Source: an uncultured Elusimicrobia bacterium
Lineage (GTDB): Bacteria > Elusimicrobiota > Elusimicrobia > 2-01-FULL-59-12
Direction: 5' to 3'
NCBI GenBank assembly: GCA_963702895.1
Contig: OY969767.1
Location: forward strand, 1,472,001 to 1,536,000
Length of the DNA stretch: 64,000 nt
Positions 1 through 64,000 of this stretch are shown piece after piece. A program made the position numbers and the translations under genes. The notes beneath the pieces were generated by a model. The model did not search any database and had not been told where the DNA came from. It worked only from the letters and a program-made list of their open reading frames with translations. Every line of letters begins with the position of its first letter. Positions within the stretch are counted from its first letter, which is position 1.

Positions 1-148
1 CAAGAAGAGGTGCAAAGGGCGGGTCCACCAGGAAGTCAATCGAAGCTTCAGGAAAGGCCTTCTTGAGGGCGGACAAGACAGGCGTCGTCACCAGGACATC
101 TCCCGCCCGCTTGAGCTGAATCACCAGGATGTTCTTCGGATCAGTCAT
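1..148 (-). CDS. Glycosyltransferase family 9 (LPS heptosyltransferase-like), 5' part; runs off the window edge
   Basis: Manual translation from ATG 148: MTDPKNILVIQLKRAGDVLVTTPVLSALKKAFPEASIDFLV, a typical GT9 N-terminus. Confidence 0.85.
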   Translation of the reverse strand, partial: MTDPKNILVIQLKRAGDVLVTTPVLSALKKAFPEASIDFLVDPPFAPLL

Positions 149-290
149 CGTCACGTGTCAAGGCCATGCCCTGCCCCTCCCTCAAGAAAAACTCACCCCT
201 CCAAAAGCCTTGTTGAAATGCTTCGGACTGACCGATCGATTCAGATTGATCCATAATTCGCATACATTTGTTTACATGACTATTTTTTAC

Positions 291-319
291 TTGCGTGCCA
301 CACGTTCCGGGGCTAGAGT
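291..319 (+). promoter_or_regulatory. Putative sigma70 promoter
   Basis: TTGCGT-N17-TAGAGT upstream of ATG 351. Confidence 0.45.
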
Positions 320-350
320 TGGCGCGTCCCCCAGCAGGGGACCCAAAACC

Positions 351-533
351 ATGAAACCTCATAAGAAAAAGAAGCCCCAAGATGAGCTCAACACCGAGGA
401 CGATGGTCGAGTTATCCCGTTCGAAGCTCTGGCGGAACTCACTTCCAGCGATGTCATTGCCCAGGTTAAACGCGGAATGAGCGCCATTGAACCCATCGAT
501 CTCGAGGACGAGTTCAAAGAAGACGCCGCCTGA
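351..533 (+). CDS. Small hypothetical protein (60 aa, basic N-terminus, acidic C-terminus)
   Basis: MKPHKKKKPQDEL...EDEFKEDAA fills the intergenic gap; promoter-like and AGGGG motifs upstream. Confidence 0.55.
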   Translation: MKPHKKKKPQDELNTEDDGRVIPFEALAELTSSDVIAQVKRGMSAIEPIDLEDEFKEDAA

Positions 534-1542
534 TCGCTTTCCGTCCGGCTTCCAGGACTTCGTCCACGGACACCACGGATAGATCCTCTCTTATTGATCC
601 ATCTTCCCCAACGCTGGGTCCCACGAGCACCCGATGCGTCATGTCCTGCTCCACATAAGCAGGGTAGGGCCCCCAACGCCTGGGATGGCATGTGGGCAGC
701 GTGGAATAGACCGAGACGGTAGGCGTTCCCACGGCAACCGCCAAATGCAAGGGTCCGGTGGAGTTGCTCACCAAGAGATCCGCCCAGCTGTAGAGCGCGG
801 CAAGCTCCCGAAGGCTCACGCTTCCAGCGGCCATAAAGACCGGGATCCTGTGCATTTGGTCAATCATGATGGATTGATAGTTTTCGCCCGGTCCCCCGGT
901 CACGATCACTTGTGCGCCTTGTTCCTGAAGCGCGTCCCCCAACTTCATAAAATGCTGGAGCGGCCAGCGGGCGGAGGATCCTCCGGACCCAGGGTGCAGC
1001 ATGACGATGGGCCTCTCGAGAGAAACACGGTGAGATTCAAGGGTCTTCCGGGCGGTTTCTTTTTCGATCGGCGTGAGTTCGAAGCGTGTCGGAACGCGCC
1101 GAAAGGGCACGCCGAGGGGCCCTAACAAATCGAGGTTAAAGTCCGCCTCGTGCTTTTGTCCCTGCGACCGGTGCTGCCAAAGACGGCGGTTGAAGAAAAG
1201 CGAATACCATTTGCTGGCCGGTCCGATCCGCAGAGGAACACCCGCCCACCAGATGGCCCAGCTGACACGCCACCGCGGATAGGCGACAATGGCAGCATCA
1301 AAGTGACGCGAACGGATACGCCGCGCAAGCTCATGGGCGGAGCCCCCATCGTCCAGCAGGACTTCGTCCACATCGGGGTTATGCTCGAGGAGTGGGGCGG
1401 CATAAGGACGCACGAGCCATGAGATTTTGGCCTCCGGGGAGGCCGCGCGGAGAGCCCGGGAAACGGGTGTCGTCAGAAGGACGTCCCCGAGCCGGTCGGT
1501 GCGCGCGATGAGAATATTCTTGGCTGGAAGACGAGTCTGCAT
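514..1542 (-). CDS. Glycosyltransferase family 9 (heptosyltransferase-like)
   Basis: ILIARTDRLGDVLLTTP, HPGSGG, VSNSTGPLHLAVAVG motifs; start trimmed to ATG 1542. Confidence 0.9.
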   Translation of the reverse strand: MQTRLPAKNILIARTDRLGDVLLTTPVSRALRAASPEAKISWLVRPYAAPLLEHNPDVDEVLLDDGGSAHELARRIRSRHFDAAIVAYPRWRVSWAIWWAGVPLRIGPASKWYSLFFNRRLWQHRSQGQKHEADFNLDLLGPLGVPFRRVPTRFELTPIEKETARKTLESHRVSLERPIVMLHPGSGGSSARWPLQHFMKLGDALQEQGAQVIVTGGPGENYQSIMIDQMHRIPVFMAAGSVSLRELAALYSWADLLVSNSTGPLHLAVAVGTPTVSVYSTLPTCHPRRWGPYPAYVEQDMTHRVLVGPSVGEDGSIREDLSVVSVDEVLEAGRKAIRRRLL

Positions 1543-1547
1543 CGCGG

Positions 1548-2300
1548 CTACGCCCCACCCTTTTCCATTTCCTTGAGCTTGATCGACCTCAGCCACGCCG
1601 CGTGAGCCGAGAGCGCCGCATAAGTCAGCCCCGCGTGACCATCGAGCCAGGCCCCATGGAGGACAATACGGTTCAAGAGTTCCCACCCCGGCCGCAAATG
1701 CTGCCAGAAGGAGAATCGCTTTCCTTCCTTCCATCTTTGGCGGGCAGCCAGTGCCGTGTAGACCGGGATTTTCTGGAGGTAGTCATCGAGTGAGGCATAG
1801 GAAAAATGATCGAGATGTCCTCTCAGACGGCCGGTCTTGCCGGAGACGACGACCCGCTCATGGACTTCGCGAGGCTCGTATCGCCCTTGGTTCCTCCGAA
1901 AAAACCGCAGCACCCAGTCATGCCCGACACCACCGAACCGAAGACGCTGGCCGAGAAAATACAGATGGCGTTTGAGATAGTAGCCATCAAGCCCCCGGGA
2001 TGGGCGGGCTGCCTGCCTGAGGGCCTCGGCCAGATCCGGGCTCACACGCTCGTCCGCATCAATGGAAAGAACCCATTCGCCAAGACATTGGTCCAGGGCA
2101 AACTGCTTTTGAGAGCCATAGCCCATCATCTTTCTCGAAAAGACCTTCGCCCCCCGCTCCTTCGCCAGCGCCACGGTGCGATCGGAGGATTCATCATCGA
2201 CCACCACGAGTTCATCGGCCAGCCCCTTGAGGCTGTCCAGACACCCTGGAAGGTCCCGCTCTTCGTTCTTCGTGATGATATACGCGCTGATTGGAGTCAC
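1548..2300 (-). CDS. Glycosyltransferase family 2 (LPS beta-1,4-glucosyltransferase-like)
   Basis: IITKNEE, VVVDDESSDRT, WVLSIDADERV, VHE motifs. Confidence 0.9.
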   Translation of the reverse strand: MTPISAYIITKNEERDLPGCLDSLKGLADELVVVDDESSDRTVALAKERGAKVFSRKMMGYGSQKQFALDQCLGEWVLSIDADERVSPDLAEALRQAARPSRGLDGYYLKRHLYFLGQRLRFGGVGHDWVLRFFRRNQGRYEPREVHERVVVSGKTGRLRGHLDHFSYASLDDYLQKIPVYTALAARQRWKEGKRFSFWQHLRPGWELLNRIVLHGAWLDGHAGLTYAALSAHAAWLRSIKLKEMEKGGA

Positions 2301-2347
2301 CTTCGCCTTCCTTTCATGGGACCGGACTCGACGGAAATTATATTAGA

Positions 2348-3400
2348 TCAGAGACTGGACAGGGCTTCCTGATAGATGCGAAGCGTTCTCTCGACAAAGT
2401 GTTCCATCGAAAAATGTCGTTTGACGCGCGACCAAGCGGAGTCCCCCATGGATCTCGCTTTCGCCGGCTCATGCAGGAGCCGCGCGATGGCGGAGGCCAG
2501 AGCCGGCGCGTCTTCTGGATCGACCAGATACCCCGTGACGCCCTCTTGAACGATTTCAGGGAGGCAGCCCACCCGGGTGGCTACCACGGGACGGCCGGCC
2601 GCCATCCATTCCAGCGCGACGCGCGAAACCGCTTCGCTTCCAGTCGAAGGAATAACGCCTATCGTACAATCCGACATGCAGGCATCGACCTCGCGCTGGA
2701 AACCGAGGAATTCAACCTGAGGATCAACCCGCAATCGTTGGGCGATCTTCTGCAGATCGCGCAGCTTAATATTTTCTTCCTGGCCTGCCACCAGGAGGCG
2801 CAATCCGGGATAGGTGCCTCTCAAGAGGGAGAGCGCCTCGATGAGATAGCGGTGGCCTTTCACAGGATCCAGCCGCGCGACGATGCCGAGCTTAGGCTCC
2901 TTGGGAAATTCTTTGGGCATGGCGCGAGAGAGTTCGACGCCCTGATAGACGGTCAAAACCTTTTTCGGCTGGATCTCCAAATCGCGGATCAACGAATCTC
3001 GAATATAGCCTGCGGCACTGATCACGCGCTGCGTTCGGTGATAGAGCAGTTGTCGGCCGGGCCGTTTTCGAATGGCCCGGGCATCCGAACGCGTCCGCAC
3101 CACCGCCACCGGTTGCCCCAGGGCCGCGGCGACCGCAAGACTGTGGGTGCTCCCTGTATGAGCGTTCAGAACTTGGATGCCATGATCGGACACAAACCGC
3201 CTGAGCGCCGTGAGATTTCTGAGCTTGATCATCGGCAGGGTTTTGAGGCCCAGGCGATGCGCTTTATGCCAGGGTTTCTCCCCGGGAAGGGCCGAGACAA
3301 ACACTTGGTGTCCCTTCTTTTTCTGTCCCTGGGCAAGAACGAGCGCGTAATGCGCCAGTCCCGAGTCCCAGGGAACATCGATGAGATGCATGATTTTCAT
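2348..3400 (-). CDS. Glycosyltransferase family 4
   Basis: VARLDPVKGH, EAVSRVALEWMAAGRPVVATRVG; ATGA overlap with upstream gene gives start 3400. Confidence 0.9.
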   Translation of the reverse strand: MKIMHLIDVPWDSGLAHYALVLAQGQKKKGHQVFVSALPGEKPWHKAHRLGLKTLPMIKLRNLTALRRFVSDHGIQVLNAHTGSTHSLAVAAALGQPVAVVRTRSDARAIRKRPGRQLLYHRTQRVISAAGYIRDSLIRDLEIQPKKVLTVYQGVELSRAMPKEFPKEPKLGIVARLDPVKGHRYLIEALSLLRGTYPGLRLLVAGQEENIKLRDLQKIAQRLRVDPQVEFLGFQREVDACMSDCTIGVIPSTGSEAVSRVALEWMAAGRPVVATRVGCLPEIVQEGVTGYLVDPEDAPALASAIARLLHEPAKARSMGDSAWSRVKRHFSMEHFVERTLRIYQEALSSL

Positions 3401-4896
3401 CGCGGTCCTGTCAGGGGAGAGGCAAGGGCTTTCGACCATTGGGTCTTGAGGGCCTGAAAAACCTCCTCTGGCGTGATCTGTTTCATGCAATCAAAATGCC
3501 CCAGAGGACAGCGCTGGGCGCCATGAAGACTGCACGGACGGCAGGGAAGGTCCTTTTCGATGACGATATGGCCGGACCCATAAGGGAAGAACCCCAGTTC
3601 TTTGGTCGTGGGACCAAAAACAGCGACGGTGGGCACGCGCGCCGCCACGGCCACATGCATGGGCCCTGAATCGTTGGTGAGAAACGCCTGACACCGTGCA
3701 ATCACAGCGATCAGCTCCTTGAGAGAGGTCTTTCCAACCCAGTTGAGCGGCTTTTGATGCATCATGGAAAGGACACGTTCCATGATCTGCCCGTCCTTGG
3801 GGCCACCGACAAAGACCACCTTAGCCCCCAGCTCTTCGATAAGGCGGTCCGCCACCGCCGCAAAGCCTTCGGCAAGCCAGCGCTTCGTCGCCCAGACCGA
3901 TCCCGCGTGGATGCCAACGAGCGAATCGAACGGCCGCACGGCACTTTCGTTCAGGCGTTTGGAGACCCGCTCTGCCGCCTCAGGCTCTGCCTTGATCCAA
4001 AGGTCGCTGCCCGTGTGCTCCACGCCGAATGCTTTTAAGAGCGCGAGATTCCTTTCGACATCATGGACACCCCAGCGAAAAGGCACGACATCCGTAAGGA
4101 GAAACCTCCCCTGACTGGCAGAAAATCCCACGCGCCGGGGGATGACCGCAAGCCATGCGATCAGGGCGCTCGTCAGAGAGCGGTGCGGAATGATCGCCAG
4201 ATCAAAGTGACGCGCCCTGAGCTGCTGGATGAGCCTCCATTTGGCAAACCACGAACGCTCTTTTCCACGCTTGTCCAGGAGGATGATCTCGGAAAGCGCC
4301 CGGCAGGATGTGAAGACATCTTTCACTTCTGGCGTGCATAAAAGCACAAGACCGCTCTGCGGGAATTGCTCGTGAAGGGCCTCGAGCAAAGGGGTCGTTA
4401 AGACCGCATCGCCCAGGAAGGCCGTCTGGATAATGAGGATCTGGCCCGGCGGGGCAGAAAGTGTCACAGCGGAGCCGCCCTCCAACTTGTGAAGGGCGTC
4501 CATGTAGCGTTCGAGGGTATGTTCTTTCAGGGATTGGCTGTCCCAACGCCAGCGCACAAACAGGCGCCGCGCCAGAGCCGCCTTGCGATAGCGGGCGACG
4601 CGCGTTGCGCCCGAGAACATCGTCACCAGGCGCGACCGGAAATTGGCATGGAGGTCAAGCACGCCATCAAAACCCGCTTTCCGTATCCTCTGACAGAGGC
4701 CGAGGAGCGGTTCTTTTTCTCGGAACGTGATGATCTCGTTGAGGGAGGTTTCTTCCCGCAGCAGCTCCGCATAAGCCTCTTTCACCAGCATGGCGATAAA
4801 GGCCTGGGGATAGCTCGCGCGGAGCCGTTTGAGGACCGGCACCGTCAGGACGATATCACCCAGAGAAGAGAGCCGGATGACAAGGATCTTACGCAT
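3397..4896 (-). CDS. waaF: LPS heptosyltransferase II-like GT9 with an extra N-terminal partial GT9 domain
   Basis: Two GT9 N-terminal motifs (ILVIRLSSLGDIV; ILIIQTAFLGDAV) and one C-terminal NDSGPMHVA motif. Confidence 0.8.
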   Translation of the reverse strand: MRKILVIRLSSLGDIVLTVPVLKRLRASYPQAFIAMLVKEAYAELLREETSLNEIITFREKEPLLGLCQRIRKAGFDGVLDLHANFRSRLVTMFSGATRVARYRKAALARRLFVRWRWDSQSLKEHTLERYMDALHKLEGGSAVTLSAPPGQILIIQTAFLGDAVLTTPLLEALHEQFPQSGLVLLCTPEVKDVFTSCRALSEIILLDKRGKERSWFAKWRLIQQLRARHFDLAIIPHRSLTSALIAWLAVIPRRVGFSASQGRFLLTDVVPFRWGVHDVERNLALLKAFGVEHTGSDLWIKAEPEAAERVSKRLNESAVRPFDSLVGIHAGSVWATKRWLAEGFAAVADRLIEELGAKVVFVGGPKDGQIMERVLSMMHQKPLNWVGKTSLKELIAVIARCQAFLTNDSGPMHVAVAARVPTVAVFGPTTKELGFFPYGSGHIVIEKDLPCRPCSLHGAQRCPLGHFDCMKQITPEEVFQALKTQWSKALASPLTGPR

Positions 4897-6151
4897 GGCT
4901 GAGGTCCTTGAGAAGGGCGAGGGTCTTCCGGGTCGCGCCTTGACGACTCATCACAGCCAGCCGGGCCTGCTGCCCCATCTTCTGGCGCTTGGCCGCATTC
5001 TCAAGAAGATCCGCGAGGCACCGCTCGAGTTCGGTGAGCGTCACCTGTGCGCCTCCCCCCTGCTGGACGAGGACTTCCGCGATGCCATGGAAATTTTCCA
5101 TCGAGGGGCCAAACACAACGGGGACCCCGAGCGCGGCTGGCTCAATGGGATTCTGTCCACCCTTGGGAACGAAACTGCCGCCAATCACCGCGATATCGGC
5201 CATCCGGTAAGCGTCCAGCAGCTCTCCCATGGTGTCCCAAAGGACACAGGGACCTGAAACACCCTGCTGCGTTTTCCTGATGGGATGAAGGCCCTGCGCG
5301 ATGAACAGGTTCTCAATTTCCTGGATACGCTCAAGATGACGCGGCGCCCAAATGATCTGAAGGTTCGAAAAACGTGCCCCAAGACTGGTCATGACAGGCA
5401 AGAGCTCGCGTTCTTCGCCATGCCGCGAGCTGCCAATCACAAGGACCGGTCCCTTCAGGGATGCCGCTGACGATGCTGGGAGAGGCACCGGGAGAGGCAA
5501 GTCATATTTCAAGTTGCCGGTGACGTGAATCTTTCGTTGAGGGATCCCTAAATCAGCAAAGCGTGAGGCGTCTTCGTGCTGACGTACGGCCACCAGGTCA
5601 AAGTTCTCCCAGAGCGCTGGGAGCCAGGACCGAAAGCGCAGGTAGGATCGATAGGAATGCGCCGAAATGCGCCCATTGATCAAGGCGACACGGGCTCCTG
5701 AGCGACGCGCCTCACGCAGCAGGTTGGGCCAGAACTCCGACTCCACCGAGATCAAGAGCTTCGGTTGGACGACGCGAAAGACCCGACGCACGACCCAAGG
5801 CAGGTCCACAGGGGCCGCCGTGACCATCGCCGCAATGTTCCGCTCCGTTGCCCAGGCCAGCGCTTCAGGGGTCACCAGCGTAAGAAAAATCTTCACACCC
5901 GCCTTCGTAGGGGCTTCCCGCAGAAACACTTCGATCGCTTTCACTTCACCCAGGGAGACCGCATGCACCCACCACCAGGGACCGCTGGACAGTCGTGCGG
6001 ACTGCTCGAGTGTCAGACGCCCCCACCGTTCTGGCCAGCGCTCGACACCCCGGGCAAAGCGCTTGCGCCAGCGGAGCATCACACCCAGGACGATAAAGGG
6101 GAGGCTGACCAGGACAAGCCCGTTATAGAGCTTATACACCCAGCGCCGCAT
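4889..6151 (-). CDS. waaA: Kdo transferase
   Basis: WVHAVSLGE, ESEFWPNL, NGRIS, TGNLKYD, PRHLER, GGQNPIEPA. Confidence 0.95.
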   Translation of the reverse strand: MRRWVYKLYNGLVLVSLPFIVLGVMLRWRKRFARGVERWPERWGRLTLEQSARLSSGPWWWVHAVSLGEVKAIEVFLREAPTKAGVKIFLTLVTPEALAWATERNIAAMVTAAPVDLPWVVRRVFRVVQPKLLISVESEFWPNLLREARRSGARVALINGRISAHSYRSYLRFRSWLPALWENFDLVAVRQHEDASRFADLGIPQRKIHVTGNLKYDLPLPVPLPASSAASLKGPVLVIGSSRHGEERELLPVMTSLGARFSNLQIIWAPRHLERIQEIENLFIAQGLHPIRKTQQGVSGPCVLWDTMGELLDAYRMADIAVIGGSFVPKGGQNPIEPAALGVPVVFGPSMENFHGIAEVLVQQGGGAQVTLTELERCLADLLENAAKRQKMGQQARLAVMSRQGATRKTLALLKDLSHA

Positions 6152-6798
6152 CAGCAGCTCTCCGCTCCCACGAACCGGTCAGCTTCGCGGGTGACATCAT
6201 CAAGTGCCGCTTTTAACACTCGGGCTTTGTCCGATAGATTATCCGCTGGCAGAACGTTCAAAGGGTCTCCATAGACCATCGCAATGTGGTTGAACGGTTG
6301 GGGCACGACAAACTCATCCCAGCTTTTCTTAAAGATCCAGCGTCGTTTGGCCCCATAAGCGACGGGCACGATCGGGGCGCCTGTTTTTTGTGCCAGATAA
6401 AGCACCCCCGGCTGAACGGACCGGAGGGGTCCCCGTGGTCCATCGGGTGTAAATCCGATGCGCTCACCCTTTTCGACAAGAGATTTTAATTCCAACACCG
6501 CCTCGGCACCGCCTTGGGAGCTCGAGCCTCGGACCGTCTCAAGGCCGAAGGCCTTGCAGACGCCCGCGATGAGCTCGCCGTCTTTGCTGTGGGACACCAG
6601 CGGTCGGATCCGGTCGTGGGCATGCAGATAAGCCAGAAAAACCTGGCGCCCGTGCCAAAACGCATAGATGAAACCTCGTCTTTGCCTTTCGAGGTCTTCC
6701 CGAACAGAACGATGGATGAAGGTAATGCGCGACGTGAGTCCTACAAAGCGTAAATAGGAACTCGCTAAAGAAGCTAACAGAGAGGTCTTAAACCGCAA
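6151..6798 (-). CDS. DUF374 / lysophospholipid acyltransferase-family protein
   Basis: AFWHGR, SKDGE, VRGSS, TPDGPRGP; likely TTG start at 6798. Confidence 0.85.
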   Translation of the reverse strand: MRFKTSLLASLASSYLRFVGLTSRITFIHRSVREDLERQRRGFIYAFWHGRQVFLAYLHAHDRIRPLVSHSKDGELIAGVCKAFGLETVRGSSSQGGAEAVLELKSLVEKGERIGFTPDGPRGPLRSVQPGVLYLAQKTGAPIVPVAYGAKRRWIFKKSWDEFVVPQPFNHIAMVYGDPLNVLPADNLSDKARVLKAALDDVTREADRFVGAESC

Positions 6799-7396
6799 CT
6801 TTTTCCACGCGTCCTGGATTTTCGGCGCGCCGCGAAGAACCCTTGCCCACGGGCGTCCAAAAACTGAAGCAGACACGGGAATGAGGCGGAAGAACGGGCG
6901 GGGTCGCCCCCAGGTCAATGCCGATGCGCGAAAGGCCCAGGAGAGAGGCCAGCGAAGAGACAAGGGCCTCGTCCGTCACGAGCTCGGGCGGTGACATCTC
7001 GCAATCTTCCTCCTTCGCCTGTTCCGCGATGAGACGCATCGCAAATTGCTGAGCCTGAGCGAGTGCCTCGTGAAGAAGCGCGGACAGGAGTGCCTCGCGC
7101 TGGGTGTCCAGCGAAGAGGCCTGACGTTCCACTTCCAGTGCGGGCCCGATGGAAACGGCCGCCAGCGACATGGCCACCGCTTCCTTGGGAAGGCTTATGG
7201 ACGTGGTCTTCTCAGCGATCCGGCGAGTGAGCGTGGTATAGACAGCGGCCGGTCGCACCCATTGGACCGATGTCTTGATGAGGCCCTCGATGGCGAGCTC
7301 AAGATCAGGAGACCCCTCCATGCCCTTTTCTTTCTTGAGCCAACGGGCCATCTCACGGGCGCGCAGAGAAACACGGAAGTTCTTAATCTTGGTCAT
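6788..7396 (-). CDS. Hypothetical protein, possibly a degenerate B12 methionine synthase activation-domain fold
   Basis: ATGA-coupled to secF; RPAAVY, AVSIGPALE and LGLSRIGI resemble that family. Confidence 0.5.
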   Translation of the reverse strand: MTKIKNFRVSLRAREMARWLKKEKGMEGSPDLELAIEGLIKTSVQWVRPAAVYTTLTRRIAEKTTSISLPKEAVAMSLAAVSIGPALEVERQASSLDTQREALLSALLHEALAQAQQFAMRLIAEQAKEEDCEMSPPELVTDEALVSSLASLLGLSRIGIDLGATPPVLPPHSRVCFSFWTPVGKGSSRRAENPGRVEKVAV

Positions 7397-8331
7397 CGCG
7401 TCACAGGGGTTTTCGCCTGCCCCGGCATGACCGAGGACCGGGAGCGGCGCGCGTGCCATTCGTAAATGATCGGCGCTGCGACAAAGATCGTGGAGTAGGA
7501 CCCCACGAAGACGCCGTAGAGCATCGCGAAGGAGAAATCGTGGATGACATCGCCGCCAAAGAAGAAGAGCACCACGAGCGTCAGCGCAACGGTCATGGAG
7601 GTCATGATCGTTCGGGAAAGCGTTTCATTGATGCTCCGGTTGATCAAGTCGCCGAGAGATTCTTTCTTCGAAAGTCGGAGGTTTTCCCGCATGCGGTCAT
7701 AAATGACGATCGTATCGTTCATGGAATAGCCGGCCAGCGTCAAGATGCCAGCGACCACCGTGACCGTGATTTCCTTATTGAGGATGGAGAAGATGCCCAC
7801 CACGGAAAGAACGTCATGGACCACCGCGATGATGCTGCAGACGCCCCATAAAGTCGATCGAAAACGAAACCCTACATAGATAATGATCAGGACCGCCGCC
7901 CAAAGGATCGCGGAAAGCGCCTGGTCGCCAAGCGCACGCCCGACCGCTGGGCCCACAAAATCCTGGCGCTCGATAATGGGGTCAGAACCGGGCAGCTTCT
8001 CGAGGATCGTGCTTTTAAATTCCGCCGCAAGTTCGTCGAGAGACAAAGACCCTTGGGGGACACGCAGAATAAACGCTGGACGTCCTGTAATGGCCTGGAT
8101 CTCGACATCCGAACGTCCTTGGCTGGCAAGGGCCTCGCGCAAATCCTTCATCGGGACCTCTTGCTTAAGAGCGACCTGCACCAGTTGACCGCCCGTAAAA
8201 TCGATGCCCAATTTTGGCCCGCCTTTCATCGTGAGCGAAACAAGCCCTGCCCCGACCAGCACGGTCGAGAAGGCGTAGGCCCAGTAGCGGTATCCGATAA
8301 AGTCAAAGTGCGTCTTTTTAAAAAGCTGCAT
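7393..8331 (-). CDS. secF: Protein translocase subunit SecF
   Basis: LGIDFTGG, VGPAVG, GYSMNDTIVIYDRMRE, TLSRTIMTS. Confidence 0.97.
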   Translation of the reverse strand: MQLFKKTHFDFIGYRYWAYAFSTVLVGAGLVSLTMKGGPKLGIDFTGGQLVQVALKQEVPMKDLREALASQGRSDVEIQAITGRPAFILRVPQGSLSLDELAAEFKSTILEKLPGSDPIIERQDFVGPAVGRALGDQALSAILWAAVLIIIYVGFRFRSTLWGVCSIIAVVHDVLSVVGIFSILNKEITVTVVAGILTLAGYSMNDTIVIYDRMRENLRLSKKESLGDLINRSINETLSRTIMTSMTVALTLVVLFFFGGDVIHDFSFAMLYGVFVGSYSTIFVAAPIIYEWHARRSRSSVMPGQAKTPVTR

Positions 8332-8342
8332 GGTGGTCCCCT

Positions 8343-9812
8343 TTAAAAGTTAAGCGTCGTGACTTCCCGGTCTTCCATCCAGAAGTCATAGATCATGTGC
8401 GTCACAAAGACAGCCGTGAAGAGGGAGATCATGACGCCCCAAAAGAGCGTCACAGCAAAGCCTTTCACAGGGCCGGTACCGAACTGGAAAAGAAGCCCGG
8501 AAGTGATCAGCGTCGTCACGTGGCCATCGAAAATCGCGGCCCAGGCGTGTTTATAGCCCAAGTCAATGGCCAGACGGACGGATTTGCCTAACTGAAGCTC
8601 CTCACGAACGCGCTCAAGGATGAGGACGTTGGCGTCCACCGCCATCGCGAGCGACAGGATGGTCCCGGCCACACCCGGCAGCGTCAAAGTCGCATGCAGA
8701 GAAGCCAGGACACCGAAAATAAAGAGCATGTTGATGATCATGGCGAGGTTCGCGATCAGCCCTGATACGTTGTAATAGACCGCCATTAAGAGCATGACGA
8801 GAAAGATGCCGATCAAGGAGGACCTGACGCCTGCCTTAATGGAGTCTTCTCCCAGCGTTGGACCCACCGTGCGTTCTTCGATCACCTTCACAGGAGCAGG
8901 AAGCGCGCCCGCTTTAAGGACCGTGGCCAGAAGCTTCGCGTCTTCCGCGGTGAAGTTCCCCTCTATCACAGCATGTCCATCCGGAATCGCCGAGCGAATC
9001 ACCGGCGCGGATTGGATCTGGTTGTCAAGGACGATCGCCAGCTGCTTGTTCACGTTGGCTTCTGTGACAAGGCCAAAGAGCTTGGCGCCTTCCGTATTGA
9101 ATTCAATCGAAACGCTGGGATAACCGGTGACGAGCTGATCGGATCCGCCGCCAAAGGTGATCTTGGCGTCCACGAGCATCGCTCCTGTGAGCTCCGCGGA
9201 GGACTTGACGACGAGATAGCTTCCCGCCAGGCGTTCCGTGTCCTTTCGCTGCGGCAGAATCTGCCATCCGGCAGGCATCGTTTTGGCGAGGTCGGCGGGA
9301 ATTTTCCCAGACTGCTGAAGCTCGAAATACTGATCCAGACTCATCTTCTTGTCGAGCAGGGCCTTGCTGAGCGTGGCCATGAGACCGGCGTCATCCACCA
9401 GACGAAACTCAAGCAAAGCGGTCTTGCCAATCAGTTCCTTCGCCCGCCCGGAATCCTTGATGCCTGGAAGCTGTACGACGATCCAGCGGTCACCCTGGCG
9501 CGCGATCAGGGGCTCGGCAACACCAAATTGGTCAACGCGGTTCCGGATGATCTCAATCGCCCGCTCAAGCGCATCGGCGATTTTGGCTTCCGGCGGGAGC
9601 TTCGACCGATCCAGCTCCAACACCAGGTGCGTACCACCCTTCAGATCAAGACCGAGATTGAGAATCTTTTTCAGGATGGGATCACGCTCTTTCTCGCGTT
9701 CAGAACGTTCCTCCGCAGACATGCGGTACCACTTGACCGTGGGCAAGAGGAAATAGCCTGTCAGGCCGACCAGGGCTAACGTCAAATAAAGAACGACGCG
9801 AGACCTGCTCAT
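8343..9812 (-). CDS. secD: Protein translocase subunit SecD
   Basis: LGLDLKGG, RVDQFGVAEP, VGPTLG, AVDANVLILERVREE. Confidence 0.97.
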   Translation of the reverse strand: MSRSRVVLYLTLALVGLTGYFLLPTVKWYRMSAEERSEREKERDPILKKILNLGLDLKGGTHLVLELDRSKLPPEAKIADALERAIEIIRNRVDQFGVAEPLIARQGDRWIVVQLPGIKDSGRAKELIGKTALLEFRLVDDAGLMATLSKALLDKKMSLDQYFELQQSGKIPADLAKTMPAGWQILPQRKDTERLAGSYLVVKSSAELTGAMLVDAKITFGGGSDQLVTGYPSVSIEFNTEGAKLFGLVTEANVNKQLAIVLDNQIQSAPVIRSAIPDGHAVIEGNFTAEDAKLLATVLKAGALPAPVKVIEERTVGPTLGEDSIKAGVRSSLIGIFLVMLLMAVYYNVSGLIANLAMIINMLFIFGVLASLHATLTLPGVAGTILSLAMAVDANVLILERVREELQLGKSVRLAIDLGYKHAWAAIFDGHVTTLITSGLLFQFGTGPVKGFAVTLFWGVMISLFTAVFVTHMIYDFWMEDREVTTLNF

Positions 9813-10150
9813 ACGTGGGTTGTGCTCGTTGGGCTGGAAGGCTCGTGCAAGACCTTGCTGATCGCAGACTGGGTGACATCCACACGCACGTTATCAGCGA
9901 TTTTGATCTGGACAATTCCGCTCCGCACGGAGGTCACCGTTCCCAGAATCCCACCTTGGGTCAGGACCTTATCGCCCGCTTTAAGGTTCTCCATCATGCG
10001 ACGGTGCTCTTTGGCCTGTTTTTGCTGCGGGCGAATAATGAGAAAGTAGAGGATGCCGATCACGACCAGCATCGGGACAAAGCTAATGACAGAATTTCCT
10101 GCTGGGGCCGCTTGGCTCCCTTTGGGTGGGACGCTGACTTGAGAACCCAT
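9809..10150 (-). CDS. yajC: Preprotein translocase subunit YajC
   Basis: YFLIIRPQQKQAK, GDKVLTQGGILG. Confidence 0.95.
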   Translation of the reverse strand: MGSQVSVPPKGSQAAPAGNSVISFVPMLVVIGILYFLIIRPQQKQAKEHRRMMENLKAGDKVLTQGGILGTVTSVRSGIVQIKIADNVRVDVTQSAISKVLHEPSSPTSTTHV

Positions 10151-10154
10151 ATGT

Positions 10155-11438
10155 TTACTCTCCTTGGCTTCCGTAGACTTCGAGAAACTTTCTCTTTTCT
10201 TCCTTGAAGTTACCGTCGATAAGAGATTGGCGAATTTTTCGCATCAATTTTAATAGAAAGGCCACGTTATGTAAAGACGCAAGGCGAAGGGCCGAGAGCT
10301 CTCCAGACCGGAACAAATGATGCAGGTAAGCGCGCGTGTAGCGACTGCAAAGATCGCAGTCGCACGCAGGATCAACAGGTCGGAAATCCTCACGGTAGGG
10401 CGCGTTTTTGAGGTTCAGTTTTCCCTGGGAAGTGAATAGCTGCCCGTTACGACCGTTCCTGGTCGGTAACACGCAATCAAATTGGTCGATCCCCAGGTCG
10501 ACCGCTTCCCATAAATCTTCCGGGGTCCCCACCCCCATCAGGTAGCGGGGCTTGTCCTGAGGCAAGAGATCCGTGGAGAGCGCGATCATCTCATGCATCG
10601 CGGCCTGGGGCTCGCCGACCGAAAGGCCTCCGATCGCGTAACCCGGGAAATCGAGGTCCACCAGTTCCCGGGCGCTCTGCCTGCGGAGTTCGGGATAGAT
10701 GGAACCCTGGGTGATGGCCCACAATTGGGGTGGTGTTACTCCTTCCCCCCTTGTGGGGGAAGGCAAGGGATGGGGGGATCGTCCACCCCCACCCTCACCC
10801 TCCCCCATCCAGGGGGAGGGGCACTTTTTCATAGCGTCCTGGCAGCGCTTCGCCCAGCGCGTCGTGATCTCCAGAGCCCGGCGCGCGTGATCTTCCGCGC
10901 AAGGGTAAGGCGGACATTCATCGAAACACATGAGGATATCGGAACCGATCGCCAGTTGGATCTCCACGGCTTTCTCCGGGCTTAAAAAATGGAGCGACCC
11001 GTCCAGATGAGACCGGAACTCGACGCCTTCTTCCGAAATGCGCCTGAGCTGTTCCATGCTAAAAACTTGATAGCCCCCCGAATCCGTCAGAATCGCGCGG
11101 TCCCAACTCATAAATTTATGGAGTCCACCCGCTTTGGCGATCACCTCCACGCCGGGGCGCAGATACAGATGGTAGGTATTGGCGAGGATCAACTGGGATT
11201 GAAGTCTTTCAAGGTCCTGGGATAGGAGCGTTTTGACGGACCCCTGTGTGCCGACGGGGGCGAAGACCGGCGTATCGACCACGCCATGCCGGGTCATCAA
11301 TCGGCCAACCCGCGCCTTGGAACCCGCGCACCGTGCCACGACCTCAAAACACCTGTCACCCCGGCGGAAGCCGGGGTCTATCATGATGGATCCCCCGCTT
11401 AAGACCGCGGGGGATGACGATTTTTGCGTTTCTGTCAT
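10155..11438 (-). CDS. tgt: tRNA-guanine(34) transglycosylase with two translated repeat insertions
   Basis: TPVFAPVGT, ANTYHL, TDSGGYQ, GGLSVGE, CDCDLC Zn site. Confidence 0.97.
   Translation of the reverse strand: MTETQKSSSPAVLSGGSIMIDPGFRRGDRCFEVVARCAGSKARVGRLMTRHGVVDTPVFAPVGTQGSVKTLLSQDLERLQSQLILANTYHLYLRPGVEVIAKAGGLHKFMSWDRAILTDSGGYQVFSMEQLRRISEEGVEFRSHLDGSLHFLSPEKAVEIQLAIGSDILMCFDECPPYPCAEDHARRALEITTRWAKRCQDAMKKCPSPWMGEGEGGGGRSPHPLPSPTRGEGVTPPQLWAITQGSIYPELRRQSARELVDLDFPGYAIGGLSVGEPQAAMHEMIALSTDLLPQDKPRYLMGVGTPEDLWEAVDLGIDQFDCVLPTRNGRNGQLFTSQGKLNLKNAPYREDFRPVDPACDCDLCSRYTRAYLHHLFRSGELSALRLASLHNVAFLLKLMRKIRQSLIDGNFKEEKRKFLEVYGSQGE
10741..10820. repeat. Inverted double-hairpin palindromic repeat inside tgt
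   Basis: CCTTCCCCC-CTTGT-GGGGGAAGG and CCCTCCCCC-ATCCA-GGGGGAGGG. Confidence 0.85.
11355..11418. repeat. REP-like GTCA...TGAC doublet inside the tgt N-terminus
   Basis: GTCACCCCGGCGGAAGCCGGGGTCTA...GGATCCCCCGC-TTAAGACC-GCGGGGGATGAC. Confidence 0.9.
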
Positions 11439-12535
11439 AGAATCAGCATCGCGTCACCATAAGAGTAAAAGCGATAGCCCCGTTGGATGGCGACTTCGTA
11501 AGCGGGGCGCAGCGAGAATGGCGGTATCGGAGTATCGGAGTTTCGGGGTATCGGTGTTACATCAGCTCTAACCCCGATACTCCGGTACCCCGTTACTCCG
11601 GTACGGTCACTGTAGAAGGCGCACGCCAAGAGCAGGGGCGTCGAACCGGGGAGGTGAAAGTTCGTGATCAGGGCATCGACGGCCTTAAAGCGGTAGCCGG
11701 GATAGATATAAAGCTTGGCCTCGCCCCGGCCGGAAGAAAAGGTCCCCGACGCGTCGCAGATCGTTTCCAACGTCCGCGTCACGGTTGTGCCAACCGCGAT
11801 CAGGCGTCGGCCTTCCTGCTTCGCCCGATTCAAGGCCTTTGCCGTGTCGGCGCTCACTTCATACATTTCGGAAAGCATCGGGTGTTCTTCGATGGTTTTC
11901 GTTCGAACAGGACGAAACGTCCCCCAACCCACATGTAAAACCAGCGAGGTCGTCTCGATCCCTCTGGACGTGAGACGCCTTAAAAGATCCTCCGTGAAGT
12001 GGAAACCCGCTGTTGGGGCCGCGACAGCCCCCTCCGTCCTGGCATAGACCGTTTGATAGCGCTCGACATCCGCAAGATTGACAGAGTTGCGCTTGATATA
12101 AGGAGGCAGCGGCATTTCCCCATGGCGATCCAGATAGCTCCGGATATGATTGCTTGAAAACATCAGCCGCCATTCCCCTTCCGCCAAACGCTCAGACATC
12201 TCGGCACGCAGGCCCTCCGGAAACTGGAGGGTCGTCTTTTGTGTCGCGCCTCGCACAAGCGCCTTCCAGGAGGCATCCTCTTGGGCCAACAGCAGGACCT
12301 CCACTTTGCCGCCGGAAACCTTCGTTCCTCTTAATCGGGCTGGGAAGACTTTCGTGGCGTTGGTCACGAGCAGGTCGCCTGGCCGAAGATGTTCGTCCAG
12401 TCCAAAAAAATAGTCGTGGTTGAGGGTTCCCTGGTTCCGGTCCAGGACCATGAGGCGTGAATGATCGCGCGGCGAAACAGGAGCTTGCGCGATTGTGCCT
12501 GCCGGTACATCGTAATGAAAGTCCTGTAATTTCAC
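11435..12535 (-). CDS. queA: S-adenosylmethionine:tRNA ribosyltransferase-isomerase
   Basis: MPLPPYI, YQTVYA, GAVAAPTAGFHF, TNFHLP, YRFYSYGDAM. Confidence 0.97.
   Translation of the reverse strand: MKLQDFHYDVPAGTIAQAPVSPRDHSRLMVLDRNQGTLNHDYFFGLDEHLRPGDLLVTNATKVFPARLRGTKVSGGKVEVLLLAQEDASWKALVRGATQKTTLQFPEGLRAEMSERLAEGEWRLMFSSNHIRSYLDRHGEMPLPPYIKRNSVNLADVERYQTVYARTEGAVAAPTAGFHFTEDLLRRLTSRGIETTSLVLHVGWGTFRPVRTKTIEEHPMLSEMYEVSADTAKALNRAKQEGRRLIAVGTTVTRTLETICDASGTFSSGRGEAKLYIYPGYRFKAVDALITNFHLPGSTPLLLACAFYSDRTGVTGYRSIGVRADVTPIPRNSDTPIPPFSLRPAYEVAIQRGYRFYSYGDAMLIL
11523..11605. repeat. Inverted arrays of 8-bp tandem repeats inside queA
   Basis: 4x RGTWTCGG, spacer, then 4x CCGDTACN. Confidence 0.85.
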
Positions 12536-13716
12536 AGGGCGACCACTTTCGCTTGAGGATAATAAACCTTAAGAATTTCTTTATATTTATGTCCCTCCAG
12601 GGCACGGCCCCTGGCGCCCCACTGACACAGACCGACACCATGGCCCCATCCGAGCCCTTCGAAGGTCACGGATTTCTTATCTGCTTTGAGCTCCGTGATG
12701 AGGGTGCTTCGCAGGGCCTCAGGCCCCACCGCCAGGCGGAAACGGTTTCCAGCCAGATGGATTTCTCCCTTCGAGGTCTTCAACAGCACGGTCTGCGCCC
12801 TGCCAGAAGGGGACTGTTGGAGGATATCGACAGACCTGATGGATTGAACTCGTACGCCGGCCCGCCGCAATCGTTCACGCAGGGCAGAATAGCTGAGGGT
12901 CAAGTCCCATTGATGCCTGGGGTAAGCTGCGCAGTAGGTGTGATCGAGCGTGACGTCATAGATGGCCTCTTGGGAATCGATGTTCCAGACATTCTCAGGT
13001 CGCTCGGTACGGCCGCCACAAGCCGCATGAAAAAACGCACGGACGGGCCTGCCTGTGGGATCGACCAAAATGCGGCCCTCGGTCTCCAGTACCGCGCGGT
13101 TGGTTTCTGATGATTCGACATCCTGACCGCCATAGACCTGGTCCATGACGGTCGAAGACACATCAAAGCGTTCGCGCATGCGAACCCTTTTGTTGGCCAT
13201 GGCATAAGAGCGGGAGACGACCGCCTGCGCTTTAAGAGCTTCGATGGGCCAGCTCGGATGGACCTCCTTGGGCAGAACACCAAACAAGTATTCCGCGATC
13301 TGCAGATATTCCACGACGTCATAGCGGCCACGGCCCAAAGGATGAAACAGAAGCACCCCTCGGTATCGTTGGCCGTTCACGGTGAGACTATCCTTGGGCC
13401 TGTCGGGCATCACGAGCACATCTCCTTTGAAACGGTGCGTCCCGATCATCAGCGTCGAACCCGAAGCCCTGACTTTGAGCGAGCTACGACTTGTGCGGAT
13501 GCGATCGTTCTTGAGAAGACCGTAATGAAACGTTCCTGGGCAGGAAAGCCGGCTGGGATGTTGGGTGGATAAGATTCTGACTCGAATATGGTCCGAAGAC
13601 GCTGGAAGTCGTAGTATCGCCGTTGCCGTTTCTGCCGTAAAACCGGTGGCACCCCCTGACAAAAGGAGAAAGGATAGACAAGACGTCAGGAAAACCCTGA
13701 AAACCCTGAAAACCAT
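12532..13716 (-). CDS. SpoIID/LytB domain protein
   Basis: YLFGVLPKE, EALKAQAVVSRSYA, DQVYGG, GWGHGVGLCQWGA; TAATG overlap gives start 13716. Confidence 0.93.
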   Translation of the reverse strand: MVFRVFRVFLTSCLSFLLLSGGATGFTAETATAILRLPASSDHIRVRILSTQHPSRLSCPGTFHYGLLKNDRIRTSRSSLKVRASGSTLMIGTHRFKGDVLVMPDRPKDSLTVNGQRYRGVLLFHPLGRGRYDVVEYLQIAEYLFGVLPKEVHPSWPIEALKAQAVVSRSYAMANKRVRMRERFDVSSTVMDQVYGGQDVESSETNRAVLETEGRILVDPTGRPVRAFFHAACGGRTERPENVWNIDSQEAIYDVTLDHTYCAAYPRHQWDLTLSYSALRERLRRAGVRVQSIRSVDILQQSPSGRAQTVLLKTSKGEIHLAGNRFRLAVGPEALRSTLITELKADKKSVTFEGLGWGHGVGLCQWGARGRALEGHKYKEILKVYYPQAKVVAL

Positions 13717-13937
13717 TAGTGTTTCCCCAGAAACCTTGAAAGCAGCGACAGGAGGATGCTGATCACCAAACACGTCGTGACAGGAAAGTAGATTGTGAAA
13801 TGATCGCGCTTGATGGCGATATCGCCTGGCAGCTTCCCGAAAAAGGGGACCTTGCCAGCGACGGAAAGGAAAATCCCCAGAACGACGGTGGCTAAACCGA
13901 AATAGATCAGCACTTTCCCGAGAGCCTGCGGTGTCAT
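13716..13937 (-). CDS. DUF2905 small membrane protein
   Basis: GKLPGDI...YFPVTTCLVISILLS. Confidence 0.9.
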   Translation of the reverse strand: MTPQALGKVLIYFGLATVVLGIFLSVAGKVPFFGKLPGDIAIKRDHFTIYFPVTTCLVISILLSLLSRFLGKH

Positions 13938-13946
13938 GAGAGGACT

Positions 13947-14975
13947 TTAAAACAGCTGGTCCTGGGTTGTTTTCGGTGCCGGTTTTCCAAGATGCCTGTA
14001 AGCATGATCGGTCGCCAGTCGCCCACGCGGCGTCCGTGACAGAAATCCGCACTGGATCAGGAAGGGCTCATAGACATCGGTGAGCGTATCGACATCTTCG
14101 GAGAGGGCGACCGCGAGCGTCTCGATGCCAACCGGCCCTCCTCCAAATTTTTCAATGAGGGTACTGAGAAGTCGACGGTCCATGGTATCGAGACCGCGAT
14201 CATCCACATCCAACTGCCGGAGGCCGTCCGCCGCCACCGCCAGAGAAAGCGTTCTGCCGGCGGAGGTGTCCGCAAAATCGCGGAGGCGCCTGAGCAAGCG
14301 GTTGGCAATGCGTGGCGTCCCGCGGCTGCGCCGTGCGATCTCCCGGAGACCCCCCTGGTCAGCGCTCACTTTCAAAATGACACTCGACCTTTGAAGAATT
14401 TGCAGGAGCTCCTCCTCCGTATAGAACTCAAGATGGGCCGTGATGCCAAAGCGGTCGCGCAAAGGGCTCGTTAAAAGCCCAGCCCGTGTGGTCGCCCCCA
14501 CGAGCGTAAAACGCGGCACGGGGAGATTGATGGTCTTAGCGCTTGGGCCTTCGCCAATAATGACATCCAGCTTAAAATCCTCCATGACGGAGTAGAGTGT
14601 TTCCTCCACGACATGATTGAGGCGGTGGATTTCATCGATGAAGAAGACATCGCCCTCCTGAAGGCTTGTGAGGATGGCCGCGAGGTCCCCTTTGCGCTCC
14701 AGGACGGGCCCGGAGGTGACGCGCAGCCCACAACGCATCTCATGCGCGATGATCCCGGCCAGCGTCGTCTTGCCGAGACCCGGTGGAGAATAGAAGAGGC
14801 AGTGATCGAGAGGCTCTTTGCGCTGGGAAGCGGCCTCAATAAAGACACGGAGATTTTTCTTCATGCGCTCTTGACCCACAAACTCCGCCAGCGTCTGGGG
14901 ACGCAGGGACTGCTCGATCGGCTCTTCTTCGGCGACGGCCTGGGGAGTCAGGGATGGCGTTTGGGTTGTACTCAT
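13947..14975 (-). CDS. ruvB: Holliday junction branch migration helicase RuvB
   Basis: [36 protein letters not shown]. Confidence 0.98.
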
Positions 14976-15580
14976 GAAAGCTGTTTGAGGGCCTCTTTGA
15001 CCAGTTCGGCCGTGCTGGTCTGTGAACGCGAGTGCGACGGTAAGCGATCCAAGGCGGCTCTGGCCTCCGGCTCGCGATAGCCCAAGCTCACGAGCGCCGC
15101 GATCGCTTCACTGGCACCCGTCGCCTCAAGGGAGCCCGACCACTTCTCTCGTCCGGCCACGCGTAAAGCGGCGATACGGTCCTTGAGGGCCGCAATGATC
15201 TTGTTGGACGTCTTCGGGGTAAAACCAAAGAGGCTGGTGAGGGTCCTGGTGTCTCCTCCGAGCACCGCTCTGCGAAAATCGGGGGCTGATTTCGCAATTT
15301 TATCCAAATAATCGAGCGCTTTCTTGGATCCGGTGCCGGGTATTTCACGCAGCAAGAGGTAGATTTCTTTTTCCTCCAGGGACAGAAAACCATAGAGCGT
15401 GACAGCGCCGCCATACATCGCCATCGCTTCCACAATAAAAAGTTGGATCTCTTCGCCCACCGAAGGCAATCGGTCGTAGGCTGAGAGCGTTACGAACACC
15501 TCATAGCCGATGCCGTGCACATCCAGCAGGGCCTGGCCAGGCGATTTATGCAGCAGAGAACCCCGTAGACTGCCGATCAT
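14972..15580 (-). CDS. ruvA: Holliday junction branch migration protein RuvA
   Basis: [27 protein letters not shown]. Confidence 0.96.
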
Positions 15581-16233
15581 ACAACCGCCTTTAGGCCGTC
15601 ATCCCGGCGGCTCGTAAGCCGGGATCCATCATGATAGACCCCGGGTCTCCAAACGTCAGGCGACCCGGCCCGCCGGACGTGTGGAGGGCCGGCTTTCGCC
15701 GGGGTGACGTCGTTAAGTAAGGCACGATTTGTCTGGAGATGGCAGAGCGCGATCGCCAACGCATCGGCCGCATCATCAGGCTTGGGCAGCTCCTTGAGAC
15801 GGAATTGGCGCTGGACCATCGACTGCATCTGAAGCTTCGAAGCCGATCCGAAACCGGTCATCGCCATCTTCACCGCGCGGGGGTTGTATTCCAGGACAGG
15901 AAGTCCAGCCTCCGCCGCCACAAGCACGATCACGCCGCGGGCCTGAGCGGTGGCCGCGATGCTCACAGCAAATTTCGCGAAAAAGAGTTCTTCGATGGCC
16001 AGCACCTCCGGCTTGTGGGTCTGGATGAGGCTCGCCAGTTCTTGTTTGATCTGAAGAAGACGTTCCGGCAGGGCGGTCGAGGAGGGCGTCACAATCGCGC
16101 CAAAATCGATGAGAGCGATCCCCTTCGGTGCTTTTTCAAGCACGCCCCAGCCGGTGGTGGCCAGTCCCGGGTCGACACCCAGCACTCGACAACTTGACGC
16201 GGGGAAACTGGGACGTGGAGAACTGTCGATCAT
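15577..16233 (-). CDS. ruvC: Crossover junction endodeoxyribonuclease RuvC with repeat-derived N- and C-terminal extensions
   Basis: LGVDPG, AIEELFF, EYNP, DDAADALAIA; start uncertain (ATG 16233 or 16251). Confidence 0.93.
   Translation of the reverse strand: MIDSSPRPSFPASSCRVLGVDPGLATTGWGVLEKAPKGIALIDFGAIVTPSSTALPERLLQIKQELASLIQTHKPEVLAIEELFFAKFAVSIAATAQARGVIVLVAAEAGLPVLEYNPRAVKMAMTGFGSASKLQMQSMVQRQFRLKELPKPDDAADALAIALCHLQTNRALLNDVTPAKAGPPHVRRAGSPDVWRPGVYHDGSRLTSRRDDGLKAVV
15598..15708. repeat. REP-like doublet with a nested hairpin dyad, inside the ruvC 3' end
   Basis: GTCATCCCGGC...GCCGGGATCC...TAGACCCC[48 nt dyad]GGCTTTCGCCGGGGTGAC. Confidence 0.9.
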
Positions 16234-16268
16234 TTCTCCGTGTCCCCGCATCACCGCGTCACCGCGCC
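16196..16268. repeat. Inverted arrays of degenerate 8-bp repeats at the ruvC start
   Basis: GACGCGGG/GAAACTGG/GACGTGGA ... TCCGTGTC/CCCGCATC/ACCGCGTC/ACCGCGCC. Confidence 0.7.
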
Positions 16269-16273
16269 GGTGG

Positions 16274-17029
16274 TCACTTCGAGGCTGCGCTTTCAATGAC
16301 GTCCTTGGGGATATCAAAATTTGCGTACACGTTCTTGACGTCGTCGTGATCTTCCAGATCGTTCATGAGAGACATCATCTGCTGCGCCGGGGACCCGGTA
16401 AGTTTGACATAGGTCTTCGGCAAAAGGGTCACCTCTGCCGAAAGCGTGGGGACCTTCGCTGCCGCAAACGCCTTTTTCACAGACTCAAAATCCGCGGGCT
16501 GCGTGATGACCTCAAAGATATCGGGGTCTTCCGACTGAATGTCCTCTGCCCCGGCGTCGAGCGCCAGCGTCATGAGCTGATCTTCGGTGGCATTGGATTT
16601 CTCCACGGTCAGGATCCCTTTCGAGGAAAACATCCAGCCCACCGAGCCCGTCTCGCCCAGGTTGCCGCCGTGTTGAGAAAAAAGGCGGCGGATTTCGCCC
16701 GCGGTGCGGTTTTTATTGTCCGTCGTCACCTCAATCATGAGCGCCACACCGCTCGGGCCATAGCCCTCATAAACAAGCTCTTCGTAGGTTGCCCCTGGCA
16801 ATTCGCCTGTGCCCCGCTGGATGGCCTTCTTGATATTGTCGGCCGGCATGTTCGCCTCCCGAGCATCATCCATGGCCTTGCGAAGTCGGGGGTTCGACTC
16901 CGGGCTTCCCCCGCCGATTTTGGCAGCAATCACGATTTCGCGGATAATCTTCGTAAAAAGCTTGCCCCGCTTAGCGTCGGCCAAGCCCTTCTTATGCTTA
17001 ATTCCTGCCCAACGTGAATGTCCTGACAC
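16274..17029 (-). CDS. yebC: YebC/PmpR family regulator
   Basis: (M)SGHSRWAGIKHKK, YEGYGPSG, TDNKNRT; GGAGGAGG RBS before GTG 17029. Confidence 0.96.
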   Translation of the reverse strand: MSGHSRWAGIKHKKGLADAKRGKLFTKIIREIVIAAKIGGGSPESNPRLRKAMDDAREANMPADNIKKAIQRGTGELPGATYEELVYEGYGPSGVALMIEVTTDNKNRTAGEIRRLFSQHGGNLGETGSVGWMFSSKGILTVEKSNATEDQLMTLALDAGAEDIQSEDPDIFEVITQPADFESVKKAFAAAKVPTLSAEVTLLPKTYVKLTGSPAQQMMSLMNDLEDHDDVKNVYANFDIPKDVIESAASK

Positions 17030-17050
17030 GGGTCCTCCTCCAATGGGGGG

Positions 17051-17069
17051 CCCCGCTTTCGCGGGGATG
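17051..17069. repeat. Single REP-like hairpin upstream of yebC
   Basis: CCCCGC-TTTC-GCGGGGATG. Confidence 0.65.
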
Positions 17070-17221
17070 GAGCTGTTTCCTGTAAGCTTTTTGCCGGTCA
17101 CATTTTAACAGATTCGTGCCCTCTTCCTCGATGGATCTGGGCAACAGCTTGACTGTTCTGCGTCCGAACGTGACGGAATCAGGTGATGCGGCGTTCTTCC
17201 GCCGAAGGTTAGAGCAGCCCC

Positions 17222-19234
17222 TCAGGGCCTTGCGGATCCACGAGAGGCCTTGGCATTCTGAGACACCACCGCTAAGTTTTTCTTCGCCAAGTCAAAGCTG
17301 GGATCAAGGTGAAGCGCTTTTTGATAGGCCTGGATCGCTTGGTCCCACGCCTCAATTTGCGTGTAATAGTAACCCAGGTTATTCCACATGTCACGGTCGG
17401 CCGGAAAGACCCGGACTCCCTGCAAATAGAGCGCTTCCACATCCCCCTTGTGCTGCTCAAAATGTCTGAAATAGAGGCCGGCAAGCGCGTTGTAGGCGGT
17501 CTGGGAGAGCGGGTTAATCGCGAGGCAGATTCTGTAATAGTGGATGGCCTCCTCATCACGGCCGGCCTGCATCAGCAGGGTGGCGCGGTTAAAGTAAATC
17601 TCATCGTAACCGGCATTGGCATCCAGGGCCCGCTGGTACATGTGGAGCGCCTTTTCCTTGTCCCCCATGCGCGCGTAGACATTGGCCAATTCGTAATTAT
17701 TGTTCACCTCCAGGGGATGCCAACGGTACGCTCGCTCAAGGGAGCGCGCTGCCCCGGGCAGGTCGATGCCGCCCTTGGAGAGTTTAAAGCCGTGAAAAAA
17801 ATGGATTTCCCCCCTCCACAACGCGAACGAGCGTGCCATGAGACTCATGAGTCCCAGCACGGCCAGGAGCACGAGCGCTTTGCGCCACAGAGGCGCAAGA
17901 TTCACACGATGGACCTTGAGGTTTTCGGGGTCAAGCGCCATCACGGAGCCCACCCACCACCAGAAAAAAAAGGCGGGCACGGCAAAATGGACCGATACAT
18001 TCAGGAGATTATCGACCAGCATCCCGGCGACCCCGCCGAGCATGCCCCAGCACATCGGCTTCCATCCGCCTGAGAGGCGCCGCGCGATCGCAGCGCCCTG
18101 GCGAAAGAAAAGGACCCACATCCAAAGGACCACGCCGAATCCGATCGAGCCGATCTGCGACCAGTATTCAAGAATCTCGTTATGGGCGTTATTGGCGTGC
18201 GTGCGCGCCGCTAAGTTTTTCAGAAAGAGGATAGGCCCCTGGTAAAAAGGATAGAAGAGCTCAAAGCACCCCCACCCTTTCCCCAACCAGGGGTGGTCCT
18301 GGACCATACCGAAGGCGGCGATCCAGATCAGGAACCTCTGATAGACAGAACCATAGGCCTCGTGTGTAGCTCGTTTGACCTCCATCAAACGAGCAATGAC
18401 GACCGGCTTATAACTGTCCGCGCTTTGCGGCCAGGCAAGGACAATCAGCCCCATCACCACAAGGAGCGCTTTGGACCCCCGGGCGGACTTGGGGTCCGTT
18501 CGGTGCACGGCCCACGCGAGCACGAGCAACCCCACCAAGAGCCCCATCCAAGAGGAACGGGTCATGGTCGCCAGGATCGCGCCAAGACAAACCGGAATGG
18601 CAAGAAAGAGCAGGGCGCGCGGAAATCTTGTCACCTTAAAAAGATAATCCGCCACCATCACCGGCATCACCACAACCAGAAACGACGACATAAAGTTGGG
18701 GTTGCCAAAAGTCGAGACGGGCCTGTTGCCGTAAGGGTTGAGCTGCCTGGGCCAAATCAGTTCCACGCCAAAGAACTGCGCGATTCCATAAGCGGCCGCG
18801 AGGGTCGCGACGACATACGTGATCCAAAGCAGCGCCCGGACGAGCGAGGCCTCACGCGCGCGCAAAGCAGCCGCATAAACTAAAAAGGTGTTCACGAGGA
18901 GGAAAATCATGGATTTGGACCCCTCGCTGTAGATCGATGAGAGAAAGGCGGGATGGGCCGCCATCGACAGGAGCCAACTGCTGAGCGACACCAGGCCCAG
19001 GCCCAGGAACGGCACATCCAAGGGTGAGCTCACCCAGGCCAGTTCGTTATTGCGCAGGGACGCCACAAGCCAAACACACCAACAGGCGGGAACGAACACA
19101 TTGAGCAGGGCGATCTGGGTGTAATAGGGATTGCGCGTCAGGTCTGTGAAAAAAAGAAGAGGGCAGACCCCGAAGAGAAGGAAAAGGAGACTACGGACGG
19201 ATCGGGGGGTTGCCATGGAAGAGCCGCTGGACAT
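17222..19234 (-). CDS. O-antigen ligase (Wzy_C) family membrane protein with C-terminal TPRs
   Basis: STFGNPNF, TRSSWMG, HPWLGKGWG, AHNEILE, then TPR repeats. Confidence 0.88.
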   Translation of the reverse strand: MSSGSSMATPRSVRSLLFLLFGVCPLLFFTDLTRNPYYTQIALLNVFVPACWCVWLVASLRNNELAWVSSPLDVPFLGLGLVSLSSWLLSMAAHPAFLSSIYSEGSKSMIFLLVNTFLVYAAALRAREASLVRALLWITYVVATLAAAYGIAQFFGVELIWPRQLNPYGNRPVSTFGNPNFMSSFLVVVMPVMVADYLFKVTRFPRALLFLAIPVCLGAILATMTRSSWMGLLVGLLVLAWAVHRTDPKSARGSKALLVVMGLIVLAWPQSADSYKPVVIARLMEVKRATHEAYGSVYQRFLIWIAAFGMVQDHPWLGKGWGCFELFYPFYQGPILFLKNLAARTHANNAHNEILEYWSQIGSIGFGVVLWMWVLFFRQGAAIARRLSGGWKPMCWGMLGGVAGMLVDNLLNVSVHFAVPAFFFWWWVGSVMALDPENLKVHRVNLAPLWRKALVLLAVLGLMSLMARSFALWRGEIHFFHGFKLSKGGIDLPGAARSLERAYRWHPLEVNNNYELANVYARMGDKEKALHMYQRALDANAGYDEIYFNRATLLMQAGRDEEAIHYYRICLAINPLSQTAYNALAGLYFRHFEQHKGDVEALYLQGVRVFPADRDMWNNLGYYYTQIEAWDQAIQAYQKALHLDPSFDLAKKNLAVVSQNAKASRGSARP

Positions 19235-21866
19235 CCGGATCCTGCGGGGCGAGCCGCTGAACTTTTTGCCAGGTGCGCCCGGCTTCGGCCTCTTGCCCCA
19301 GCCGTTGCTGGACTGCGGCGAGGTTTTTCAGGACGCGCACGTTGTCCGGCGCGACCCAAAGACTCAACCGATACGCCCGCGAGGCCCCAGCCCCATTGCC
19401 CCTGACGAAGCGGACGTTGCCCAAGTTTTCGAACATCTCCGCGTTGAAATGCCGGTGCGAGCCGTCCCAGCGTTCACGCAACACATCATTCTCGCGTGCC
19501 CGGCATTTCCAAGCATAGAGGGATTCGAGATAGAGCTGCTCGGCAGTCTCCTGACGCTGGGCGACTTCCGTTGCCCGGCCGCGCATCTGGGCGATCTCCG
19601 CGAGTTGAAGTTGGACCCAGGCGGCCCGCGCGTAGTTCGGTTCGAACACGGGGTCAATGGCATGATATTTCGAAAAATACAGGAGCGACTGCTTCCAGGA
19701 GGCCTCGGCCTGCTGAAGCGCTGCCTCCGCCTCTGCCATACGGCCCTGTCCGCGGAGCGTGTCGAACTGTTGGCGCTCGCCCTGTCCTTTCTTTAAGTAC
19801 ACAAGTCCCGCCTGGTGATGGGTCTGCACATAATTGGGAGCGATGGACCAGACGCGGCCGTATTCGTGCATGGCACGCTCAACGTCGCCGGGGCCCCAGC
19901 GGTCGGTGTACACATTGCCCATGAAGTAGTAAGCCATGATGTAATTGGGATTAAGGGCCACAACCTTCGCGTAATTCTCGAGGGCCTCCGGCCATTTGCC
20001 CTGTTTGGAGAAGTAGATGCCCCGATTGTGATAGACGTCTGCCATAAAGTATCCCCAGAAATGCTGAAGCGGCCAGAACATCACCAGGAGCAAGACGAGA
20101 TGCCCATACACATGACGCAGAGACAGTCCCACACGCACGAGCATCCACCAGAATCCCGCGACGGTTGTCAGCACCGCGACCCAAGCGATCAACCAGAGGA
20201 GCTGCTCGCCCATCGATCCAGCCATGGGCCGCTGCGCTTCGTTAAACTGTGTCAAGACCATCCAAGTCACATAGCCAAAACCGGCCAGACATAAGCCTCG
20301 ACCGATCTGGAGAAGCCAAGGCGGATGCGCTGGATTCAACAGGTCTTCGGGAGGAATCGGGCCCTGCGCCTCAGAAACCGGCATCGGATCATGCACGACC
20401 ATAGCGCCGATGAGTCCCGCGAGCAGCCACAAAAAGATGCCCGATGACACAAAACGCAAACTCACATCCACGGAATTGTGCATGAGCATGCCCCAAAAGG
20501 CGGCCAGGACCCCCAGCATGTAATAGGAACGCGGATCTTGGGAAATCTTTCTTTTTCCCGACACCGGGTCGCGAATGGTAAGGCCAGCGGTGAAGCGCCC
20601 GAGCGCTCGGACGCCGAGGACAGAGAAGGTGGCGATCATCCAAAGGAAAAGACCGAAGCCAACGATACCCTCGTCCTGCAGCACTTCCCAGTATTCGTTC
20701 TCCGCGTGATCGGTTTCGGTGTTGTGTTTGCCTTCGATATGGAAGATCTGAACACGCCGGACAGCGGGGTAGAGAATGCGGAAACTTCCGATCCCATTGC
20801 CCCAGATGGGATTCCACTGCGCCATTTCCCAGGTGGAGACCCAGGTGGCCACGCGGAACCGGACCGAGGTGATGCGGCGCCTCGAAGAAAGCCCAACGGC
20901 GACCACACCGAAGAGGAGAATCAAGACGGCAGACCACAAAAGCTGCTTGCGGACTTTCTCGGACTTGAACTGAGAGAAATAGAAGACGACGAGCATGAGG
21001 AAGGAAAGCACGGCAACGGTGTAGCCAATCCACGACCCTTTGGATTCCGCCACAACGACGCAGAAGGTGATGAGGAAGAATAACAATCCGAGAAAAGAGA
21101 ACCGGATCAGCGCAAACAACGCGAACGCGCACAAGAGCAGGGTGAAGAAGACGGCATTCCAGCTGGACAGGTTTGCCAACGCCAGGAATTCTCGGTGGTG
21201 CCAAAGAAGAATCGACACAGCGCCTGCCGACAAGATGAAGAATATGAGAGAAATGGGCTTTTCGGGGTTGCGTTTCAGCAAGAGGGCCAGCGTAATGGGC
21301 GTCAGGATGACCAGGAAGTTGCCAAAGAAGTTAGGGTTGCCGAAGGTGGAGAAGATTTTGCCACCAAAGGCTTGGCGCCACACAAATGGATCGAGACCGG
21401 GCTGTGGCAAGGGAAAGAAGAAGATGTCGAGATACTGAATGAGCCCGTAGAGGGTGGCGATGGAGACGGCGATGAGGAGATAGAGGATGAGGCGTCGCAA
21501 GCGCTCAACCGTTGAGAATTCCCGAAGCGCGATCAGCGCAAAATGCACGTAAAAAACCCGGCGCAGGGTTTCCTCGAGGCCGCCGCCGGGGTAGGCGCAA
21601 TGCGTAAACGCGAGAAGCCCCGAGGCGAGGCACGCCAAAAAGGGGATGGCGACAAGCGCGTAGCGCTCCCACTGTCCTTTCCAGTCACTGAGGAGGCGCA
21701 CGGACCAGAAGCCGATGAGAACGACGCCGCCCATCTGCACGATCGTGATTTTGACCTGCGCGGAATCGTAGGTGTGCAGATAAAAGGCAATGGAAGTCAG
21801 CAGGTAGAGAAAGGGCAGCGCGTAGGACAAAGCCCGGCTGCTGAGGCGCGCCGTTAAGCGATCCAC
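19191..21866 (-). CDS. O-antigen ligase (Wzy_C) family membrane protein with C-terminal TPRs (paralog)
   Basis: STFGNPNFFG, SKGSWIG, WGNGIGSF, HAENE, TPRs; GTG start 21866 chosen to avoid overlap. Confidence 0.85.
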   Translation of the reverse strand: MDRLTARLSSRALSYALPFLYLLTSIAFYLHTYDSAQVKITIVQMGGVVLIGFWSVRLLSDWKGQWERYALVAIPFLACLASGLLAFTHCAYPGGGLEETLRRVFYVHFALIALREFSTVERLRRLILYLLIAVSIATLYGLIQYLDIFFFPLPQPGLDPFVWRQAFGGKIFSTFGNPNFFGNFLVILTPITLALLLKRNPEKPISLIFFILSAGAVSILLWHHREFLALANLSSWNAVFFTLLLCAFALFALIRFSFLGLLFFLITFCVVVAESKGSWIGYTVAVLSFLMLVVFYFSQFKSEKVRKQLLWSAVLILLFGVVAVGLSSRRRITSVRFRVATWVSTWEMAQWNPIWGNGIGSFRILYPAVRRVQIFHIEGKHNTETDHAENEYWEVLQDEGIVGFGLFLWMIATFSVLGVRALGRFTAGLTIRDPVSGKRKISQDPRSYYMLGVLAAFWGMLMHNSVDVSLRFVSSGIFLWLLAGLIGAMVVHDPMPVSEAQGPIPPEDLLNPAHPPWLLQIGRGLCLAGFGYVTWMVLTQFNEAQRPMAGSMGEQLLWLIAWVAVLTTVAGFWWMLVRVGLSLRHVYGHLVLLLVMFWPLQHFWGYFMADVYHNRGIYFSKQGKWPEALENYAKVVALNPNYIMAYYFMGNVYTDRWGPGDVERAMHEYGRVWSIAPNYVQTHHQAGLVYLKKGQGERQQFDTLRGQGRMAEAEAALQQAEASWKQSLLYFSKYHAIDPVFEPNYARAAWVQLQLAEIAQMRGRATEVAQRQETAEQLYLESLYAWKCRARENDVLRERWDGSHRHFNAEMFENLGNVRFVRGNGAGASRAYRLSLWVAPDNVRVLKNLAAVQQRLGQEAEAGRTWQKVQRLAPQDPDVQRLFHGNPPIRP

Positions 21867-21923
21867 GGTATCACCCAGGATGAAGAAATTGACTCTCGAG
21901 AGACCATTTGATCTGATTAGCGT

Positions 21924-22865
21924 ATGTACTATAGAAATAAAATCGGATCTCTTCAAAAGATATTCGGCACAAGCGACCTCGAACTCCAAGAACACGCTCT
22001 GCGCGTAGGCGCCCAAACGTTCCCGATCCACCAGGACGTCATCGATTTACTCTCCTCGCGTCACGGGCCACACTTTGCCGAAGACATTCAGTTTACTTTT
22101 GGCGAAGAATGGAAAGCACATGGCGAGGTGCGGCCCGAACACGCGCAAGAATTCGCCCAATATTTTGACCTGGTTGACTTGCCGTCGCTCCAAAACAAGC
22201 GCGTCTGCGATCTGGGGTGCGGCAGCGGCCGCTGGAGCACCTTTTTAAAAGACCGCTGCCGCGAACTGGTCCTCATCGATTTTTCAGAGGGCATCTATGT
22301 CGCCCGCAAGAACCTCCAAGGCGCGGACCACTGTATTTTTATCAGAGCCGATCTCACACAGCTTCCCCTTGCAGACGATTTCGCAGACTTTTTGTTTTGC
22401 CTGGGGGTCTTGCACCATCTGCCTGTACCGTGTCTGGAGGCGACGCGCGCGCTCCGGCGCTTGGCCCCCAAACAATTGATCTTCCTCTATTATGCCTTGG
22501 ACAACCGGCCCTTCTATTTTCGCGTCCTCTTGGCCATCGTCACAGCCGTCCGAATGGCCCTGGCGCGCGTGCGCCTTCCCTTTCTGCGAAAAGTGTTTTC
22601 TCTTTTCGGGGCGGTGTTCCTCTACCTTCCGCTCATCCTGATGGGACACCTTCTGGACTGGGTGGGCCTCGGACAGGCGGTACCTCTCTATGAGTTTTAT
22701 AAAGGGAAAAGCCTGGGAAGGATTCAGCAGGACGTGTATGACCGTTTTTTTACGCGTATTGAGCAGAGGGTCTCAAAAGCCCAAATCCTTGAGCTTAAGA
22801 AGGACTATGCCCAGGTCCTGGTGTCCGAGAAACTCCCTTACTGGCATTTTCTTCTGGTGAGGTAG
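21924..22865 (+). CDS. Class I SAM-dependent methyltransferase
   Basis: FGEEW, VCDLGCGSGRW, GVLHHLP. Confidence 0.9.
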   Translation: MYYRNKIGSLQKIFGTSDLELQEHALRVGAQTFPIHQDVIDLLSSRHGPHFAEDIQFTFGEEWKAHGEVRPEHAQEFAQYFDLVDLPSLQNKRVCDLGCGSGRWSTFLKDRCRELVLIDFSEGIYVARKNLQGADHCIFIRADLTQLPLADDFADFLFCLGVLHHLPVPCLEATRALRRLAPKQLIFLYYALDNRPFYFRVLLAIVTAVRMALARVRLPFLRKVFSLFGAVFLYLPLILMGHLLDWVGLGQAVPLYEFYKGKSLGRIQQDVYDRFFTRIEQRVSKAQILELKKDYAQVLVSEKLPYWHFLLVR

Positions 22866-22887
22866 GCAAGACGCCAATCTTTAAGAC

Positions 22888-23102
22888 GTTACCCCGGCGA
22901 AAGCCGGCCCTCCACACATCCGGCGGGCCGTCCGCCCTGCCGTGTGGCGGACGCGGTCTATCATGTTACGACGTAAATGATGGATCCGACACACTACAGT
23001 CGGACGCCTGTTGTGTGGCGTCCCGGCTTTCGCCGGGATGACGGACTAAAAAGTGCACGATGCTCAGACGATAGGATAAACTCAAGTGAAGATTCCCGGT
23101 TA
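22888..23102. repeat. REP-like doublet (22888-23042) with two nested dyads and a right MITE-like tail ending CCCGGTTA
   Basis: GTTACCCCGGCGAAAGCCGG...CCCGGCTTTCGCCGGGATGAC-GGACTAAAAAGT...GATTCCCGGTTA. Confidence 0.88.
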
Positions 23103-24062
23103 ATCGAGACGCGCTTTGAAGCGCCAGCCGATCGTGACACGGTGGGTCGTTCCGAGGTCGCCGAGAGGGATGAATGCGTAGTCTAAGGAAAGCTGTTTCT
23201 GGCGAAGCCCCACGCCTGCGCTAAAATCGGAAAGCCCCCCCAAGTCGGGCCGCGAGAAAGCATAACGATAACCCAGGCGGAAGGAGAAGAAGCGCCGCGG
23301 GTTGACCTCGATGCCGGCATCAATTTCTCCTTCCATGTCCATCCGTTTGACGTAATCCAAGGCCAGCAGCCACTGCGCGAAGGGTTGCCCGGAGATGCCT
23401 GCCCGAAAGGTCCACGGCAGCTTGACGGAGGCTTCCGAGAAGCGTGACGCAAAACCAAGATTCAATAAGGAAGCACCCAGATTCCAAGCATGCTCATCTT
23501 GGAGTTGATACATGATCCCGGCATCAACGGCCCCGGCGTTGGAGGACGCGTCCGCGAGCGATTCACGGATAAACTTGACGGTCCCCCCCACTTGAAGGTC
23601 GTCGGCGACAGGGCCTGCGCCGGAAAGGCCCAGGGACAGGTCATACGTGGATAAATCACCCGTTTCGCTAAAGCCTTCCCCTGTGTCGAGGCCCGTCGCG
23701 ACCGTGCGAGTGATCTGTCCGACCCGCAGGTAGTTCGCAGAAAGGCCCCAGCTGAGCGTCTTGTCACGGCCCGCTTGACCCAAGAGCACCGCCTCTTGAA
23801 CCGTGTCTTCAACATAGCTCAGGTGCTGGAAAGAAATTTGAGAAGCGATCATCGTGGCGAGACCCGCTGGGTTGTAGGGGAGCCCCTGGACATCATTCGG
23901 GACGGATGTAAAGGCTTGGCCCATGGCGGTGGAGCGCGCGCCAACGGGGATATTAAGGAACGCGAAACTGGACGTTCCGCTCGTCTGATCGGCTGGCAAA
24001 GAAGGGGTGACCACGGCGAGGCAGGCGGCCACGCCACAGGCCAAACGGAAACGGGACCTCAT
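23100..24062 (-). CDS. PorV/PorQ (UPF0164) family outer-membrane protein
   Basis: FLNIPVGARSTAMGQAF, YNPAGL, GDLGTTHRVTIGWRF; signal peptide. Confidence 0.88.
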   Translation of the reverse strand: MRSRFRLACGVAACLAVVTPSLPADQTSGTSSFAFLNIPVGARSTAMGQAFTSVPNDVQGLPYNPAGLATMIASQISFQHLSYVEDTVQEAVLLGQAGRDKTLSWGLSANYLRVGQITRTVATGLDTGEGFSETGDLSTYDLSLGLSGAGPVADDLQVGGTVKFIRESLADASSNAGAVDAGIMYQLQDEHAWNLGASLLNLGFASRFSEASVKLPWTFRAGISGQPFAQWLLALDYVKRMDMEGEIDAGIEVNPRRFFSFRLGYRYAFSRPDLGGLSDFSAGVGLRQKQLSLDYAFIPLGDLGTTHRVTIGWRFKARLD

Positions 24063-24228
24063 GAAGGGAAACAACCCATGCGCGGTTTATGTATATCAGG
24101 GGGGATGGCGCGCGGTCAATACAAAACTGACCTTAAAAAGAAAGGAATTTTCGAGCAAAAGAGCATCGCCAAACGGTGCAAAGCGAGGGTGCGGATGGTG
24201 TGTGGGGCCTATGACGCTCGAAGGGTTC

Positions 24229-24756
24229 TCAAAAGGCCCCCCATTTCTGTTTGCCGGGGATCCAGTAGCTCGGGCAGATAAAACGTAAGGCGCGCGCGAA
24301 TTTCTGAGCCCGCTCGAGAGAGGCCTCTCGTTTTGCGACGGCTCCCGCGAGGTCCTTCGAGAAGAGTTGGTGGAGATACTCTTCAGCCGCCTGCTTCCGT
24401 TCCGCTTCCGTCTTGAATTGCTTCCGAATGGCCGCGAGCTCCCCGACATCAAGCCAAACGCCTCCACAGGCGGGGCAATCATCGATCTCAATTTCTTGCC
24501 GCACCGTAAAATAATGCCGGAAAAGCGTCTGATCCTGACATCGGGGACACAGCCGTTTGAGATTATGGTTTACGGGGATACGGTCGTGTGGGCTCATGTT
24601 CAGCAAAGGCTCACCAAGAGATTCATGTGCTTCATCCACTTTCTTGAGTTCAAAGTTGTCCAACCAAATACCTCCACATCTTTGATCACAGATATCGACC
24701 GCTAAATCGGCTTGCTGCATCTCTTTTAGCACTCCATCACATGCGGGACATTTCAT
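24229..24756 (-). CDS. Tandem zf-TFIIB zinc-ribbon protein
   Basis: CPAC...CDQRCGGIWLD and CPRC...CPACGGVWLDVGEL. Confidence 0.88.
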   Translation of the reverse strand: MKCPACDGVLKEMQQADLAVDICDQRCGGIWLDNFELKKVDEAHESLGEPLLNMSPHDRIPVNHNLKRLCPRCQDQTLFRHYFTVRQEIEIDDCPACGGVWLDVGELAAIRKQFKTEAERKQAAEEYLHQLFSKDLAGAVAKREASLERAQKFARALRFICPSYWIPGKQKWGAF

Positions 24757-24795
24757 GAGCGTGCCTCCTTGTTAGTTTCAAACTGAACGACCTGC

Positions 24796-24875
24796 TAGCC
24801 GGGAAACTGCCGTTGCCGTCAGCCGGCCCTCCACACATCCGGCGCCCGCCACACGTCTAGCGAGGCCTCGCCGGA
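24796..24875. repeat. Internally deleted copy of the MITE/REP element
   Basis: TAGCCGGGAAACTGCCGTTGCCGTCA-GCCGGCCCTCCACACATCCGGCG. Confidence 0.75.
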
Positions 24876-24878
24876 TCA

Positions 24879-25241
24879 TCAGAAAATCCGGACACGGCGC
24901 TTGTGAAAATCAATCGTGAGCCGGCGCTCTTCCAATAAGCGTGTCCCAATCAAAATATCTTTTGCATGCGAAGCGACGGTATCGACTTCCTGGGTTCTCC
25001 CAAACCATCGAATTCGTCCGACAAATACTTTTTCTCGAACCACATCGCCGGTCGCAATCTCGTACGACTCATATCCGATCCAACGCCAACCCAATCGTTG
25101 AATCAGAGATTCAGGCAGACTTAACGTGCCGTTGAATCCTGTGTCGATGACGGCGGAGTGAGATTGAGAACGATTCGTGGAAAACAGAAGGAAGATTCGG
25201 ACGACGGGCTCACCACGGGAATTAACATGCCCTTTGAGCAT
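24879..25241 (-). CDS. Clan AA aspartic protease (AF_0612-like)
   Basis: AVIDTGFNGTLSLP ... ILIGTRLL. Confidence 0.88.
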   Translation of the reverse strand: MLKGHVNSRGEPVVRIFLLFSTNRSQSHSAVIDTGFNGTLSLPESLIQRLGWRWIGYESYEIATGDVVREKVFVGRIRWFGRTQEVDTVASHAKDILIGTRLLEERRLTIDFHKRRVRIF

Positions 25242-25484
25242 CTACCCGTGTCGGCGCAATTTATGAACGGCAGGATAGCCGATCCGGAAAAAGTCAAATA
25301 CTTTGTTTGGAAATGCCGTCATCGCGTGCCGGGCGGCTTCCAGGACATCCTTTCCCAAAAAGTACTGTCCAGAATCGGGCTCGACAGCGACAACCTGTCC
25401 TTTATGATCGGCGAGCAGGCGCCGTTCCACTTGGCGGAAGAGTTTAGAGGCTTTTCGAAATTTCTGGAGTTCTTTTTTGCTCAC
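25242..25484 (-). CDS. Small DUF5678-like partner protein of the aspartic protease
   Basis: KGQVVAVEPDSGQYFLG...RIG; abuts the protease gene. Confidence 0.7.
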   Translation of the reverse strand: MSKKELQKFRKASKLFRQVERRLLADHKGQVVAVEPDSGQYFLGKDVLEAARHAMTAFPNKVFDFFRIGYPAVHKLRRHG

Positions 25485-25681
25485 GGTGACTCATATTTTA
25501 ACATACTCTTGCGTCGCTTGAGGCGGGGTCACCATCGCCACGCGCTAGCGCTAGGCGATGGCCAACGACACCTTCGCTCAATGGCGAAGGAGGTCGGTCT
25601 CGTGACACACAGGGCCGACGGTACCAGCTGTCCCGTCCCCTATATACGTTCGAAAATCGCTGGCTCACACAACGGACCTGC

Positions 25682-25769
25682 AGCCGGGGATCGGATTTCC
25701 CGCCACTACACCGTTGGCGGGTCCGCCAGAGCTTCGGTGGCGGAGAACCGACGACCACCTGTTTACGAA
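25682..25769 (-). pseudogene. Orphan 3' half of tRNA-Thr(CGT) with a 46-bp insertion in the T-loop
   Basis: TTCGTAA-ACAGG-TGGTC-GTCGG-TTC[46 nt]AAAT-CCGAT-CCCCGGC-T. Confidence 0.8.
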
Positions 25770-25858
25770 TTCTTTGGGACGCCACTCACGATCATTTGGA
25801 ATCCAATTGATTACAAATATGAAAACCTAAATTCTCGGTTTTCCGCCGCAGCCAGGAT

Positions 25859-25967
25859 TCCAAGATTCTTCCAACATTACTCCAAGATTTGGTCGACGTC
25901 ATTCCAAGAAAAGCCTGATCTTGTACTACAAAAGAAATCCAAGATCATCGGATACAGATTCCAAGTT
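25859..25967 (+). repeat. Phased TCCAAGAT-like direct repeats
   Basis: Copies at 25859, 25870, 25881, 25903, 25938, 25960. Confidence 0.6.
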
Positions 25968-26511
25968 ATTGTCGGAGTGTCATCCCGGATTGATCGGCGC
26001 GGACAAACATCCCCATCACATCCAAATCGGAGACGTTTAAATCTTCATCCTTTGGCGGAAGGGTCTGGGTTCCGAGAGGCCGCGTATAGGACAGAATGTA
26101 GTTCAAGAATTCGCCTGAAGGACTCCGCCATTGTCCTGACCACGTCAGGATTACGAGTTGTCTGTTATTAGCGGAAACAATTTTCCGTTTCCATTTCCAC
26201 AATGTGACCGGCGGTTCTTTTGATTTAACTTGGTCTGTCTTAAGCGCCTGCCACCTGTCCCGCGCCAGCGCATTGGACAACTCTGCGATCACATCAGAGG
26301 CCGGATAGCTCGCCTTCACTCTATAAATCACCTGATCAGGTTGCCATCCATTTGGATATTGGCACTCCAAGTACTCGACGTCGGTGGCTCCCTTGACAGC
26401 GAAAAGCGATTTCGGATGATCTTGCGGGTTGGGATGGCATTCCAGAGCGTACGTCAGTTGAATGAGCGCGGTGAGGAGAGCAGCGGCAAGAAGACAGCCG
26501 ATTCGACTCAT
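25966..26511 (-). CDS. Hypothetical secreted protein
   Basis: 181-aa ORF with an N-terminal signal-peptide-like segment. Confidence 0.7.
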   Translation of the reverse strand: MSRIGCLLAAALLTALIQLTYALECHPNPQDHPKSLFAVKGATDVEYLECQYPNGWQPDQVIYRVKASYPASDVIAELSNALARDRWQALKTDQVKSKEPPVTLWKWKRKIVSANNRQLVILTWSGQWRSPSGEFLNYILSYTRPLGTQTLPPKDEDLNVSDLDVMGMFVRADQSGMTLRQ

Positions 26512-26661
26512 TATTCCGGCCTCCTATTCCTAGAAGAGGTATTCCAAGGCCATTGCGTCGTAATTGTCACATCGGTTTCGACATACGTTGCGCTAGCCAC
26601 GGGAGACGCCTCAAATTCTGGGAAATTTTGCTGATAAGCGCCACTTCCCACAAAAAAATTA

Positions 26662-26744
26662 AGCCGGGGAAGGGACTCCCCGCCACTGAGTCTCTGGCGT
26701 TCCCGCCAATGCCGTAGTGGCGGGGAACCCACGACCTTCTCTTT
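26662..26744 (-). pseudogene. Second orphan tRNA-Thr-like 3' half with a 46-bp T-loop insertion
   Basis: GAAGGTC-GTGGG-TTC[46 nt]GAGT-CCCTT-CCCCGGC-T. Confidence 0.7.
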
Positions 26745-26823
26745 CCGCCCCCATCCTAATTTCGTAAACCTCAAAACTCTTTACCGTCTGGGGTCGTCTG
26801 ATGGTGGTTCCCATCGTAAAATA

Positions 26824-26896
26824 AGCCGAGGATCGGACTTGAACCGACAACATCTCCCTTACGAAGGGAGTGCTCTACCAATTGAGCTACCTCGGC
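26824..26896 (-). tRNA. tRNA-Thr(CGT), no encoded CCA
   Basis: GCCGAGG acceptor stem, GCTC/GAGC D-arm, CTCCC-TTCGTAA-GGGAG anticodon arm, GTCGG-TTCAAGT-CCGAT T-arm. Confidence 0.96.
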
Positions 26897-27128
26897 GTAA
26901 ATCGGTCGCTTTAGTTGCCTTAAATTTGCTCGTAACATCGGTAAACGCTTCATCGATTTTCGAATCGATCCGATCTGCGCTTTTAAAACGCAAATCTTAG
27001 ACCAACGTGAATACATCCCGTGAGAGTAGGCCATCCAGCCTACGTCACCCACCCAGTTCTCAGTAGCCTTTTGTTAGCGGCAATTTGAACCTATGCCAGC
27101 TTGTAAAGCAGGAACAGCCATAGTGTAA

Positions 27129-27425
27129 TTATCGCCGAGCAGATTCCCAGCGCTTAGCGGCCAGCGTAAAAGCATGGCGATGTTTTGACCAATCATGCAA
27201 GATCGCTGGATCAAAATCAGCGCCATTGGGCCACACAAGCGTGTGAACTTCGCGGTCAAGGCGAACTCGATTAAAGACCCTTGGATTTTTTAATGGCCCG
27301 TAAAGGTCCCCAGCCAGAACAGGCTGGAAATCAATTGTTCGCTTGCATTGATCATCGAACGATATTTCCAAGGTGTAAGGACCTGCCTTTTTAAACGATC
27401 GAATTTTATAAATGGAATGTTTCAT
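27129..27425 (-). CDS. DUF2442 protein (putative DhiA-like antitoxin)
   Basis: LEISFDD...GDLYGPLKNPRVF...TLVWPNGADFDP. Confidence 0.88.
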   Translation of the reverse strand: MKHSIYKIRSFKKAGPYTLEISFDDQCKRTIDFQPVLAGDLYGPLKNPRVFNRVRLDREVHTLVWPNGADFDPAILHDWSKHRHAFTLAAKRWESARR

Positions 27426-27645
27426 AATCGCCTCACTTAAGCGGTTTAATAGGCTCTGGCTTCCGCCCAGCTTGCAATCTCTGCCAGTCCAGCATCAATT
27501 CTTTCCTATGAAGTTCTGCCCATGCCTCGACTAACCGACGCTGTCTTTTTGGGAGAGAGCCGGATATTGTTTCAATCGGATCAATCCCATAAACAGCCAC
27601 GTGCTCCTGATAATAGGCGTGAAAATGTGCTTTATGGTGTCGACC

Positions 27646-28917
27646 CACTGGTGTCCGGTAAAAGTTAGCCGAAGCTTAGCCATAGCTGAGGCTCCATAGT
27701 TCGAACTTTTGAAAGATTCTTTTCGGGCATACGCAATAGATCGATGAGACTGAGCCGGTCGAGAAGGGTATTCTGAACCAACCGGTGCAGCAAGAACAGC
27801 GAACGCTGGAATCGTGTCTGGAACTTGATGTAGGCCAGGAGCAGGAAATAGCACAAGGCCACCCAGATTTGGGTAAAGACGGCATTTTTGGAAGTGCCGA
27901 GGAACGTTTTGATTTTGAGATGCTGCTTGAGCCACTTGAAGAACAGCTCGATCTGCCAACGGGCCTTATAGATTTGGGCAATGGTGAAAGCGGCCAGTTT
28001 GAAGTTATTGGTCATAAACTGGTAAGTGATGGCGGTGTCGGCATCGTAGTAGCCGATGAGTCGTAAAGGTTTCTTGTATTTCGTCTTGGTGCGTGGGCCT
28101 GTAAGCTCAATGGTGCGATCGTACAACAGGCCGTTTTTTAAGGGAATTTCTTGCTGTCCGGTGATGCGGCAGGTGAGGTTGTCTTTGGCACGGGTGACGA
28201 AGAAAGAGCCGAGATCGTCGATCTGACGGTACCAGCCGTAATCCATGTAGCCGCGGTCGAAGACATAGATGCTGTCCGGTTCTAAGGGAAAAAGACGTTT
28301 GGCGGCATGGTCGAAGCACTTTCCATCGGTGATGACGGCAAAGGAAGGGATTTGGCCACGCAAGTCCAGTTGGCAATGCAGTTTGATCGCTCCTTTGGCC
28401 TGTTTAAAGGTGGCCCAAGGGAAAAGGTTCAGGCACAGTTCCATGTTCGTGGAATCGAAGCAGGTCACTTTGTGTTTAAAACGGAACTGATGCTTAGGCG
28501 CGATGGCTTGGCACCGATCCAGCAGGTGATAGAAGAGCTTTTCCATGATGCGCCAGTCGCGCCCAGCGTTAGCGTCAGCCAGGGTAGAACGTTTCACTGG
28601 CGGCAGCCCCAAGTGATAGAGCTTGGGTTGTTGCGTGCCTAAAGCCGTCTGGATGTCACGCAGGCTTGTTTTACCGCTGGCCTGAGCATAGAGGAGTGTC
28701 GTGAGCTGGTTCCAAGTCGAGAATTTTTTAACGTAGGCGTCGCCGCCGAAGCCAGAAACGGCTTGGTCGAACTGATGTCGTGGTAAAAGGAGAAGCAGTT
28801 GGTTCATTATGGTGTTAGAATGCATGAGCGAAATCCTCCCTCGGACAGAATGGTTTGCTTGGTCGCAATCATTCTACCGAACCAGGGGGATTTCGCATTT
28901 TTAACCGGACACGAGTG
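27646..28917 (-). mobile_element. IS4-family insertion sequence, copy 1 (1272 bp)
   Basis: TIRs CACTGGTGTCCGGT / CACTCGTGTCCGGT; 9-bp TSD GTGTCGACC. Confidence 0.96.
27665..28825 (-). CDS. IS4-family DDE transposase (DUF4372 + DDE)
   Basis: SLRDI, DST, VFDRGY, YKARWQIELFFK (YREK motif). Confidence 0.96.
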   Translation of the reverse strand: MHSNTIMNQLLLLLPRHQFDQAVSGFGGDAYVKKFSTWNQLTTLLYAQASGKTSLRDIQTALGTQQPKLYHLGLPPVKRSTLADANAGRDWRIMEKLFYHLLDRCQAIAPKHQFRFKHKVTCFDSTNMELCLNLFPWATFKQAKGAIKLHCQLDLRGQIPSFAVITDGKCFDHAAKRLFPLEPDSIYVFDRGYMDYGWYRQIDDLGSFFVTRAKDNLTCRITGQQEIPLKNGLLYDRTIELTGPRTKTKYKKPLRLIGYYDADTAITYQFMTNNFKLAAFTIAQIYKARWQIELFFKWLKQHLKIKTFLGTSKNAVFTQIWVALCYFLLLAYIKFQTRFQRSLFLLHRLVQNTLLDRLSLIDLLRMPEKNLSKVRTMEPQLWLSFG

Positions 28918-29165
28918 GTGTCGACCACCAAACTCCGCGAACATGCGGATAATAATGCCGAAAAAGCGGCTCAGCTCAGGCACGGGAACATTCTACTACT
29001 TCGAACAAACCTAGCTCGGCTAGCATGACGTTTCAAGACACATTGCTTTCGATAAATACTGGACTGACTTCGCTATTCCTCTGAATTTCCAAGGATATCC
29101 CGGAATTTCGGTACTTTTCGCGAAAACTCGCATTGATTATCAAACACTTTGTTTCGAGCAACGTT

Positions 29166-29203
29166 TTTCAAAACAGCGGCTCCACCAACCGAGCTAGCCC
29201 GGC
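29166..29203 (-). pseudogene. Orphan degenerate tRNA 5' half
   Basis: GCCGGGC-TA-GCTC-GGTTGGTG-GAGC-C-GCTGT-TTTGAAA; TATAAT at 29240-29235 upstream. Confidence 0.7.
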
Positions 29204-29247
29204 TAGCAGACCGCCACCTACACAAATTCATGGAATTATAAATCTTT

Positions 29248-30786
29248 TTAGGAAAGGCCAAAGAACTGACGGATACGCCGGCTCAGGGATTCTTGGGGTT
29301 CAGGTGCAGAAGAAGGAAGACGGCTCGCTCCGCGCGCGGCCGCCTGTGCCAGGAACGCCTGCCGCCGCGTGACGAGCGCCGCGAGCTTGTCGCTGAGTTC
29401 AGGTCGCTTGGCCATGACCCGCTGGATCGCCGGCTTATCAATTTCCAGGACCTCGAGCGCCGTTTTCGCGATCACCGTGGCGGCCCTCGGGTCGCCCGTC
29501 AAGACCGACATCTCTCCAAAAATGTCACGCGGCCCAAGGGACGCCACGGGCGCCTGAGGGTCTTCTTTGAGCCAGACTTCGACCTGGCCGCTGATGATGG
29601 AGTACAGGGTCTGTCCCGGCGCGCCTTGCTGAAAAATGACTTCGCGTGGCGCAAAAAGACGATAGGTCGTGGATCGGGAGAGCTCTTTGAGCTCCTCGTT
29701 GAAGAAGGCCTCGGCCAGGCTCCAACGCTTGAGCTCGTCTTCGACACGGTCCTGCTCTTTCCGGGAATGCTCCGAGGCGCGCTCAAGCTGCACCGTCCGT
29801 ATGGGGAAGGGGATGGTGATGCCTTCGCGTTTAAAGGCATACCAGACCTTGGTCAAGACCTCATCCTGGATGCGAAAGCGCTGCGCGAAGTCCTCAATCC
29901 AATAAAAGAGCCCATACACCATGGCGGACTCCCCGTATTCCAGCAAAGGGGCCACCGGAGAGGGAGACCGAACCACGCCGGAGGTCGTCTGCGCGCAATC
30001 CCTCAGGATTTCTTTCACGCGCTCCGGCACCACCGCATAAGAGACCCCAACCTTGAGCATGAGCCTCTTCACCGGGTCCCCGGCCGTATGGTTGACAAAC
30101 GTGTCCTTCTGCAACAGGGTGTTCGGGATATAGACCCGGTGAGATTCCAAAGTCTCGATCGTGGTCCGGGCCCAGTTGATCGTGATCACACGGCCTTCTT
30201 TGCCGTCGAAACTAATCCAGTCCCCGATCCGGACGATATGGCCCAGACCAACCCCAGCGATAAAGGTCTTGATGGAATCTTGCAGGGCCAACGCGATGGC
30301 GGCGGTGGCAATGGTCGGGATGGCCACCAAGGCCAGGGGATTAAAATGAAGCACATAGCGCAAGATCGGGAGAAAGGCCACGACAAAGATCGAAAACTTG
30401 ATCACCGTCCGAAGCGGCGGGGAAATGTAGACGTGCCTGATTTGGACCAGATAGTATTGCAGCAGAAAGACATCCAAGAGCGCCACCACACCCATCGCGG
30501 CTGAGACGCACGTCACAAAGAGGTATGCCGTAATGACGAAGCTGGGCAAAAGACTCGCCAGCGGCGAGGACAAGAGGAAGGCGAGGCCCGCGAAGAGCAG
30601 GAAAGTGCTGAAGAAATGGAGGGTGTCCCCCCACGAGACTTTGATCCGTCTGCGGTAAAGAAAATACCGGAGTCCCAAATAGAGCGGAAACCCTATCCCC
30701 AACACAACCAGCGATCCTTGCAAGGCAAAGACGTACTCTGGAACTTCCTTCATTTGCTGGAAGAGGTCTTGAAAGCTGTTGATCAT
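29248..30786 (-). CDS. MscS mechanosensitive channel with C-terminal cNMP-binding domain
   Basis: ALQDSI, IGDWI, INWART, IPNT, IPFP; FGEMSVLTGDPRAATV. Confidence 0.92.
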   Translation of the reverse strand: MINSFQDLFQQMKEVPEYVFALQGSLVVLGIGFPLYLGLRYFLYRRRIKVSWGDTLHFFSTFLLFAGLAFLLSSPLASLLPSFVITAYLFVTCVSAAMGVVALLDVFLLQYYLVQIRHVYISPPLRTVIKFSIFVVAFLPILRYVLHFNPLALVAIPTIATAAIALALQDSIKTFIAGVGLGHIVRIGDWISFDGKEGRVITINWARTTIETLESHRVYIPNTLLQKDTFVNHTAGDPVKRLMLKVGVSYAVVPERVKEILRDCAQTTSGVVRSPSPVAPLLEYGESAMVYGLFYWIEDFAQRFRIQDEVLTKVWYAFKREGITIPFPIRTVQLERASEHSRKEQDRVEDELKRWSLAEAFFNEELKELSRSTTYRLFAPREVIFQQGAPGQTLYSIISGQVEVWLKEDPQAPVASLGPRDIFGEMSVLTGDPRAATVIAKTALEVLEIDKPAIQRVMAKRPELSDKLAALVTRRQAFLAQAAARGASRLPSSAPEPQESLSRRIRQFFGLS

Positions 30787-30803
30787 CTTACGCTCATAAA
30801 AAC

Positions 30804-31304
30804 TTAGGGGTGAACTTTCGGGCTCAGCTGGAGAACGAGGTCCATTTCATCGTTGACCGACGCCATGGCCAGGCGCGACTCCCGAATGAGCACAAGGCTT
30901 GCGTAGAAAAGGCATGCCACCGCCAACAGACCCATGGGGATGGGCAGCCACGTCAATCGTCCCACGACCGCGACGACACCCGCCACGACACTCGTCCCGA
31001 TCAGGCAGCTTAAGGACATGTAGAGCAGTGTCATCGTTTGCTGGAGGATGCGGGAGCGCTGGGTTAAGCGCTCGAGCTGGACAAACAAAAGTCGGCGCCG
31101 TTCTTGATACAAGGGGTGCGAAGCGGAGCTTTCAGCCCACTGTTGAAATTCCTGGGCAATGCGGTGAGCTTTATCAATCACACGGGACAAACGTTGGGCC
31201 GTGGCGCCGATCAAGGACGCGCAGGCTAGAATCAGCAGAGACGGCGTGATGATCGCCGAAAGCATCGAAAGACTTGTTCCTAAGGGCGTCATGGTATTGC
31301 TCAA
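30804..31304 (-). CDS. DUF2721 membrane protein
   Basis: AIITPSLLILAC...RLSRVID; three hydrophobic segments. Confidence 0.82.
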   Translation of the reverse strand: MSNTMTPLGTSLSMLSAIITPSLLILACASLIGATAQRLSRVIDKAHRIAQEFQQWAESSASHPLYQERRRLLFVQLERLTQRSRILQQTMTLLYMSLSCLIGTSVVAGVVAVVGRLTWLPIPMGLLAVACLFYASLVLIRESRLAMASVNDEMDLVLQLSPKVHP

Positions 31305-31368
31305 ACCTTCATGATGGAAAGACTTGTGCTCATGATCGTCGAAGGGCCCATTTTATCATATGGCCTTC

Positions 31369-31836
31369 TTAGGCTCCCCGGTTCAGGCGCCAGAGGACGA
31401 AGTTGAGGACGGTGGCGAAGCCGACCCAGGCGAGGTACGGCAGCATCAGGGCGCCGGCGGCGCGGTCCTCGCGCCAGAACAGCGCGGTGACGGCCAGGAT
31501 CATCCCCCACAGTGCCACGATGTCCACGAAGGCGAGATCCGGCCGGTGCAACCCAAAGAAAAGGTAGGACCAGAGGGCGTTGAGCCCGAGTTGGACAATG
31601 AAGAAAGCAAGGGCGGCCCCAGCGCCTGAAAATCCAGCCTTTCGCCACACCAGCCAGGCCGCTGTGGCCATCATCAGATAGAGCGCCGTCCAGACCGGCG
31701 CGAAAACACCGCTGGGTGGGTTCCAGGAGGGTTTGACGAGCGACGCGTACCACTCGCCCGGCATAAACTGCGATCCTATCCAGGCCGCCGCCAAGGTGAG
31801 CGCCATCCACCCCATCAAACCGGCGACATTGATCAT
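31369..31836 (-). CDS. tspO: Tryptophan-rich sensory protein TspO/MBR
   Basis: WYASLVKPSWNPP, FAPVWTALY, LNALWSYLFF, PYLAWVGFATVLN; AGGAGG RBS. Confidence 0.93.
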   Translation of the reverse strand: MINVAGLMGWMALTLAAAWIGSQFMPGEWYASLVKPSWNPPSGVFAPVWTALYLMMATAAWLVWRKAGFSGAGAALAFFIVQLGLNALWSYLFFGLHRPDLAFVDIVALWGMILAVTALFWREDRAAGALMLPYLAWVGFATVLNFVLWRLNRGA

Positions 31837-31849
31837 TCGTTTTGCCTCC

Positions 31850-32701
31850 TTAGTTATAGAGATGTTTGAATGCCGAGATCCTACGCCGCGTGCGATGGCC
31901 GTTAAAGGAGTAAACCTCGATCTGTGTGCCAAAACCTTCTTTGGCGATGTAGAGGACGATTTCCTTCCAGCCATCCCCGTCGATGTCCAGGCAGCTTAAA
32001 AACCGATAGAAGTCCCTTTGCGCGTAAAGGCGCTGGTGCTCATCGATCGAGCGGGAGGCGGGTTTAAAGGACGTTTGCTGCACGAGTGGATAGTTTTTCC
32101 ATTTCCCCCCATCAGCCACTTGAAGAAGCGCCACCGCGTAGACCGCGGAGGGCTGGTCGTCCCGCAGCGCACTGGCGTCCGAATGAGCGCAAAGAAGCCT
32201 CGCCTGGGGCCCAGCCGGAGTCAAGAGAACACGATAAGCCTGCGTCAGATAGGGACGAGGAACGTTCAACTTGCGCTTCTTGAGGTAGGCCGACATCCGG
32301 TCGAGGAGTTCTGGATCATCCAGAGGCAAAGCGTGCGCGCGGTCCGCGGCCAAAGGAGGTTGTCCGACCACGGCGAGCGCGTAGGGTTCCCCGGCATCCT
32401 CACGGTACCAGTGGCCGATACGGGCCGTCCATTCCACGGCCGTACCGAGAGGGTTCGGCCGATACGGTTCAAGGTTGCTGACCTGAGCGACTTTCCCGGC
32501 CATCGTGTAAAGGGTGAAGACGTCTTCGGGTCCAGGTTGCTCATAAAACTCCTGATACGAAGCCCAGCCTTGAGCGGGCTCATACTTGCCGATCCCCATG
32601 GACACCAGGTCCGAGGTGACAAAAGCAAGAAAATATCGGGTTTCGCCCCACACAGGACAGCAGGTCCAAAGCACACACAGGCCGCCAGCCAGAAACCCCA
32701 T
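31850..32701 (-). CDS. Hypothetical secreted protein
   Basis: Signal-peptide-like N-terminus; DIDGDGWKEI motif. Confidence 0.7.
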   Translation of the reverse strand: MGFLAGGLCVLWTCCPVWGETRYFLAFVTSDLVSMGIGKYEPAQGWASYQEFYEQPGPEDVFTLYTMAGKVAQVSNLEPYRPNPLGTAVEWTARIGHWYREDAGEPYALAVVGQPPLAADRAHALPLDDPELLDRMSAYLKKRKLNVPRPYLTQAYRVLLTPAGPQARLLCAHSDASALRDDQPSAVYAVALLQVADGGKWKNYPLVQQTSFKPASRSIDEHQRLYAQRDFYRFLSCLDIDGDGWKEIVLYIAKEGFGTQIEVYSFNGHRTRRRISAFKHLYN

Positions 32702-32754
32702 CCCACACCGGCTGCCCGTTTTACTTCGCAGGGGACACCTCCCAGAGCTTCGTT

Positions 32755-33939
32755 TCAGAAAAGGATCTTCAGGAGCTTCGCGATCAACTGGTCAAGCGGT
32801 ATCACAAAAAGGACAAGCGGCACGAGTGGCAACAGCGCGGCCGCAGCCGTCTCCAGCACGGCGTCCCGGTCGAAAGGGACGACACGCATCCGGTCCACGA
32901 TCGCATAACTGTTCGCCAGATCCGCAAGCGATTGGATGTCGGCAGAACCCAAGAGCACCTCAGAAGAGCCTGTATTCTTCTCGTTCCATTTCCGGTCGAA
33001 GTCGGACACGTAACGGTTCGACAGGGTCCCGTATTCAATTTCCCCCTTCACCTTGGCTCTCCAAAGGGAGGGCATAAACGCGCATAGGGGCCCGAGCGCT
33101 ATCAGCATCAAAATGACAACAAGCACAATCATTTCGAACTTGAAGGAGACGAGACTCGCGCCCTCATAAAGGATCTTACCGGCGACCACACCAGAGAGAA
33201 TGGAGCTCAGCGCAAAGAGGACCGGCGAAAAAGCGGTCGCTGTACGCGAGAGGAAGGAGAGGCCTGCCGCATGATCGGGATGGGTCGGAATAAGCTTCAA
33301 GGGAAGGCGATTCATCCGCCATAGCAAAGAGGTCCACAGGCCCCAGCGGTAAAACCAGCGTAAGAGAATAAACTGAAAGAGCGGCATGCTGACCCAGGAG
33401 TACCAGGCACCCGCAGCCGTCATCTGCGAGCCTTGATCGGTAAACCGGGCGTACCAGGTCGAGGTTTTGAGTGCAATCTCTTGAGAGATCAGGTGGGTCA
33501 CAGCGAAGACTGTGACGATAAGCCCCACCTCGATGGCCGTCGAGTTGCGCCAGCGCAAGACCGAAGCGAGCAAGGATTGAAATCGTGGCAGAGCCTCTGG
33601 CAGCACGATCTCCCGGCCCACAAACTGCTGCAAAGCAGGCTCAAGACGCCTTTGGATGACGCGCTCGGCCAAAATTAGGAGAGGCAGCGCAACGAGAAAA
33701 CGCGCTTGTGTAGCCAGGTCATACACAAACGGGACCGGGACGCCCTCAAGGGCTGTGCCCGCCATAACGGACAATAGGAACGGAGGCAGCCACGCGAAGA
33801 GCGTGATGACCGTGACCCTGCGCCCCAGCAGGTCGAGCGGACCGCTCCCCAGCCGGAGGCGCAGGAGAAGTTGATAAATCGGTCCGCCTGCAGTGAGCGA
33901 AAAATCAAGCGGAGTGCCGGGACGATATTTTTCAGACAT
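32755..33939 (-). CDS. Hypothetical polytopic membrane protein
   Basis: Multiple TM segments, HPDHAAGLSFL, LLGSADIQSLADL; start after GAGGGGG RBS. Confidence 0.8.
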   Translation of the reverse strand: MSEKYRPGTPLDFSLTAGGPIYQLLLRLRLGSGPLDLLGRRVTVITLFAWLPPFLLSVMAGTALEGVPVPFVYDLATQARFLVALPLLILAERVIQRRLEPALQQFVGREIVLPEALPRFQSLLASVLRWRNSTAIEVGLIVTVFAVTHLISQEIALKTSTWYARFTDQGSQMTAAGAWYSWVSMPLFQFILLRWFYRWGLWTSLLWRMNRLPLKLIPTHPDHAAGLSFLSRTATAFSPVLFALSSILSGVVAGKILYEGASLVSFKFEMIVLVVILMLIALGPLCAFMPSLWRAKVKGEIEYGTLSNRYVSDFDRKWNEKNTGSSEVLLGSADIQSLADLANSYAIVDRMRVVPFDRDAVLETAAAALLPLVPLVLFVIPLDQLIAKLLKILF

Positions 33940-33970
33940 TAGAACCCCCTCAGGCCATACGATGAGCAAC

Positions 33971-34131
33971 GTCATCCCCCGCGGACGTTAGCGGGGGAAC
34001 CATCATTACTTTTTCGTTCGCTGATAGACCCCGGGTCTCCACAAGTCCAGCGACCCTCCGCCACATCCGACACACGTCAGTCGGATCCGCCCAATGCGTG
34101 GAGAGCCGGCTTCCAACCGCCAAGGGGTGAC
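33971..34131. repeat. REP-like doublet with nested dyads
   Basis: GTCATCCCCCGC...GCGGGGGAACC...TAGACCCCGGGTCTCCACAAG...GGGGTGAC. Confidence 0.85.
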
Positions 34132-34157
34132 GTCTCTCTCAATTTTGCTGGCTCGTA

Positions 34158-34898
34158 TCATTTCGATGATGACTGGATATCCTTCTCTACCTGCCGATAG
34201 GCCTGCTCCGACTCACGTGAGACTTTCTCGGACATGTCGCGGACCTCATTGGATAGTTGTTTCCGTTTATCTTTCACCTCTTTATCGATGGGTTTCAGGG
34301 ATTTGGTCAAGCGAGTGACTTCCTTCTTCAGTGAATCCATTTCCTTCTTGGCGCTTTTGCTGTTCTGTTTCGAAAGCTCAGCGATCTTGGCGTTGGACGA
34401 CGCGATGTTCTTTTCAATGTCCTGGCGCCGCTTCAGGGCGCCGCCGATCTCCTTTTCCCATCGCTCCGTGAACTGCTTGAGGGAAGCGATTTCCTTTTCA
34501 TGGTAGGTGACCAGTGCCTGAAGCTGCGGGACAGCTGGCGCGGGTGCGGCGTCTGACACGGCAGGCGTCGCTTCGGATTCCTTCTTGGAAACCGCCGCAG
34601 GTGCAGGTGTCGCGGTCGAAACGCTGACTGCAGGCGCCGCCGCAGCCGCCTCGGCGCTCTTGGCCGGCTCGGCAGCCTTCACGTCGGGCGCTGTTTCTTT
34701 CGCCGGCTCTGCGGCCTTGGTGGGCTCGGCCGCTTTCTCTTCGGCTGCCGCGGGTTTCGCTGGCTCAGCAGCTTTCACATCCGTGACCGCCGCCTTCGCC
34801 TCGGTTCCCGTCGGCTCAGCTTCCTTCTTCTCCTGTGCCCCAACAGCGGACGAGAGGCTCCACACCAGCATCAGCACGAGATAGCGTTTCATGTTCAT
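34158..34898 (-). CDS. Secreted Ala/Glu/Pro-rich coiled-coil hypothetical protein
   Basis: Signal peptide, KAAEP repeats, heptad-rich C-terminus. Confidence 0.75.
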   Translation of the reverse strand: MNMKRYLVLMLVWSLSSAVGAQEKKEAEPTGTEAKAAVTDVKAAEPAKPAAAEEKAAEPTKAAEPAKETAPDVKAAEPAKSAEAAAAAPAVSVSTATPAPAAVSKKESEATPAVSDAAPAPAVPQLQALVTYHEKEIASLKQFTERWEKEIGGALKRRQDIEKNIASSNAKIAELSKQNSKSAKKEMDSLKKEVTRLTKSLKPIDKEVKDKRKQLSNEVRDMSEKVSRESEQAYRQVEKDIQSSSK

Positions 34899-34934
34899 CC
34901 TCCTCGATTTTACTTTGTCAATTTCAATGATCTT

Positions 34935-35711
34935 CTAGAACGAGATCACGACACCTGCAACAAATTGATTAAACAGAGTAAACGTATAAACCTCGTCGTT
35001 ATCGGCGCCGCCTTCGAGCAGCCTGTAGCCGGCTTTAAGGGAAAAGGTCCGGTTGAGATCATACATTCCCGCAAATAAAACGTCCTCGGCTCGGCCTTGC
35101 GGGGCTGCGAGGGCCTCGCCGTCCATCAAGAGATGGAACTTCTCGAAAGGGGTCCATTGGACGAGGAAACTGAAGAGCGGGACGACACCCGTGTTCTTCT
35201 TCTCCGAGACCATGTTCCCGCTCTGGAGCTTGATCGCCGCATCACGCACCTTGAGCGCGCCACCCAACCCAAACTGCCAACTCCCCGGCGTGTCGAACAG
35301 GTAACGGTAGATCAATCGATACGAATCAAACCGGAACGTCGCGTCCACCGAGGAACCTTGAGAAAAGGTCGATCCGTTGAAATCGACATCCTGGTCCAGC
35401 ATCCCATGGGATTCCACGGTCAAGGGCGCGATCAAGACCCCCAGCCAATGACGCTTGGAGAAGGTGTGGCTGTAACGGATCCGGAACGCCGCCGCATTTT
35501 CAGACTCCAGGTCGTCCGTTAGCGAAAACTCGGTGCCTGTATCCCCCGGAATACGGACGTTGATGTAACCGGGCACGACATAAGCCCCTTCCAGGTCAAA
35601 AACGTTCTGAGCCAGCGCGACTGGCACAAGAACAGAACCGATGAGTCCAGCGGCAAAGGCGGTTCTGGCGATCTCCCGACAAAACCCATCTGGCAAGATC
35701 TTGATGCCCAC
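34935..35711 (-). CDS. Putative outer-membrane beta-barrel protein
   Basis: Signal peptide, amphipathic strands, C-terminal Phe. Confidence 0.75.
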   Translation of the reverse strand: MGIKILPDGFCREIARTAFAAGLIGSVLVPVALAQNVFDLEGAYVVPGYINVRIPGDTGTEFSLTDDLESENAAAFRIRYSHTFSKRHWLGVLIAPLTVESHGMLDQDVDFNGSTFSQGSSVDATFRFDSYRLIYRYLFDTPGSWQFGLGGALKVRDAAIKLQSGNMVSEKKNTGVVPLFSFLVQWTPFEKFHLLMDGEALAAPQGRAEDVLFAGMYDLNRTFSLKAGYRLLEGGADNDEVYTFTLFNQFVAGVVISF

Positions 35712-36472
35712 GTTTGAATAAACCGCCTACAGTTTTCGATAGGTTTCAGGAGCTTCAAACAAGGCACCGTCTGTCTTGACTGAGCCCGCTTCGAGAACCT
35801 CGTTGAGCATCATGACGGTGGGGCCCGTCGCACCGAGGGTTTTCTCCATTTCGATGACCCAGAAGGGACGTTCTGAGCTGGCCAGAGGCTTGCGCTCATC
35901 GGATTCGGGAGGTGCTCCAAGCCCCGCCGCCAGAGAGGCGACAAATTCCGTGATCTCACCCGAGGCTCCGGGAGCCCCTTCCGCTTTCGGTTGCCAGCTC
36001 CAGGCGGCAAGCTGTCGCACGGTCACCCCTTGGATCTGGGCGCGCGCGCCGCGGTAGGCCGCTTGGATCTTCTTGAAGTCTTCTGGGTTGCCGTTCATCT
36101 CGAGGAGCTGTTTATTGAGCGTCCTCAGCAGCCAGCCGAGCGTCAGCTGCTCGGACCGATGCTGGGTTAAGAGATCCTCGCTGAAGCGCTCCTCCGCTTT
36201 CCGAAACTGAACGACCGAGGCGGCTTTCTCGGTCACCCACAGTTTTTCGAGCAGCGTCTCGGTCGCGACCACTTGCCCTGTGCCGGCGTTCGAGAAATCC
36301 ACCTCCACGCGGATCGTATAGGACTGGCATGGAAAACCGTTGACTTTCGCCGAGCCCAGCGGGCCTGTGACACGGGGTTCAATTCGTGAGACTTTGAGAG
36401 AAGCTGGATCCATGGAAGCGCCGGACACCGCCGGGCCGCCCTCATCGAAGGACGGTACATAGGGTGCCACAC

Positions 36473-37744
36473 CACTGGTGTCCGGTAAAAGTTAGCCGAA
36501 GCTTAGCCATAGCTGAGGCTCCATAGTTCGAACTTTTGAAAGATTCTTTTCGGGCATACGCAATAGATCGATGAGACTGAGCCGGTCGAGAAGGGTATTC
36601 TGAACCAACCGGTGCAGCAAGAACAGCGAACGCTGGAATCGTGTCTGGAACTTGATGTAGGCCAGGAGCAGGAAATAGCACAAGGCCACCCAGATTTGGG
36701 TAAAGACGGCATTTTTGGAAGTGCCGAGGAACGTTTTGATTTTGAGATGCTGCTTGAGCCACTTGAAGAACAGCTCGATCTGCCAACGGGCCTTATAGAT
36801 TTGGGCAATGGTGAAAGCGGCCAGTTTGAAGTTATTGGTCATAAACTGGTAAGTGATGGCGGTGTCGGCATCGTAGTAGCCGATGAGTCGTAAAGGTTTC
36901 TTGTATTTCGTCTTGGTGCGTGGGCCTGTAAGCTCAATGGTGCGATCGTACAACAGGCCGTTTTTTAAGGGAATTTCTTGCTGTCCGGTGATGCGGCAGG
37001 TGAGGTTGTCTTTGGCACGGGTGACGAAGAAAGAGCCGAGATCGTCGATCTGACGGTACCAGCCGTAATCCATGTAGCCGCGGTCGAAGACATAGATGCT
37101 GTCCGGTTCTAAGGGAAAAAGACGTTTGGCGGCATGGTCGAAGCACTTTCCATCGGTGATGACGGCAAAGGAAGGGATTTGGCCACGCAAGTCCAGTTGG
37201 CAATGCAGTTTGATCGCTCCTTTGGCCTGTTTAAAGGTGGCCCAAGGGAAAAGGTTCAGGCACAGTTCCATGTTCGTGGAATCGAAGCAGGTCACTTTGT
37301 GTTTAAAACGGAACTGATGCTTAGGCGCGATGGCTTGGCACCGATCCAGCAGGTGATAGAAGAGCTTTTCCATGATGCGCCAGTCGCGCCCAGCGTTAGC
37401 GTCAGCCAGGGTAGAACGTTTCACTGGCGGCAGCCCCAAGTGATAGAGCTTGGGTTGTTGCGTGCCTAAAGCCGTCTGGATGTCACGCAGGCTTGTTTTA
37501 CCGCTGGCCTGAGCATAGAGGAGTGTCGTGAGCTGGTTCCAAGTCGAGAATTTTTTAACGTAGGCGTCGCCGCCGAAGCCAGAAACGGCTTGGTCGAACT
37601 GATGTCGTGGTAAAAGGAGAAGCAGTTGGTTCATTATGGTGTTAGAATGCATGAGCGAAATCCTCCCTCGGACAGAATGGTTTGCTTGGTCGCAATCATT
37701 CTACCGAACCAGGGGGATTTCGCATTTTTAACCGGACACGAGTG
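36473..37744 (-). mobile_element. IS4-family insertion sequence, copy 2 (1272 bp)
   Basis: Same TIRs and length as copy 1; 9-bp TSD GTGCCACAC. Confidence 0.96.
36492..37652 (-). CDS. IS4-family DDE transposase
   Basis: Protein identical to 27665..28825. Confidence 0.96.
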   Translation of the reverse strand: MHSNTIMNQLLLLLPRHQFDQAVSGFGGDAYVKKFSTWNQLTTLLYAQASGKTSLRDIQTALGTQQPKLYHLGLPPVKRSTLADANAGRDWRIMEKLFYHLLDRCQAIAPKHQFRFKHKVTCFDSTNMELCLNLFPWATFKQAKGAIKLHCQLDLRGQIPSFAVITDGKCFDHAAKRLFPLEPDSIYVFDRGYMDYGWYRQIDDLGSFFVTRAKDNLTCRITGQQEIPLKNGLLYDRTIELTGPRTKTKYKKPLRLIGYYDADTAITYQFMTNNFKLAAFTIAQIYKARWQIELFFKWLKQHLKIKTFLGTSKNAVFTQIWVALCYFLLLAYIKFQTRFQRSLFLLHRLVQNTLLDRLSLIDLLRMPEKNLSKVRTMEPQLWLSFG

Positions 37745-38097
37745 GTGCCACACTGTAGGTTTTTGCTTGAGAATCCAAGTGGATCTGAACCCCTCTATCC
37801 AGCCGATCGATGATGGTGGATGTGGCAGGGACCTCCCCGGAAGCCCATCCCTTGACTGTGGTTTTGAGATCGGTGCGCTTCGCCGGATGACTGATCACCA
37901 CACGGCGCTCGGCATCAATCGAAAAACCTGAACTATAGACCGCAACATGGACTTTCGCCTTTGTGGCCGCCTGGCTGAGTCCGGCGAAAAGAATGACAAA
38001 ACATAACGCCTTAGCGGCGGTGCTCCGTATTAAGAATTTCATGACGAGTCTCCTTTGTGCGATTCAATACAAATCTGCCCGGCAGATGATCCGCTTC

Positions 38098-38431
38098 GTC
38101 ATCCCCGCGGAAGCGGGCCCTCCACACAGCCGGCGGGCCCGTCCGCCGGATTTGTGGAGGACGGGGACCCATGAGACTAACCGGAAAACTGTAGTTGCCG
38201 TCACCCCGGCACGTCGTAAGCCGGCCCTCCAGACTACCGGCGGGCCGTCCGCCCTGCCGTGTGGCGGACGGGGTCTATCATCGACGTATAAAACATGATG
38301 GATCCCCCACTTACGACCGTGGGGGATGACGGCACTAAAAAGTCCCGACGTCTCAATCGATAAACAACGCCCAACCGAACGTTTCCGGCTGATAGAAACG
38401 AGGACGAAATCCCCGCTTTCGCGAGCATGAC
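38098..38431. repeat. Nested repeat cluster: outer REP doublet containing a MITE-like shell (38178-38391) containing an inner REP doublet (38200-38330)
   Basis: GTCATCCCCGCGGAAGCGGG...; TAACCGGAAAAC...GTTTCCGGCT; ...CCCCGCTTTCGCGAGCATGAC. Confidence 0.85.
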
Positions 38432-38486
38432 AACAGGGTTGCGAGAAAAGCCACCATCACGCTTTATCAAACGACCAACTTCGTGA

Positions 38487-39521
38487 TCAGAGGATGAGAT
38501 CGATGCTCGATTTGAGCCCCTTCATTGCCGCCTCGTTAAAATCAAACCATTCCGCGGGTTTGGTCTTGCCGGCAGACATTTTTTGGTGCGCGCGGACCCA
38601 GGTGATCGAGATCAGGCGGAATTGCTTCACCTCCTGGTGGATCTGGCTCTCCAGGCGCTGGAGTTCGCGGTGTGTTTCCCGGTAGGTTTGCCAATCCGGC
38701 TCAATCTCCTTCTGAATTTTGTGCATGATATCGAACTTCCCCATCAGATATTTGACCATCGCCATCAGTTGATCATACGTCGGCTTGCCTTGGGGAATGA
38801 GTTTCGGATCGCGAATCTGCTGGCTCTTCATGAGGTCCTTGTAGGCGCTATCGTCCTTACGGCCCGTACGGTAGATGTACGAGAGCGCTCTCAAAACGTC
38901 ATATTTTTCGCGGTCCAGGGCTCCCTGATAGGCAATGACTTCCGCGTAGCGGGTGTCAATTTTCTTTTCCAACTTTCTGGCCACGACACCGGTAGCGGCG
39001 TCAACCTGGTTGAGCGTCTGATCCATAAACCGACCCATTCCGGTGATGAGAGGCTGGGCGGTCCGCAATGCCTCCAGAAGATGCTTTTGCTTTCGGACAT
39101 CACGCAGCACCCCCTCATAATGCCCCGGTGGAAGCTCCAGGGCTTTCTGGATACCGCCCTGGATCTGAGCCAGGTAGTCCGCGTATTGCTGGATCCGCTC
39201 CGATTCGCTGCGGCCCGATTCGGAAATGGTGACGAGCTGGAGGGAGTATCGGACAATACCCTTCAGGACCTTATCCGAGTCATCGGCGGCCTTGAACAGC
39301 GCGGATTCTTCCGGCTCACCCTTGGCAATGAATTCCCTGGTATAGATGGCATTGCCTCGGGTGAACCCGAAATTCGCGTCCTTCATCATGGTCACCGTGG
39401 CGTCGGTGAAATACCCAATATCCGCTTGCGTGCTGGATGTGAATTTCCCGCCGAAAGTCGCACAACCCGTCATCAATGCGGCCATCAGGACAACGATGAG
39501 ACACAATGAATTTCGGCGCAA
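38487..39521 (-). CDS. Hypothetical lipoprotein
   Basis: Lipobox LMTGC; AAGGAGG RBS before TTG 39521. Confidence 0.8.
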   Translation of the reverse strand: MRRNSLCLIVVLMAALMTGCATFGGKFTSSTQADIGYFTDATVTMMKDANFGFTRGNAIYTREFIAKGEPEESALFKAADDSDKVLKGIVRYSLQLVTISESGRSESERIQQYADYLAQIQGGIQKALELPPGHYEGVLRDVRKQKHLLEALRTAQPLITGMGRFMDQTLNQVDAATGVVARKLEKKIDTRYAEVIAYQGALDREKYDVLRALSYIYRTGRKDDSAYKDLMKSQQIRDPKLIPQGKPTYDQLMAMVKYLMGKFDIMHKIQKEIEPDWQTYRETHRELQRLESQIHQEVKQFRLISITWVRAHQKMSAGKTKPAEWFDFNEAAMKGLKSSIDLIL

Positions 39522-39610
39522 GGAATCCTCCTTGGATGTGAGATAGGGTTTGAGCTCTGAGCGGAGTGTGGTCATGGAATTTCGCACCTCTGACACTTCT
39601 GCCTTGACGG

Positions 39611-42325
39611 TCATTTGACGCTTCGAAGGACCGCTTGCCGCCCTTTTTTCAAGAATTCTTCCTGCCCGACGGCCCCGTAGACATGAATGGCCTGGGCCAC
39701 GAGGCCTGTCCAGCCTGTTTGGTGGCTGGCCCCGATGCCCGCTCCGGTGTCCCCGTGAAAGTATTCATAATAGAGAATCAGATCCTTCCAATGGGGATCT
39801 TTCTGGAATTTTTCGATAGATCCGTGAACAGGACGCCGGCCTTTTTTGTCCCGCAGGAAAATCCCCGCGAGGCGCCGGGCGATTTCCTCGCTCACTTCGT
39901 AGAGGGTCATCATCTTCCCGGAGCCGGTGGGGCATTCCACCTTGAAAGAATCACCATAGAAAAGATACTGCTGCCGGAGCGCGCGAAGGAGGAGCTGGTT
40001 CACAGGCATCCAGATGGGGCCGCGCCAGTTCGAATTTCCGCCGAACATCCCCGTATTAGAGTCGCCCGGAACATAATCCACGCGGTATTCCTGGCCGTTC
40101 ACATGGAAAACATAGGGCTTTTTCTCGTGAACCTTGGAAAGCGCCCGGATTCCGTAAGGGCTTAAGAATTCGTTTTCGTCGAGGAGATAAGACAAGAGTC
40201 GCCTCAGTTTCTTCTCATCCACTACGGTGAGAAGCCTCCGGTCCTGGAAGCCTTTGGCTCCGATCGTGCTGTTGGCTGCTTTGAGTTCCGGGTGGCGAGC
40301 CAAGTACGCTTGTATTTTCTCCACCGCACGCGGGAATTTGTTTCGGAGCTCAGGTTCCACAAGGGTAGACGCGCAAAGGGGCAGAAACCCCACCATGGAC
40401 CTGATCCGGAGGCGCTGGTTCTGGCCGTTCGGCAGGCAGAGCACGTCATAGAAAAACCCGTCTTTCTCGTCCCACATTTTGTCATCACGCTCGCCCGGCT
40501 GGTCCATGGCGGCAGAGATGGAGGCGAAATGTTCCACGAACTTGAGGACCATCGATTCATAGACGGGATCGTGGAGCGCCAACTCCATTGCCAACTCCAG
40601 CATGTTCTGCGCGAAAAGCGCCATCCACGCCGTGCCATCGGCTTGTTCGAGATAACCGCCGGTCGGCAAGGGCGAGCTTCGGTCAAAGACGCCGATGTTG
40701 TCCATTCCGAGGAACCCGCCTTCAAAGGCGTTTTTCCCATTACGGTCTTTGCGATTGACCCACCACGTAAAGTTCAAGAGCAGCTTGTGGAAAGAATCCT
40801 TCAGGAAGGCGATGTCCCCTTCCCCTTTTTGCGATTTTTCGATGAGGTAGATGAAGAGCGTCGAAAAAGCGTGAACGGGCGGGTTCACGTCCCCAAAATT
40901 CCATTCATAAGCTGGGATTTGACCATTGGGATGGAGGTAAACCTCGCGCAGCATCAGTTTCAGCTGATCTTTGGCGAAGTCAATGTCAACCAGAGCTAAG
41001 GCCTGAGTGTGGAAAGCCAAGTCCCACGCGGCATACCAAGGGTATTCCCATTTGTCCGGCATCGAGATGATGTCGTCGTTGACCATGTGATACCAAGCGC
41101 GATTTCGGACCGCCTGATTGCCCGATTTGTAGGGATCGCTTCCATGTTCCTGGAGCCACTTTTTCACGTCGTAATAAAAATACTGTTTGCTCCAGAGCAT
41201 TCCGGCGATGGCTTGCCGGTACACCGCCTTCTGGTCGGCGCTCAAGCCTTTTGGCATAGCCTGGTCATAGAAGGAATCGGCTTCCGCTTGGCGGACGACA
41301 AAAGCTTGTTCAAAGGGGTCGCCAAAGGGCGCAGCGAGGTTGGAGGGAGCGGTCTGTGTGAGACGCAGACGAACGGTCTCCGAGCTTTTCGGCTTGACCT
41401 TGAGGAGAAAGTCCGCCGCGGCCTTTGTCCCTCGCTGCTTAGGATTCACATATTTGGCATCCCCTTTGATCAGAGTGTCGTTGATCGCGTCTTTCACATG
41501 GGGGCTCGGATTGGCTTGGCCGTAGAGCCGGTTGACGTTGGTTTCATTTTCCGTGAACAAAAGAGGAACATCGCCTTCGCTGTAGAGGTAATAATCACCG
41601 AGGGCTGAGTGTTCGGCCATCATGACGCTCGTCCCTTTGGCAGCTGGGATTTTCCTCAGAAGCGGTTTGGGAGCGCCTTTGTCCCACGACCAGGTGTTGC
41701 GAAACCACAGATGCGGCAAGAGGTGCAGAGTGGCTTCCTCCGGCCCGCGGTTGCATGCTGTGATTTTGATCAGGATATCGTCCGGCCCTTCTTTGGCATA
41801 TTCCACGAATACGTCCCAGTACCGGTCGTCATCGAAAACGCCCGTATCCAGGAGTTCGTATTCCAGCTCGGTCTTGGACCTTTGGCGGTTGGTGCGGACA
41901 AGGTCATCGTAGGGAAAGGCCTTTTGGGGGTATTTGTATAGGTACTTCATGTACGAATGCGTGGGGGTGCTGTCTAAATAGAAGTAATATTCTTTGACGT
42001 CCTCGCCGTGGTTGCCTTCGGAATTGGTCAGGCCGAAGGCACGTTCTTTGATGATGGGATCTTTTCCGTTCCAGAGGGCGAGCGCAAAACAAAGCCTTTG
42101 CTTTTCATCCGAGAACCCGGCCAGACCATCTTCTCCCCAATGGTAGGCCCGCGAGCGCGCGTGATCATGCGGAAAATAGTCCCAAGCGTTGCCGTCCGCG
42201 CTGTAATCTTCGCGCACCGTGCCCCACTGGCGCTCGCTCAAGTAAGGGCCCCACTTCTTCCAAGAGACACCTTCCCTGGATTCGGCCAGACGCTTCTGTT
42301 CAGCGTTCTTGGTTGTCGATATCAT
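39611..42325 (-). CDS. MGH1-like glycoside hydrolase (GH63-like glucosidase)
   Basis: WGPYLSERQWGTVREDYS, MPDKWEYPWYAAWDLAFH, EYFHGDTGAGIGASHQTGWT. Confidence 0.93.
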   Translation of the reverse strand: MISTTKNAEQKRLAESREGVSWKKWGPYLSERQWGTVREDYSADGNAWDYFPHDHARSRAYHWGEDGLAGFSDEKQRLCFALALWNGKDPIIKERAFGLTNSEGNHGEDVKEYYFYLDSTPTHSYMKYLYKYPQKAFPYDDLVRTNRQRSKTELEYELLDTGVFDDDRYWDVFVEYAKEGPDDILIKITACNRGPEEATLHLLPHLWFRNTWSWDKGAPKPLLRKIPAAKGTSVMMAEHSALGDYYLYSEGDVPLLFTENETNVNRLYGQANPSPHVKDAINDTLIKGDAKYVNPKQRGTKAAADFLLKVKPKSSETVRLRLTQTAPSNLAAPFGDPFEQAFVVRQAEADSFYDQAMPKGLSADQKAVYRQAIAGMLWSKQYFYYDVKKWLQEHGSDPYKSGNQAVRNRAWYHMVNDDIISMPDKWEYPWYAAWDLAFHTQALALVDIDFAKDQLKLMLREVYLHPNGQIPAYEWNFGDVNPPVHAFSTLFIYLIEKSQKGEGDIAFLKDSFHKLLLNFTWWVNRKDRNGKNAFEGGFLGMDNIGVFDRSSPLPTGGYLEQADGTAWMALFAQNMLELAMELALHDPVYESMVLKFVEHFASISAAMDQPGERDDKMWDEKDGFFYDVLCLPNGQNQRLRIRSMVGFLPLCASTLVEPELRNKFPRAVEKIQAYLARHPELKAANSTIGAKGFQDRRLLTVVDEKKLRRLLSYLLDENEFLSPYGIRALSKVHEKKPYVFHVNGQEYRVDYVPGDSNTGMFGGNSNWRGPIWMPVNQLLLRALRQQYLFYGDSFKVECPTGSGKMMTLYEVSEEIARRLAGIFLRDKKGRRPVHGSIEKFQKDPHWKDLILYYEYFHGDTGAGIGASHQTGWTGLVAQAIHVYGAVGQEEFLKKGRQAVLRSVK

Positions 42326-42417
42326 GAATAGTCCTCCACGATCGGAAACGAAATGCCCCCACGATCAAACCCGCGCACGGCCAGACCCAATGATAGCTTT
42401 TCAAGGCTTCTTGTTCG

Positions 42418-43545
42418 TCACGCCGCGGCGGCGAGGCTCTTCCGGAGCAGAGACAAGGCCGCCAGCAAAAGGAAACTGCCGATCACAAATTCCGCCAGGA
42501 AGCTTGGCCACACCACGTCCAACCCCGCGCCCCGGAAAAGGATGGCCTGGGCGAACCGTACAAAGTGCGTGGTGGGCGCGGCCTGCATGATGATCTGGAT
42601 GAATTGCGGCATGCTTTGATACGGGGTGTTGCCGCCCGAAAGCATCTGCAAAGGCAAGATGACGAGGATCATGAGCAGGCCCATCTGCGGCATGGTGCGC
42701 GCCAGAGTCCCGATCAGGATGCCCAGCGACGTCACAGAATACAGATGGAGCGCCACCCCCGCCAAAAAGAGCGGGATCGACCCCGCCATCGGCATGGCCA
42801 GAGACCCCTGCACAATCCCTTGAACCGATAAGGCCGTTGCCACCAGGACCACCAAACCGTTCGACCAGATCTTGGCCATCATGATTTCGAAGGGGGCGAG
42901 CGGCATCACGAGCAGATGCTCGAGCGTGCCGTGTTCGCGCTCGCGGATGAGGGCCGCCCCGGTCAAGATCATGGCGAGCATCGTGATCTGGTTGACGAGC
43001 TGCACAATGGCCCCGAACCACATCGTCGCCTGCGTCGGGTTAAATTTGTAGCGCGTGACGAGCTTCACCGGCGGGGAGAGGTCAACCCGGTGCCCGCCCG
43101 CAAGATACGCGCGCACTTCGTCCATCACGATGGTTTGGGTGTAGCTCGCCCCCAGAAACGCCTGGCTCATGCGCGTGGCGTCAATATTGAGCTGAGCCTT
43201 CGGCTGTTTGCCGGCCACCACGTCCCGCGCGAAATTGGGCGGGATGTCCAGAATAAAGGTGTACGTCCCGGCGTCCAGCGCCGGATCCATCTCCCAGGGC
43301 TCAATGAGCACGGCCGGCTTGAAGCGCGGCGGGAAAAAAGCCAGTTCGATCTGACGCGACAGGGGAGAGCGGTCCTGGTCAAGGATGGCGATGGGGGCGT
43401 TCACCACATCTCCGGCGATGGCTTTCGAACCGTTGATCACCGCGAGGCTGAAGGCGTACACGATAAAGATGACCATGACCGGATCGCGCCAGAGGCTCAG
43501 GAGCTCTTTAATGCCCAGGTGAAAGATGTTGGCAACGCGCTTCAT
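42418..43545 (-). CDS. yhhJ: ABC-2 permease, YhhJ-like
   Basis: [33 protein letters not shown]. Confidence 0.88.
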
Positions 43546-46310
43546 GATTCCTGCTTGTTCAAAAGAAACCACGAGATGGCCGTCAACACCGGGATCGACA
43601 CCGCCAGGGCCAGAAACGGCTGGGTGAGATCCTGAAATCCAAGGGCCTTGTTGAACACCCCTTGGGAGATCGTGATGAAGTGGGCCGTGGGATAGACTTT
43701 GCCGATCAAGGCCGGCGTACCCTCGAGGGCCGACACCGGCTGCGTGAGTCCCGAGAACATGGTGGCCGGCAGGATCGTCGCGATGGCCGTGCCGAAGATG
43801 GCGGCGATCTGGGTTGTGGTAAAGGCCGACATCACAAAGCCGAGGCTCGTTGTGCAAAGGATGTACAGGAAGCCGCCGGCGAGAAGCGCGAGCACGCTTC
43901 CTTTGAGCGGAACCTGGAAGATCGTCACCGCCATGACAATGAGCAGGACCAGGTTGATCATGGCCACGCTCACGTAGGGCACCTGCTTGCCGAGAATAAA
44001 TTCCAGCCGCGTCGTCGGGGTCGCGTAGAAATTGGTGATGGAGCCCAGTTCTTTCTCCCGCACGACGCCCAGCGCCATGAGCATCGCCGGGATGAGCACC
44101 AGGATAATGGGGATGGTCGGCGGCACCAGGGCATAGATGCTCTTAAAGTCCTGGTTGTAGCGGTAGCGCATCTCGAGAAGCGGCTTCACGCCGACCGCGG
44201 GCGCCTCGATACGGGGCGAGATCGATCGGGCGACGAAATCGTTGTGCAAGCCCTGGATGTAGCCGGCCACGCTCTGGGCGCGGGAAGGCATGGCCCCATC
44301 CACCCAGGCGGCGACTTCCGTCTTCCCCCCGCGCGCGACGTCCTTGCCGTAGTTCGGCGGGATTTCCACAACGAGGTCGAGCTTTCCCTTACGCATCTGA
44401 CGTTCCAGATCCGTTGGATCCAAAACCGGCGGCTTCTGGACGAAGTAGGCGGATCCCGCGAGATTGTCTGTGTATTGCAGGCTGGCAGGGCTCTGATCGT
44501 TGTCGAGCATGGAGAAAGCGATGTTCTCCACGTCAAAGTTGATGCCAAACCCCAGGACCAACATGAGCAGGACGGACCCGCCCAGTGCGAAGGTCAAGCG
44601 GATGGGGTCGCGTTTGAGCTCCAGCGCCTCCCGGTAGGCATACCCAAAAAGACGCCGCCAGCTGAAACCCTTGTCTTGCGCGTGCGCGGATGCGGCCGGA
44701 GGCGCCGCGGAGGCTTGGGCCGGCGCGGCCGCAGGAGCGGCGGGAGCCGCGGGCGGTGCGGCCGCGGCGGCGGCTTTTTCAAGATAGGAAATAAACGCTT
44801 CCTCCAGGTTCTTCGAACCGCTTGTCGTCACGAGCCTCGCCGGCGCGTCGCTCGCCAGGACTTTTCCCGAGTGCATGAGCGATATGCGGTCGCACCACCC
44901 CGCCTCGTTCATGAAATGGGTTGAGACAAAGATCGTCACCTGTTCCTTCCGGGACAGATGGATCAGGAGTTCCCAGAAGGATTCCCGCGCCACCGGGTCC
45001 ACGCCGGAGGTAGGCTCGTCCAAAATGAGGAGTTCCGGTTTGTGGATCATGGCCACGGCGAGCGAGAGCCGCTGGCGCGTGCCCAAGGGCAGGCTTTCGG
45101 CCAGGTCATCGATGTAGTTCTTCAGGTCAAACTGCTTGATGAGCTCCTGCACGCGGGGCTCGATTTGGCCCTTGGGCAGCTCAAAGATCCGGGCGTGGAG
45201 CATCAGGTTCTGCCGCACCGTGAGCTCGGAATAGAGTGAAAAGGCCTGCGACATGAACCCGATGCGCTTGCGCGTCGCCAGGTCTTTGCCGGTCACCTTT
45301 TCGCCAAACATATACGCGGTGCCGTCGGTCGAAGGCAGGAGGCCCGTGAGCATCTTCATGGTGGTCGTCTTGCCGCAGCCGTTTGACCCCAAAAATCCGA
45401 AAATTTCCCCCTTGGGTATTTTGAAGCTGACGTGGTCGACCGCCGTGAAGTCGCCAAAACGCCGGGTGAGCCCTTCGGCCTGAATGGCCGGGGTCCCTTC
45501 CATGGCCACGTCCCGCGGCGGGACGACGAGCGCCTTATGCCCTTGCCGTTTGGCCTCCGGAAGAAGACGAATGAACGCCGCGTCGAGGTTGTCCGCCCCC
45601 ACCCGGGATTTCAGCTCCGCGGGCGTGCCTTCGGCGAGCACTTTGCCGTCGTCCATGGCCACGAGCCAGTCAAAACCGTCCGCCTCGTCCATGTAGGCGG
45701 TCGACACCAGAACGCTCATCTGCGGGCGCTGCACGCGGATGCGACGGATCAGTTCCCAGAACTGGCGGCGGGAGAGCGGGTCCACGCCCGTCGTCGGCTC
45801 ATCCAGGATCAAAAGGTCCGGGTCATGAATCAGGGAACAGCACAGGCCCAGTTTCTGCTTCATCCCGCCGGAGAGTTTCCCCGCCGGGCGCTGCTTGAAG
45901 GGGAGCATGCCGGTGCTGGCGAGCAGATCGTCAATGCGGCGCTCGCGCTCTTCCTTGTCTTGCCCAAAGAGCCGGCCGAAGAAATCCATGTTCTCGGAAA
46001 CAGAAAGCGTCATGTAGAGATTTTTGCCCAAACCCTGCGGCATGTAGGCGATCCGTGGGCAGGCGTCGTTACGGTGTTTGAGCTGGGCCATGTCGCCGCC
46101 TAAAACCTCGACGCGGCCTGTTTGTATCTTCCGGACGCCGGACAGGATGGACATGAGGCTGGATTTTCCGACGCCGTCGGGTCCGAGCAGACCGACCATG
46201 CAATCGGCCGGTAGACTCAGGTTGATGGCGTCCAGGGCGAGCTTGCGGCCGTAGCGCTGCGAAAGGCCTTCGACGCGCGCGACGACCTTACGGGGCGGGG
46301 CTGGATTCAT
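43542..46310 (-). CDS. rbbA: Ribosome-associated ATPase / ABC transporter RbbA
   Basis: Two ABC domains ([16 protein letters not shown]) plus a permease domain (VVREKELGS). Confidence 0.93.
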
Positions 46311-47292
46311 GGGCCGGCACGGCGAGGAAAGCGGGCCAAGAAGCGTTCGGATCCAAACGCACGTACGCCATGCCCGGCAAACCCGTCTTCACCCGATCGA
46401 CGTAGCGCTGAAGAACGTCCGGATCGACGTTCACTTTGATCCGGAACATGAGCTTGTCCCGCTCGTCCTGTGTCTCCACCTGCTTCGGGGTAAACTGGGA
46501 GCGGGATTCCACAAACGTCACCTTGGCGGGAATGGGCCGGTTCGGAAAGGCATCGAGCACAATGCGGGCTTCCGCGCCGAGCGTGACTTTGCCGGCCTGC
46601 TCGGTGCGCAGATAAAACTGCATGTAGACGTCCTTGAGGTCCAGCACCGTGAAAACGCTGTTTTGCGCGTCCACGACTTCGCCAGGCTCACGGGACCGGT
46701 AGAGGACGCGGCCGTCAATCGGCGAAAGCAGATCACTTTCCGTCAGGTTCACCTTGATCGTATCGACCGCGGCCAGCGCGGCCTGGATCGAGGCCTCGGC
46801 CTTCACGACATCCGCCTGGGCGGAGGCGAGCGTGGCCTGCGCGGTGGCGATGGCACTTTCGCTTTCTTGAAGCTCTTTAAGGGAAATGTCCTTGGTGACG
46901 TAGAGGCTCTTGGACCGCGCGAGATTCTGCTTCGCGAGCAGGAGCTCGCTCTTGCGCTGCGCGACCATCGCCTTCGCGGAGTTCTTGGCTTGCCGCTGCT
47001 CTTCCACCTGGGCCTGGGCTTGCCGCAGCTGGGCATTCAGATCTTTGGTGTCCAGGCGGACGAGCACCTGGTCTTTTTTGACCATGTCGCCTTCCCGCGC
47101 GAGAAGCTCCGCGATGCGAGCGGAGAATTTGGACACGATTTCAACGGTCGTGGCCTCCATGCGGCCGTTGCCGTAGCCGAACTCTTTGGGGACTTTCGGC
47201 GTGGAGAGGTACTTCCAAGCGAAATACCCGCCAAGGGCTGCCACGGCCACCACAACTCCGGCGATCTTCTTTTGCTTGGGTGATAGATTCAT
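46288..47292 (-). CDS. HlyD-family periplasmic adaptor (YhiI-like)
   Basis: [29 protein letters not shown]. Confidence 0.92.
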
Positions 47293-47308
47293 AATCCTCG
47301 CTCCTTGT

Positions 47309-47505
47309 TAGCAGTCTGGCAAAAAACCCTTCCAAATATCTTAAAGCCGTCATTCCGGCGAAAGCCGGAATCCAGAACATCATCGATGAACTGGACCCCG
47401 GGTCTCCACAAATCAGGCGACCCGGCCCGCCAGAAGTGTGGAGGGCCGGCTTCCGCCGGGGTGACGTCAATAGAGATATCGATACCCTTTTTCAGCACCC
47501 TGTTA
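47309..47505. repeat. REP-like doublet (47349-47465) within a second type of MITE-like shell
   Basis: TAGCAGTCTGGCAAAAAA ... TTTTTCAGCACCCTGTTA imperfect TIRs. Confidence 0.8.
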
Positions 47506-49875
47506 GTTCCCGCTCTGGGCCACATACGCCTGGAGACGCTTCATCGTATCGTCCAGGCGCTGGCGATCGGACAAATAGGTGAACCCTCCCATGCTGCGCT
47601 GCAGGTTCATGAGGTCGGTCATGGCGACAAAGACGGCGCTTGCGGCGGATTGGTCCGCGATCAGGCTGGCGTTTTGGGCATCCAGCAGATCGACGACGGA
47701 ACGGGTTCCCCGCGCATAATTTTTGCTCACGAGCTGATAGGTCCTTCGCGCCGCGTCCGCAGCTTCTTTGGAAAGGCGTATCGAGGGAATACTGGCCTGC
47801 AAGGCGTGGAGATGATCACGAATGGATTGTTCGACGCCTTGTCGCAGGGAGTCTCGTTGGGTTTGGAGTTGCTCGAGAACCGCGCGTGATTTGGAAATGC
47901 TCGCCAAACGCCCGCCGCCTTCAAGGATAGGAAGCGAGAGGTTCAAGCCAAGCGCCCAATAGTTTTTGTCCTCCAATTGGAGGGAACTTCCCACCGAGCC
48001 GCCCGGTACCCGGACTTCATTGAGCACGCGAAAGCCTTCGCCCGTCAATGATAAATCGGGCGCAAAGAATTGAATCTGATCGGACTTGAGTTGTCGTTCC
48101 GCGGCTTTCACGCGAGCTTCGAGCTCCGCGAGATCCGGCGAGAGGGCCATCCCTTCCTTCACAAAAAACTCGGTCATCCGGCTAAAAGCGCGATCATTAT
48201 CAACTGTTTTGGAGAATTCCGGCCGGCTGATCAAAAGTTGCGGGTCGTTCAGGGCAGCGGGCTGTAAGGGGTAGCGGTCTTTCAAGGACCGGCGCAGCAG
48301 ACGGTTCAAGCGGTCACGCGACTGCTCGAGCGTCGCTTTGGCGGAAAGCACCTTCTGCCGAGCGGTCGCGATTTCGCTTTCCCAACGGGAGACGTCCGAC
48401 GCGTCCGCTTTGCCAGCCGCGACACGCGATTTAGCGAGCTGCCAGTTGGATTGCGCGAGGTTCAGACCATTCTTTTGGACTTGAAGATCTGAGTTGGCCG
48501 TCAGAACAGCCAGAAAGGAATTGACCGCTTGTTGAACGATGTCAAGCTCCAAGGTGCGCTGTTGTGCTTCAAGGGCGATTTGCAGTTTTTTCTGGATGGA
48601 CAAATTGGCCAAGGCACTCTCGGAAAAGAGGATTTGATTGAGCGTCAGAGAAGCGGCGAACTGCTCTTTCGGCATGAGGCCGCTCGTGATGGTCGGGTAA
48701 TCATCGCGTCGCAGCGCGTAATCGAGATCACCGACAAGCTGTGGAAAAAGCACTGAGCGAACGCGCTTCACTTCTCCCTCGCCGGCCTTCACGCCCAACT
48801 GGCCGGCGATGATGTCAAGATTGGCGCGCACCGCTTCCTGGGCGGCCTCTGAAATCCGAAGAGGGGCACCCGCGGCTCCTGGCTCTTCGTTTAAAAGGAC
48901 CGCGGTCTGGATCGTTTCCCATCGCGGCGAAAATCCGATCGCACGCGCGGTTGCCATGTTCATGGTCACCTGAGATTTACGCTCAAACAAGACAGGCTGA
49001 TCTCCGGCCTTCTGGCCGCGCAGCACGGCATGCATGTTGAGGCTCGTCTGCCTGGTCCGATGGCCGAGGTCGATGCTGGAGACGTTCGACAGGAGGAATC
49101 CTTCGGCGACTTCGGCGTCGCCAGACAGGCTGAAAGATGGCAGTTTTCGCTTGAGGAGACTCTGAATAAGCGCTTGTCGGTCTTCCCCATGGAGGCGAGG
49201 AAGGGGTGTGAGAGCAACGACTTGAGCGTCCGCAGGAATCCTGGACGCAAAGTCACGGTCCCCAACATGCCGGATGATTCGAAGCTCGATGCCGGAACGC
49301 CGCGCTTCCTCTATTAGGCCTGCGCAAAAATCAAGGGTTGACTGATAAAGGGCTTCGTCCATCAGCACGGCTAAGCGTTGGAAGGGCACGACCCCCTGAA
49401 AGTACTTGATCTGATCGATAAAGCGCTCTTGGGTCGTGAGGTAGTTGAGATTGGCAATGCCCGAGCCGAGTCCCTTGCGCGGGAGAACGGCGCTCAAGGC
49501 GTTGGCGACAAAAGGCGCAAAGGTCGGCTTGCGGAAGTTTCGGCGTTTGGCGCTCTGCTGACTCGCGGCAAGCCCGAGCACCAGGACGACGTCCGTACTG
49601 GGGTCAGCGTCCGCCTGGTCAAGCGCGGAAGTGATCTTGGCGGCCGACCATTGACCATTCCACTGCTTGGTCGCGGGCGCATCGATCACAAACTCCTGTT
49701 CGGTGAGGGCCTTGAGCTCATCGAGGAACGCCTTCCGTATGGCTTCGGACTGGGCCGAAGGCCCGTCCGTGACAATGCCGATGGTGACTTTCTTGGCCGC
49801 AAAGCCAATTTGGACCAACGACAGACACGCCAAAAAAATGCCGACAAAACTCCGCTGTCTAATAAGTGAATTCAT
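47503..49875 (-). CDS. TolC-family outer-membrane protein with an N-terminal substrate-binding-like domain
   Basis: C-terminal OEP repeats (LFPQL, YARGTRSVVDLLDAQ); ~330-aa N-terminal extension. Confidence 0.85.
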   Translation of the reverse strand: MNSLIRQRSFVGIFLACLSLVQIGFAAKKVTIGIVTDGPSAQSEAIRKAFLDELKALTEQEFVIDAPATKQWNGQWSAAKITSALDQADADPSTDVVLVLGLAASQQSAKRRNFRKPTFAPFVANALSAVLPRKGLGSGIANLNYLTTQERFIDQIKYFQGVVPFQRLAVLMDEALYQSTLDFCAGLIEEARRSGIELRIIRHVGDRDFASRIPADAQVVALTPLPRLHGEDRQALIQSLLKRKLPSFSLSGDAEVAEGFLLSNVSSIDLGHRTRQTSLNMHAVLRGQKAGDQPVLFERKSQVTMNMATARAIGFSPRWETIQTAVLLNEEPGAAGAPLRISEAAQEAVRANLDIIAGQLGVKAGEGEVKRVRSVLFPQLVGDLDYALRRDDYPTITSGLMPKEQFAASLTLNQILFSESALANLSIQKKLQIALEAQQRTLELDIVQQAVNSFLAVLTANSDLQVQKNGLNLAQSNWQLAKSRVAAGKADASDVSRWESEIATARQKVLSAKATLEQSRDRLNRLLRRSLKDRYPLQPAALNDPQLLISRPEFSKTVDNDRAFSRMTEFFVKEGMALSPDLAELEARVKAAERQLKSDQIQFFAPDLSLTGEGFRVLNEVRVPGGSVGSSLQLEDKNYWALGLNLSLPILEGGGRLASISKSRAVLEQLQTQRDSLRQGVEQSIRDHLHALQASIPSIRLSKEAADAARRTYQLVSKNYARGTRSVVDLLDAQNASLIADQSAASAVFVAMTDLMNLQRSMGGFTYLSDRQRLDDTMKRLQAYVAQSGN

Positions 49876-50055
49876 CGTTTGGTATAGGAGAAGTTTGAAT
49901 ATATCAACAGCTTCCCCGCTATTGCAAGCCGCGGACCAAGTCTTCGATCAAACCCAACTTTTTTGACTCTCTCGTTTGGACCATGGCCAGCGCTGAACTG
50001 GTACAATTGCGGTTCGAACGAAAGGTTCGGACGATGCCCGAGTGGCCTCATGGGC

Positions 50056-50258
50056 TAGCCGGGAATCTTCTGTTGGAGCGGTGCTGTCGTCTAAGGTCAC
50101 TGGACTTTTTTGTGTCGTCATCCCGGCGGACGCCGGGATCCATCATTTCCGTCGAAACATGATAGACCCCGGGTCTCCACAAGGCCGGCGACCCGGCCCG
50201 CCGGTTGTGTGGAGGGCCGGCTTTCGCCGGGGTGACGGCAACTGCAGTTTACCGGCTA
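50056..50258. repeat. MITE-like shell with inner REP doublet (50117-50236)
   Basis: (GC)TAGCCGG ... CCGGCTA(GC) TIRs. Confidence 0.88.
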
Positions 50259-50284
50259 GCGGGTTTTTTTACTGAGAGGACAAG

Positions 50285-51094
50285 ATGCCCAGGGAACTTG
50301 ATCAGAACGGCAAATCCCGTTTAAAGAGAAAAAAATACGAAAAAGAGCTAGAGCGCTTGCAGGAGAAGCTCTGTCATCTCCAGGCCTGGGTGAAGCACAA
50401 GGGGCTGCGCGCCATTATCATTTTTGAAGGACGTGACGCCGCGGGCAAAGGGGGCACGATCAAGGCCCTCACCGAGCGAGTCAGTCCCCGTGTCTTCAAA
50501 GTGGTGGCGCTGCCGTCCCCCTCCGACCGTGAGAAATCCCAGATGTACTTGCAACGCTACATCACCCATTTTCCAGCGGCAGGCGAAATCGTGATATTCG
50601 ACCGCAGTTGGTATAACCGCGCTGGGGTCGAACATGTTATGGGTTTCTGTTCAAAAGAAGAGTATCACCGATTCCTTGAAGTCTGTCCCTTGTTCGAGAA
50701 ACAAGTGGTGGAAGGCGGAATCATCCTCATCAAATTCTGGTTGGAAGTGGGCAAAAAGGAGCAAGAGCGGCGGTTTGAGGCCCGCATCGAAGACCCCGTG
50801 CGTCAATGGAAGCTGAGCCCCATGGACATCGAATCGTATTCCCGCTGGTACGACTACTCTCGCGCCCGCGATAAGATGTTCGAGGCCACCGACACGCGTC
50901 ACGCTCCCTGGTTGATCATCCGTTCCGACGACAAACGGCGGGCCAGGCTCAATTGCCTGTCCCACATCCTAAAATTAATCCCGTATAAGAAATTGAAACA
51001 GGACAAAGTGAAGCTACCGAAACGGTCGAAAAAGCATGCCTACGATGACCAGGCCACATTGAAGGGCAGGCATTTTGTCCCTGAAGTCTATTAG
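50285..51094 (+). CDS. ppk2: Polyphosphate kinase 2
   Basis: FEGRDAAGKGG, FDRSWYNR, WKLSPMD. Confidence 0.96.
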   Translation: MPRELDQNGKSRLKRKKYEKELERLQEKLCHLQAWVKHKGLRAIIIFEGRDAAGKGGTIKALTERVSPRVFKVVALPSPSDREKSQMYLQRYITHFPAAGEIVIFDRSWYNRAGVEHVMGFCSKEEYHRFLEVCPLFEKQVVEGGIILIKFWLEVGKKEQERRFEARIEDPVRQWKLSPMDIESYSRWYDYSRARDKMFEATDTRHAPWLIIRSDDKRRARLNCLSHILKLIPYKKLKQDKVKLPKRSKKHAYDDQATLKGRHFVPEVY

Positions 51095-51257
51095 CCGGGA
51101 AACTGCAATTGCCGTCACCCCGGCGGACGTCAGCCGGGGTCTATCATCGTCGTAAACGGAATGATGGATCCCCCACTTACGGCCGTGGGGGATGACGGAA
51201 CTAAAAAGCGTGCCGGGATCAGACGGAGAGAATTAGCCAACCGCAGTTTTCGGATTA
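51092..51257. repeat. MITE-like shell with inner REP doublet (51114-51196), starting at the ppk2 stop codon
   Basis: TAGCCGGGAAACTGC ... GCAGTTTTCGGATTA. Confidence 0.88.
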
Positions 51258-51343
51258 GAGGAGAGGCGTTACGCTCGCGCGGCCGGCCGTTCGGAATTGG
51301 AATTCTCCCGTGGGGATAATCTTAAAAAGGTGAATGTCAACCT

Positions 51344-52708
51344 ATGACCGCTGACGCTGAAGGAATTGTCATGACGTTGCCGACTTTAGAGGAGTTGAGG
51401 ATCCCGACGCTGGGCCCTGCGAGTCTCGCGTCGCCACTGTCTGCCAAAGGCGTCACATTTGTCGATGAGAGAGACCGGGTGCTCCTGGCTTCAACGACAA
51501 GCCAATTTCCCCCCGCCGGCATCTCCTGCGACAAGGTCCCCACCTTTGAGCCTGCGGGTCCCCGCTCTAAGATTTATTTCGATCCAGAAAAAACAACCTG
51601 TGGGATTGTCACTTGCGGGGGTCTTTGTCCGGGGCTTAACGACGTCATTCGGGCCGTGGTCTTGACGCTCGATCATCATTACGGCGTCAATCGCGTCTTG
51701 GGATTCCGTTACGGGTATGCCGGCCTGAGCGCGTCCTCCACGGCGAATCCCCTTGAACTCTCTTTGTCCCTCGTGGATCGCATCCACGAACACGGCGGCA
51801 CCATCCTGGGAACCTCCCGAGGCCCGCAGGACCCTGATGAGATGCTCGACACCTTGGTCCGCCAGAAAGTGTCGATTCTCTTTGCGGTCGGGGGCGATGG
51901 GACTCTGCGAGGAGCTTCCCTTCTGGCCCAGACCGCGCTCAAGCGCAAGCTGCCGATCGCCGTGATCGGCATTCCTAAGACGATCGACAACGACGTCGAA
52001 TGGGTCGTGCGCAGCTTCGGGTTTACAACCGCCGTCGATAAAGCTTTCGAGTTTCTGAACAGCGCCCATTTGGAAGCCACAGGCGTTTGGAACGGTGTGG
52101 GCCTGGTGAAGCTCATGGGCCGCGATTCGGGCTTTATCGCCGCCCACGCGACACTGGCCAACTCCGATGTGAATTTTTGTCTGGTACCCGAAGTGCCTTT
52201 TTGCCTGGAGGGCGATCAAGGTTTCTTGCGCGTTTTAGAAAACCGTTTGGACAAGCGCCATCATGCGCTGGTGGCGATCGCCGAAGGCGCAGGCCAGCAT
52301 CTTCTTACGGATCCTCGAACGGCCGCCCGGGATGAATCAGGCAACCTGCGCTACCCCGATATCGGCACCTATCTCCGTGACCGGATTCGCCAGTACTTCA
52401 AGGCGAAGCAAAAGCCTGTCGATGTGAAATATATTGATCCCAGCTACTCGATCCGTGGCGTCCCAGCCAATGCCTTCGATTCGGAGCTCTGCCTCGCTTT
52501 GGGTCAACATGCTGTTCACGCCGGCATGTCTGGACGCACGAACATGATGGTGGGTTTCTGGAATCAATGTTTCGCACACGTTCCCATTGCCCTCGCGACC
52601 CAGCGCCGCAAACATATCGATCCTCGGGGGACCTTGTGGCAGCGCGTGATGGAAACCACCGGGCAACCGCATTTTGACGCAGCGCCCCCTCCAACAGCCC
52701 ATGGGTAA
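51344..52708 (+). CDS. pfkA: 6-phosphofructokinase, probably ATP-dependent (clade X type)
   Basis: TCGGLCPG, GGDG, PKTIDND, MGRDSG, YIDPSY. Confidence 0.93.
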   Translation: MTADAEGIVMTLPTLEELRIPTLGPASLASPLSAKGVTFVDERDRVLLASTTSQFPPAGISCDKVPTFEPAGPRSKIYFDPEKTTCGIVTCGGLCPGLNDVIRAVVLTLDHHYGVNRVLGFRYGYAGLSASSTANPLELSLSLVDRIHEHGGTILGTSRGPQDPDEMLDTLVRQKVSILFAVGGDGTLRGASLLAQTALKRKLPIAVIGIPKTIDNDVEWVVRSFGFTTAVDKAFEFLNSAHLEATGVWNGVGLVKLMGRDSGFIAAHATLANSDVNFCLVPEVPFCLEGDQGFLRVLENRLDKRHHALVAIAEGAGQHLLTDPRTAARDESGNLRYPDIGTYLRDRIRQYFKAKQKPVDVKYIDPSYSIRGVPANAFDSELCLALGQHAVHAGMSGRTNMMVGFWNQCFAHVPIALATQRRKHIDPRGTLWQRVMETTGQPHFDAAPPPTAHG

Positions 52709-53765
52709 ACTCACCGTCGTGGTCTACGATACCAAGCCCTATGACCGCGAGGCGCTTCTGGCGGCTGCGGGCCAACGCGCCATCGACTGGCAATTCCTGG
52801 ACTTTCGGCTCACGGCGGCGACCGCTTCGGCCGCCGAAGGAGCTGCCGCCGTGTGCGTTTTCGTCAACGATCAAGTTGACGGACCGTGCCTGGAGGCGCT
52901 GCGCCGCGCGGGGGTCCGTCACATTCTTTTGCGTTGTACGGGATACAACAACGTTGACCTGGCCGCCAGCGCCCGGCTCGGAATCAAGGTGACCCGGGTC
53001 GCTGTCTATTCGCCGTACGCGGTGGCGGAACATGCGGTCGCGCTCCTCCTGACGCTCAATCGCAAAATCCACCGCGCTTACAACCGGGTGCGCGAGCAGA
53101 ATTTTTCGCTCACGGGCCTGGTGGGCTTTGATCTCCATGGAAAAACGGCGGGCCTGGTCGGGACAGGCCGCATTGGACGGATCACGGGCGAGATTCTGCG
53201 CGGCTTCGGCATGGAGGTCCTCGCTTACGACCCCTTCCCATCCGCAGACTGGGCCCAGGCATGCGGTGCGCGCTACGTGGATCTGAAGACTCTTGCGTCT
53301 CAAAGCGATGTCGTTTCACTCCATGTCCCGCTCACGAAGGAAACCTATCATATGGTCCGGCGCGAGACGCTCTCGGTGATGAAACATGGGTCGATTTTGA
53401 TCAATGTCAGCCGCGGGAAGCTCATTGACACGACCGCCCTGATCGAGGCGCTCAAATCCGGACAGCTCGGCGGCGTAGGCTTAGACGTTTACGAGGAAGA
53501 AGAGGGTATCTTTTTTGAGGATCTCTCCGGCCAGGTCCTTCAGGATGATGAGCTGGCGCGCCTGCTTACGTTTCCCAATGTCGTCATCACGGCGCATCAA
53601 GCGTTTCTGACCAGCGAGGCGCTTTCGGACATCGCGCGCGTCACGGTCGCCAATATCGAGGCGCTTGCCTCAGGAAAACCCTTTGCTGAAGGAACGGTCG
53701 TCGAGCCACGACCTGGGGACGTTCCTCACGATCTCACGGTTTCAACGAATAGGCCAAAACCGTGA
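52701..53765 (+). CDS. ldhA: D-lactate dehydrogenase-like 2-hydroxyacid dehydrogenase
   Basis: YSPYAVAEH, GTGRIG, DVYEEEE, TAHQAFLT. Confidence 0.88.
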   Translation: MGKLTVVVYDTKPYDREALLAAAGQRAIDWQFLDFRLTAATASAAEGAAAVCVFVNDQVDGPCLEALRRAGVRHILLRCTGYNNVDLAASARLGIKVTRVAVYSPYAVAEHAVALLLTLNRKIHRAYNRVREQNFSLTGLVGFDLHGKTAGLVGTGRIGRITGEILRGFGMEVLAYDPFPSADWAQACGARYVDLKTLASQSDVVSLHVPLTKETYHMVRRETLSVMKHGSILINVSRGKLIDTTALIEALKSGQLGGVGLDVYEEEEGIFFEDLSGQVLQDDELARLLTFPNVVITAHQAFLTSEALSDIARVTVANIEALASGKPFAEGTVVEPRPGDVPHDLTVSTNRPKP

Positions 53766-53785
53766 GATCGTGAGGAACGTCCCCA
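53714..53785. repeat. Perfect 29-bp inverted repeat spanning the ldh stop codon
   Basis: TGGGGACGTTCCTCACGATCTCACGGTTT-N14-AAACCGTGAGATCGTGAGGAACGTCCCCA. Confidence 0.92.
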
Positions 53786-53811
53786 AGCCGTAAGACTGAA
53801 AGGAATCTGCC

Positions 53812-56286
53812 ATGAAGAAGACCCCACCCGACGCTGTTTTGCAGCGTCTGTCCCAAGGTCCCATCCACTTTTCCGGAAGTGACGCGGCACTCTATGAACG
53901 TCATCTGACGTTTGATAATGTCGTGGCACTGGACCAGGCGTCACCGCGCGATCAGTTTGAAGCCGCGGCGCGCTCCGTGCGCGATCTTCTCTCCCAGAGG
54001 TGGATTTCGACAGAAGCCGCCTACCTGAAAAAGAACGCCAAGAGGGTGTACTACCTTTCGATGGAGTTTCTGATTGGGAGGACCCTTGCCAACAACATCA
54101 CCAACCTGCTTCTTGAGCCCACCTTCGCTGAACTCGCCAAAGCCAAGGGTCTTGATCCCCTCCAAATCATGGAAGAGGAACCTGACGCCGGTCTCGGCAA
54201 CGGCGGCTTGGGGAGACTCGCGGCCTGCTTTCTTGATTCCATGGCGACCCTGGGAATCCCCGGCATGGGCTACGGGTTGCGATACGAATACGGCATCTTT
54301 AAGCAAGCCATCAAGAACGGTTGGCAGGAAGAGCATCCGGATCACTGGCTGCGCCGGCCGGACCCCTGGGAAGTGGCGCGGCCCCAGGAAGCCGTCGAAG
54401 TCCGGTTCAACGCGTCCAGCGAAATCCGAAACGGAGAGCTGGTGGTTGTTCCCGGACGCCCCTCGGTCCTCATCGGCATCCCCTATGACCGTCCGACCGT
54501 CGGCTACGGAGCAGGCAACATCAACACATTACGGCTTTGGTCAGCCAACACCCCGGACTTCTTTGATTTCGCCCAGTTCGGCAGCGGGGACTTCATCGGA
54601 GCGCTCGCCGAAAGTTTGGCGGCGGAAACGCTCACCCGCGTGCTCTATCCCGATGACTCCACCCAAAAGGGCCAAGCGCTGCGTTTTCTTCAGGAGTATT
54701 TCCTGGTGGCTTGTTCCTTAGCGGACCTCGTCCGGCGCTTCCGACGGGCCGGCAACGACTGGAAGTCCTTGCCCGAGAAAGCGGCCATCCAGTTGAACGA
54801 CACGCATCCCGCCATGGCGGTGCCGGAACTCATGCGGATTCTCTTGGATGAAGCGAAGTTGGACTGGAACACCGCTTGGGATCTCACCCAACGCACGCTC
54901 GCCTATACCAATCACACGCTCCTACCGGAAGCGCTCGAAAAATGGCCGGTGGCCTGGTTTGAAAGGATGATCCCGCGAATTCTTGAAATCACCTTTGAGA
55001 TCAACAGCCGGTTCCTGAAGGACGTTCGGTCCCGTTATCCCAAGGATGACGCTCGCGCCAGGCGCATGAGCCTCGTGGAAGAGGGAGGCGGTCGAAAAAT
55101 TCGGATGGCCCACGTGGCCATTGTCGGTTCGCATAGCACCAACGGCGTCGCGGCTCTTCACTCCAAGCTCTTGGCGAAGCATGTGGTCCCCGACTTCGCC
55201 GAGCTCTATCCCGAGCGGTTTAACAACAAAACCAATGGCGTCACCCAGCGACGCTTTCTCCTGATGGCCAATCCTCCCCTGGCCCAGCTCATAACTAAGA
55301 CCATCGGCGACGGCTGGATCACGGATCTCGAACAATTGGCGAAGCTGAAGCCTCTGGCGGGCGACGCCGCTTTCCGGAAAGCCTTCCTCCAAGCGAAGAG
55401 CCAGGCCAAAGAAAGTTTTGCCTCTTGGTTGAAAGAAACCTCAGGCATCGTGGTGGATCCCGCGAGCATCTTCGACAGTCAGATCAAACGACTCCATGAA
55501 TACAAGCGCCAACTGCTCAACGCGCTGCATATCGCACTTCTCTACCAGCGTTTACGAGATAAGAAGGTGAAACAGGCGGTCCCTCGCACCTTCTTTTTCG
55601 CAGGCAAAGCGGCCCCCGCCTATCAGTTCGCGAAACTGGTCATCAAATTCATCAACAACCTGGCCTCCACCATCGACGCAGACGCGTCGGCTCGCGGGAA
55701 GCTTAAGGTGGTATTCGTGCCGGACTACCGGGTCTCGGTCGCCGAACGCCTCATCCCGGCGAGCGACGTCTCGGAACAGATCTCGACCGCCGGCTACGAA
55801 GCAAGCGGTACGAGCAACATGAAGTTCATGATGAACGGGGCGCTCACGATTGGCACGCGTGACGGCGCCACCATTGAGATGGCGGAAGCCGCAGGCGAAG
55901 AAAACTTCTTCCTCTTTGGGCTCACCTCCGAAGAGGTCAGCGCCTCGCGCGCCAAGTACAACCCGCGCTCGCACTATGATCAAGAACCTGATGTCCGTGC
56001 GGTGCTCGATCTTATCCGGTCCGATCATTTCAGCCGCTCGGAACCGGGCGTGTTCGCGCCGCTTCTGGACACCCTGCTTCAGCACGGCGATTTCTACATG
56101 CATCTGGCGGATTTCACCTCCTACGCGAAGGCCCAGGAGCAGGTCGCGGCGCTCTACCAAAAACCTGACGAATGGGCCCGCCGGGCGATTCTCAACATCG
56201 CGGCTTCCGGTCGTTTCTCGAGCGACCGCACCATCCGGGACTATGCCGCCGGCATTTGGACCGTCAAACCCTGCCACGTCGATTAA
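53812..56286 (+). CDS. glgP: Glycogen/starch phosphorylase
   Basis: GLGNGGLGRLAAC, QLNDTHP, KRLHEYKRQ, EASGTSNMK. Confidence 0.97.
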   Translation: MKKTPPDAVLQRLSQGPIHFSGSDAALYERHLTFDNVVALDQASPRDQFEAAARSVRDLLSQRWISTEAAYLKKNAKRVYYLSMEFLIGRTLANNITNLLLEPTFAELAKAKGLDPLQIMEEEPDAGLGNGGLGRLAACFLDSMATLGIPGMGYGLRYEYGIFKQAIKNGWQEEHPDHWLRRPDPWEVARPQEAVEVRFNASSEIRNGELVVVPGRPSVLIGIPYDRPTVGYGAGNINTLRLWSANTPDFFDFAQFGSGDFIGALAESLAAETLTRVLYPDDSTQKGQALRFLQEYFLVACSLADLVRRFRRAGNDWKSLPEKAAIQLNDTHPAMAVPELMRILLDEAKLDWNTAWDLTQRTLAYTNHTLLPEALEKWPVAWFERMIPRILEITFEINSRFLKDVRSRYPKDDARARRMSLVEEGGGRKIRMAHVAIVGSHSTNGVAALHSKLLAKHVVPDFAELYPERFNNKTNGVTQRRFLLMANPPLAQLITKTIGDGWITDLEQLAKLKPLAGDAAFRKAFLQAKSQAKESFASWLKETSGIVVDPASIFDSQIKRLHEYKRQLLNALHIALLYQRLRDKKVKQAVPRTFFFAGKAAPAYQFAKLVIKFINNLASTIDADASARGKLKVVFVPDYRVSVAERLIPASDVSEQISTAGYEASGTSNMKFMMNGALTIGTRDGATIEMAEAAGEENFFLFGLTSEEVSASRAKYNPRSHYDQEPDVRAVLDLIRSDHFSRSEPGVFAPLLDTLLQHGDFYMHLADFTSYAKAQEQVAALYQKPDEWARRAILNIAASGRFSSDRTIRDYAAGIWTVKPCHVD

Positions 56287-56493
56287 CCGGAAAAGCTCGC
56301 TTGACCGTGGTTGATCGACTGTGACGTGGGACTTTTTAGTGCCGTCATCCCGGCATGGTTCTAGCCGGGATCCATCATGTCTTTTGCGTCGACGATGGAC
56401 CCCGTCCTCCAGACGTCAGGCGGACGGCCCGCCTTGACGTGTGGCGGGCCGGATTACGGATCTCCGGGGTGACGAACCGAAGAATTTGGGTTA
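56284..56493. repeat. MITE-like shell with inner REP doublet (56344-56473), starting at the glgP stop codon
   Basis: TAACCGGAAAAG...ACTTTTTAGTGCCGTCATCCCGGC...GGGGTGAC...GGGTTA. Confidence 0.85.
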
Positions 56494-56542
56494 AGCCCAT
56501 GACTACCCATACGTCACGGTTGACAGAGGAGAAGACAACACC

Positions 56543-57952
56543 ATGATTCATAATCGCACGAAGATTGTTTGCACCCTGGGACCGGCTTCACAGGACCCGC
56601 GGATCCTGCGCCGGATGATTCAGGCTGGCGCGGATGTCTTCCGCCTCAACGCTTCGCACGGAAACGCCGCGGATCATGCCCAACGCATCTCCGACATTCG
56701 GCGTGTCGCGCGTGAACTGAAGCGTCCCATCGGAATACTCATGGACCTCCCCGGACCCAAACTGCGCTTGGGGGTACTCCCTGATGAGAAACGCGTCCTG
56801 CGAAAGGGCGAACCCGTCCTGCTCTGCGGTCCAACACCGTCACGGCCCGACTCGCTCCCCCTTCGTGACCCAGAGATTTTGAAAGATCTGCGGCCAGGAC
56901 ATGAAATCTACCTGGCCGATGGCACCGTACAGCTTGTGGCTGTGAAAAAGGATCCGAGCGGCATGCGCTGTCGGGTCCAGGTGGGCGGCACCGTCCGCTC
57001 CGGATCAGGCCTGAACTTACCGGACACCGAGCTCTCAAAAGCGGTCCCGACAGCAGCTGACCGCGGATGGATCCGCTTTGCGCGAAAGCACCATCTGGAT
57101 TGGCTGGCTGTCTCTTTCGTTCAAAAAGCCGCTGATATCGAAATGGTCCGACGCCTGGCCGGTTCGGGTCCCGAGGCGCCGCGCCTCATCGCCAAAATCG
57201 AGAAGCGTGGGGCCGTACTCCAGCTTGAAGAGATTGTGAAGACAGCCGATGGCGTCATGGTCGCGCGGGGCGATTTGGGCGTGGAAACACCGCTCGCGAA
57301 TGTCCCCCTGGTCCAGAAACGAATCATCAGTTTCGCCAATGCCTATGGAAGACCTGTGATTACCGCCACCCAGATGCTGGAGTCCATGGTCGAGCATTCC
57401 TCCCCCACGCGGGCGGAAGTGACGGACGTGGCCAACGCCATCCTGGACGGAACCGACGCCGTGATGCTTTCCGCGGAATCGGCCATCGGTCACTACCCGG
57501 TGGCATCCGTGGCGACGCTCGCCAGCATCGCCACGGCGACTGAAAGCGAGTTCCCTTACGCCTCCGCCTTTCGCAAGCTGGCCGAGCGCGATTGGTCCTC
57601 GCCCCATGAAGCGATCAGCTTTAGTGCGGTCCGCATGGCGGCGGACTGCGCGGCCAAGGCCATTTTGATTGAGCCATCGGCGCAGACCACGGCCGCGGCC
57701 ATCTCCCGCTTTCGCCCCAAAGCCGCGGTCATCTCGTTATGCCATCGTTGGGATGAGGCCTGCCGGCAAATCCTCCCTTGGGGTGTTGACCCGCTCGTCA
57801 TTCCTCGTTCCTGGAAACAAGCACTCGGCGTTATTCGGCGCCATCTCGCTAAGTTCCATGGCATTCAGCATGGTTGTCGCGTCGTTACGGTTCAATCAGC
57901 GGCGAAACTCTACGGCGCAGGGAGTGATCTCGTGCGCATCGTGAGGCTATAG
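56543..57952 (+). CDS. pyk: Pyruvate kinase
   Basis: TKIVCTLGPAS, AKIE, ARGDLGVE, TRAEVTD, DAVMLS. Confidence 0.96.
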   Translation: MIHNRTKIVCTLGPASQDPRILRRMIQAGADVFRLNASHGNAADHAQRISDIRRVARELKRPIGILMDLPGPKLRLGVLPDEKRVLRKGEPVLLCGPTPSRPDSLPLRDPEILKDLRPGHEIYLADGTVQLVAVKKDPSGMRCRVQVGGTVRSGSGLNLPDTELSKAVPTAADRGWIRFARKHHLDWLAVSFVQKAADIEMVRRLAGSGPEAPRLIAKIEKRGAVLQLEEIVKTADGVMVARGDLGVETPLANVPLVQKRIISFANAYGRPVITATQMLESMVEHSSPTRAEVTDVANAILDGTDAVMLSAESAIGHYPVASVATLASIATATESEFPYASAFRKLAERDWSSPHEAISFSAVRMAADCAAKAILIEPSAQTTAAAISRFRPKAAVISLCHRWDEACRQILPWGVDPLVIPRSWKQALGVIRRHLAKFHGIQHGCRVVTVQSAAKLYGAGSDLVRIVRL

Positions 57953-57955
57953 CGA

Positions 57956-59287
57956 ATGCGTGTCATCCTGCGTGGCGCAGGAGCTATCCTCCTATACCTT
58001 TTTCTGATCCTTTTCCCTCTCGTTATTGGCGCGCTCGCTGATCCGGTGAGCTCCGCTCGTCCATGGACACTCGAAATGGCCGTAGCGGCTGGTTACGTAG
58101 GTCTTGCGATCATGGCATTTCAGTTTGCTCTCGTATCGCGCCTGAATTTCGCAAGCGCTGCTTTTGGTCAGGACGCTTTGCAGCAGATCCACCGTCAAAT
58201 GTCCCATGTGGCGACAGGCTGCATCCTCCTTCACCCCACCCTATTATTTGTGAATGGCTTCGATCTGAACATGCTCCTCAACGTCTTCAACGACAATCCC
58301 TGGTCGCTCAAATGGGGAACCATCTCGCTCTACGCCTTGCTTCTCCTCATTCTCCTGTCACTCGGGAGGAAGCTTTTACACCTCTCTTATGAGTGGTGGC
58401 AATGGACGCACGCCCTCCTGGCCGCTGTCGCCGTGGGGGGTGGGCTCTATCACATCTATGGTATTGCCAACTATACCGGAACGAGCAGCATGCGTGCTCT
58501 CTGGGCCGTTTACGCCGCGTCCCTCGGGATCCTATTTTTGAGATACCGCGTTTTCATTCCGCTCGCTAAGTGGCGCAAGCCTTGGGAAGTGGTTCGCAAT
58601 ATTCGGGAGCTTGGGAAGGCGCAGACTCTGGTGCTTCGCCCGCTGGGGCATGAAGGCGTGACCTTTGCGCCGGGACAATTCGCTTGGATCATGACGGGAC
58701 GCACACCGTTCGCCCGCGAGCAGCATCCCATCTCCTTCTCCGGAAGCGCAGAAACCACAGGTTCACGCGAAATTTCCTTTACGATCAAAGACCTCGGCAA
58801 CTGGTCCGGAAAGCAAGTGCCGGGATTGAAAGCGGGGCATCGCGTGTGGCTCGATGGTCCTTATGGGGTCTTTTCTCCGGACTTGGAGCAGGGCCCAGGT
58901 TACGTGCTCATCGGCGGGGGCATCGGCATCACACCGCTCTATTCCATGCTTCGCACTTTCCTTGATCGTGAAGATGTCCGCCCGATGATCCTGTTTTATG
59001 GAGCCAAGGACTTGGGGGACATCACGTTTCGGGAAGAACTTGCCGCGCTCTCCGTGAAGTCTCCTGTGAAGATCATCTATGTCTTAGAAGACCCGCCTCA
59101 GAACTGGTCTGGCGAGCGGGGGTACATCACCACAGAGATCCTCAAGCGCTATTTGCCGAAACGCTATCGTTCCTACCAGTTTTTTGTCTGCGGGCCGGCA
59201 CCTCTGATGGACCTGATGGAAAGTCTATTGCCGGAGATTGGCGTTCCCCCGGAGCATGTCCATACGGAACGCTTCGATTTCGTATGA
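57956..59287 (+). CDS. Ferric reductase-like transmembrane / FNR-type oxidoreductase
   Basis: TM His residues, HPISF, DGPYG, GGGIGITP, CGP, ERF. Confidence 0.9.
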   Translation: MRVILRGAGAILLYLFLILFPLVIGALADPVSSARPWTLEMAVAAGYVGLAIMAFQFALVSRLNFASAAFGQDALQQIHRQMSHVATGCILLHPTLLFVNGFDLNMLLNVFNDNPWSLKWGTISLYALLLLILLSLGRKLLHLSYEWWQWTHALLAAVAVGGGLYHIYGIANYTGTSSMRALWAVYAASLGILFLRYRVFIPLAKWRKPWEVVRNIRELGKAQTLVLRPLGHEGVTFAPGQFAWIMTGRTPFAREQHPISFSGSAETTGSREISFTIKDLGNWSGKQVPGLKAGHRVWLDGPYGVFSPDLEQGPGYVLIGGGIGITPLYSMLRTFLDREDVRPMILFYGAKDLGDITFREELAALSVKSPVKIIYVLEDPPQNWSGERGYITTEILKRYLPKRYRSYQFFVCGPAPLMDLMESLLPEIGVPPEHVHTERFDFV

Positions 59288-59382
59288 ACCGCATACTCGT
59301 GAGGCGTATGATCGTTTGTCTTGCGCTTATCCTGCTAGCGGCGTGTGTGATCTTTGCGCTGCTGGTTAACCCGAGGTCATGA
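59284..59382 (+). CDS. Small single-TM peptide (32 aa)
   Basis: MNRILVRRMIVCLALILLAACVIFALLVNPRS; ATGA-coupled to the upstream gene. Confidence 0.5.
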   Translation: MNRILVRRMIVCLALILLAACVIFALLVNPRS

Positions 59383-59405
59383 TGGAGAGAACACGCCGGC
59401 TTTGA

Positions 59406-60047
59406 TCAGCTCTGCCAGATGGCATGAACAATCAAGGGCGTCCGCGAGCTCGTCCGCAAGTTGTCCGGCATCCTCACTTCCACGAAGCCTTGCCATCCTA
59501 ATTTTCTAGTCGCCACATCAAACCATCGGAGGAGGCTCTTCTGCACAACGTAGGGCGTTTCGCCAGTATTGCCCGGGATGGGACCGCGTGTCGTCCTCTG
59601 CGCATCGACCGTCGCCGCGTGCTCTTCGTCAAAGGGATTGACCGCCAGCGGATCACCGCTCGGGAACACGCCAGACGCGTAAGCGGTCAGGCAGTCCTCT
59701 ATCTCCGGGTCCGCGACCGCCTTGCGGGCAGACCAATGGATCGTCCTGCGAGGAGCCACACAGAGCAGGGACGCATAGCCCTGGGCGCGAATCTGCTCGG
59801 CCATCCGTGTCACCGGAGTCGAGGTTGGGAAGAGATCGCGCAGACTGACGGCCTCTGTCCCCTGCTCCGAAAACCGCTTTTTGAGTCCCGACTCCACTTG
59901 GGTGGAAAGCGCCGTATCCTTGGCGAGGGCAACAAGCACTAGTTTCTCCGCGGGCCGATGCTCCGCTGCAGCACGGAGAACCCCCGCGCACACAGCGATC
60001 GCAATCATAAGCCACTGATGCGCGATGAAAATCCGGTGCGTTCTCAT
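59406..60047 (-). CDS. Hypothetical secreted protein
   Basis: ATGA-coupled to the GGDEF gene; signal-peptide-like N-terminus. Confidence 0.65.
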   Translation of the reverse strand: MRTHRIFIAHQWLMIAIAVCAGVLRAAAEHRPAEKLVLVALAKDTALSTQVESGLKKRFSEQGTEAVSLRDLFPTSTPVTRMAEQIRAQGYASLLCVAPRRTIHWSARKAVADPEIEDCLTAYASGVFPSGDPLAVNPFDEEHAATVDAQRTTRGPIPGNTGETPYVVQKSLLRWFDVATRKLGWQGFVEVRMPDNLRTSSRTPLIVHAIWQS

Positions 60048-61036
60048 GCCACACTCGTCAATCGTTCATGCGGAACGATCTCCAGCCTGTGCTTGCTTCG
60101 TTTTTCGATATACATCCGGGCGTCGGCTTGAGCGGTGAGTTCTACGATCGAGGTGGTTCCACGAGCGTTCGAATGCGCCACACCGACACTGAGAGAGATG
60201 GGCTGAGCATAATGGTTTTGAACCGCATGGCGCCTGAGATTGACGTGTAAACGGGCCATCTGTATCGCCGCGCTGCTGTGGCCGTTTTCCATGGTCGCGA
60301 TCGCAAATTCGTCTCCGCCAATCCGAGCGATGATATCGGACTTGCGGAAGGTTTTCCGCAAGATATCAGCGGTTCGAATGATTGCTTGATCTCCCCCCGG
60401 ATGCCCGCCTCGATCATTGATTTCTTTGAGACCATCAAGATCGGCATAAATGACAAAGACTCGCTTCCCCTTACGATGGGCCAGGTCCAGATAATGCTGA
60501 CTTAAGACCTCGTAGCCTCGGCGGTTGTACAAGCCGGTGAGGACATCGGTCATGGAATCATTTTTTAGGGAGGCGTTGAGCTTTCCCATCGCTCGTTCGG
60601 CCTGCCGGCGGTCGGTGATATCCTCAATCGTGAGCAGAAGGATCCGCCTCGACGCGCCAGAGATCTCCACACGACGCGCGTTAAATAACATCGTCCGGCG
60701 ACCGATGGTGGGAAAGAGGCCATCCACGGCGAGATCCGGGAGGTCAGACCGCTTGAGAAGAATCCCCTCCAACCAGTTCCGCAAGGCAGGAGCTTTCCAC
60801 GCACCGTCCCCCAGCGCATCGACGCACCTCCCGTTGATCTCTTTGGGCGAAAGATGAAAAGTCCGGCAAAAGGACTTATTGACGAGTCGGACGCGGAGGT
60901 CTCCATCCAGGACCACGAAAGGTTCTCGAACGGTATCCAGGATCGCCCGGATATGTTCACACATCCGCGCAAATCGCAATCGACTGCGGACAAGCGCCGA
61001 CCGATCAAGGACTCTCATAACGATCCCTTGGCTCAA
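60044..61036 (-). CDS. PAS-GGDEF diguanylate cyclase
   Basis: PAS domain, DVLTGLYNRR, DLDGLKEIND, RKSD I-site, GGDEF. Confidence 0.93.
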   Translation of the reverse strand: MSQGIVMRVLDRSALVRSRLRFARMCEHIRAILDTVREPFVVLDGDLRVRLVNKSFCRTFHLSPKEINGRCVDALGDGAWKAPALRNWLEGILLKRSDLPDLAVDGLFPTIGRRTMLFNARRVEISGASRRILLLTIEDITDRRQAERAMGKLNASLKNDSMTDVLTGLYNRRGYEVLSQHYLDLAHRKGKRVFVIYADLDGLKEINDRGGHPGGDQAIIRTADILRKTFRKSDIIARIGGDEFAIATMENGHSSAAIQMARLHVNLRRHAVQNHYAQPISLSVGVAHSNARGTTSIVELTAQADARMYIEKRSKHRLEIVPHERLTSVA

Positions 61037-61060
61037 ACATCACATACCTCCCCTTAATAA

Positions 61061-61106
61061 ATGTTAACAGGATATCGCCACGCTGCCTATCAGGAGGGGA
61101 TGCTAT
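61061..61106 (-). promoter_or_regulatory. Conserved promoter motif, copy 1
   Basis: ATAGC-N6-TCCTGATAG-N20-TAACAT. Confidence 0.75.
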
Positions 61107-61239
61107 ATTCTTCGTCCGATAAACTACTACGCCGGGCCTAGTCCAAACACTGATGAGCCGGGGCTCACCTTTCGTCTTTCGTTCTGTCTGCGGTTTTGCC
61201 TGGGACCCTCTTTCAGTTAGGTCTTTCTCGCGACCATCT

Positions 61240-61497
61240 CTAGAGATGCCAAGGACGGTGGCCTCCGACCGCGATGACACCTTCCTGGATCGGAGTCGAT
61301 GGGTGCCTCACGGCAGCCCCCAAGAGCTTCTCGTACGCCAGATGACCGGTTCTTCCGTGAAAGCCCAGATGAGTCCGCGCGCTTATCTCCGCGGCGCGTT
61401 CGCCGCAGCAACGCTGAACCCGAGCTCTTTCCTGATTGTGACCATATCTTCGCTGTTCCTTGGTGATGAAACTCCATCGATGATTATTTTGATGCAT
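61240..61497 (-). CDS. Small hypothetical protein sharing an N-terminal motif with 63213..63785
   Basis: AAAGGAG RBS; 13/34 ungapped identities with the paralog N-terminus. Confidence 0.6.
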   Translation of the reverse strand: MHQNNHRWSFITKEQRRYGHNQERARVQRCCGERAAEISARTHLGFHGRTGHLAYEKLLGAAVRHPSTPIQEGVIAVGGHRPWHL

Positions 61498-61553
61498 AAA
61501 TTGCTCCTTTCACATGGCGCTCTTGCGCGATAACGGTGATTCTTTGTGATGTC

Positions 61554-61658
61554 TTAAAACCGTAAGAATTTGGTGAAAAATGTGACTATCGCTCCCAAGA
61601 CCGTCAACGTAATCATGGCCTCAACCACAATCACACGGTGTTCGATCAGGAAATTCAT
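61554..61658 (-). CDS. Small membrane peptide (34 aa)
   Basis: MNFLIEHRVIVVEAMITLTVLGAIVTFFTKFLRF; GAGGAGGT RBS. Confidence 0.6.
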   Translation of the reverse strand: MNFLIEHRVIVVEAMITLTVLGAIVTFFTKFLRF

Positions 61659-61685
61659 GTAGACCTCCTCTATTCCTCTAGAGCC

Positions 61686-61731
61686 ATGATACGACGGACT
61701 GACCTCGCTGCCTATCAGGATTGGCAGCTAT
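61686..61731 (-). promoter_or_regulatory. Conserved promoter motif, copy 2
   Basis: ATAGC-N6-TCCTGATAG-N20-TATCAT. Confidence 0.75.
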
Positions 61732-61833
61732 TTTTATCGTCAGCCAAATTGCTACAACGCGGCTAATGAAGACGCCTAGGCCTGGAAATCCGAAGGCGCA
61801 TCATGGGTTTTACGAAAGAGCTACAATCTTCAG

Positions 61834-63216
61834 GTGTGCACGCTTCGCCTGATCCTCTTTTGCAGTTGCGTGTTGTCTCTCCCTTGGACTGGGGCTTTTG
61901 GCTCGGGCCGTGCGCCGAAGAATGCCGCCTCCACATGGACAACACTCTCAGCGAAGCGAGTTTTCCTGCGCGCGCTTCCTGCCGGCGGCGATGGCTATTA
62001 TGTGGTCTGGAATTCCTCCGGGAGCACCCCTAGGTCGTCGCTTTTTGCCGAACGTTTTGGCCTCGAGGATGCCGCTCGGTGGCCGACACCCGGCCTTGAG
62101 CTCTCTCACACCCTCCAAGAGCCCGGCCTCTGGGACGCTTGTGCGGATGGCCAGAGAGGGCTGATCGTGGCGGCGGTGGAACAGGATGCCTTGAGGATCC
62201 GGCGCGTCAATTCGGACGGTAAGATCCTCTGGGAAAAGACCGTAGTATCATCGCTGGGAGGTTCGCCTGTCACCTCGGTCGTCGGGGCCGAAGATGGCCA
62301 GGGCGGCGCTTACCTCGCGTGGGCACAGGGTCTTTCTGCTCACTCGATCGTCTGGGTGCAACGATGGAATGATGCTGGTCAGCCGCAATGGCCCCAACCG
62401 GGCGTGCGTGCCTCGCCGACAGAAGCAAGACAGACAGTGCCCAACATCTTGCGGGACGGACAGGGGAGCGTCCTCGTCGCATGGAAGAGCTACGAGCAAG
62501 ACTTGACCAAAGTCCGGGCGCAACGATTCGCCGTTGACGGAAGGCGCCTCTGGGTCGAGCGCGGCATGGAGGTTATCTCACCGGCGGGAGACCTGCGCCA
62601 ACGCATTAACATGGCGGCCCCAGGTGACGGAGGGGTCGTCGTCGCCTGGAGTCAGGGAGTCGCCGGGATCAACCGACTTTACTTTCAGCATGTTGGAGCC
62701 GATGGGACGCGCACCTGGTCGGCGGCCGGCGTGACTGAGCCCGGAGCGATCCTAGAGCAATGGAACCCCGTGATGGTGGGAAGTGGCGATGGAAACATCT
62801 GGATCGGCTGGGAAGAAGTGCGCCAGGCCGGCGAGCCCAAGGTCATGCTCGTCCGGCGCAGCCCGCCCAAGGGGACCCCGTGGGCAGCCGTGGACCTTCC
62901 TCTGTCGGACGTGCGAGGCGCTCAAGGCCGCTTGACGCTTGCGCTCGATGGATCCGATGGCGTCTTGGCCGCTTGGGTTGATAACCGTGAAGGTCCTGGC
63001 CTTTATTTACAGCAGGTGAATGGACAGGGTCATCGGCGTTTCGGCAGCGGACGCGAAGTGGCCACGGGGATCAAGCATCCACAGCAACCGCATCTCGTGC
63101 TTGCGGCGCCCGGCCGCGTCGCCGTTGTCTGGCTCGAAGAAAAAGGCGAGCAACTTTGGGATCTCAAGCATCGGGTCGTCGACTTCCGCTCCTCTTTGAC
63201 CTCAGCAGCCCATTAA
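61834..63216 (+). CDS. Hypothetical secreted repeat-containing (beta-propeller-like) protein
   Basis: Repeated DGxGGxxxAW...QR...G...W units; signal peptide. Confidence 0.75.
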   Translation: MCTLRLILFCSCVLSLPWTGAFGSGRAPKNAASTWTTLSAKRVFLRALPAGGDGYYVVWNSSGSTPRSSLFAERFGLEDAARWPTPGLELSHTLQEPGLWDACADGQRGLIVAAVEQDALRIRRVNSDGKILWEKTVVSSLGGSPVTSVVGAEDGQGGAYLAWAQGLSAHSIVWVQRWNDAGQPQWPQPGVRASPTEARQTVPNILRDGQGSVLVAWKSYEQDLTKVRAQRFAVDGRRLWVERGMEVISPAGDLRQRINMAAPGDGGVVVAWSQGVAGINRLYFQHVGADGTRTWSAAGVTEPGAILEQWNPVMVGSGDGNIWIGWEEVRQAGEPKVMLVRRSPPKGTPWAAVDLPLSDVRGAQGRLTLALDGSDGVLAAWVDNREGPGLYLQQVNGQGHRRFGSGREVATGIKHPQQPHLVLAAPGRVAVVWLEEKGEQLWDLKHRVVDFRSSLTSAAH

Positions 63217-63785
63217 AAGCGGGCCCGCAAAACCATTTGAAGAGAGTCGTGGCCAACGCTCCGGCGGGAGACGAAGACGTCATAATCGCCCTGGTGATTG
63301 AAAGCCATCGACGCGTAGTTGATCTGGTCGCCACTAAAAAGCGGCAGATCGAGACCGGTACTGAACAAATTAGCGAAAGGAGTGGTATAGGCTAGCGAAA
63401 GACGGAAAGCACGTTGACTCGACTCGGAGGGCAATCTCCGTCCCTTGTGGCCAATTTCCAAGCGGTCGGCATTGAGTTTCACCTTGTAGCCAGCCCCCCA
63501 GCGAAAACTGCGGGGGATCTTACCGAGGATCGGAACCAGCTTGATCATGACATCCTCGGGAGTCCTATAAATCGGTTCGATCGACTTCACATTCTGCGCT
63601 TGAACGGCCAATAAGCCAAAAACACTTAGAGCTACACTGGCGACCAAGGCCAAAACCACCGCCTGAATCGCCCTTTTTAGATATCGCTTGTTGCCGCAGC
63701 GCTGTTGTCGTTCTTTGTCTGCCGTATGGTTTGAGAATCGCTGATGATGATTTTTAAAATTACATCGATGAATGAACTGATCCAT
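63213..63785 (-). CDS. Hypothetical exported protein with an extended N-terminal leader
   Basis: AAGGAG RBS; 34-aa leader, hydrophobic segment, C-terminal Phe. Confidence 0.7.
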   Translation of the reverse strand: MDQFIHRCNFKNHHQRFSNHTADKERQQRCGNKRYLKRAIQAVVLALVASVALSVFGLLAVQAQNVKSIEPIYRTPEDVMIKLVPILGKIPRSFRWGAGYKVKLNADRLEIGHKGRRLPSESSQRAFRLSLAYTTPFANLFSTGLDLPLFSGDQINYASMAFNHQGDYDVFVSRRSVGHDSLQMVLRARF

Positions 63786-63806
63786 AAGGGCTCCTTCTTC
63801 AGATAC

Positions 63807-63852
63807 ATGTTAGGAGAAGTGAGCCTCACCGTCTATCAGGAGAGCGAGCTAT
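63807..63852 (-). promoter_or_regulatory. Conserved promoter motif, copy 3
   Basis: ATAGC-N6-TCCTGATAG-N20-TAACAT. Confidence 0.75.
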
Positions 63853-64000
63853 ATTTAAGATCGGCAATAGCACCATGCTTGGACTACGCCAAATGCTGAC
63901 AAGAGGTCAGACGAGTCGAGCTCAAGGGGTACTAAGGAGGACGGACCCGACGACAGCGGCGGTCGCGCCGCCGCAGAGCACGGACGAGGAAAAAAGAAAT

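Follow-up and report, generated by a model that had tools for sequence, protein, structure and literature searches.

Dispersed palindromes which are read in frame within unrelated conserved genes have been described as Rickettsia palindromic elements (RPEs), of which several families are known (Ogata et al. 2000, 2002, cited here through the summaries in PMC10969869 and PMC3733652). The locus reported here resembles them in that palindromes lie in frame in conserved genes whose orthologs are empty and in that some genes are hit twice, and the precedent to which a sequence-only reading of this DNA had appealed is a fitting one. It differs from RPEs, as far as these summaries portray them, by the presence of three classes unrelated to one another, each of which can be linked to a candidate cassette gene in the same genome, by the lack of a conserved peptide and by the reuse of the same sites by other families in relatives; nor is intracellular parasitism an established trait of the present host. 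According to the part of PMC3733652 available, RPE-4 and RPE-6 are CGTC repeats and therefore the CGTC class alone could be RPE kin.

CGTC-tagged REPs (Di Nocera et al. 2013, PMC3733652) are the same elements as Ssn-related motifs (SRMs; Chenal et al. 2025, PMC11893778). In the accessible portions of both papers they share with the elements studied here the CGTC tag, a stem of 8-9 bp, a CCA-like tail, head-to-head dimers and single-domain GIY-YIG genes (96-97 aa here) between inverted units, while the nesting of units with a second module sets the present elements apart. Intragenic CGTC-REPs are known, often in DNA repair genes (PMC3733652, PMC11893778), and Additional file 3 of PMC3733652 holds a list of intragenic REPs which may include cases in tgt, queA or ruvC. 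For N. meningitidis the accessible text of PMC11893778 places NTS within genes in 2% of cases, whereas here 18 of 199 CGTC-led elements are in frame within ortholog-checked genes alone.

In E. coli K-12, according to the portion of the report at hand, TM(ECO) occurs exclusively between genes and shows no link to mobile genes, and that portion holds no mention of ycjD or an endonuclease alongside it (Holder et al. 2015, PMC4666352). An insert in tgt fits the consensus of this BoxC/PIT/TM(ECO) type within two mismatches, yet it is located in frame within a gene rather than between genes, and its family brackets DUF559 genes. Simple-repeat runs comparable to our third class are the STRR of cyanobacteria. 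Heptameric and octameric simple repeats likewise form dispersed runs of 7-8 base units, mostly intergenic with an intragenic minority (Rehm et al. 2015, PMC4692102, in the sections available); here, however, they form a convergent long hairpin, are in frame, and their units surround PF05635 genes. REPtrons (RAYT plus REP/REPIN), as outlined in PMC3733652, combine a small gene between hairpins with gene-less copies genome-wide, as is seen here. Yet a RAYT was rejected as mobiliser in the present genome because Y1 is represented by one 89-codon fragment without such repeat flanks, and the candidate partner genes are of other folds.

Rickettsia and a handful of REP-rich genomes have supplied the known in-frame repeats, mostly from a single superfamily in each case; here three unrelated classes meet in one operon. 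While in-frame repeats themselves are known (RPEs, intragenic REPs), the reuse of the same sites by different families is new. The literature consulted, mostly without subscription papers, yielded nothing on different repeat families reusing one protein site, nor on Elusimicrobia repeats, DUF559 together with BoxC or four-helix-bundle genes together with tandem repeats.

Five hairpin repeats in tgt, queA and ruvC

The window is the whole stretch of 64,000 nt that was analysed, and coordinates are positions therein. G000 denotes the present genome and G001-G008 its relatives. The operon comprises the following features, the bit scores and cut-offs given for tgt, queA and ruvC being those of NCBIfam models:

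10155..11438, minus strand: tgt, tRNA-guanine(34) transglycosylase, 427 aa including two inserts (TIGR00430, 503 bits, cut-off 307)
10741..10822, minus strand: BoxC/triplex-motif-type double hairpin, in frame at about residues 207-233 of Tgt, in a helix-to-strand loop
11349..11434, minus strand: CGTC-REP/SRM dimer spanning residues 2-30 of Tgt, immediately after the ATGA start
11435..12535, minus strand: queA, 366 aa with one insert (NF001140, 402 bits, cut-off 324)
11516..11612, minus strand: convergent 8-base-unit runs that fold into a single long hairpin, in frame in a C-terminal loop of QueA
12532..13716, minus strand: SpoIID/LytB-domain gene, its anchored span free of inserts of at least 6 residues
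13716..13937, minus strand: DUF2905 small membrane protein gene (PF11146, E 3e-22)
13947..14975, minus strand: ruvB, insert-free
14972..15580, minus strand: ruvA, insert-free
15577..16296, minus strand: ruvC, 239 aa, carrying an insert at either end and probably starting from a TTG at 16296 within the end of yebC (NF000711, 192 bits, cut-off 163)
15595..15712, minus strand: composite of a CGTC-REP/SRM dimer and a second, nested module, placed in frame at the RuvC C-terminus
16195..16275, minus strand: convergent 8-base-unit hairpin lying between the yebC stop and the RuvC core, equal to the empty site plus 81 nt, frame kept
16274..17029, minus strand: yebC/PmpR family gene, insert-free

The sequence-only reading had claimed translated repeats of at least three distinct types in this operon, two in tgt, one in queA and two in ruvC, with catalytic motifs left intact. 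All five hairpin repeats were confirmed at these positions on the minus strand within open frames, the N-terminal one of ruvC presumably being translated from a conserved upstream TTG. They fall into three classes (four families plus one nested module), namely the CGTC-REP/Ssn type at the tgt N-end and the ruvC C-end, the BoxC/triplex type in the tgt loop, and convergent 8-mer runs in the queA loop and at the ruvC N-end. Each of the five folds far more stably than its shuffled counterparts (z -3.3 to -4.8; 0-1 of 200 shuffles equally stable). A single seed retrieves 6 genomic loci for 10741-10822, 141 for 11349-11434, 66 for 11516-11612, 144 for ruvC 15595-15712 and 1 for ruvC 16195-16275. Ortholog alignment, put forward in that reading as a check for empty sites, revealed that the five sites are indeed empty in most family orthologs. 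Alignments to PDB structures of Tgt, QueA (1vky, aligned on either side of the insert) and RuvC are interrupted at the inserts only, which places them in surface loops or termini with the fold kept. The predicted insert peptides are lineage-specific, Pro/Arg/Ser-rich, of low complexity and, in Tgt, predicted to be disordered; varying between lineages and eroding as they are, they do not bear out the idea that useful new peptides arise in this way. An assembly artefact was rejected as the cause of the five inserts as a class on account of the many genomic copies, the kept frame and two 151-nt contigs of run X1 which match the ruvC C-terminal repeat across both ends with zero differences, it being noted that X1 may be the source sample itself and that X1 and X2 contigs cover small parts only.

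In Tgt, the catalytic and zinc-binding positions D119, D173, D321, C359, C361, C364 and H390 are invariant in 12 orthologs. The loop, 40 residues long here versus 11 in G004, harbours the one sequence in this genome which fits the TM(ECO) consensus when two mismatches are allowed (10786-10820; none in two shuffles). The wider BoxC family has 8 further internal copies, and its remaining copies fail this consensus at the 2-mismatch level. The loop insert is 92% identical over 38 nt to a DUF559 locus of G001. In the AlphaFold model of Tgt (pTM 0.80) the inserts, including residues 209-233, show pLDDT values below 50. Both units of the N-terminal dimer, as all four SRM units in the operon, differ from the published SRM pattern at a single position. 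A near-identical metagenome contig lacks this 86-nt repeat and carries 17 different letters instead, which do not represent a clean duplication of the target site as would be looked for in a transposase-mobilised MITE; this is the one near contig, orthologs being too distant for nucleotide edges.

The queA insert matches the flank of the four-helix-bundle gene G000:730125 (97% over 35 nt), and its family is abundant in the present genome only among 11 genomes searched. The QueA insert of G004 corresponds to a DUF559 flank of its own genome (83% over 95 nt) and that of G002 to a Y1-transposase flank of its own (80% over 83 nt), the latter being a REPtron-like trait. In ruvC, a TTG with AAGGA upstream is present here and in most family members, and the acidic active-site motifs are retained. 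Its tail amounts to 54 codons compared to 11 in G003 and G005. The N-terminal family is rare, with 2 matches here and 5 in G005, a second seed leading to 5 loci. G005 possesses a collinear insert of equal length at this site which may be inherited or transferred rather than independent.

Within the seven operon proteins, 4 of 130 variable segments vary by at least 6 residues across the family, and all internal inserts are located in those 4; a wider family search led to the same 10 genomes again. pN ranges from 0.10 to 0.27 versus a pS of 0.72 to 0.82, and dN/dS could be corrected in 2 of 9 pairs only (0.04 and 0.10) because silent sites are saturated. Judged by intact motifs and purifying selection, Tgt, QueA and RuvC probably still work as enzymes.

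In-frame copies and candidate cassettes across the genome

The proposal that such insertion is a genome-wide phenomenon holds up: in 1009 ortholog-checked genes, 58 copies are in frame internally and 14 at the C-terminus, versus a single frame-breaking copy, which lacks one base relative to the family pattern. Anchored coding spans carry 58 copies per 1.02 Mb as compared to 323 per 0.47 Mb of non-coding DNA, a density about 12-fold lower. Composites of at least two families make up 89 of 521 elements; repeats therefore do sit inside repeats. As noted earlier from the sequence, ATGA overlaps are present at queA/tgt and at ruvC/ruvA, where the ruvC stop overlaps the ruvA start, but their preservation is not a genome-wide rule. 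Ancestrally coupled junctions are still coupled in 11 of 30 cases with a repeat versus 146 of 177 without, and selection for keeping translational coupling in general was rejected, as 11 of 30 is near chance.

For each repeat class there is, elsewhere in the genome, a small gene which it flanks (GIY-YIG, DUF559 or four-helix bundle), and therefore the inserts look like gene-less cassette ends. Exact matches to the published SRM pattern number 147 (121 of them in the CGTC family) versus 29 and 18 in two shuffles. CGTC units bracket 2 of 9 GIY-YIG genes, 3 of 4 of these units being exact SRM matches; the SRM-flanked single-domain genes (G000:543339 and 554279; PF01541) encode 96 and 97 aa, and a PDB search with the GIY-YIG protein returned zero matches. 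The DUF559 gene of the present genome is bracketed by BoxC arrays whose subtype differs from that of the tgt insert, and 16 of 21 DUF559 loci of the class show at least two pattern matches on a side (background 0.9%). Catalogued 7/8-mer runs occur on both sides of 4 of 10 four-helix-bundle genes (background 0.7%), while catalogued bracketing repeats are absent from 4 of these 10 and from 5 of the 9 GIY-YIG genes. The present genome yielded neither a cassette for the ruvC N-terminal family nor GxxExxY nucleases (PF13366).

Reuse of insertion sites and its possible origin

Six of 12 repeat sites in G004 coincide with sites here while 0.15-0.55 are expected, a significance which assumes equally tolerant segments and refers to one relative and 12 sites with about 3 apparent false positives. 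The overlap is significant when counted over all 4553 segments and over the 1255 long ones; a first count, restricted to 261 length-variable sites, had given 6 in common between sets of 64 and 15 where about 3.7 would be expected, which was non-significant, and the shared-site result therefore hangs on the denominator. In 7 Acidobacteriota, among 130 loops read, the Tgt loop is 40-62 residues long with different repeats. Since relatives hold different repeats at identical spots, a few protein loops seem to be repeatedly refilled by selfish DNA.

We favour, with moderate confidence, the reading that the inserts are candidate gene-less ends of three unrelated cassettes, which survive in frame in tolerant sites that become refilled slots. 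The sources would be Ssn-type GIY-YIG genes with CGTC hairpins, DUF559 nuclease genes with BoxC hairpins and four-helix-bundle genes with 7/8-mer runs. Copies would land mostly between genes, and, as the observed pattern suggests, coding copies would survive only with an open frame in a surface loop or terminus, where they would be read as floppy, near-neutral peptide. A loop or junction holding dispensable hairpin DNA may then act as a slot which the family active in a given lineage overwrites or enters anew, a course to which the pattern of sites points. The copying step would most likely consist of single-strand cleavage at the hairpin followed by repair. More tentatively, and short of an even chance in our estimate, a few loops and junctions may be long-lived slots which, once colonised, are preferentially re-entered and overwritten by gene-less ends of mechanistically unrelated cassettes (Ssn GIY-YIG, DUF559, four-helix bundle, Y1), because hairpin DNA already in place would be a target and at the same time a neutral site to land in. 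If so, the Tgt loop would be a slot in at least two phyla, such loops would be natural recorders of mobile-repeat activity in a lineage, and the slots would provide a test bed for whichever enzymes drive BoxC and 7/8-mer repeats. Targeted refilling would point to a general rule for the entry of new coding sequence into old proteins. In that event, Tgt and QueA loops with and without an insert could also be used as substrates to learn which enzyme spreads BoxC and heptamer repeats, both of which the available parts of the cited literature leave unexplained.

Independent insertion anywhere, with very few tolerant loops and coincidence without attraction to earlier repeats, could produce the same picture, and we regard it as rather unlikely. 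It would account for the 12-fold depletion in coding DNA, for internal inserts being confined to loops of anyway variable length and for the loss of coupling at most junctions, as by chance. The overlap with G004, however, would mean that no more than about 116 sites in the 1009 genes are usable (58 x 12 / 6), and the share of composite elements argues against it as well. Insertion-scanning experiments suggest far more tolerated sites than that. Were survivor bias the whole explanation, the repeats would still amount to a clean insertion scan that nature has performed on about 1000 genes, and would serve annotators as a warning.

Domestication, as mRNA hairpins pacing translation or decay or as new interaction loops, appears improbable. 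Strong hairpins, the repeated filling of the Tgt loop in two phyla and the equal-length ruvC insert kept in G000 and G005 would be in line with it, but shared sites conserve neither sequence, length nor family, close relatives are empty, several reading frames and both strands are used, and G007 and G008 hold shortened remnants. Least probable is the production of normal-length proteins through removal or skipping of the repeats at the RNA level or through untranslated terminal repeats, for although the four-helix-bundle cassettes share PF05635 with excised 23S rRNA intervening sequences, start sites here are predicted from sequence and the available text of Di Nocera et al. 2013 (PMC3733652) warns that N-terminal REPs may be untranslated, 58 of 59 internal cases preserve the frame, which would be needless if the repeats were removed at the RNA level, zero in-frame starts exist between the tgt N-terminal repeat and the invariant F31, and the ruvC inserts of G000, G005 and G008 hold the frame of the upstream TTG, while G006, which lacks this TTG, has an ATGA start instead.

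In-frame inserts and their empty sites

The minus-strand genes yebC, ruvC, ruvA, ruvB, a DUF2905 gene, a SpoIID/LytB gene, queA, tgt and yajC are part of a genome (designated G000) which comprises 2.72 Mb on one contig (C1) with a GC content of 57%. The five in-frame repeats claimed by the sequence-only reading are borne out in their positions; all frames are open and all five fold as strong hairpins:

10741-10822, minus strand, loop insert of tgt
11349-11434, minus strand, N-terminal insert of tgt
11516-11612, minus strand, insert of queA
15595-15712, minus strand, C-terminal insert of ruvC
16195-16275, minus strand, N-terminal insert of ruvC

Alignment with orthologs from ten genomes of the same family (G001 to G010), proposed by the same reading, reveals empty sites in the form of shorter counterparts. 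From its start to the first strand Tgt comprises 29 residues compared to 1 to 7 in the relatives, while its loop measures 40 residues compared to 11 in G004. The QueA loop counts 34 residues and the RuvC tail 54 codons, as against 8 residues and 11 codons in both G003 and G005. In addition, a 253-nt metagenome contig from sequencing run X2 (a single contig of depth 2.1) lacks 11349-11434 and harbours 17 other letters instead, amounting to a net difference of 23 codons; it deviates from the window at 2 of 87 nt on the tgt side and at 10 of 96 nt on the queA side.

In most family members no ATG is present near the ruvC core. As read by eye, a TTG with AAGGA upstream is found within the last yebC codons here and in G002 to G005, G007 and G010. 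This genome and G005 each have a spacer to the core that exceeds the one in G003 by 81 nt, and G008 has one that exceeds it by 141 nt; both lengths are multiples of three. The spacer of G006 differs by 82 nt, and this genome lacks the TTG, ruvC starting instead with an ATGA at the yebC stop. The conserved TTG, the spacer gains in multiples of three and the deviating G006 argue that the N-terminal repeat of ruvC is probably translated.

In the window the apparent TTG start is located within the yebC end (16274-16306), the codons of which supply the ribosome site; it is conserved across most of the family, with ATG starts in its place in G006 and G009. The yebC gene itself starts with GTG here and with ATG in relatives, and its leader (17051-17070) contains a lone CGTC-like hairpin without tag directly upstream of the ribosome site. 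At its start (13690-13716) the SpoIID/LytB gene contains a short tandem repeat of 9 nt, and it overlaps the DUF2905 stop (TAATG). A 1.27-kb insertion sequence, present in seven copies genome-wide, occurs at 27633-28900 and 36460-37730.

Family identity and cassette flanks

The N-terminal insert of tgt and the C-terminal insert of ruvC are CGTC-type REP dimers. Matches to the published SRM (Ssn-related motif) pattern number 147 in the genome compared to 29 and 18 in two shuffles, and each of the four SRM units of the operon is one mismatch away from this pattern. Two of nine GIY-YIG matches are genes of 96-97 amino acids between inverted units of the operon's CGTC family, the same layout as that of Ssn in Chenal et al. 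2025 (PMC11893778), where cleavage of ssDNA is shown and a mobile origin is proposed. At G000:C1:1813193-1813693 two tandem GIY-YIG genes have tRNA-end stubs between and flanking them, and these stubs carry a nested hairpin module which is also present in the ruvC insert.

The tgt loop insert is the sole match of the genome to the TM(ECO)/BoxC consensus, and the single DUF559 gene of this genome is bracketed by arrays of the wider BoxC family. At class level 24 DUF559 loci were returned; leaving out three weak partial ones, 16 of the 21 full-length loci examined exhibit two or more pattern matches on one side within a distance of about 200 nt, a level reached by 0.9% of random windows; the remaining five carry similar hairpins as judged by eye. 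When the tgt loop insert is compared by blastn with the cassette loci (small genes flanked by repeats), it matches best to DUF559 loci in G006 and G001 rather than to the one in G000 itself.

The queA insert consists of two convergent 8-mer runs whose unit also surrounds a four-helix-bundle gene. Runs of 7/8-mers are present on both sides of four out of ten such genes and on one side of two (background 0.7%), while four of the ten have no catalogued flanking repeat; other members are surrounded by other 7-mers. One four-helix-bundle gene (G000:C1:497134-497600) continues into the 7-mer array located downstream of it, forming an open frame of 182 codons. The cassette proteins may copy the repeats, probably via single-strand cutting at hairpins and subsequent repair.

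Frame filter, coupling and state of the enzymes

Starting from 14 seed sets we obtained 521 elements, a floor since uncatalogued families exist, 89 of them being composite, with at least two seed families combined. Orthologs were compared with 2.28 Mb of the relative G004, 1009 of 1014 pairs being in true frame. The genome-wide count within coding sequences, likewise suggested beforehand, yields 58 in-frame elements flanked by anchored blocks, distributed over 43 genes (13 with two or three elements each), and 14 before the stop among the 1009 ortholog-checked genes. A further nine provide the stop, 82 are N-terminal with uncertain status, one is within an aligned core and 357 are elsewhere, a simple codon model placing the latter between genes (323), inside (23), N-terminally (10) or C-terminally (1). 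About 96 of the 521 elements (18%) are firmly coding. Internal inserts have a median length of 26 residues and are enriched in Pro, Arg, Ser and Thr, with Leu, Ile and Phe scarce. A family-free test points the same way: of 186 sites with extra length in this genome, 63 have matches at four or more further loci, compared to 7 of 1000 control segments.

The frame filter is also seen in a search for split genes, which can detect a gene only if a large fragment of it survives: of eight breaks one coincides with a repeat, namely a BoxC copy lacking one base of its family pattern, one is an artefact of an upstream tRNA and six are without repeats. Two of these six (G000:C1:977990 and 1429975) affect what we take to be rho and rpoD and are probably single-base assembly errors. 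Within G000:C1:750171-751232 at least three in-frame 7/8-mer hairpins are present in a frame which runs for 12,935 codons without a stop.

The reported preservation of ATGA coupling holds for the operon, where both overlaps are real, but not in general. Among 207 junctions coupled in G004, the start is near the upstream stop here in 146 of the 177 without repeat and in merely 11 of the 30 with repeat. The coupling kept in the operon represents the surviving third and not a rule.

The tgt, queA and ruvC genes score above curated family cut-offs. In Tgt, D119, D173, D321 and the zinc ligands, presumably with the roles they have in the Zymomonas enzyme, are invariant across 12 orthologs. Aligned to solved structures, Tgt, QueA and RuvC show breaks at the inserts only. 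In an AlphaFold model of Tgt (12-row alignment, pTM 0.80) residues 1-27 and 209-233 fall below a pLDDT of 50, the latter forming the loop between a helix and the barrel strand that follows; in TIM barrels helix-to-strand loops point away from the active site. pN amounts to 0.10-0.27 compared to a pS of 0.72-0.82, and the genes look alive. The inserts are probably translated and may be neutral.

Site reuse and known systems

For seven operon proteins compared across the family (up to 11 genomes), 130 segments are variable; four of them show differences of at least six residues, and these four contain every internal insert. The same sites are filled by different families. With classes assigned by eye, the Tgt loop holds BoxC types in G000, G002, G007, G008 and contig L306 and an 8-mer run in G003, the sister of G000, and is short in G004, G006, G010 and L307. 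The C-terminal QueA loop contains the 8-mer in G000 and a copy of the genome's own DUF559 flank in G004, and in G002 another QueA loop is occupied by the flank of a Y1 transposase. Locus L210 (G002:C138) encodes a Y1 transposase about 210 residues long; the palindrome family on its flanks is also in frame in queA of G002. Since the 8-mer family is abundant in G000 only, among 11 genomes, while silent sites are saturated between hosts, the inserts are young or refreshed.

Six of 12 repeat sites in G004 (about three of the 12 being, by eye, false positives and two unshared ones having uncatalogued tandem repeats in G000) are shared with the 58 here, compared to 0.15 expected for 4553 segments or 0.55 for the 1255 long ones, and in five of the six the families differ as judged by eye. 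New repeats may be drawn to old ones. Survivor bias alone, with a very small set of loops tolerating repeats at all, is the chief competing explanation, less likely but compatible with the data. When the comparison is limited to the 261 sites already differing in length, the overlap between G000 and G004 is not significant.

According to PMC10969869, PMC3733652 and PMC3184786, both Rickettsia palindromic elements (RPE) and GTAG/CGTC REPs are established as repeats that occur in frame within conserved proteins, and double hits are known in uvrA and uvrB. Because of this precedent the present inserts, which work alike, represent a variant of RPE. A search of mainly open-access literature did not find the convergence of three classes, the cassette links or site reuse. 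The phenomenon is real and of a known kind, to which it adds one new feature that can be tested.

Beyond the lineage, 130 of 160 surveyed loci, not a random sample, have a readable Tgt loop, which comprises 10-21 residues in 123 and 40-62 in seven, all of the latter being Acidobacteriota records with differing hairpin or heptamer repeats. In the Acidobacteriota loci L235, L237, L241, L242, L244, L246 and L248 a longer stem of the Tgt loop is common to all, while the repeat within it is different in each.

Follow-up and report, generated by a model that had tools for sequence, protein, structure and literature searches.

The locus analyzed here raises the question how two similar 46-nt hairpin elements came to interrupt two neighboring tRNA-Thr relics at the same T-loop position and in opposite orientations. 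The window, i.e., the whole stretch of DNA analyzed, comprises 64,000 nt (positions 1472001-1536000 of contig C1) of the source genome G000 (phylum Elusimicrobiota), a single contig of 2.72 Mb. Two sequencing runs consisted of contigs only; they showed no joint, and neither insert was covered by contigs of this organism. A sequence-only reading had located both inserts correctly, letter by letter, and had proposed a tiny non-autonomous element which targets the T-loop and was inserted twice independently.

Two inserts in tRNA-Thr relics

Both inserts split minus-strand tRNA-Thr-like 3' halves at GGTTC^RA with zero duplicated bases (for copy 1, m=4 and p+q-m=0 in the doublet parser), and both relics lack a 5' half (Table 1). 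The two copies are identical at 37 of 46 positions when one is inverted, which reproduced the earlier count, and at 30/46 in the same orientation. They had been described as being made of two hairpins each. This applies to copy 1, which folds into two hairpins on either strand, and not to copy 2, for which one long hairpin was predicted rather than two. Folding z-scores of the inserts ranged from -3.8 to -5.1. A tRNA intron was considered and rejected: none of the 47 working tRNA genes of the source genome is interrupted, including the tRNA-Thr gene beside the relics that had been called intact, and every amino acid has an uninterrupted gene. The view that such inserts are kept in dead tRNA copies was supported.

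Table 1. Features of the locus (window positions) and one further gene of the source genome (contig positions)
Feature	Position	Strand	Remarks
UPF0164-family gene, conserved boundary	23100..24074	-	
Three small ORFs behind relic 1	24229..25484	-	80 aa (no assignment); 120 aa; 175 aa with TFIIB-type zinc ribbons
Relic 1, tRNA-Thr(CGT) 3' half from the anticodon loop onward	25682..25769	-	
Doublet copy 1, long-loop class	25699..25744	.	Leading monomer in tRNA sense of GA type; feet of both hairpins pair; target not duplicated
Conserved non-coding arm ahead of relic 1	25770..25990	-	Five 9-nt direct repeats, spacing 22, 22, 35, 22 bp
181-aa cargo ORF	25966..26511	-	Pfam / NCBIfam: no match
Relic 2, tRNA-Thr-like 3' half, anticodon side to acceptor end	26662..26749	-	100 bp behind the working gene
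Doublet copy 2, long-loop class	26679..26724	.	Leading monomer in tRNA sense of AC type; foot of one hairpin broken; target not duplicated
Working tRNA-Thr(CGT), without insert	26824..26896	-	Identical in G353 and G366
GIY-YIG gene with internal stop	G000:C1:580611-580871		Between tRNA-Ile and tRNA-Ala

The window contains no GIY-YIG gene and none of the four tyrosine recombinase matches (PF00589) of the source genome. A relative of the cargo ORF was found in only one of 400 other genomes of the phylum, as a distant match where no tRNA gene was called, and the 120-aa ORF behind relic 1 resembles clan AA aspartic proteases with a score under the cut-off. The tRNA-Thr gene has as close upstream neighbors a DUF2442 gene, itself preceded by a small partner (27129-27648), and an IS4-like DDE transposase with DUF4372 (27665-28825), both on the minus strand.

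Origin of the relics and timing of the insertions

Integrase islands of the Islander type leave displaced tRNA fragments. Relic 1 resembles such a scar: it is a 3' fragment starting at the anticodon loop, it follows cargo and a conserved arm with phased repeats, and it matches a tRNA allele. Without its insert it agrees at 40 of 42 positions with the working tRNA-Thr(CGT) of the relatives G258, G403, and G405, compared to 33/42 for that of its own genome. Unlike in Islander-type islands, no integrase gene lies inside the islet; furthermore, an island explains the relic, not the plug. The orthologous locus of G403 consists of the tRNA, other cargo, a homologous 240-bp arm, an empty relic, and the UPF0164 gene, and no integrase was found by inspection among the ORFs of this islet. 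We infer that the arm ahead of relic 1 is the attachment-site arm of a decayed integrative islet and relic 1 the scar left by an islet whose crossover took place in the anticodon loop and whose integrase has since been lost. The locus of G353, like that of G403, is shown to be orthologous by the conserved UPF0164 boundary gene; here the same arm lies ahead of another relic, whose plug has the orientation of copy 2, and the three small ORFs are absent between relic and boundary gene. G366 has a tRNA-Thr stub whose T-loop is plugged at that very site by a different hairpin family.

As relic 1 appears as an integration scar with an empty orthologue in a relative, the plugs most likely came later and separately. 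The empty relic of G403 could instead have lost its plug by precise excision or gene conversion. Relic 2 without its insert is alike to the working gene of its own genome at 28/42 positions, its best match (35/42) being the tRNA-Thr(CGT) of a relative. The two relics without inserts agree at just 31/42 positions, and one T-stem pair is exchanged between them in a compensated manner (C-G to G-C); hence, they point to different once-working tRNA alleles.

The sequence-only reading had named as its alternative the duplication of one plugged relic followed by inversion of the insert in place. Two copies which lie 1 kb apart and agree at 37 of 46 positions would fit this course of events. The agreement is, though, the family average: pairs among 84 copies share 36.9 ± 2.4 of 46 positions, and 56% of the pairs share at least 37, so that the two copies are not close kin. 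Their nearest kin are doublets in other genomes (42/46 for copy 1 and 41/46 for copy 2), both orientations of the doublet are present at T-loops, and the relics descend from different alleles as described above. Duplication with inversion was therefore rejected as extremely unlikely, and two independent insertions of a small non-autonomous element were supported. That the doublet family is real and that the insertions at this locus were separate and late, we hold with high confidence.

A family of head-to-head hairpin doublets

A doublet consists of two monomers placed head to head, each of the form NN-CGCC-loop-GGCG-N'N'; it is REP-like and non-autonomous. Genomes were searched with a parser for the pattern monomer, middle, inverted monomer, and five third-order Markov simulations served as control. 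The source genome contains 95 doublets as compared to 0-1 per simulation; the hairpin dyad first noticed at the two inserts thus exists in many further copies. A long class (loop of 10-11 nt, consensus ACT-RM-NN-C-N-T-N) accounts for 38 of them, including copies 1 and 2, and a short class (loop of 8 nt) for 56; one further match is mixed long/short and probably due to chance. In 84 copies with a four-base middle from other genomes, 166 of 168 hairpin feet are paired (shuffled mean 74, maximum 99), and pairing is near-perfect over at least five foot types. The ends read CGCCAC inward on both strands, and these terminal inverted repeats are shared with classical DDE-mobilized MITEs. Unlike in such MITEs, the target duplication is not fixed and amounts to 0, 1, or 2 bases, mirrored inside the element. 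The lack of a target duplication noted earlier holds for both inserts and also for most of the long-loop class; it is not a general family trait, as many members show a duplication of 1-2 bases.

The long class was found in 8 of 150 other genomes of the phylum and in seven of the ten genomes of the family. With the strict doublet pattern, the short class was found in none of the 150 genomes; it is represented by single cases in close kin and by 112 stretches in metagenomes. In keeping with the phylum of the source genome, titled genome matches to the repeat pattern belonged to Elusimicrobiota in 58 of 80 cases and to Omnitrophota in one; the 21 matches outside these phyla behaved as chance, their feet being mostly unpaired. 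One strict long-class pattern gave no match in viral contigs. The ORFs flanking the copies of other genomes are mostly housekeeping genes. A third doublet of the window (22987-23020), of the short class and with a two-base middle, lies inside an SRM-like hairpin end just past a methyltransferase gene.

Landing sites

Forty-seven of the 95 doublets lie at most 1.2 kb from a tRNA gene, in zones which make up 3.3% of the source genome (p about 1e-43; tandem copies are not independent). Conversely, 34 of the 47 tRNA genes have a monomer within 500 bp, compared to 4% of random windows. The T-loop motif holds 29/95 doublets (23 short, 6 long), all of them near tRNA genes. The targeting of the TpsiC loop proposed earlier is therefore evident as a strong share, but not as exclusivity: only 6 of the 38 long-class doublets of the source genome sit in an intact T-loop motif, and further landing sites are D-arms and anticodon loops of relics and, for the long class, also short tandem repeats between housekeeping genes. 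The 48 doublets far from tRNA genes were found in short tandem repeats and other hairpin repeats (flanks judged by eye). A strict census by eye of spare T-arms outside working genes yielded 24 plugged by hairpins and four empty ones; 12 further matches were excluded as due to chance or to short duplications. As many as three separate plugs were found in one relic, and lone monomers occur in relics, too.

The bases outside blunt long-class inserts are biased, with T at position 1 in 6/180, A at position 2 in 127/180, and a purine at position 3 in 144/180 cases. This bias describes a loose palindrome which TTC^GAA fits. TTCRA occurs 13,152 times in the genome; hence, sequence alone does not explain the tRNA bias. 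Targeting of hairpin loops received no support from a crude folding test (54/130 rebuilt empty sites vs 257/600 random and 206/599 swapped sites).

Additional observations were made at individual sites. At L123 (G000:C1:1812700-1814200), a near-full dead tRNA-Asn copy with three separate plugs lies upstream of tRNA-Asn, and two tandem GIY-YIG units, their reading frames ending inside a plug, lie downstream. Next to a tyrosine integrase which lies 15 kb from tRNA-Ser(TGA), G000:C1:2516550-2517500 holds two tRNA pieces: a 3' piece of tRNA-Ser is empty, and the other piece is plugged three times. tRNA-Ala(GGC) is immediately followed by a long tetranucleotide repeat, (TCTA)n/(TCCA)n, at G000:C1:1700700-1700830. 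The sole tRNA-Arg for CGY codons (G000:C1:2042520-2042595) has the anticodon GCG, and no ACG gene was called. Another repeat family with CTTCGG-type loops hosts long-class doublets in L238, L260, L276, L278, L279, and L281; these doublets have a two-base middle, lie inside the loops, and duplicate TC.

The middle of the doublet mirrors its ends

When the two ends of a doublet are joined and reverse-complemented, the sequence of its middle is obtained, and target bases that were duplicated are part of this match. A six-base middle goes along with a two-base target duplication, and its extra pair reads as the reverse complement of the duplicated bases. This mirror rule held for 17 of 20 non-redundant six-base middles in the genome set (shuffled 12.1) and for 63/73 two-base cases in the metagenome set (shuffled 38.6), with misses counted; seven of these metagenome misses are chance matches with both feet unpaired. 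For one-base cases it held in 22/25 of the metagenome set (shuffled 10.9) and in 1/4 of the genome set, and for two-base middles in 11/11. The metagenome set is not wholly independent, because one locus encodes the same protein as G353. The duplicated pair, CG or CA, equals the T-loop pair of the neighboring working tRNA in 22 of 23 cases (one locus counted twice). Copies 1 and 2 have a four-base middle and no duplication; the mirror rule is therefore silent on their target choice.

Under the mirror rule, joining the ends of one strand yields a short duplex without mismatches, bounded by a loop on either side. The rule could also arise from monomers capping two cut ends and folding back. A precedent is found in the IS200/IS605 family, where IS608 has its cleavage site chosen by pairing with hairpin-foot bases; hairpin ends and insertion without fill-in duplication are further likenesses in the accounts compared (PMC5934647; PMC8266576). 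Unlike IS608, a doublet comprises 46 bases, carries no transposase, is two-fold symmetric with the guide-like bases in its center, and occurs in both orientations at one site.

Plugs in tRNA relics also belong to a second doublet family, which has longer loops (G000:C1:813300-813670, 1652180-1652250, and 1666900-1667000; L116:1250-1350). Judged by eye in three to five cases, its middle resembles the mirrored pair with one base added (CAG for CG, TAG for CA); a scripted mirror-rule test returned no case for this family.

Candidate enzymes

The source genome encodes nine GIY-YIG matches, one Y1 fragment of 89 aa, and four tyrosine recombinases. Small GIY-YIG genes with a terminal K(S/T)GxGR motif adjoin tRNA genes in four cases; two of these form tandem units, each consisting of the gene and a plugged tRNA-Asn end, a third is flanked by a plugged tRNA-Ala 5' relic and the working tRNA-Ala, and the fourth contains an internal stop. 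One relic-linked gene is located at G000:C1:1700931-1701170 on the minus strand. The layout of relic and GIY-YIG gene recurs in G035, G023, G065, G401, G402, and G353, where the stop codon often lies inside the working tRNA gene. At L198:1150-1900 (G035), identical doublets flank a GIY-YIG gene together with a whole tRNA-Ser, and an older tRNA-Ser copy is split into 5' and 3' halves; this cassette may bring its own replacement tRNA. The relic-linked proteins are single-domain proteins of 79-86 aa which match PF01541 over the cut-off and have invariant residues Y5, Y16, R26, and E62. Their nearest solved structures are UPF0213 proteins and Slx1, and the ESM Atlas returned generic GIY-YIG clusters only.

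A monomer was found within 400 bp of 10/20 genes of the K(S/T)GxGR branch, compared to 1/24 other GIY-YIG genes and 1/20 Y1 loci; small GIY-YIG genes, listed at the outset only among the genes to look for, are thus physically linked to the element. All eight element-positive genomes among the 150 have at least four GIY-YIG matches, as against 24 of 142 others (kin are not independent). Among the metagenome doublet loci, 12/112 have a GIY-YIG ORF within their short flanks. A Pfam search of flanking ORFs in a first set (112/251) identified no Y1, integrase, or GIY-YIG domain; it covered the longest ORF on each side, so small genes were missed. Relics next to genes of the K(S/T)GxGR branch also contain other hairpin families, and nuclease and doublet may meet only because both collect at tRNA genes.

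Single-domain GIY-YIG genes of 80-100 aa located beside their own hairpin repeat are known as Ssn with NTS/SRM hairpins, and a REP/RAYT-like mobile-element origin was suggested for Ssn by Chenal et al. 2025 (PMC11893778). The main text of that study contains no occurrence of "tRNA" and shows no insertion mechanism (PMC11893778). The doublets differ from this system, as the SRM search motif matched none of the 95 doublets, whereas it does match at the two SsnA-like genes of the source genome. In a tree of 44 GIY-YIG proteins (without sequences shorter than 68 aa and one duplicate; bootstrap convergence incomplete), the relic-linked proteins fall on one side, apart from a branch supported 100/100 which holds SRM-flanked, SsnA-like genes, including the two of the source genome; this branch, taken to stand for SsnA (cd10448), was named by SRM flanks and a motif label. 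The fork joining the relic-linked proteins is supported only 97/74. Judging from position and sequence, the likeliest partner of the doublets would be a small GIY-YIG nuclease of the K(S/T)GxGR branch, apart from Ssn.

A Y1/HUH transposase had been named earlier as candidate mobilizer. The doublets resemble REP dimers, BIMEs, and REPINs with their RAYT (TnpA-REP) enzymes. These are short, GC-rich, extragenic, and non-autonomous inverted doublets of short palindromes with often unlike partners, and some REP dimers are described as inserting into specific palindromes (PMC3337134, PMC3733652, PMC8266576). A RAYT-like enzyme acting in trans would move the doublets like REPINs with the middle as pairing guide, the GIY-YIG genes being bystanders. 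Pairing of a guide with the cleavage site and circular single-stranded intermediates are described for IS608 and TnpA-REP (PMC5934647; PMC8266576), and Y1 genes exist in 5/5 element-rich relatives tested, with 2-6 matches each. However, the source genome has just the 89-aa fragment, 19 of the 20 Y1 loci of these relatives have no close monomer, and the remaining one has a single monomer about 230 bp upstream, on one side and next to a masked stretch; none of these Y1 genes is flanked by the repeats. A GTAG/GTGG tag is found at only 3 of 190 hairpin feet. In further contrast to REPs, doublet partners abut (2-6 bases), they are strongly biased to tRNA pieces, and their middle mirrors duplicated target bases, a feature absent from the REP descriptions compared. 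A Y1/HUH enzyme is therefore not the leading candidate, and we regard this explanation as improbable.

The linkage to GIY-YIG genes could also mean that the doublet is mainly an end mark of nuclease cassettes (tRNA piece with hairpin, GIY-YIG gene, and optionally a replacement tRNA) and not a free lander; the nuclease would nick beside the hairpin, the tRNA piece would supply homology, and the relics would be cassette debris. The cassettes at tRNA-Asn and tRNA-Ala in the source genome and the tRNA-Ser cassette of G035 point in this direction, and SsnA was reported to cut single strands a few bases upstream of its hairpin (PMC11893778). Against it stand the 48 doublets far from tRNA genes, the relics with up to three separate plugs, and the empty orthologue of relic 1, which stands behind an unrelated arm. 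As a full account it appears highly unlikely. Cassettes may be compatible with the dumbbell model described below, yet they leave this locus unaccounted for.

Proposed mechanism

On balance, we favor a working model in which the doublet would move as a single-stranded DNA dumbbell mobilized by the GIY-YIG branch. One strand of the doublet would be lifted out and closed into a circle of 42-46 nt, which would fold into a dumbbell, i.e., a short duplex capped by two loops. The dumbbell would then be opened at the center of one strand and joined, in either orientation, to a target nicked at a loose, TTC^RA-like consensus. Any 1-2 bases common to the target and the junction of the circle would show up as a target duplication and as its mirror image in the middle. 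The nicking enzyme might be the small single-domain nuclease of the K(S/T)GxGR branch, whose genes lie between plugged relics and working tRNA genes. Insertion into the sole copy of a tRNA would be lethal, so plugs would build up in redundant pieces, be they integration scars such as relic 1, cassettes of the nuclease itself, or duplicated stubs. The locus analyzed here would then hold two such pieces of different origin, each plugged on its own. The stronger proposal, that a GIY-YIG nuclease of about 80 residues mobilizes the 42-46 nt dumbbell, that the central pairs select or record the target, and that the system aims at tRNA genes, is made tentatively and may well prove wrong. Points against the working model are that the window lacks a GIY-YIG gene, that element-rich relatives also encode Y1 matches, and that base-pair guiding is documented for Y1/HUH enzymes (PMC5934647, PMC8266576), in contrast to GIY-YIG.

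The doublet could, instead of moving as a unit, be assembled at its site. The nuclease would cut both strands with a stagger of 0-2 bases and one monomer would be joined to each end; each monomer would fold back and copy the overhang, and the ends would be joined in the middle, so that mirror and feet are rewritten at each insertion. One rule would thereby cover staggers of 0, 1, and 2 bases as well as the near-perfect pairing over the different foot types. The monomer repertoire agrees with this course, too: 119 of 162 monomers are distinct, and pairs of doublets sharing one monomer share the partner in 0/61 long-class and 0/36 short-class cases, i.e., in none of 97 pairs, so recent copy-and-paste of whole doublets was not seen. 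Short-class partners of shared monomers are no closer than shuffled ones, one doublet among the relatives joins a long and a short monomer, and monomers occur alone in relics. The lack of recent unit copying and the mixed doublet speak against the dumbbell as the moving unit. On the other hand, the pairing of long-class monomers is not random: the two monomers of one element differ at 5.04 positions, as compared to 4.17 between elements, partners of shared monomers are closer than shuffled (3.6 vs 4.2), and the combinations are AC+GA 28, AC+AC 4, and GA+GA 3, which suggests an inherited polarity. The extra middle base of the second family, seen by eye in its few cases and not in the scripted search, does not fit either, and end joining without homology would be required. 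Assembly at the site thus seems unlikely to us, and the dumbbell is retained as working model.

Meaning of the doublet family

The doublets are real elements of the kind formed by a hairpin repeat and a small nuclease, they are not unique to this locus, and they are not introns. The literature covered, which excluded most subscription papers and all supplements, holds no account of hairpin doublets in tRNA relics; repeats of this type may be contained in the supplements of PMC11893778 and PMC3733652. The spread of REP-like repeats still awaits an explanation, and the Ssn study only suggests mobility of small GIY-YIG genes and hairpins (PMC11893778). The doublet family leaves a traceable record, namely known targets (tRNA genes), empty and filled orthologues, and a middle matching the duplicated target bases; the mechanism is therefore testable with a few oligonucleotides and one 80-residue protein.

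If dumbbells are driven by a GIY-YIG enzyme, this would be transposition by a nuclease family which is not known to have a strand-joining step. Target choice by the central bases, if true, would make it a programmable insertion system of very small size. Doublet plugs explain many split tRNA look-alikes in these uncultured bacteria, which could be mistaken for introns. If the model is true, they would also act as a self-locking device, as plugged spare tRNA ends break the homology through which tRNA-borne cassettes and islands would be lost.
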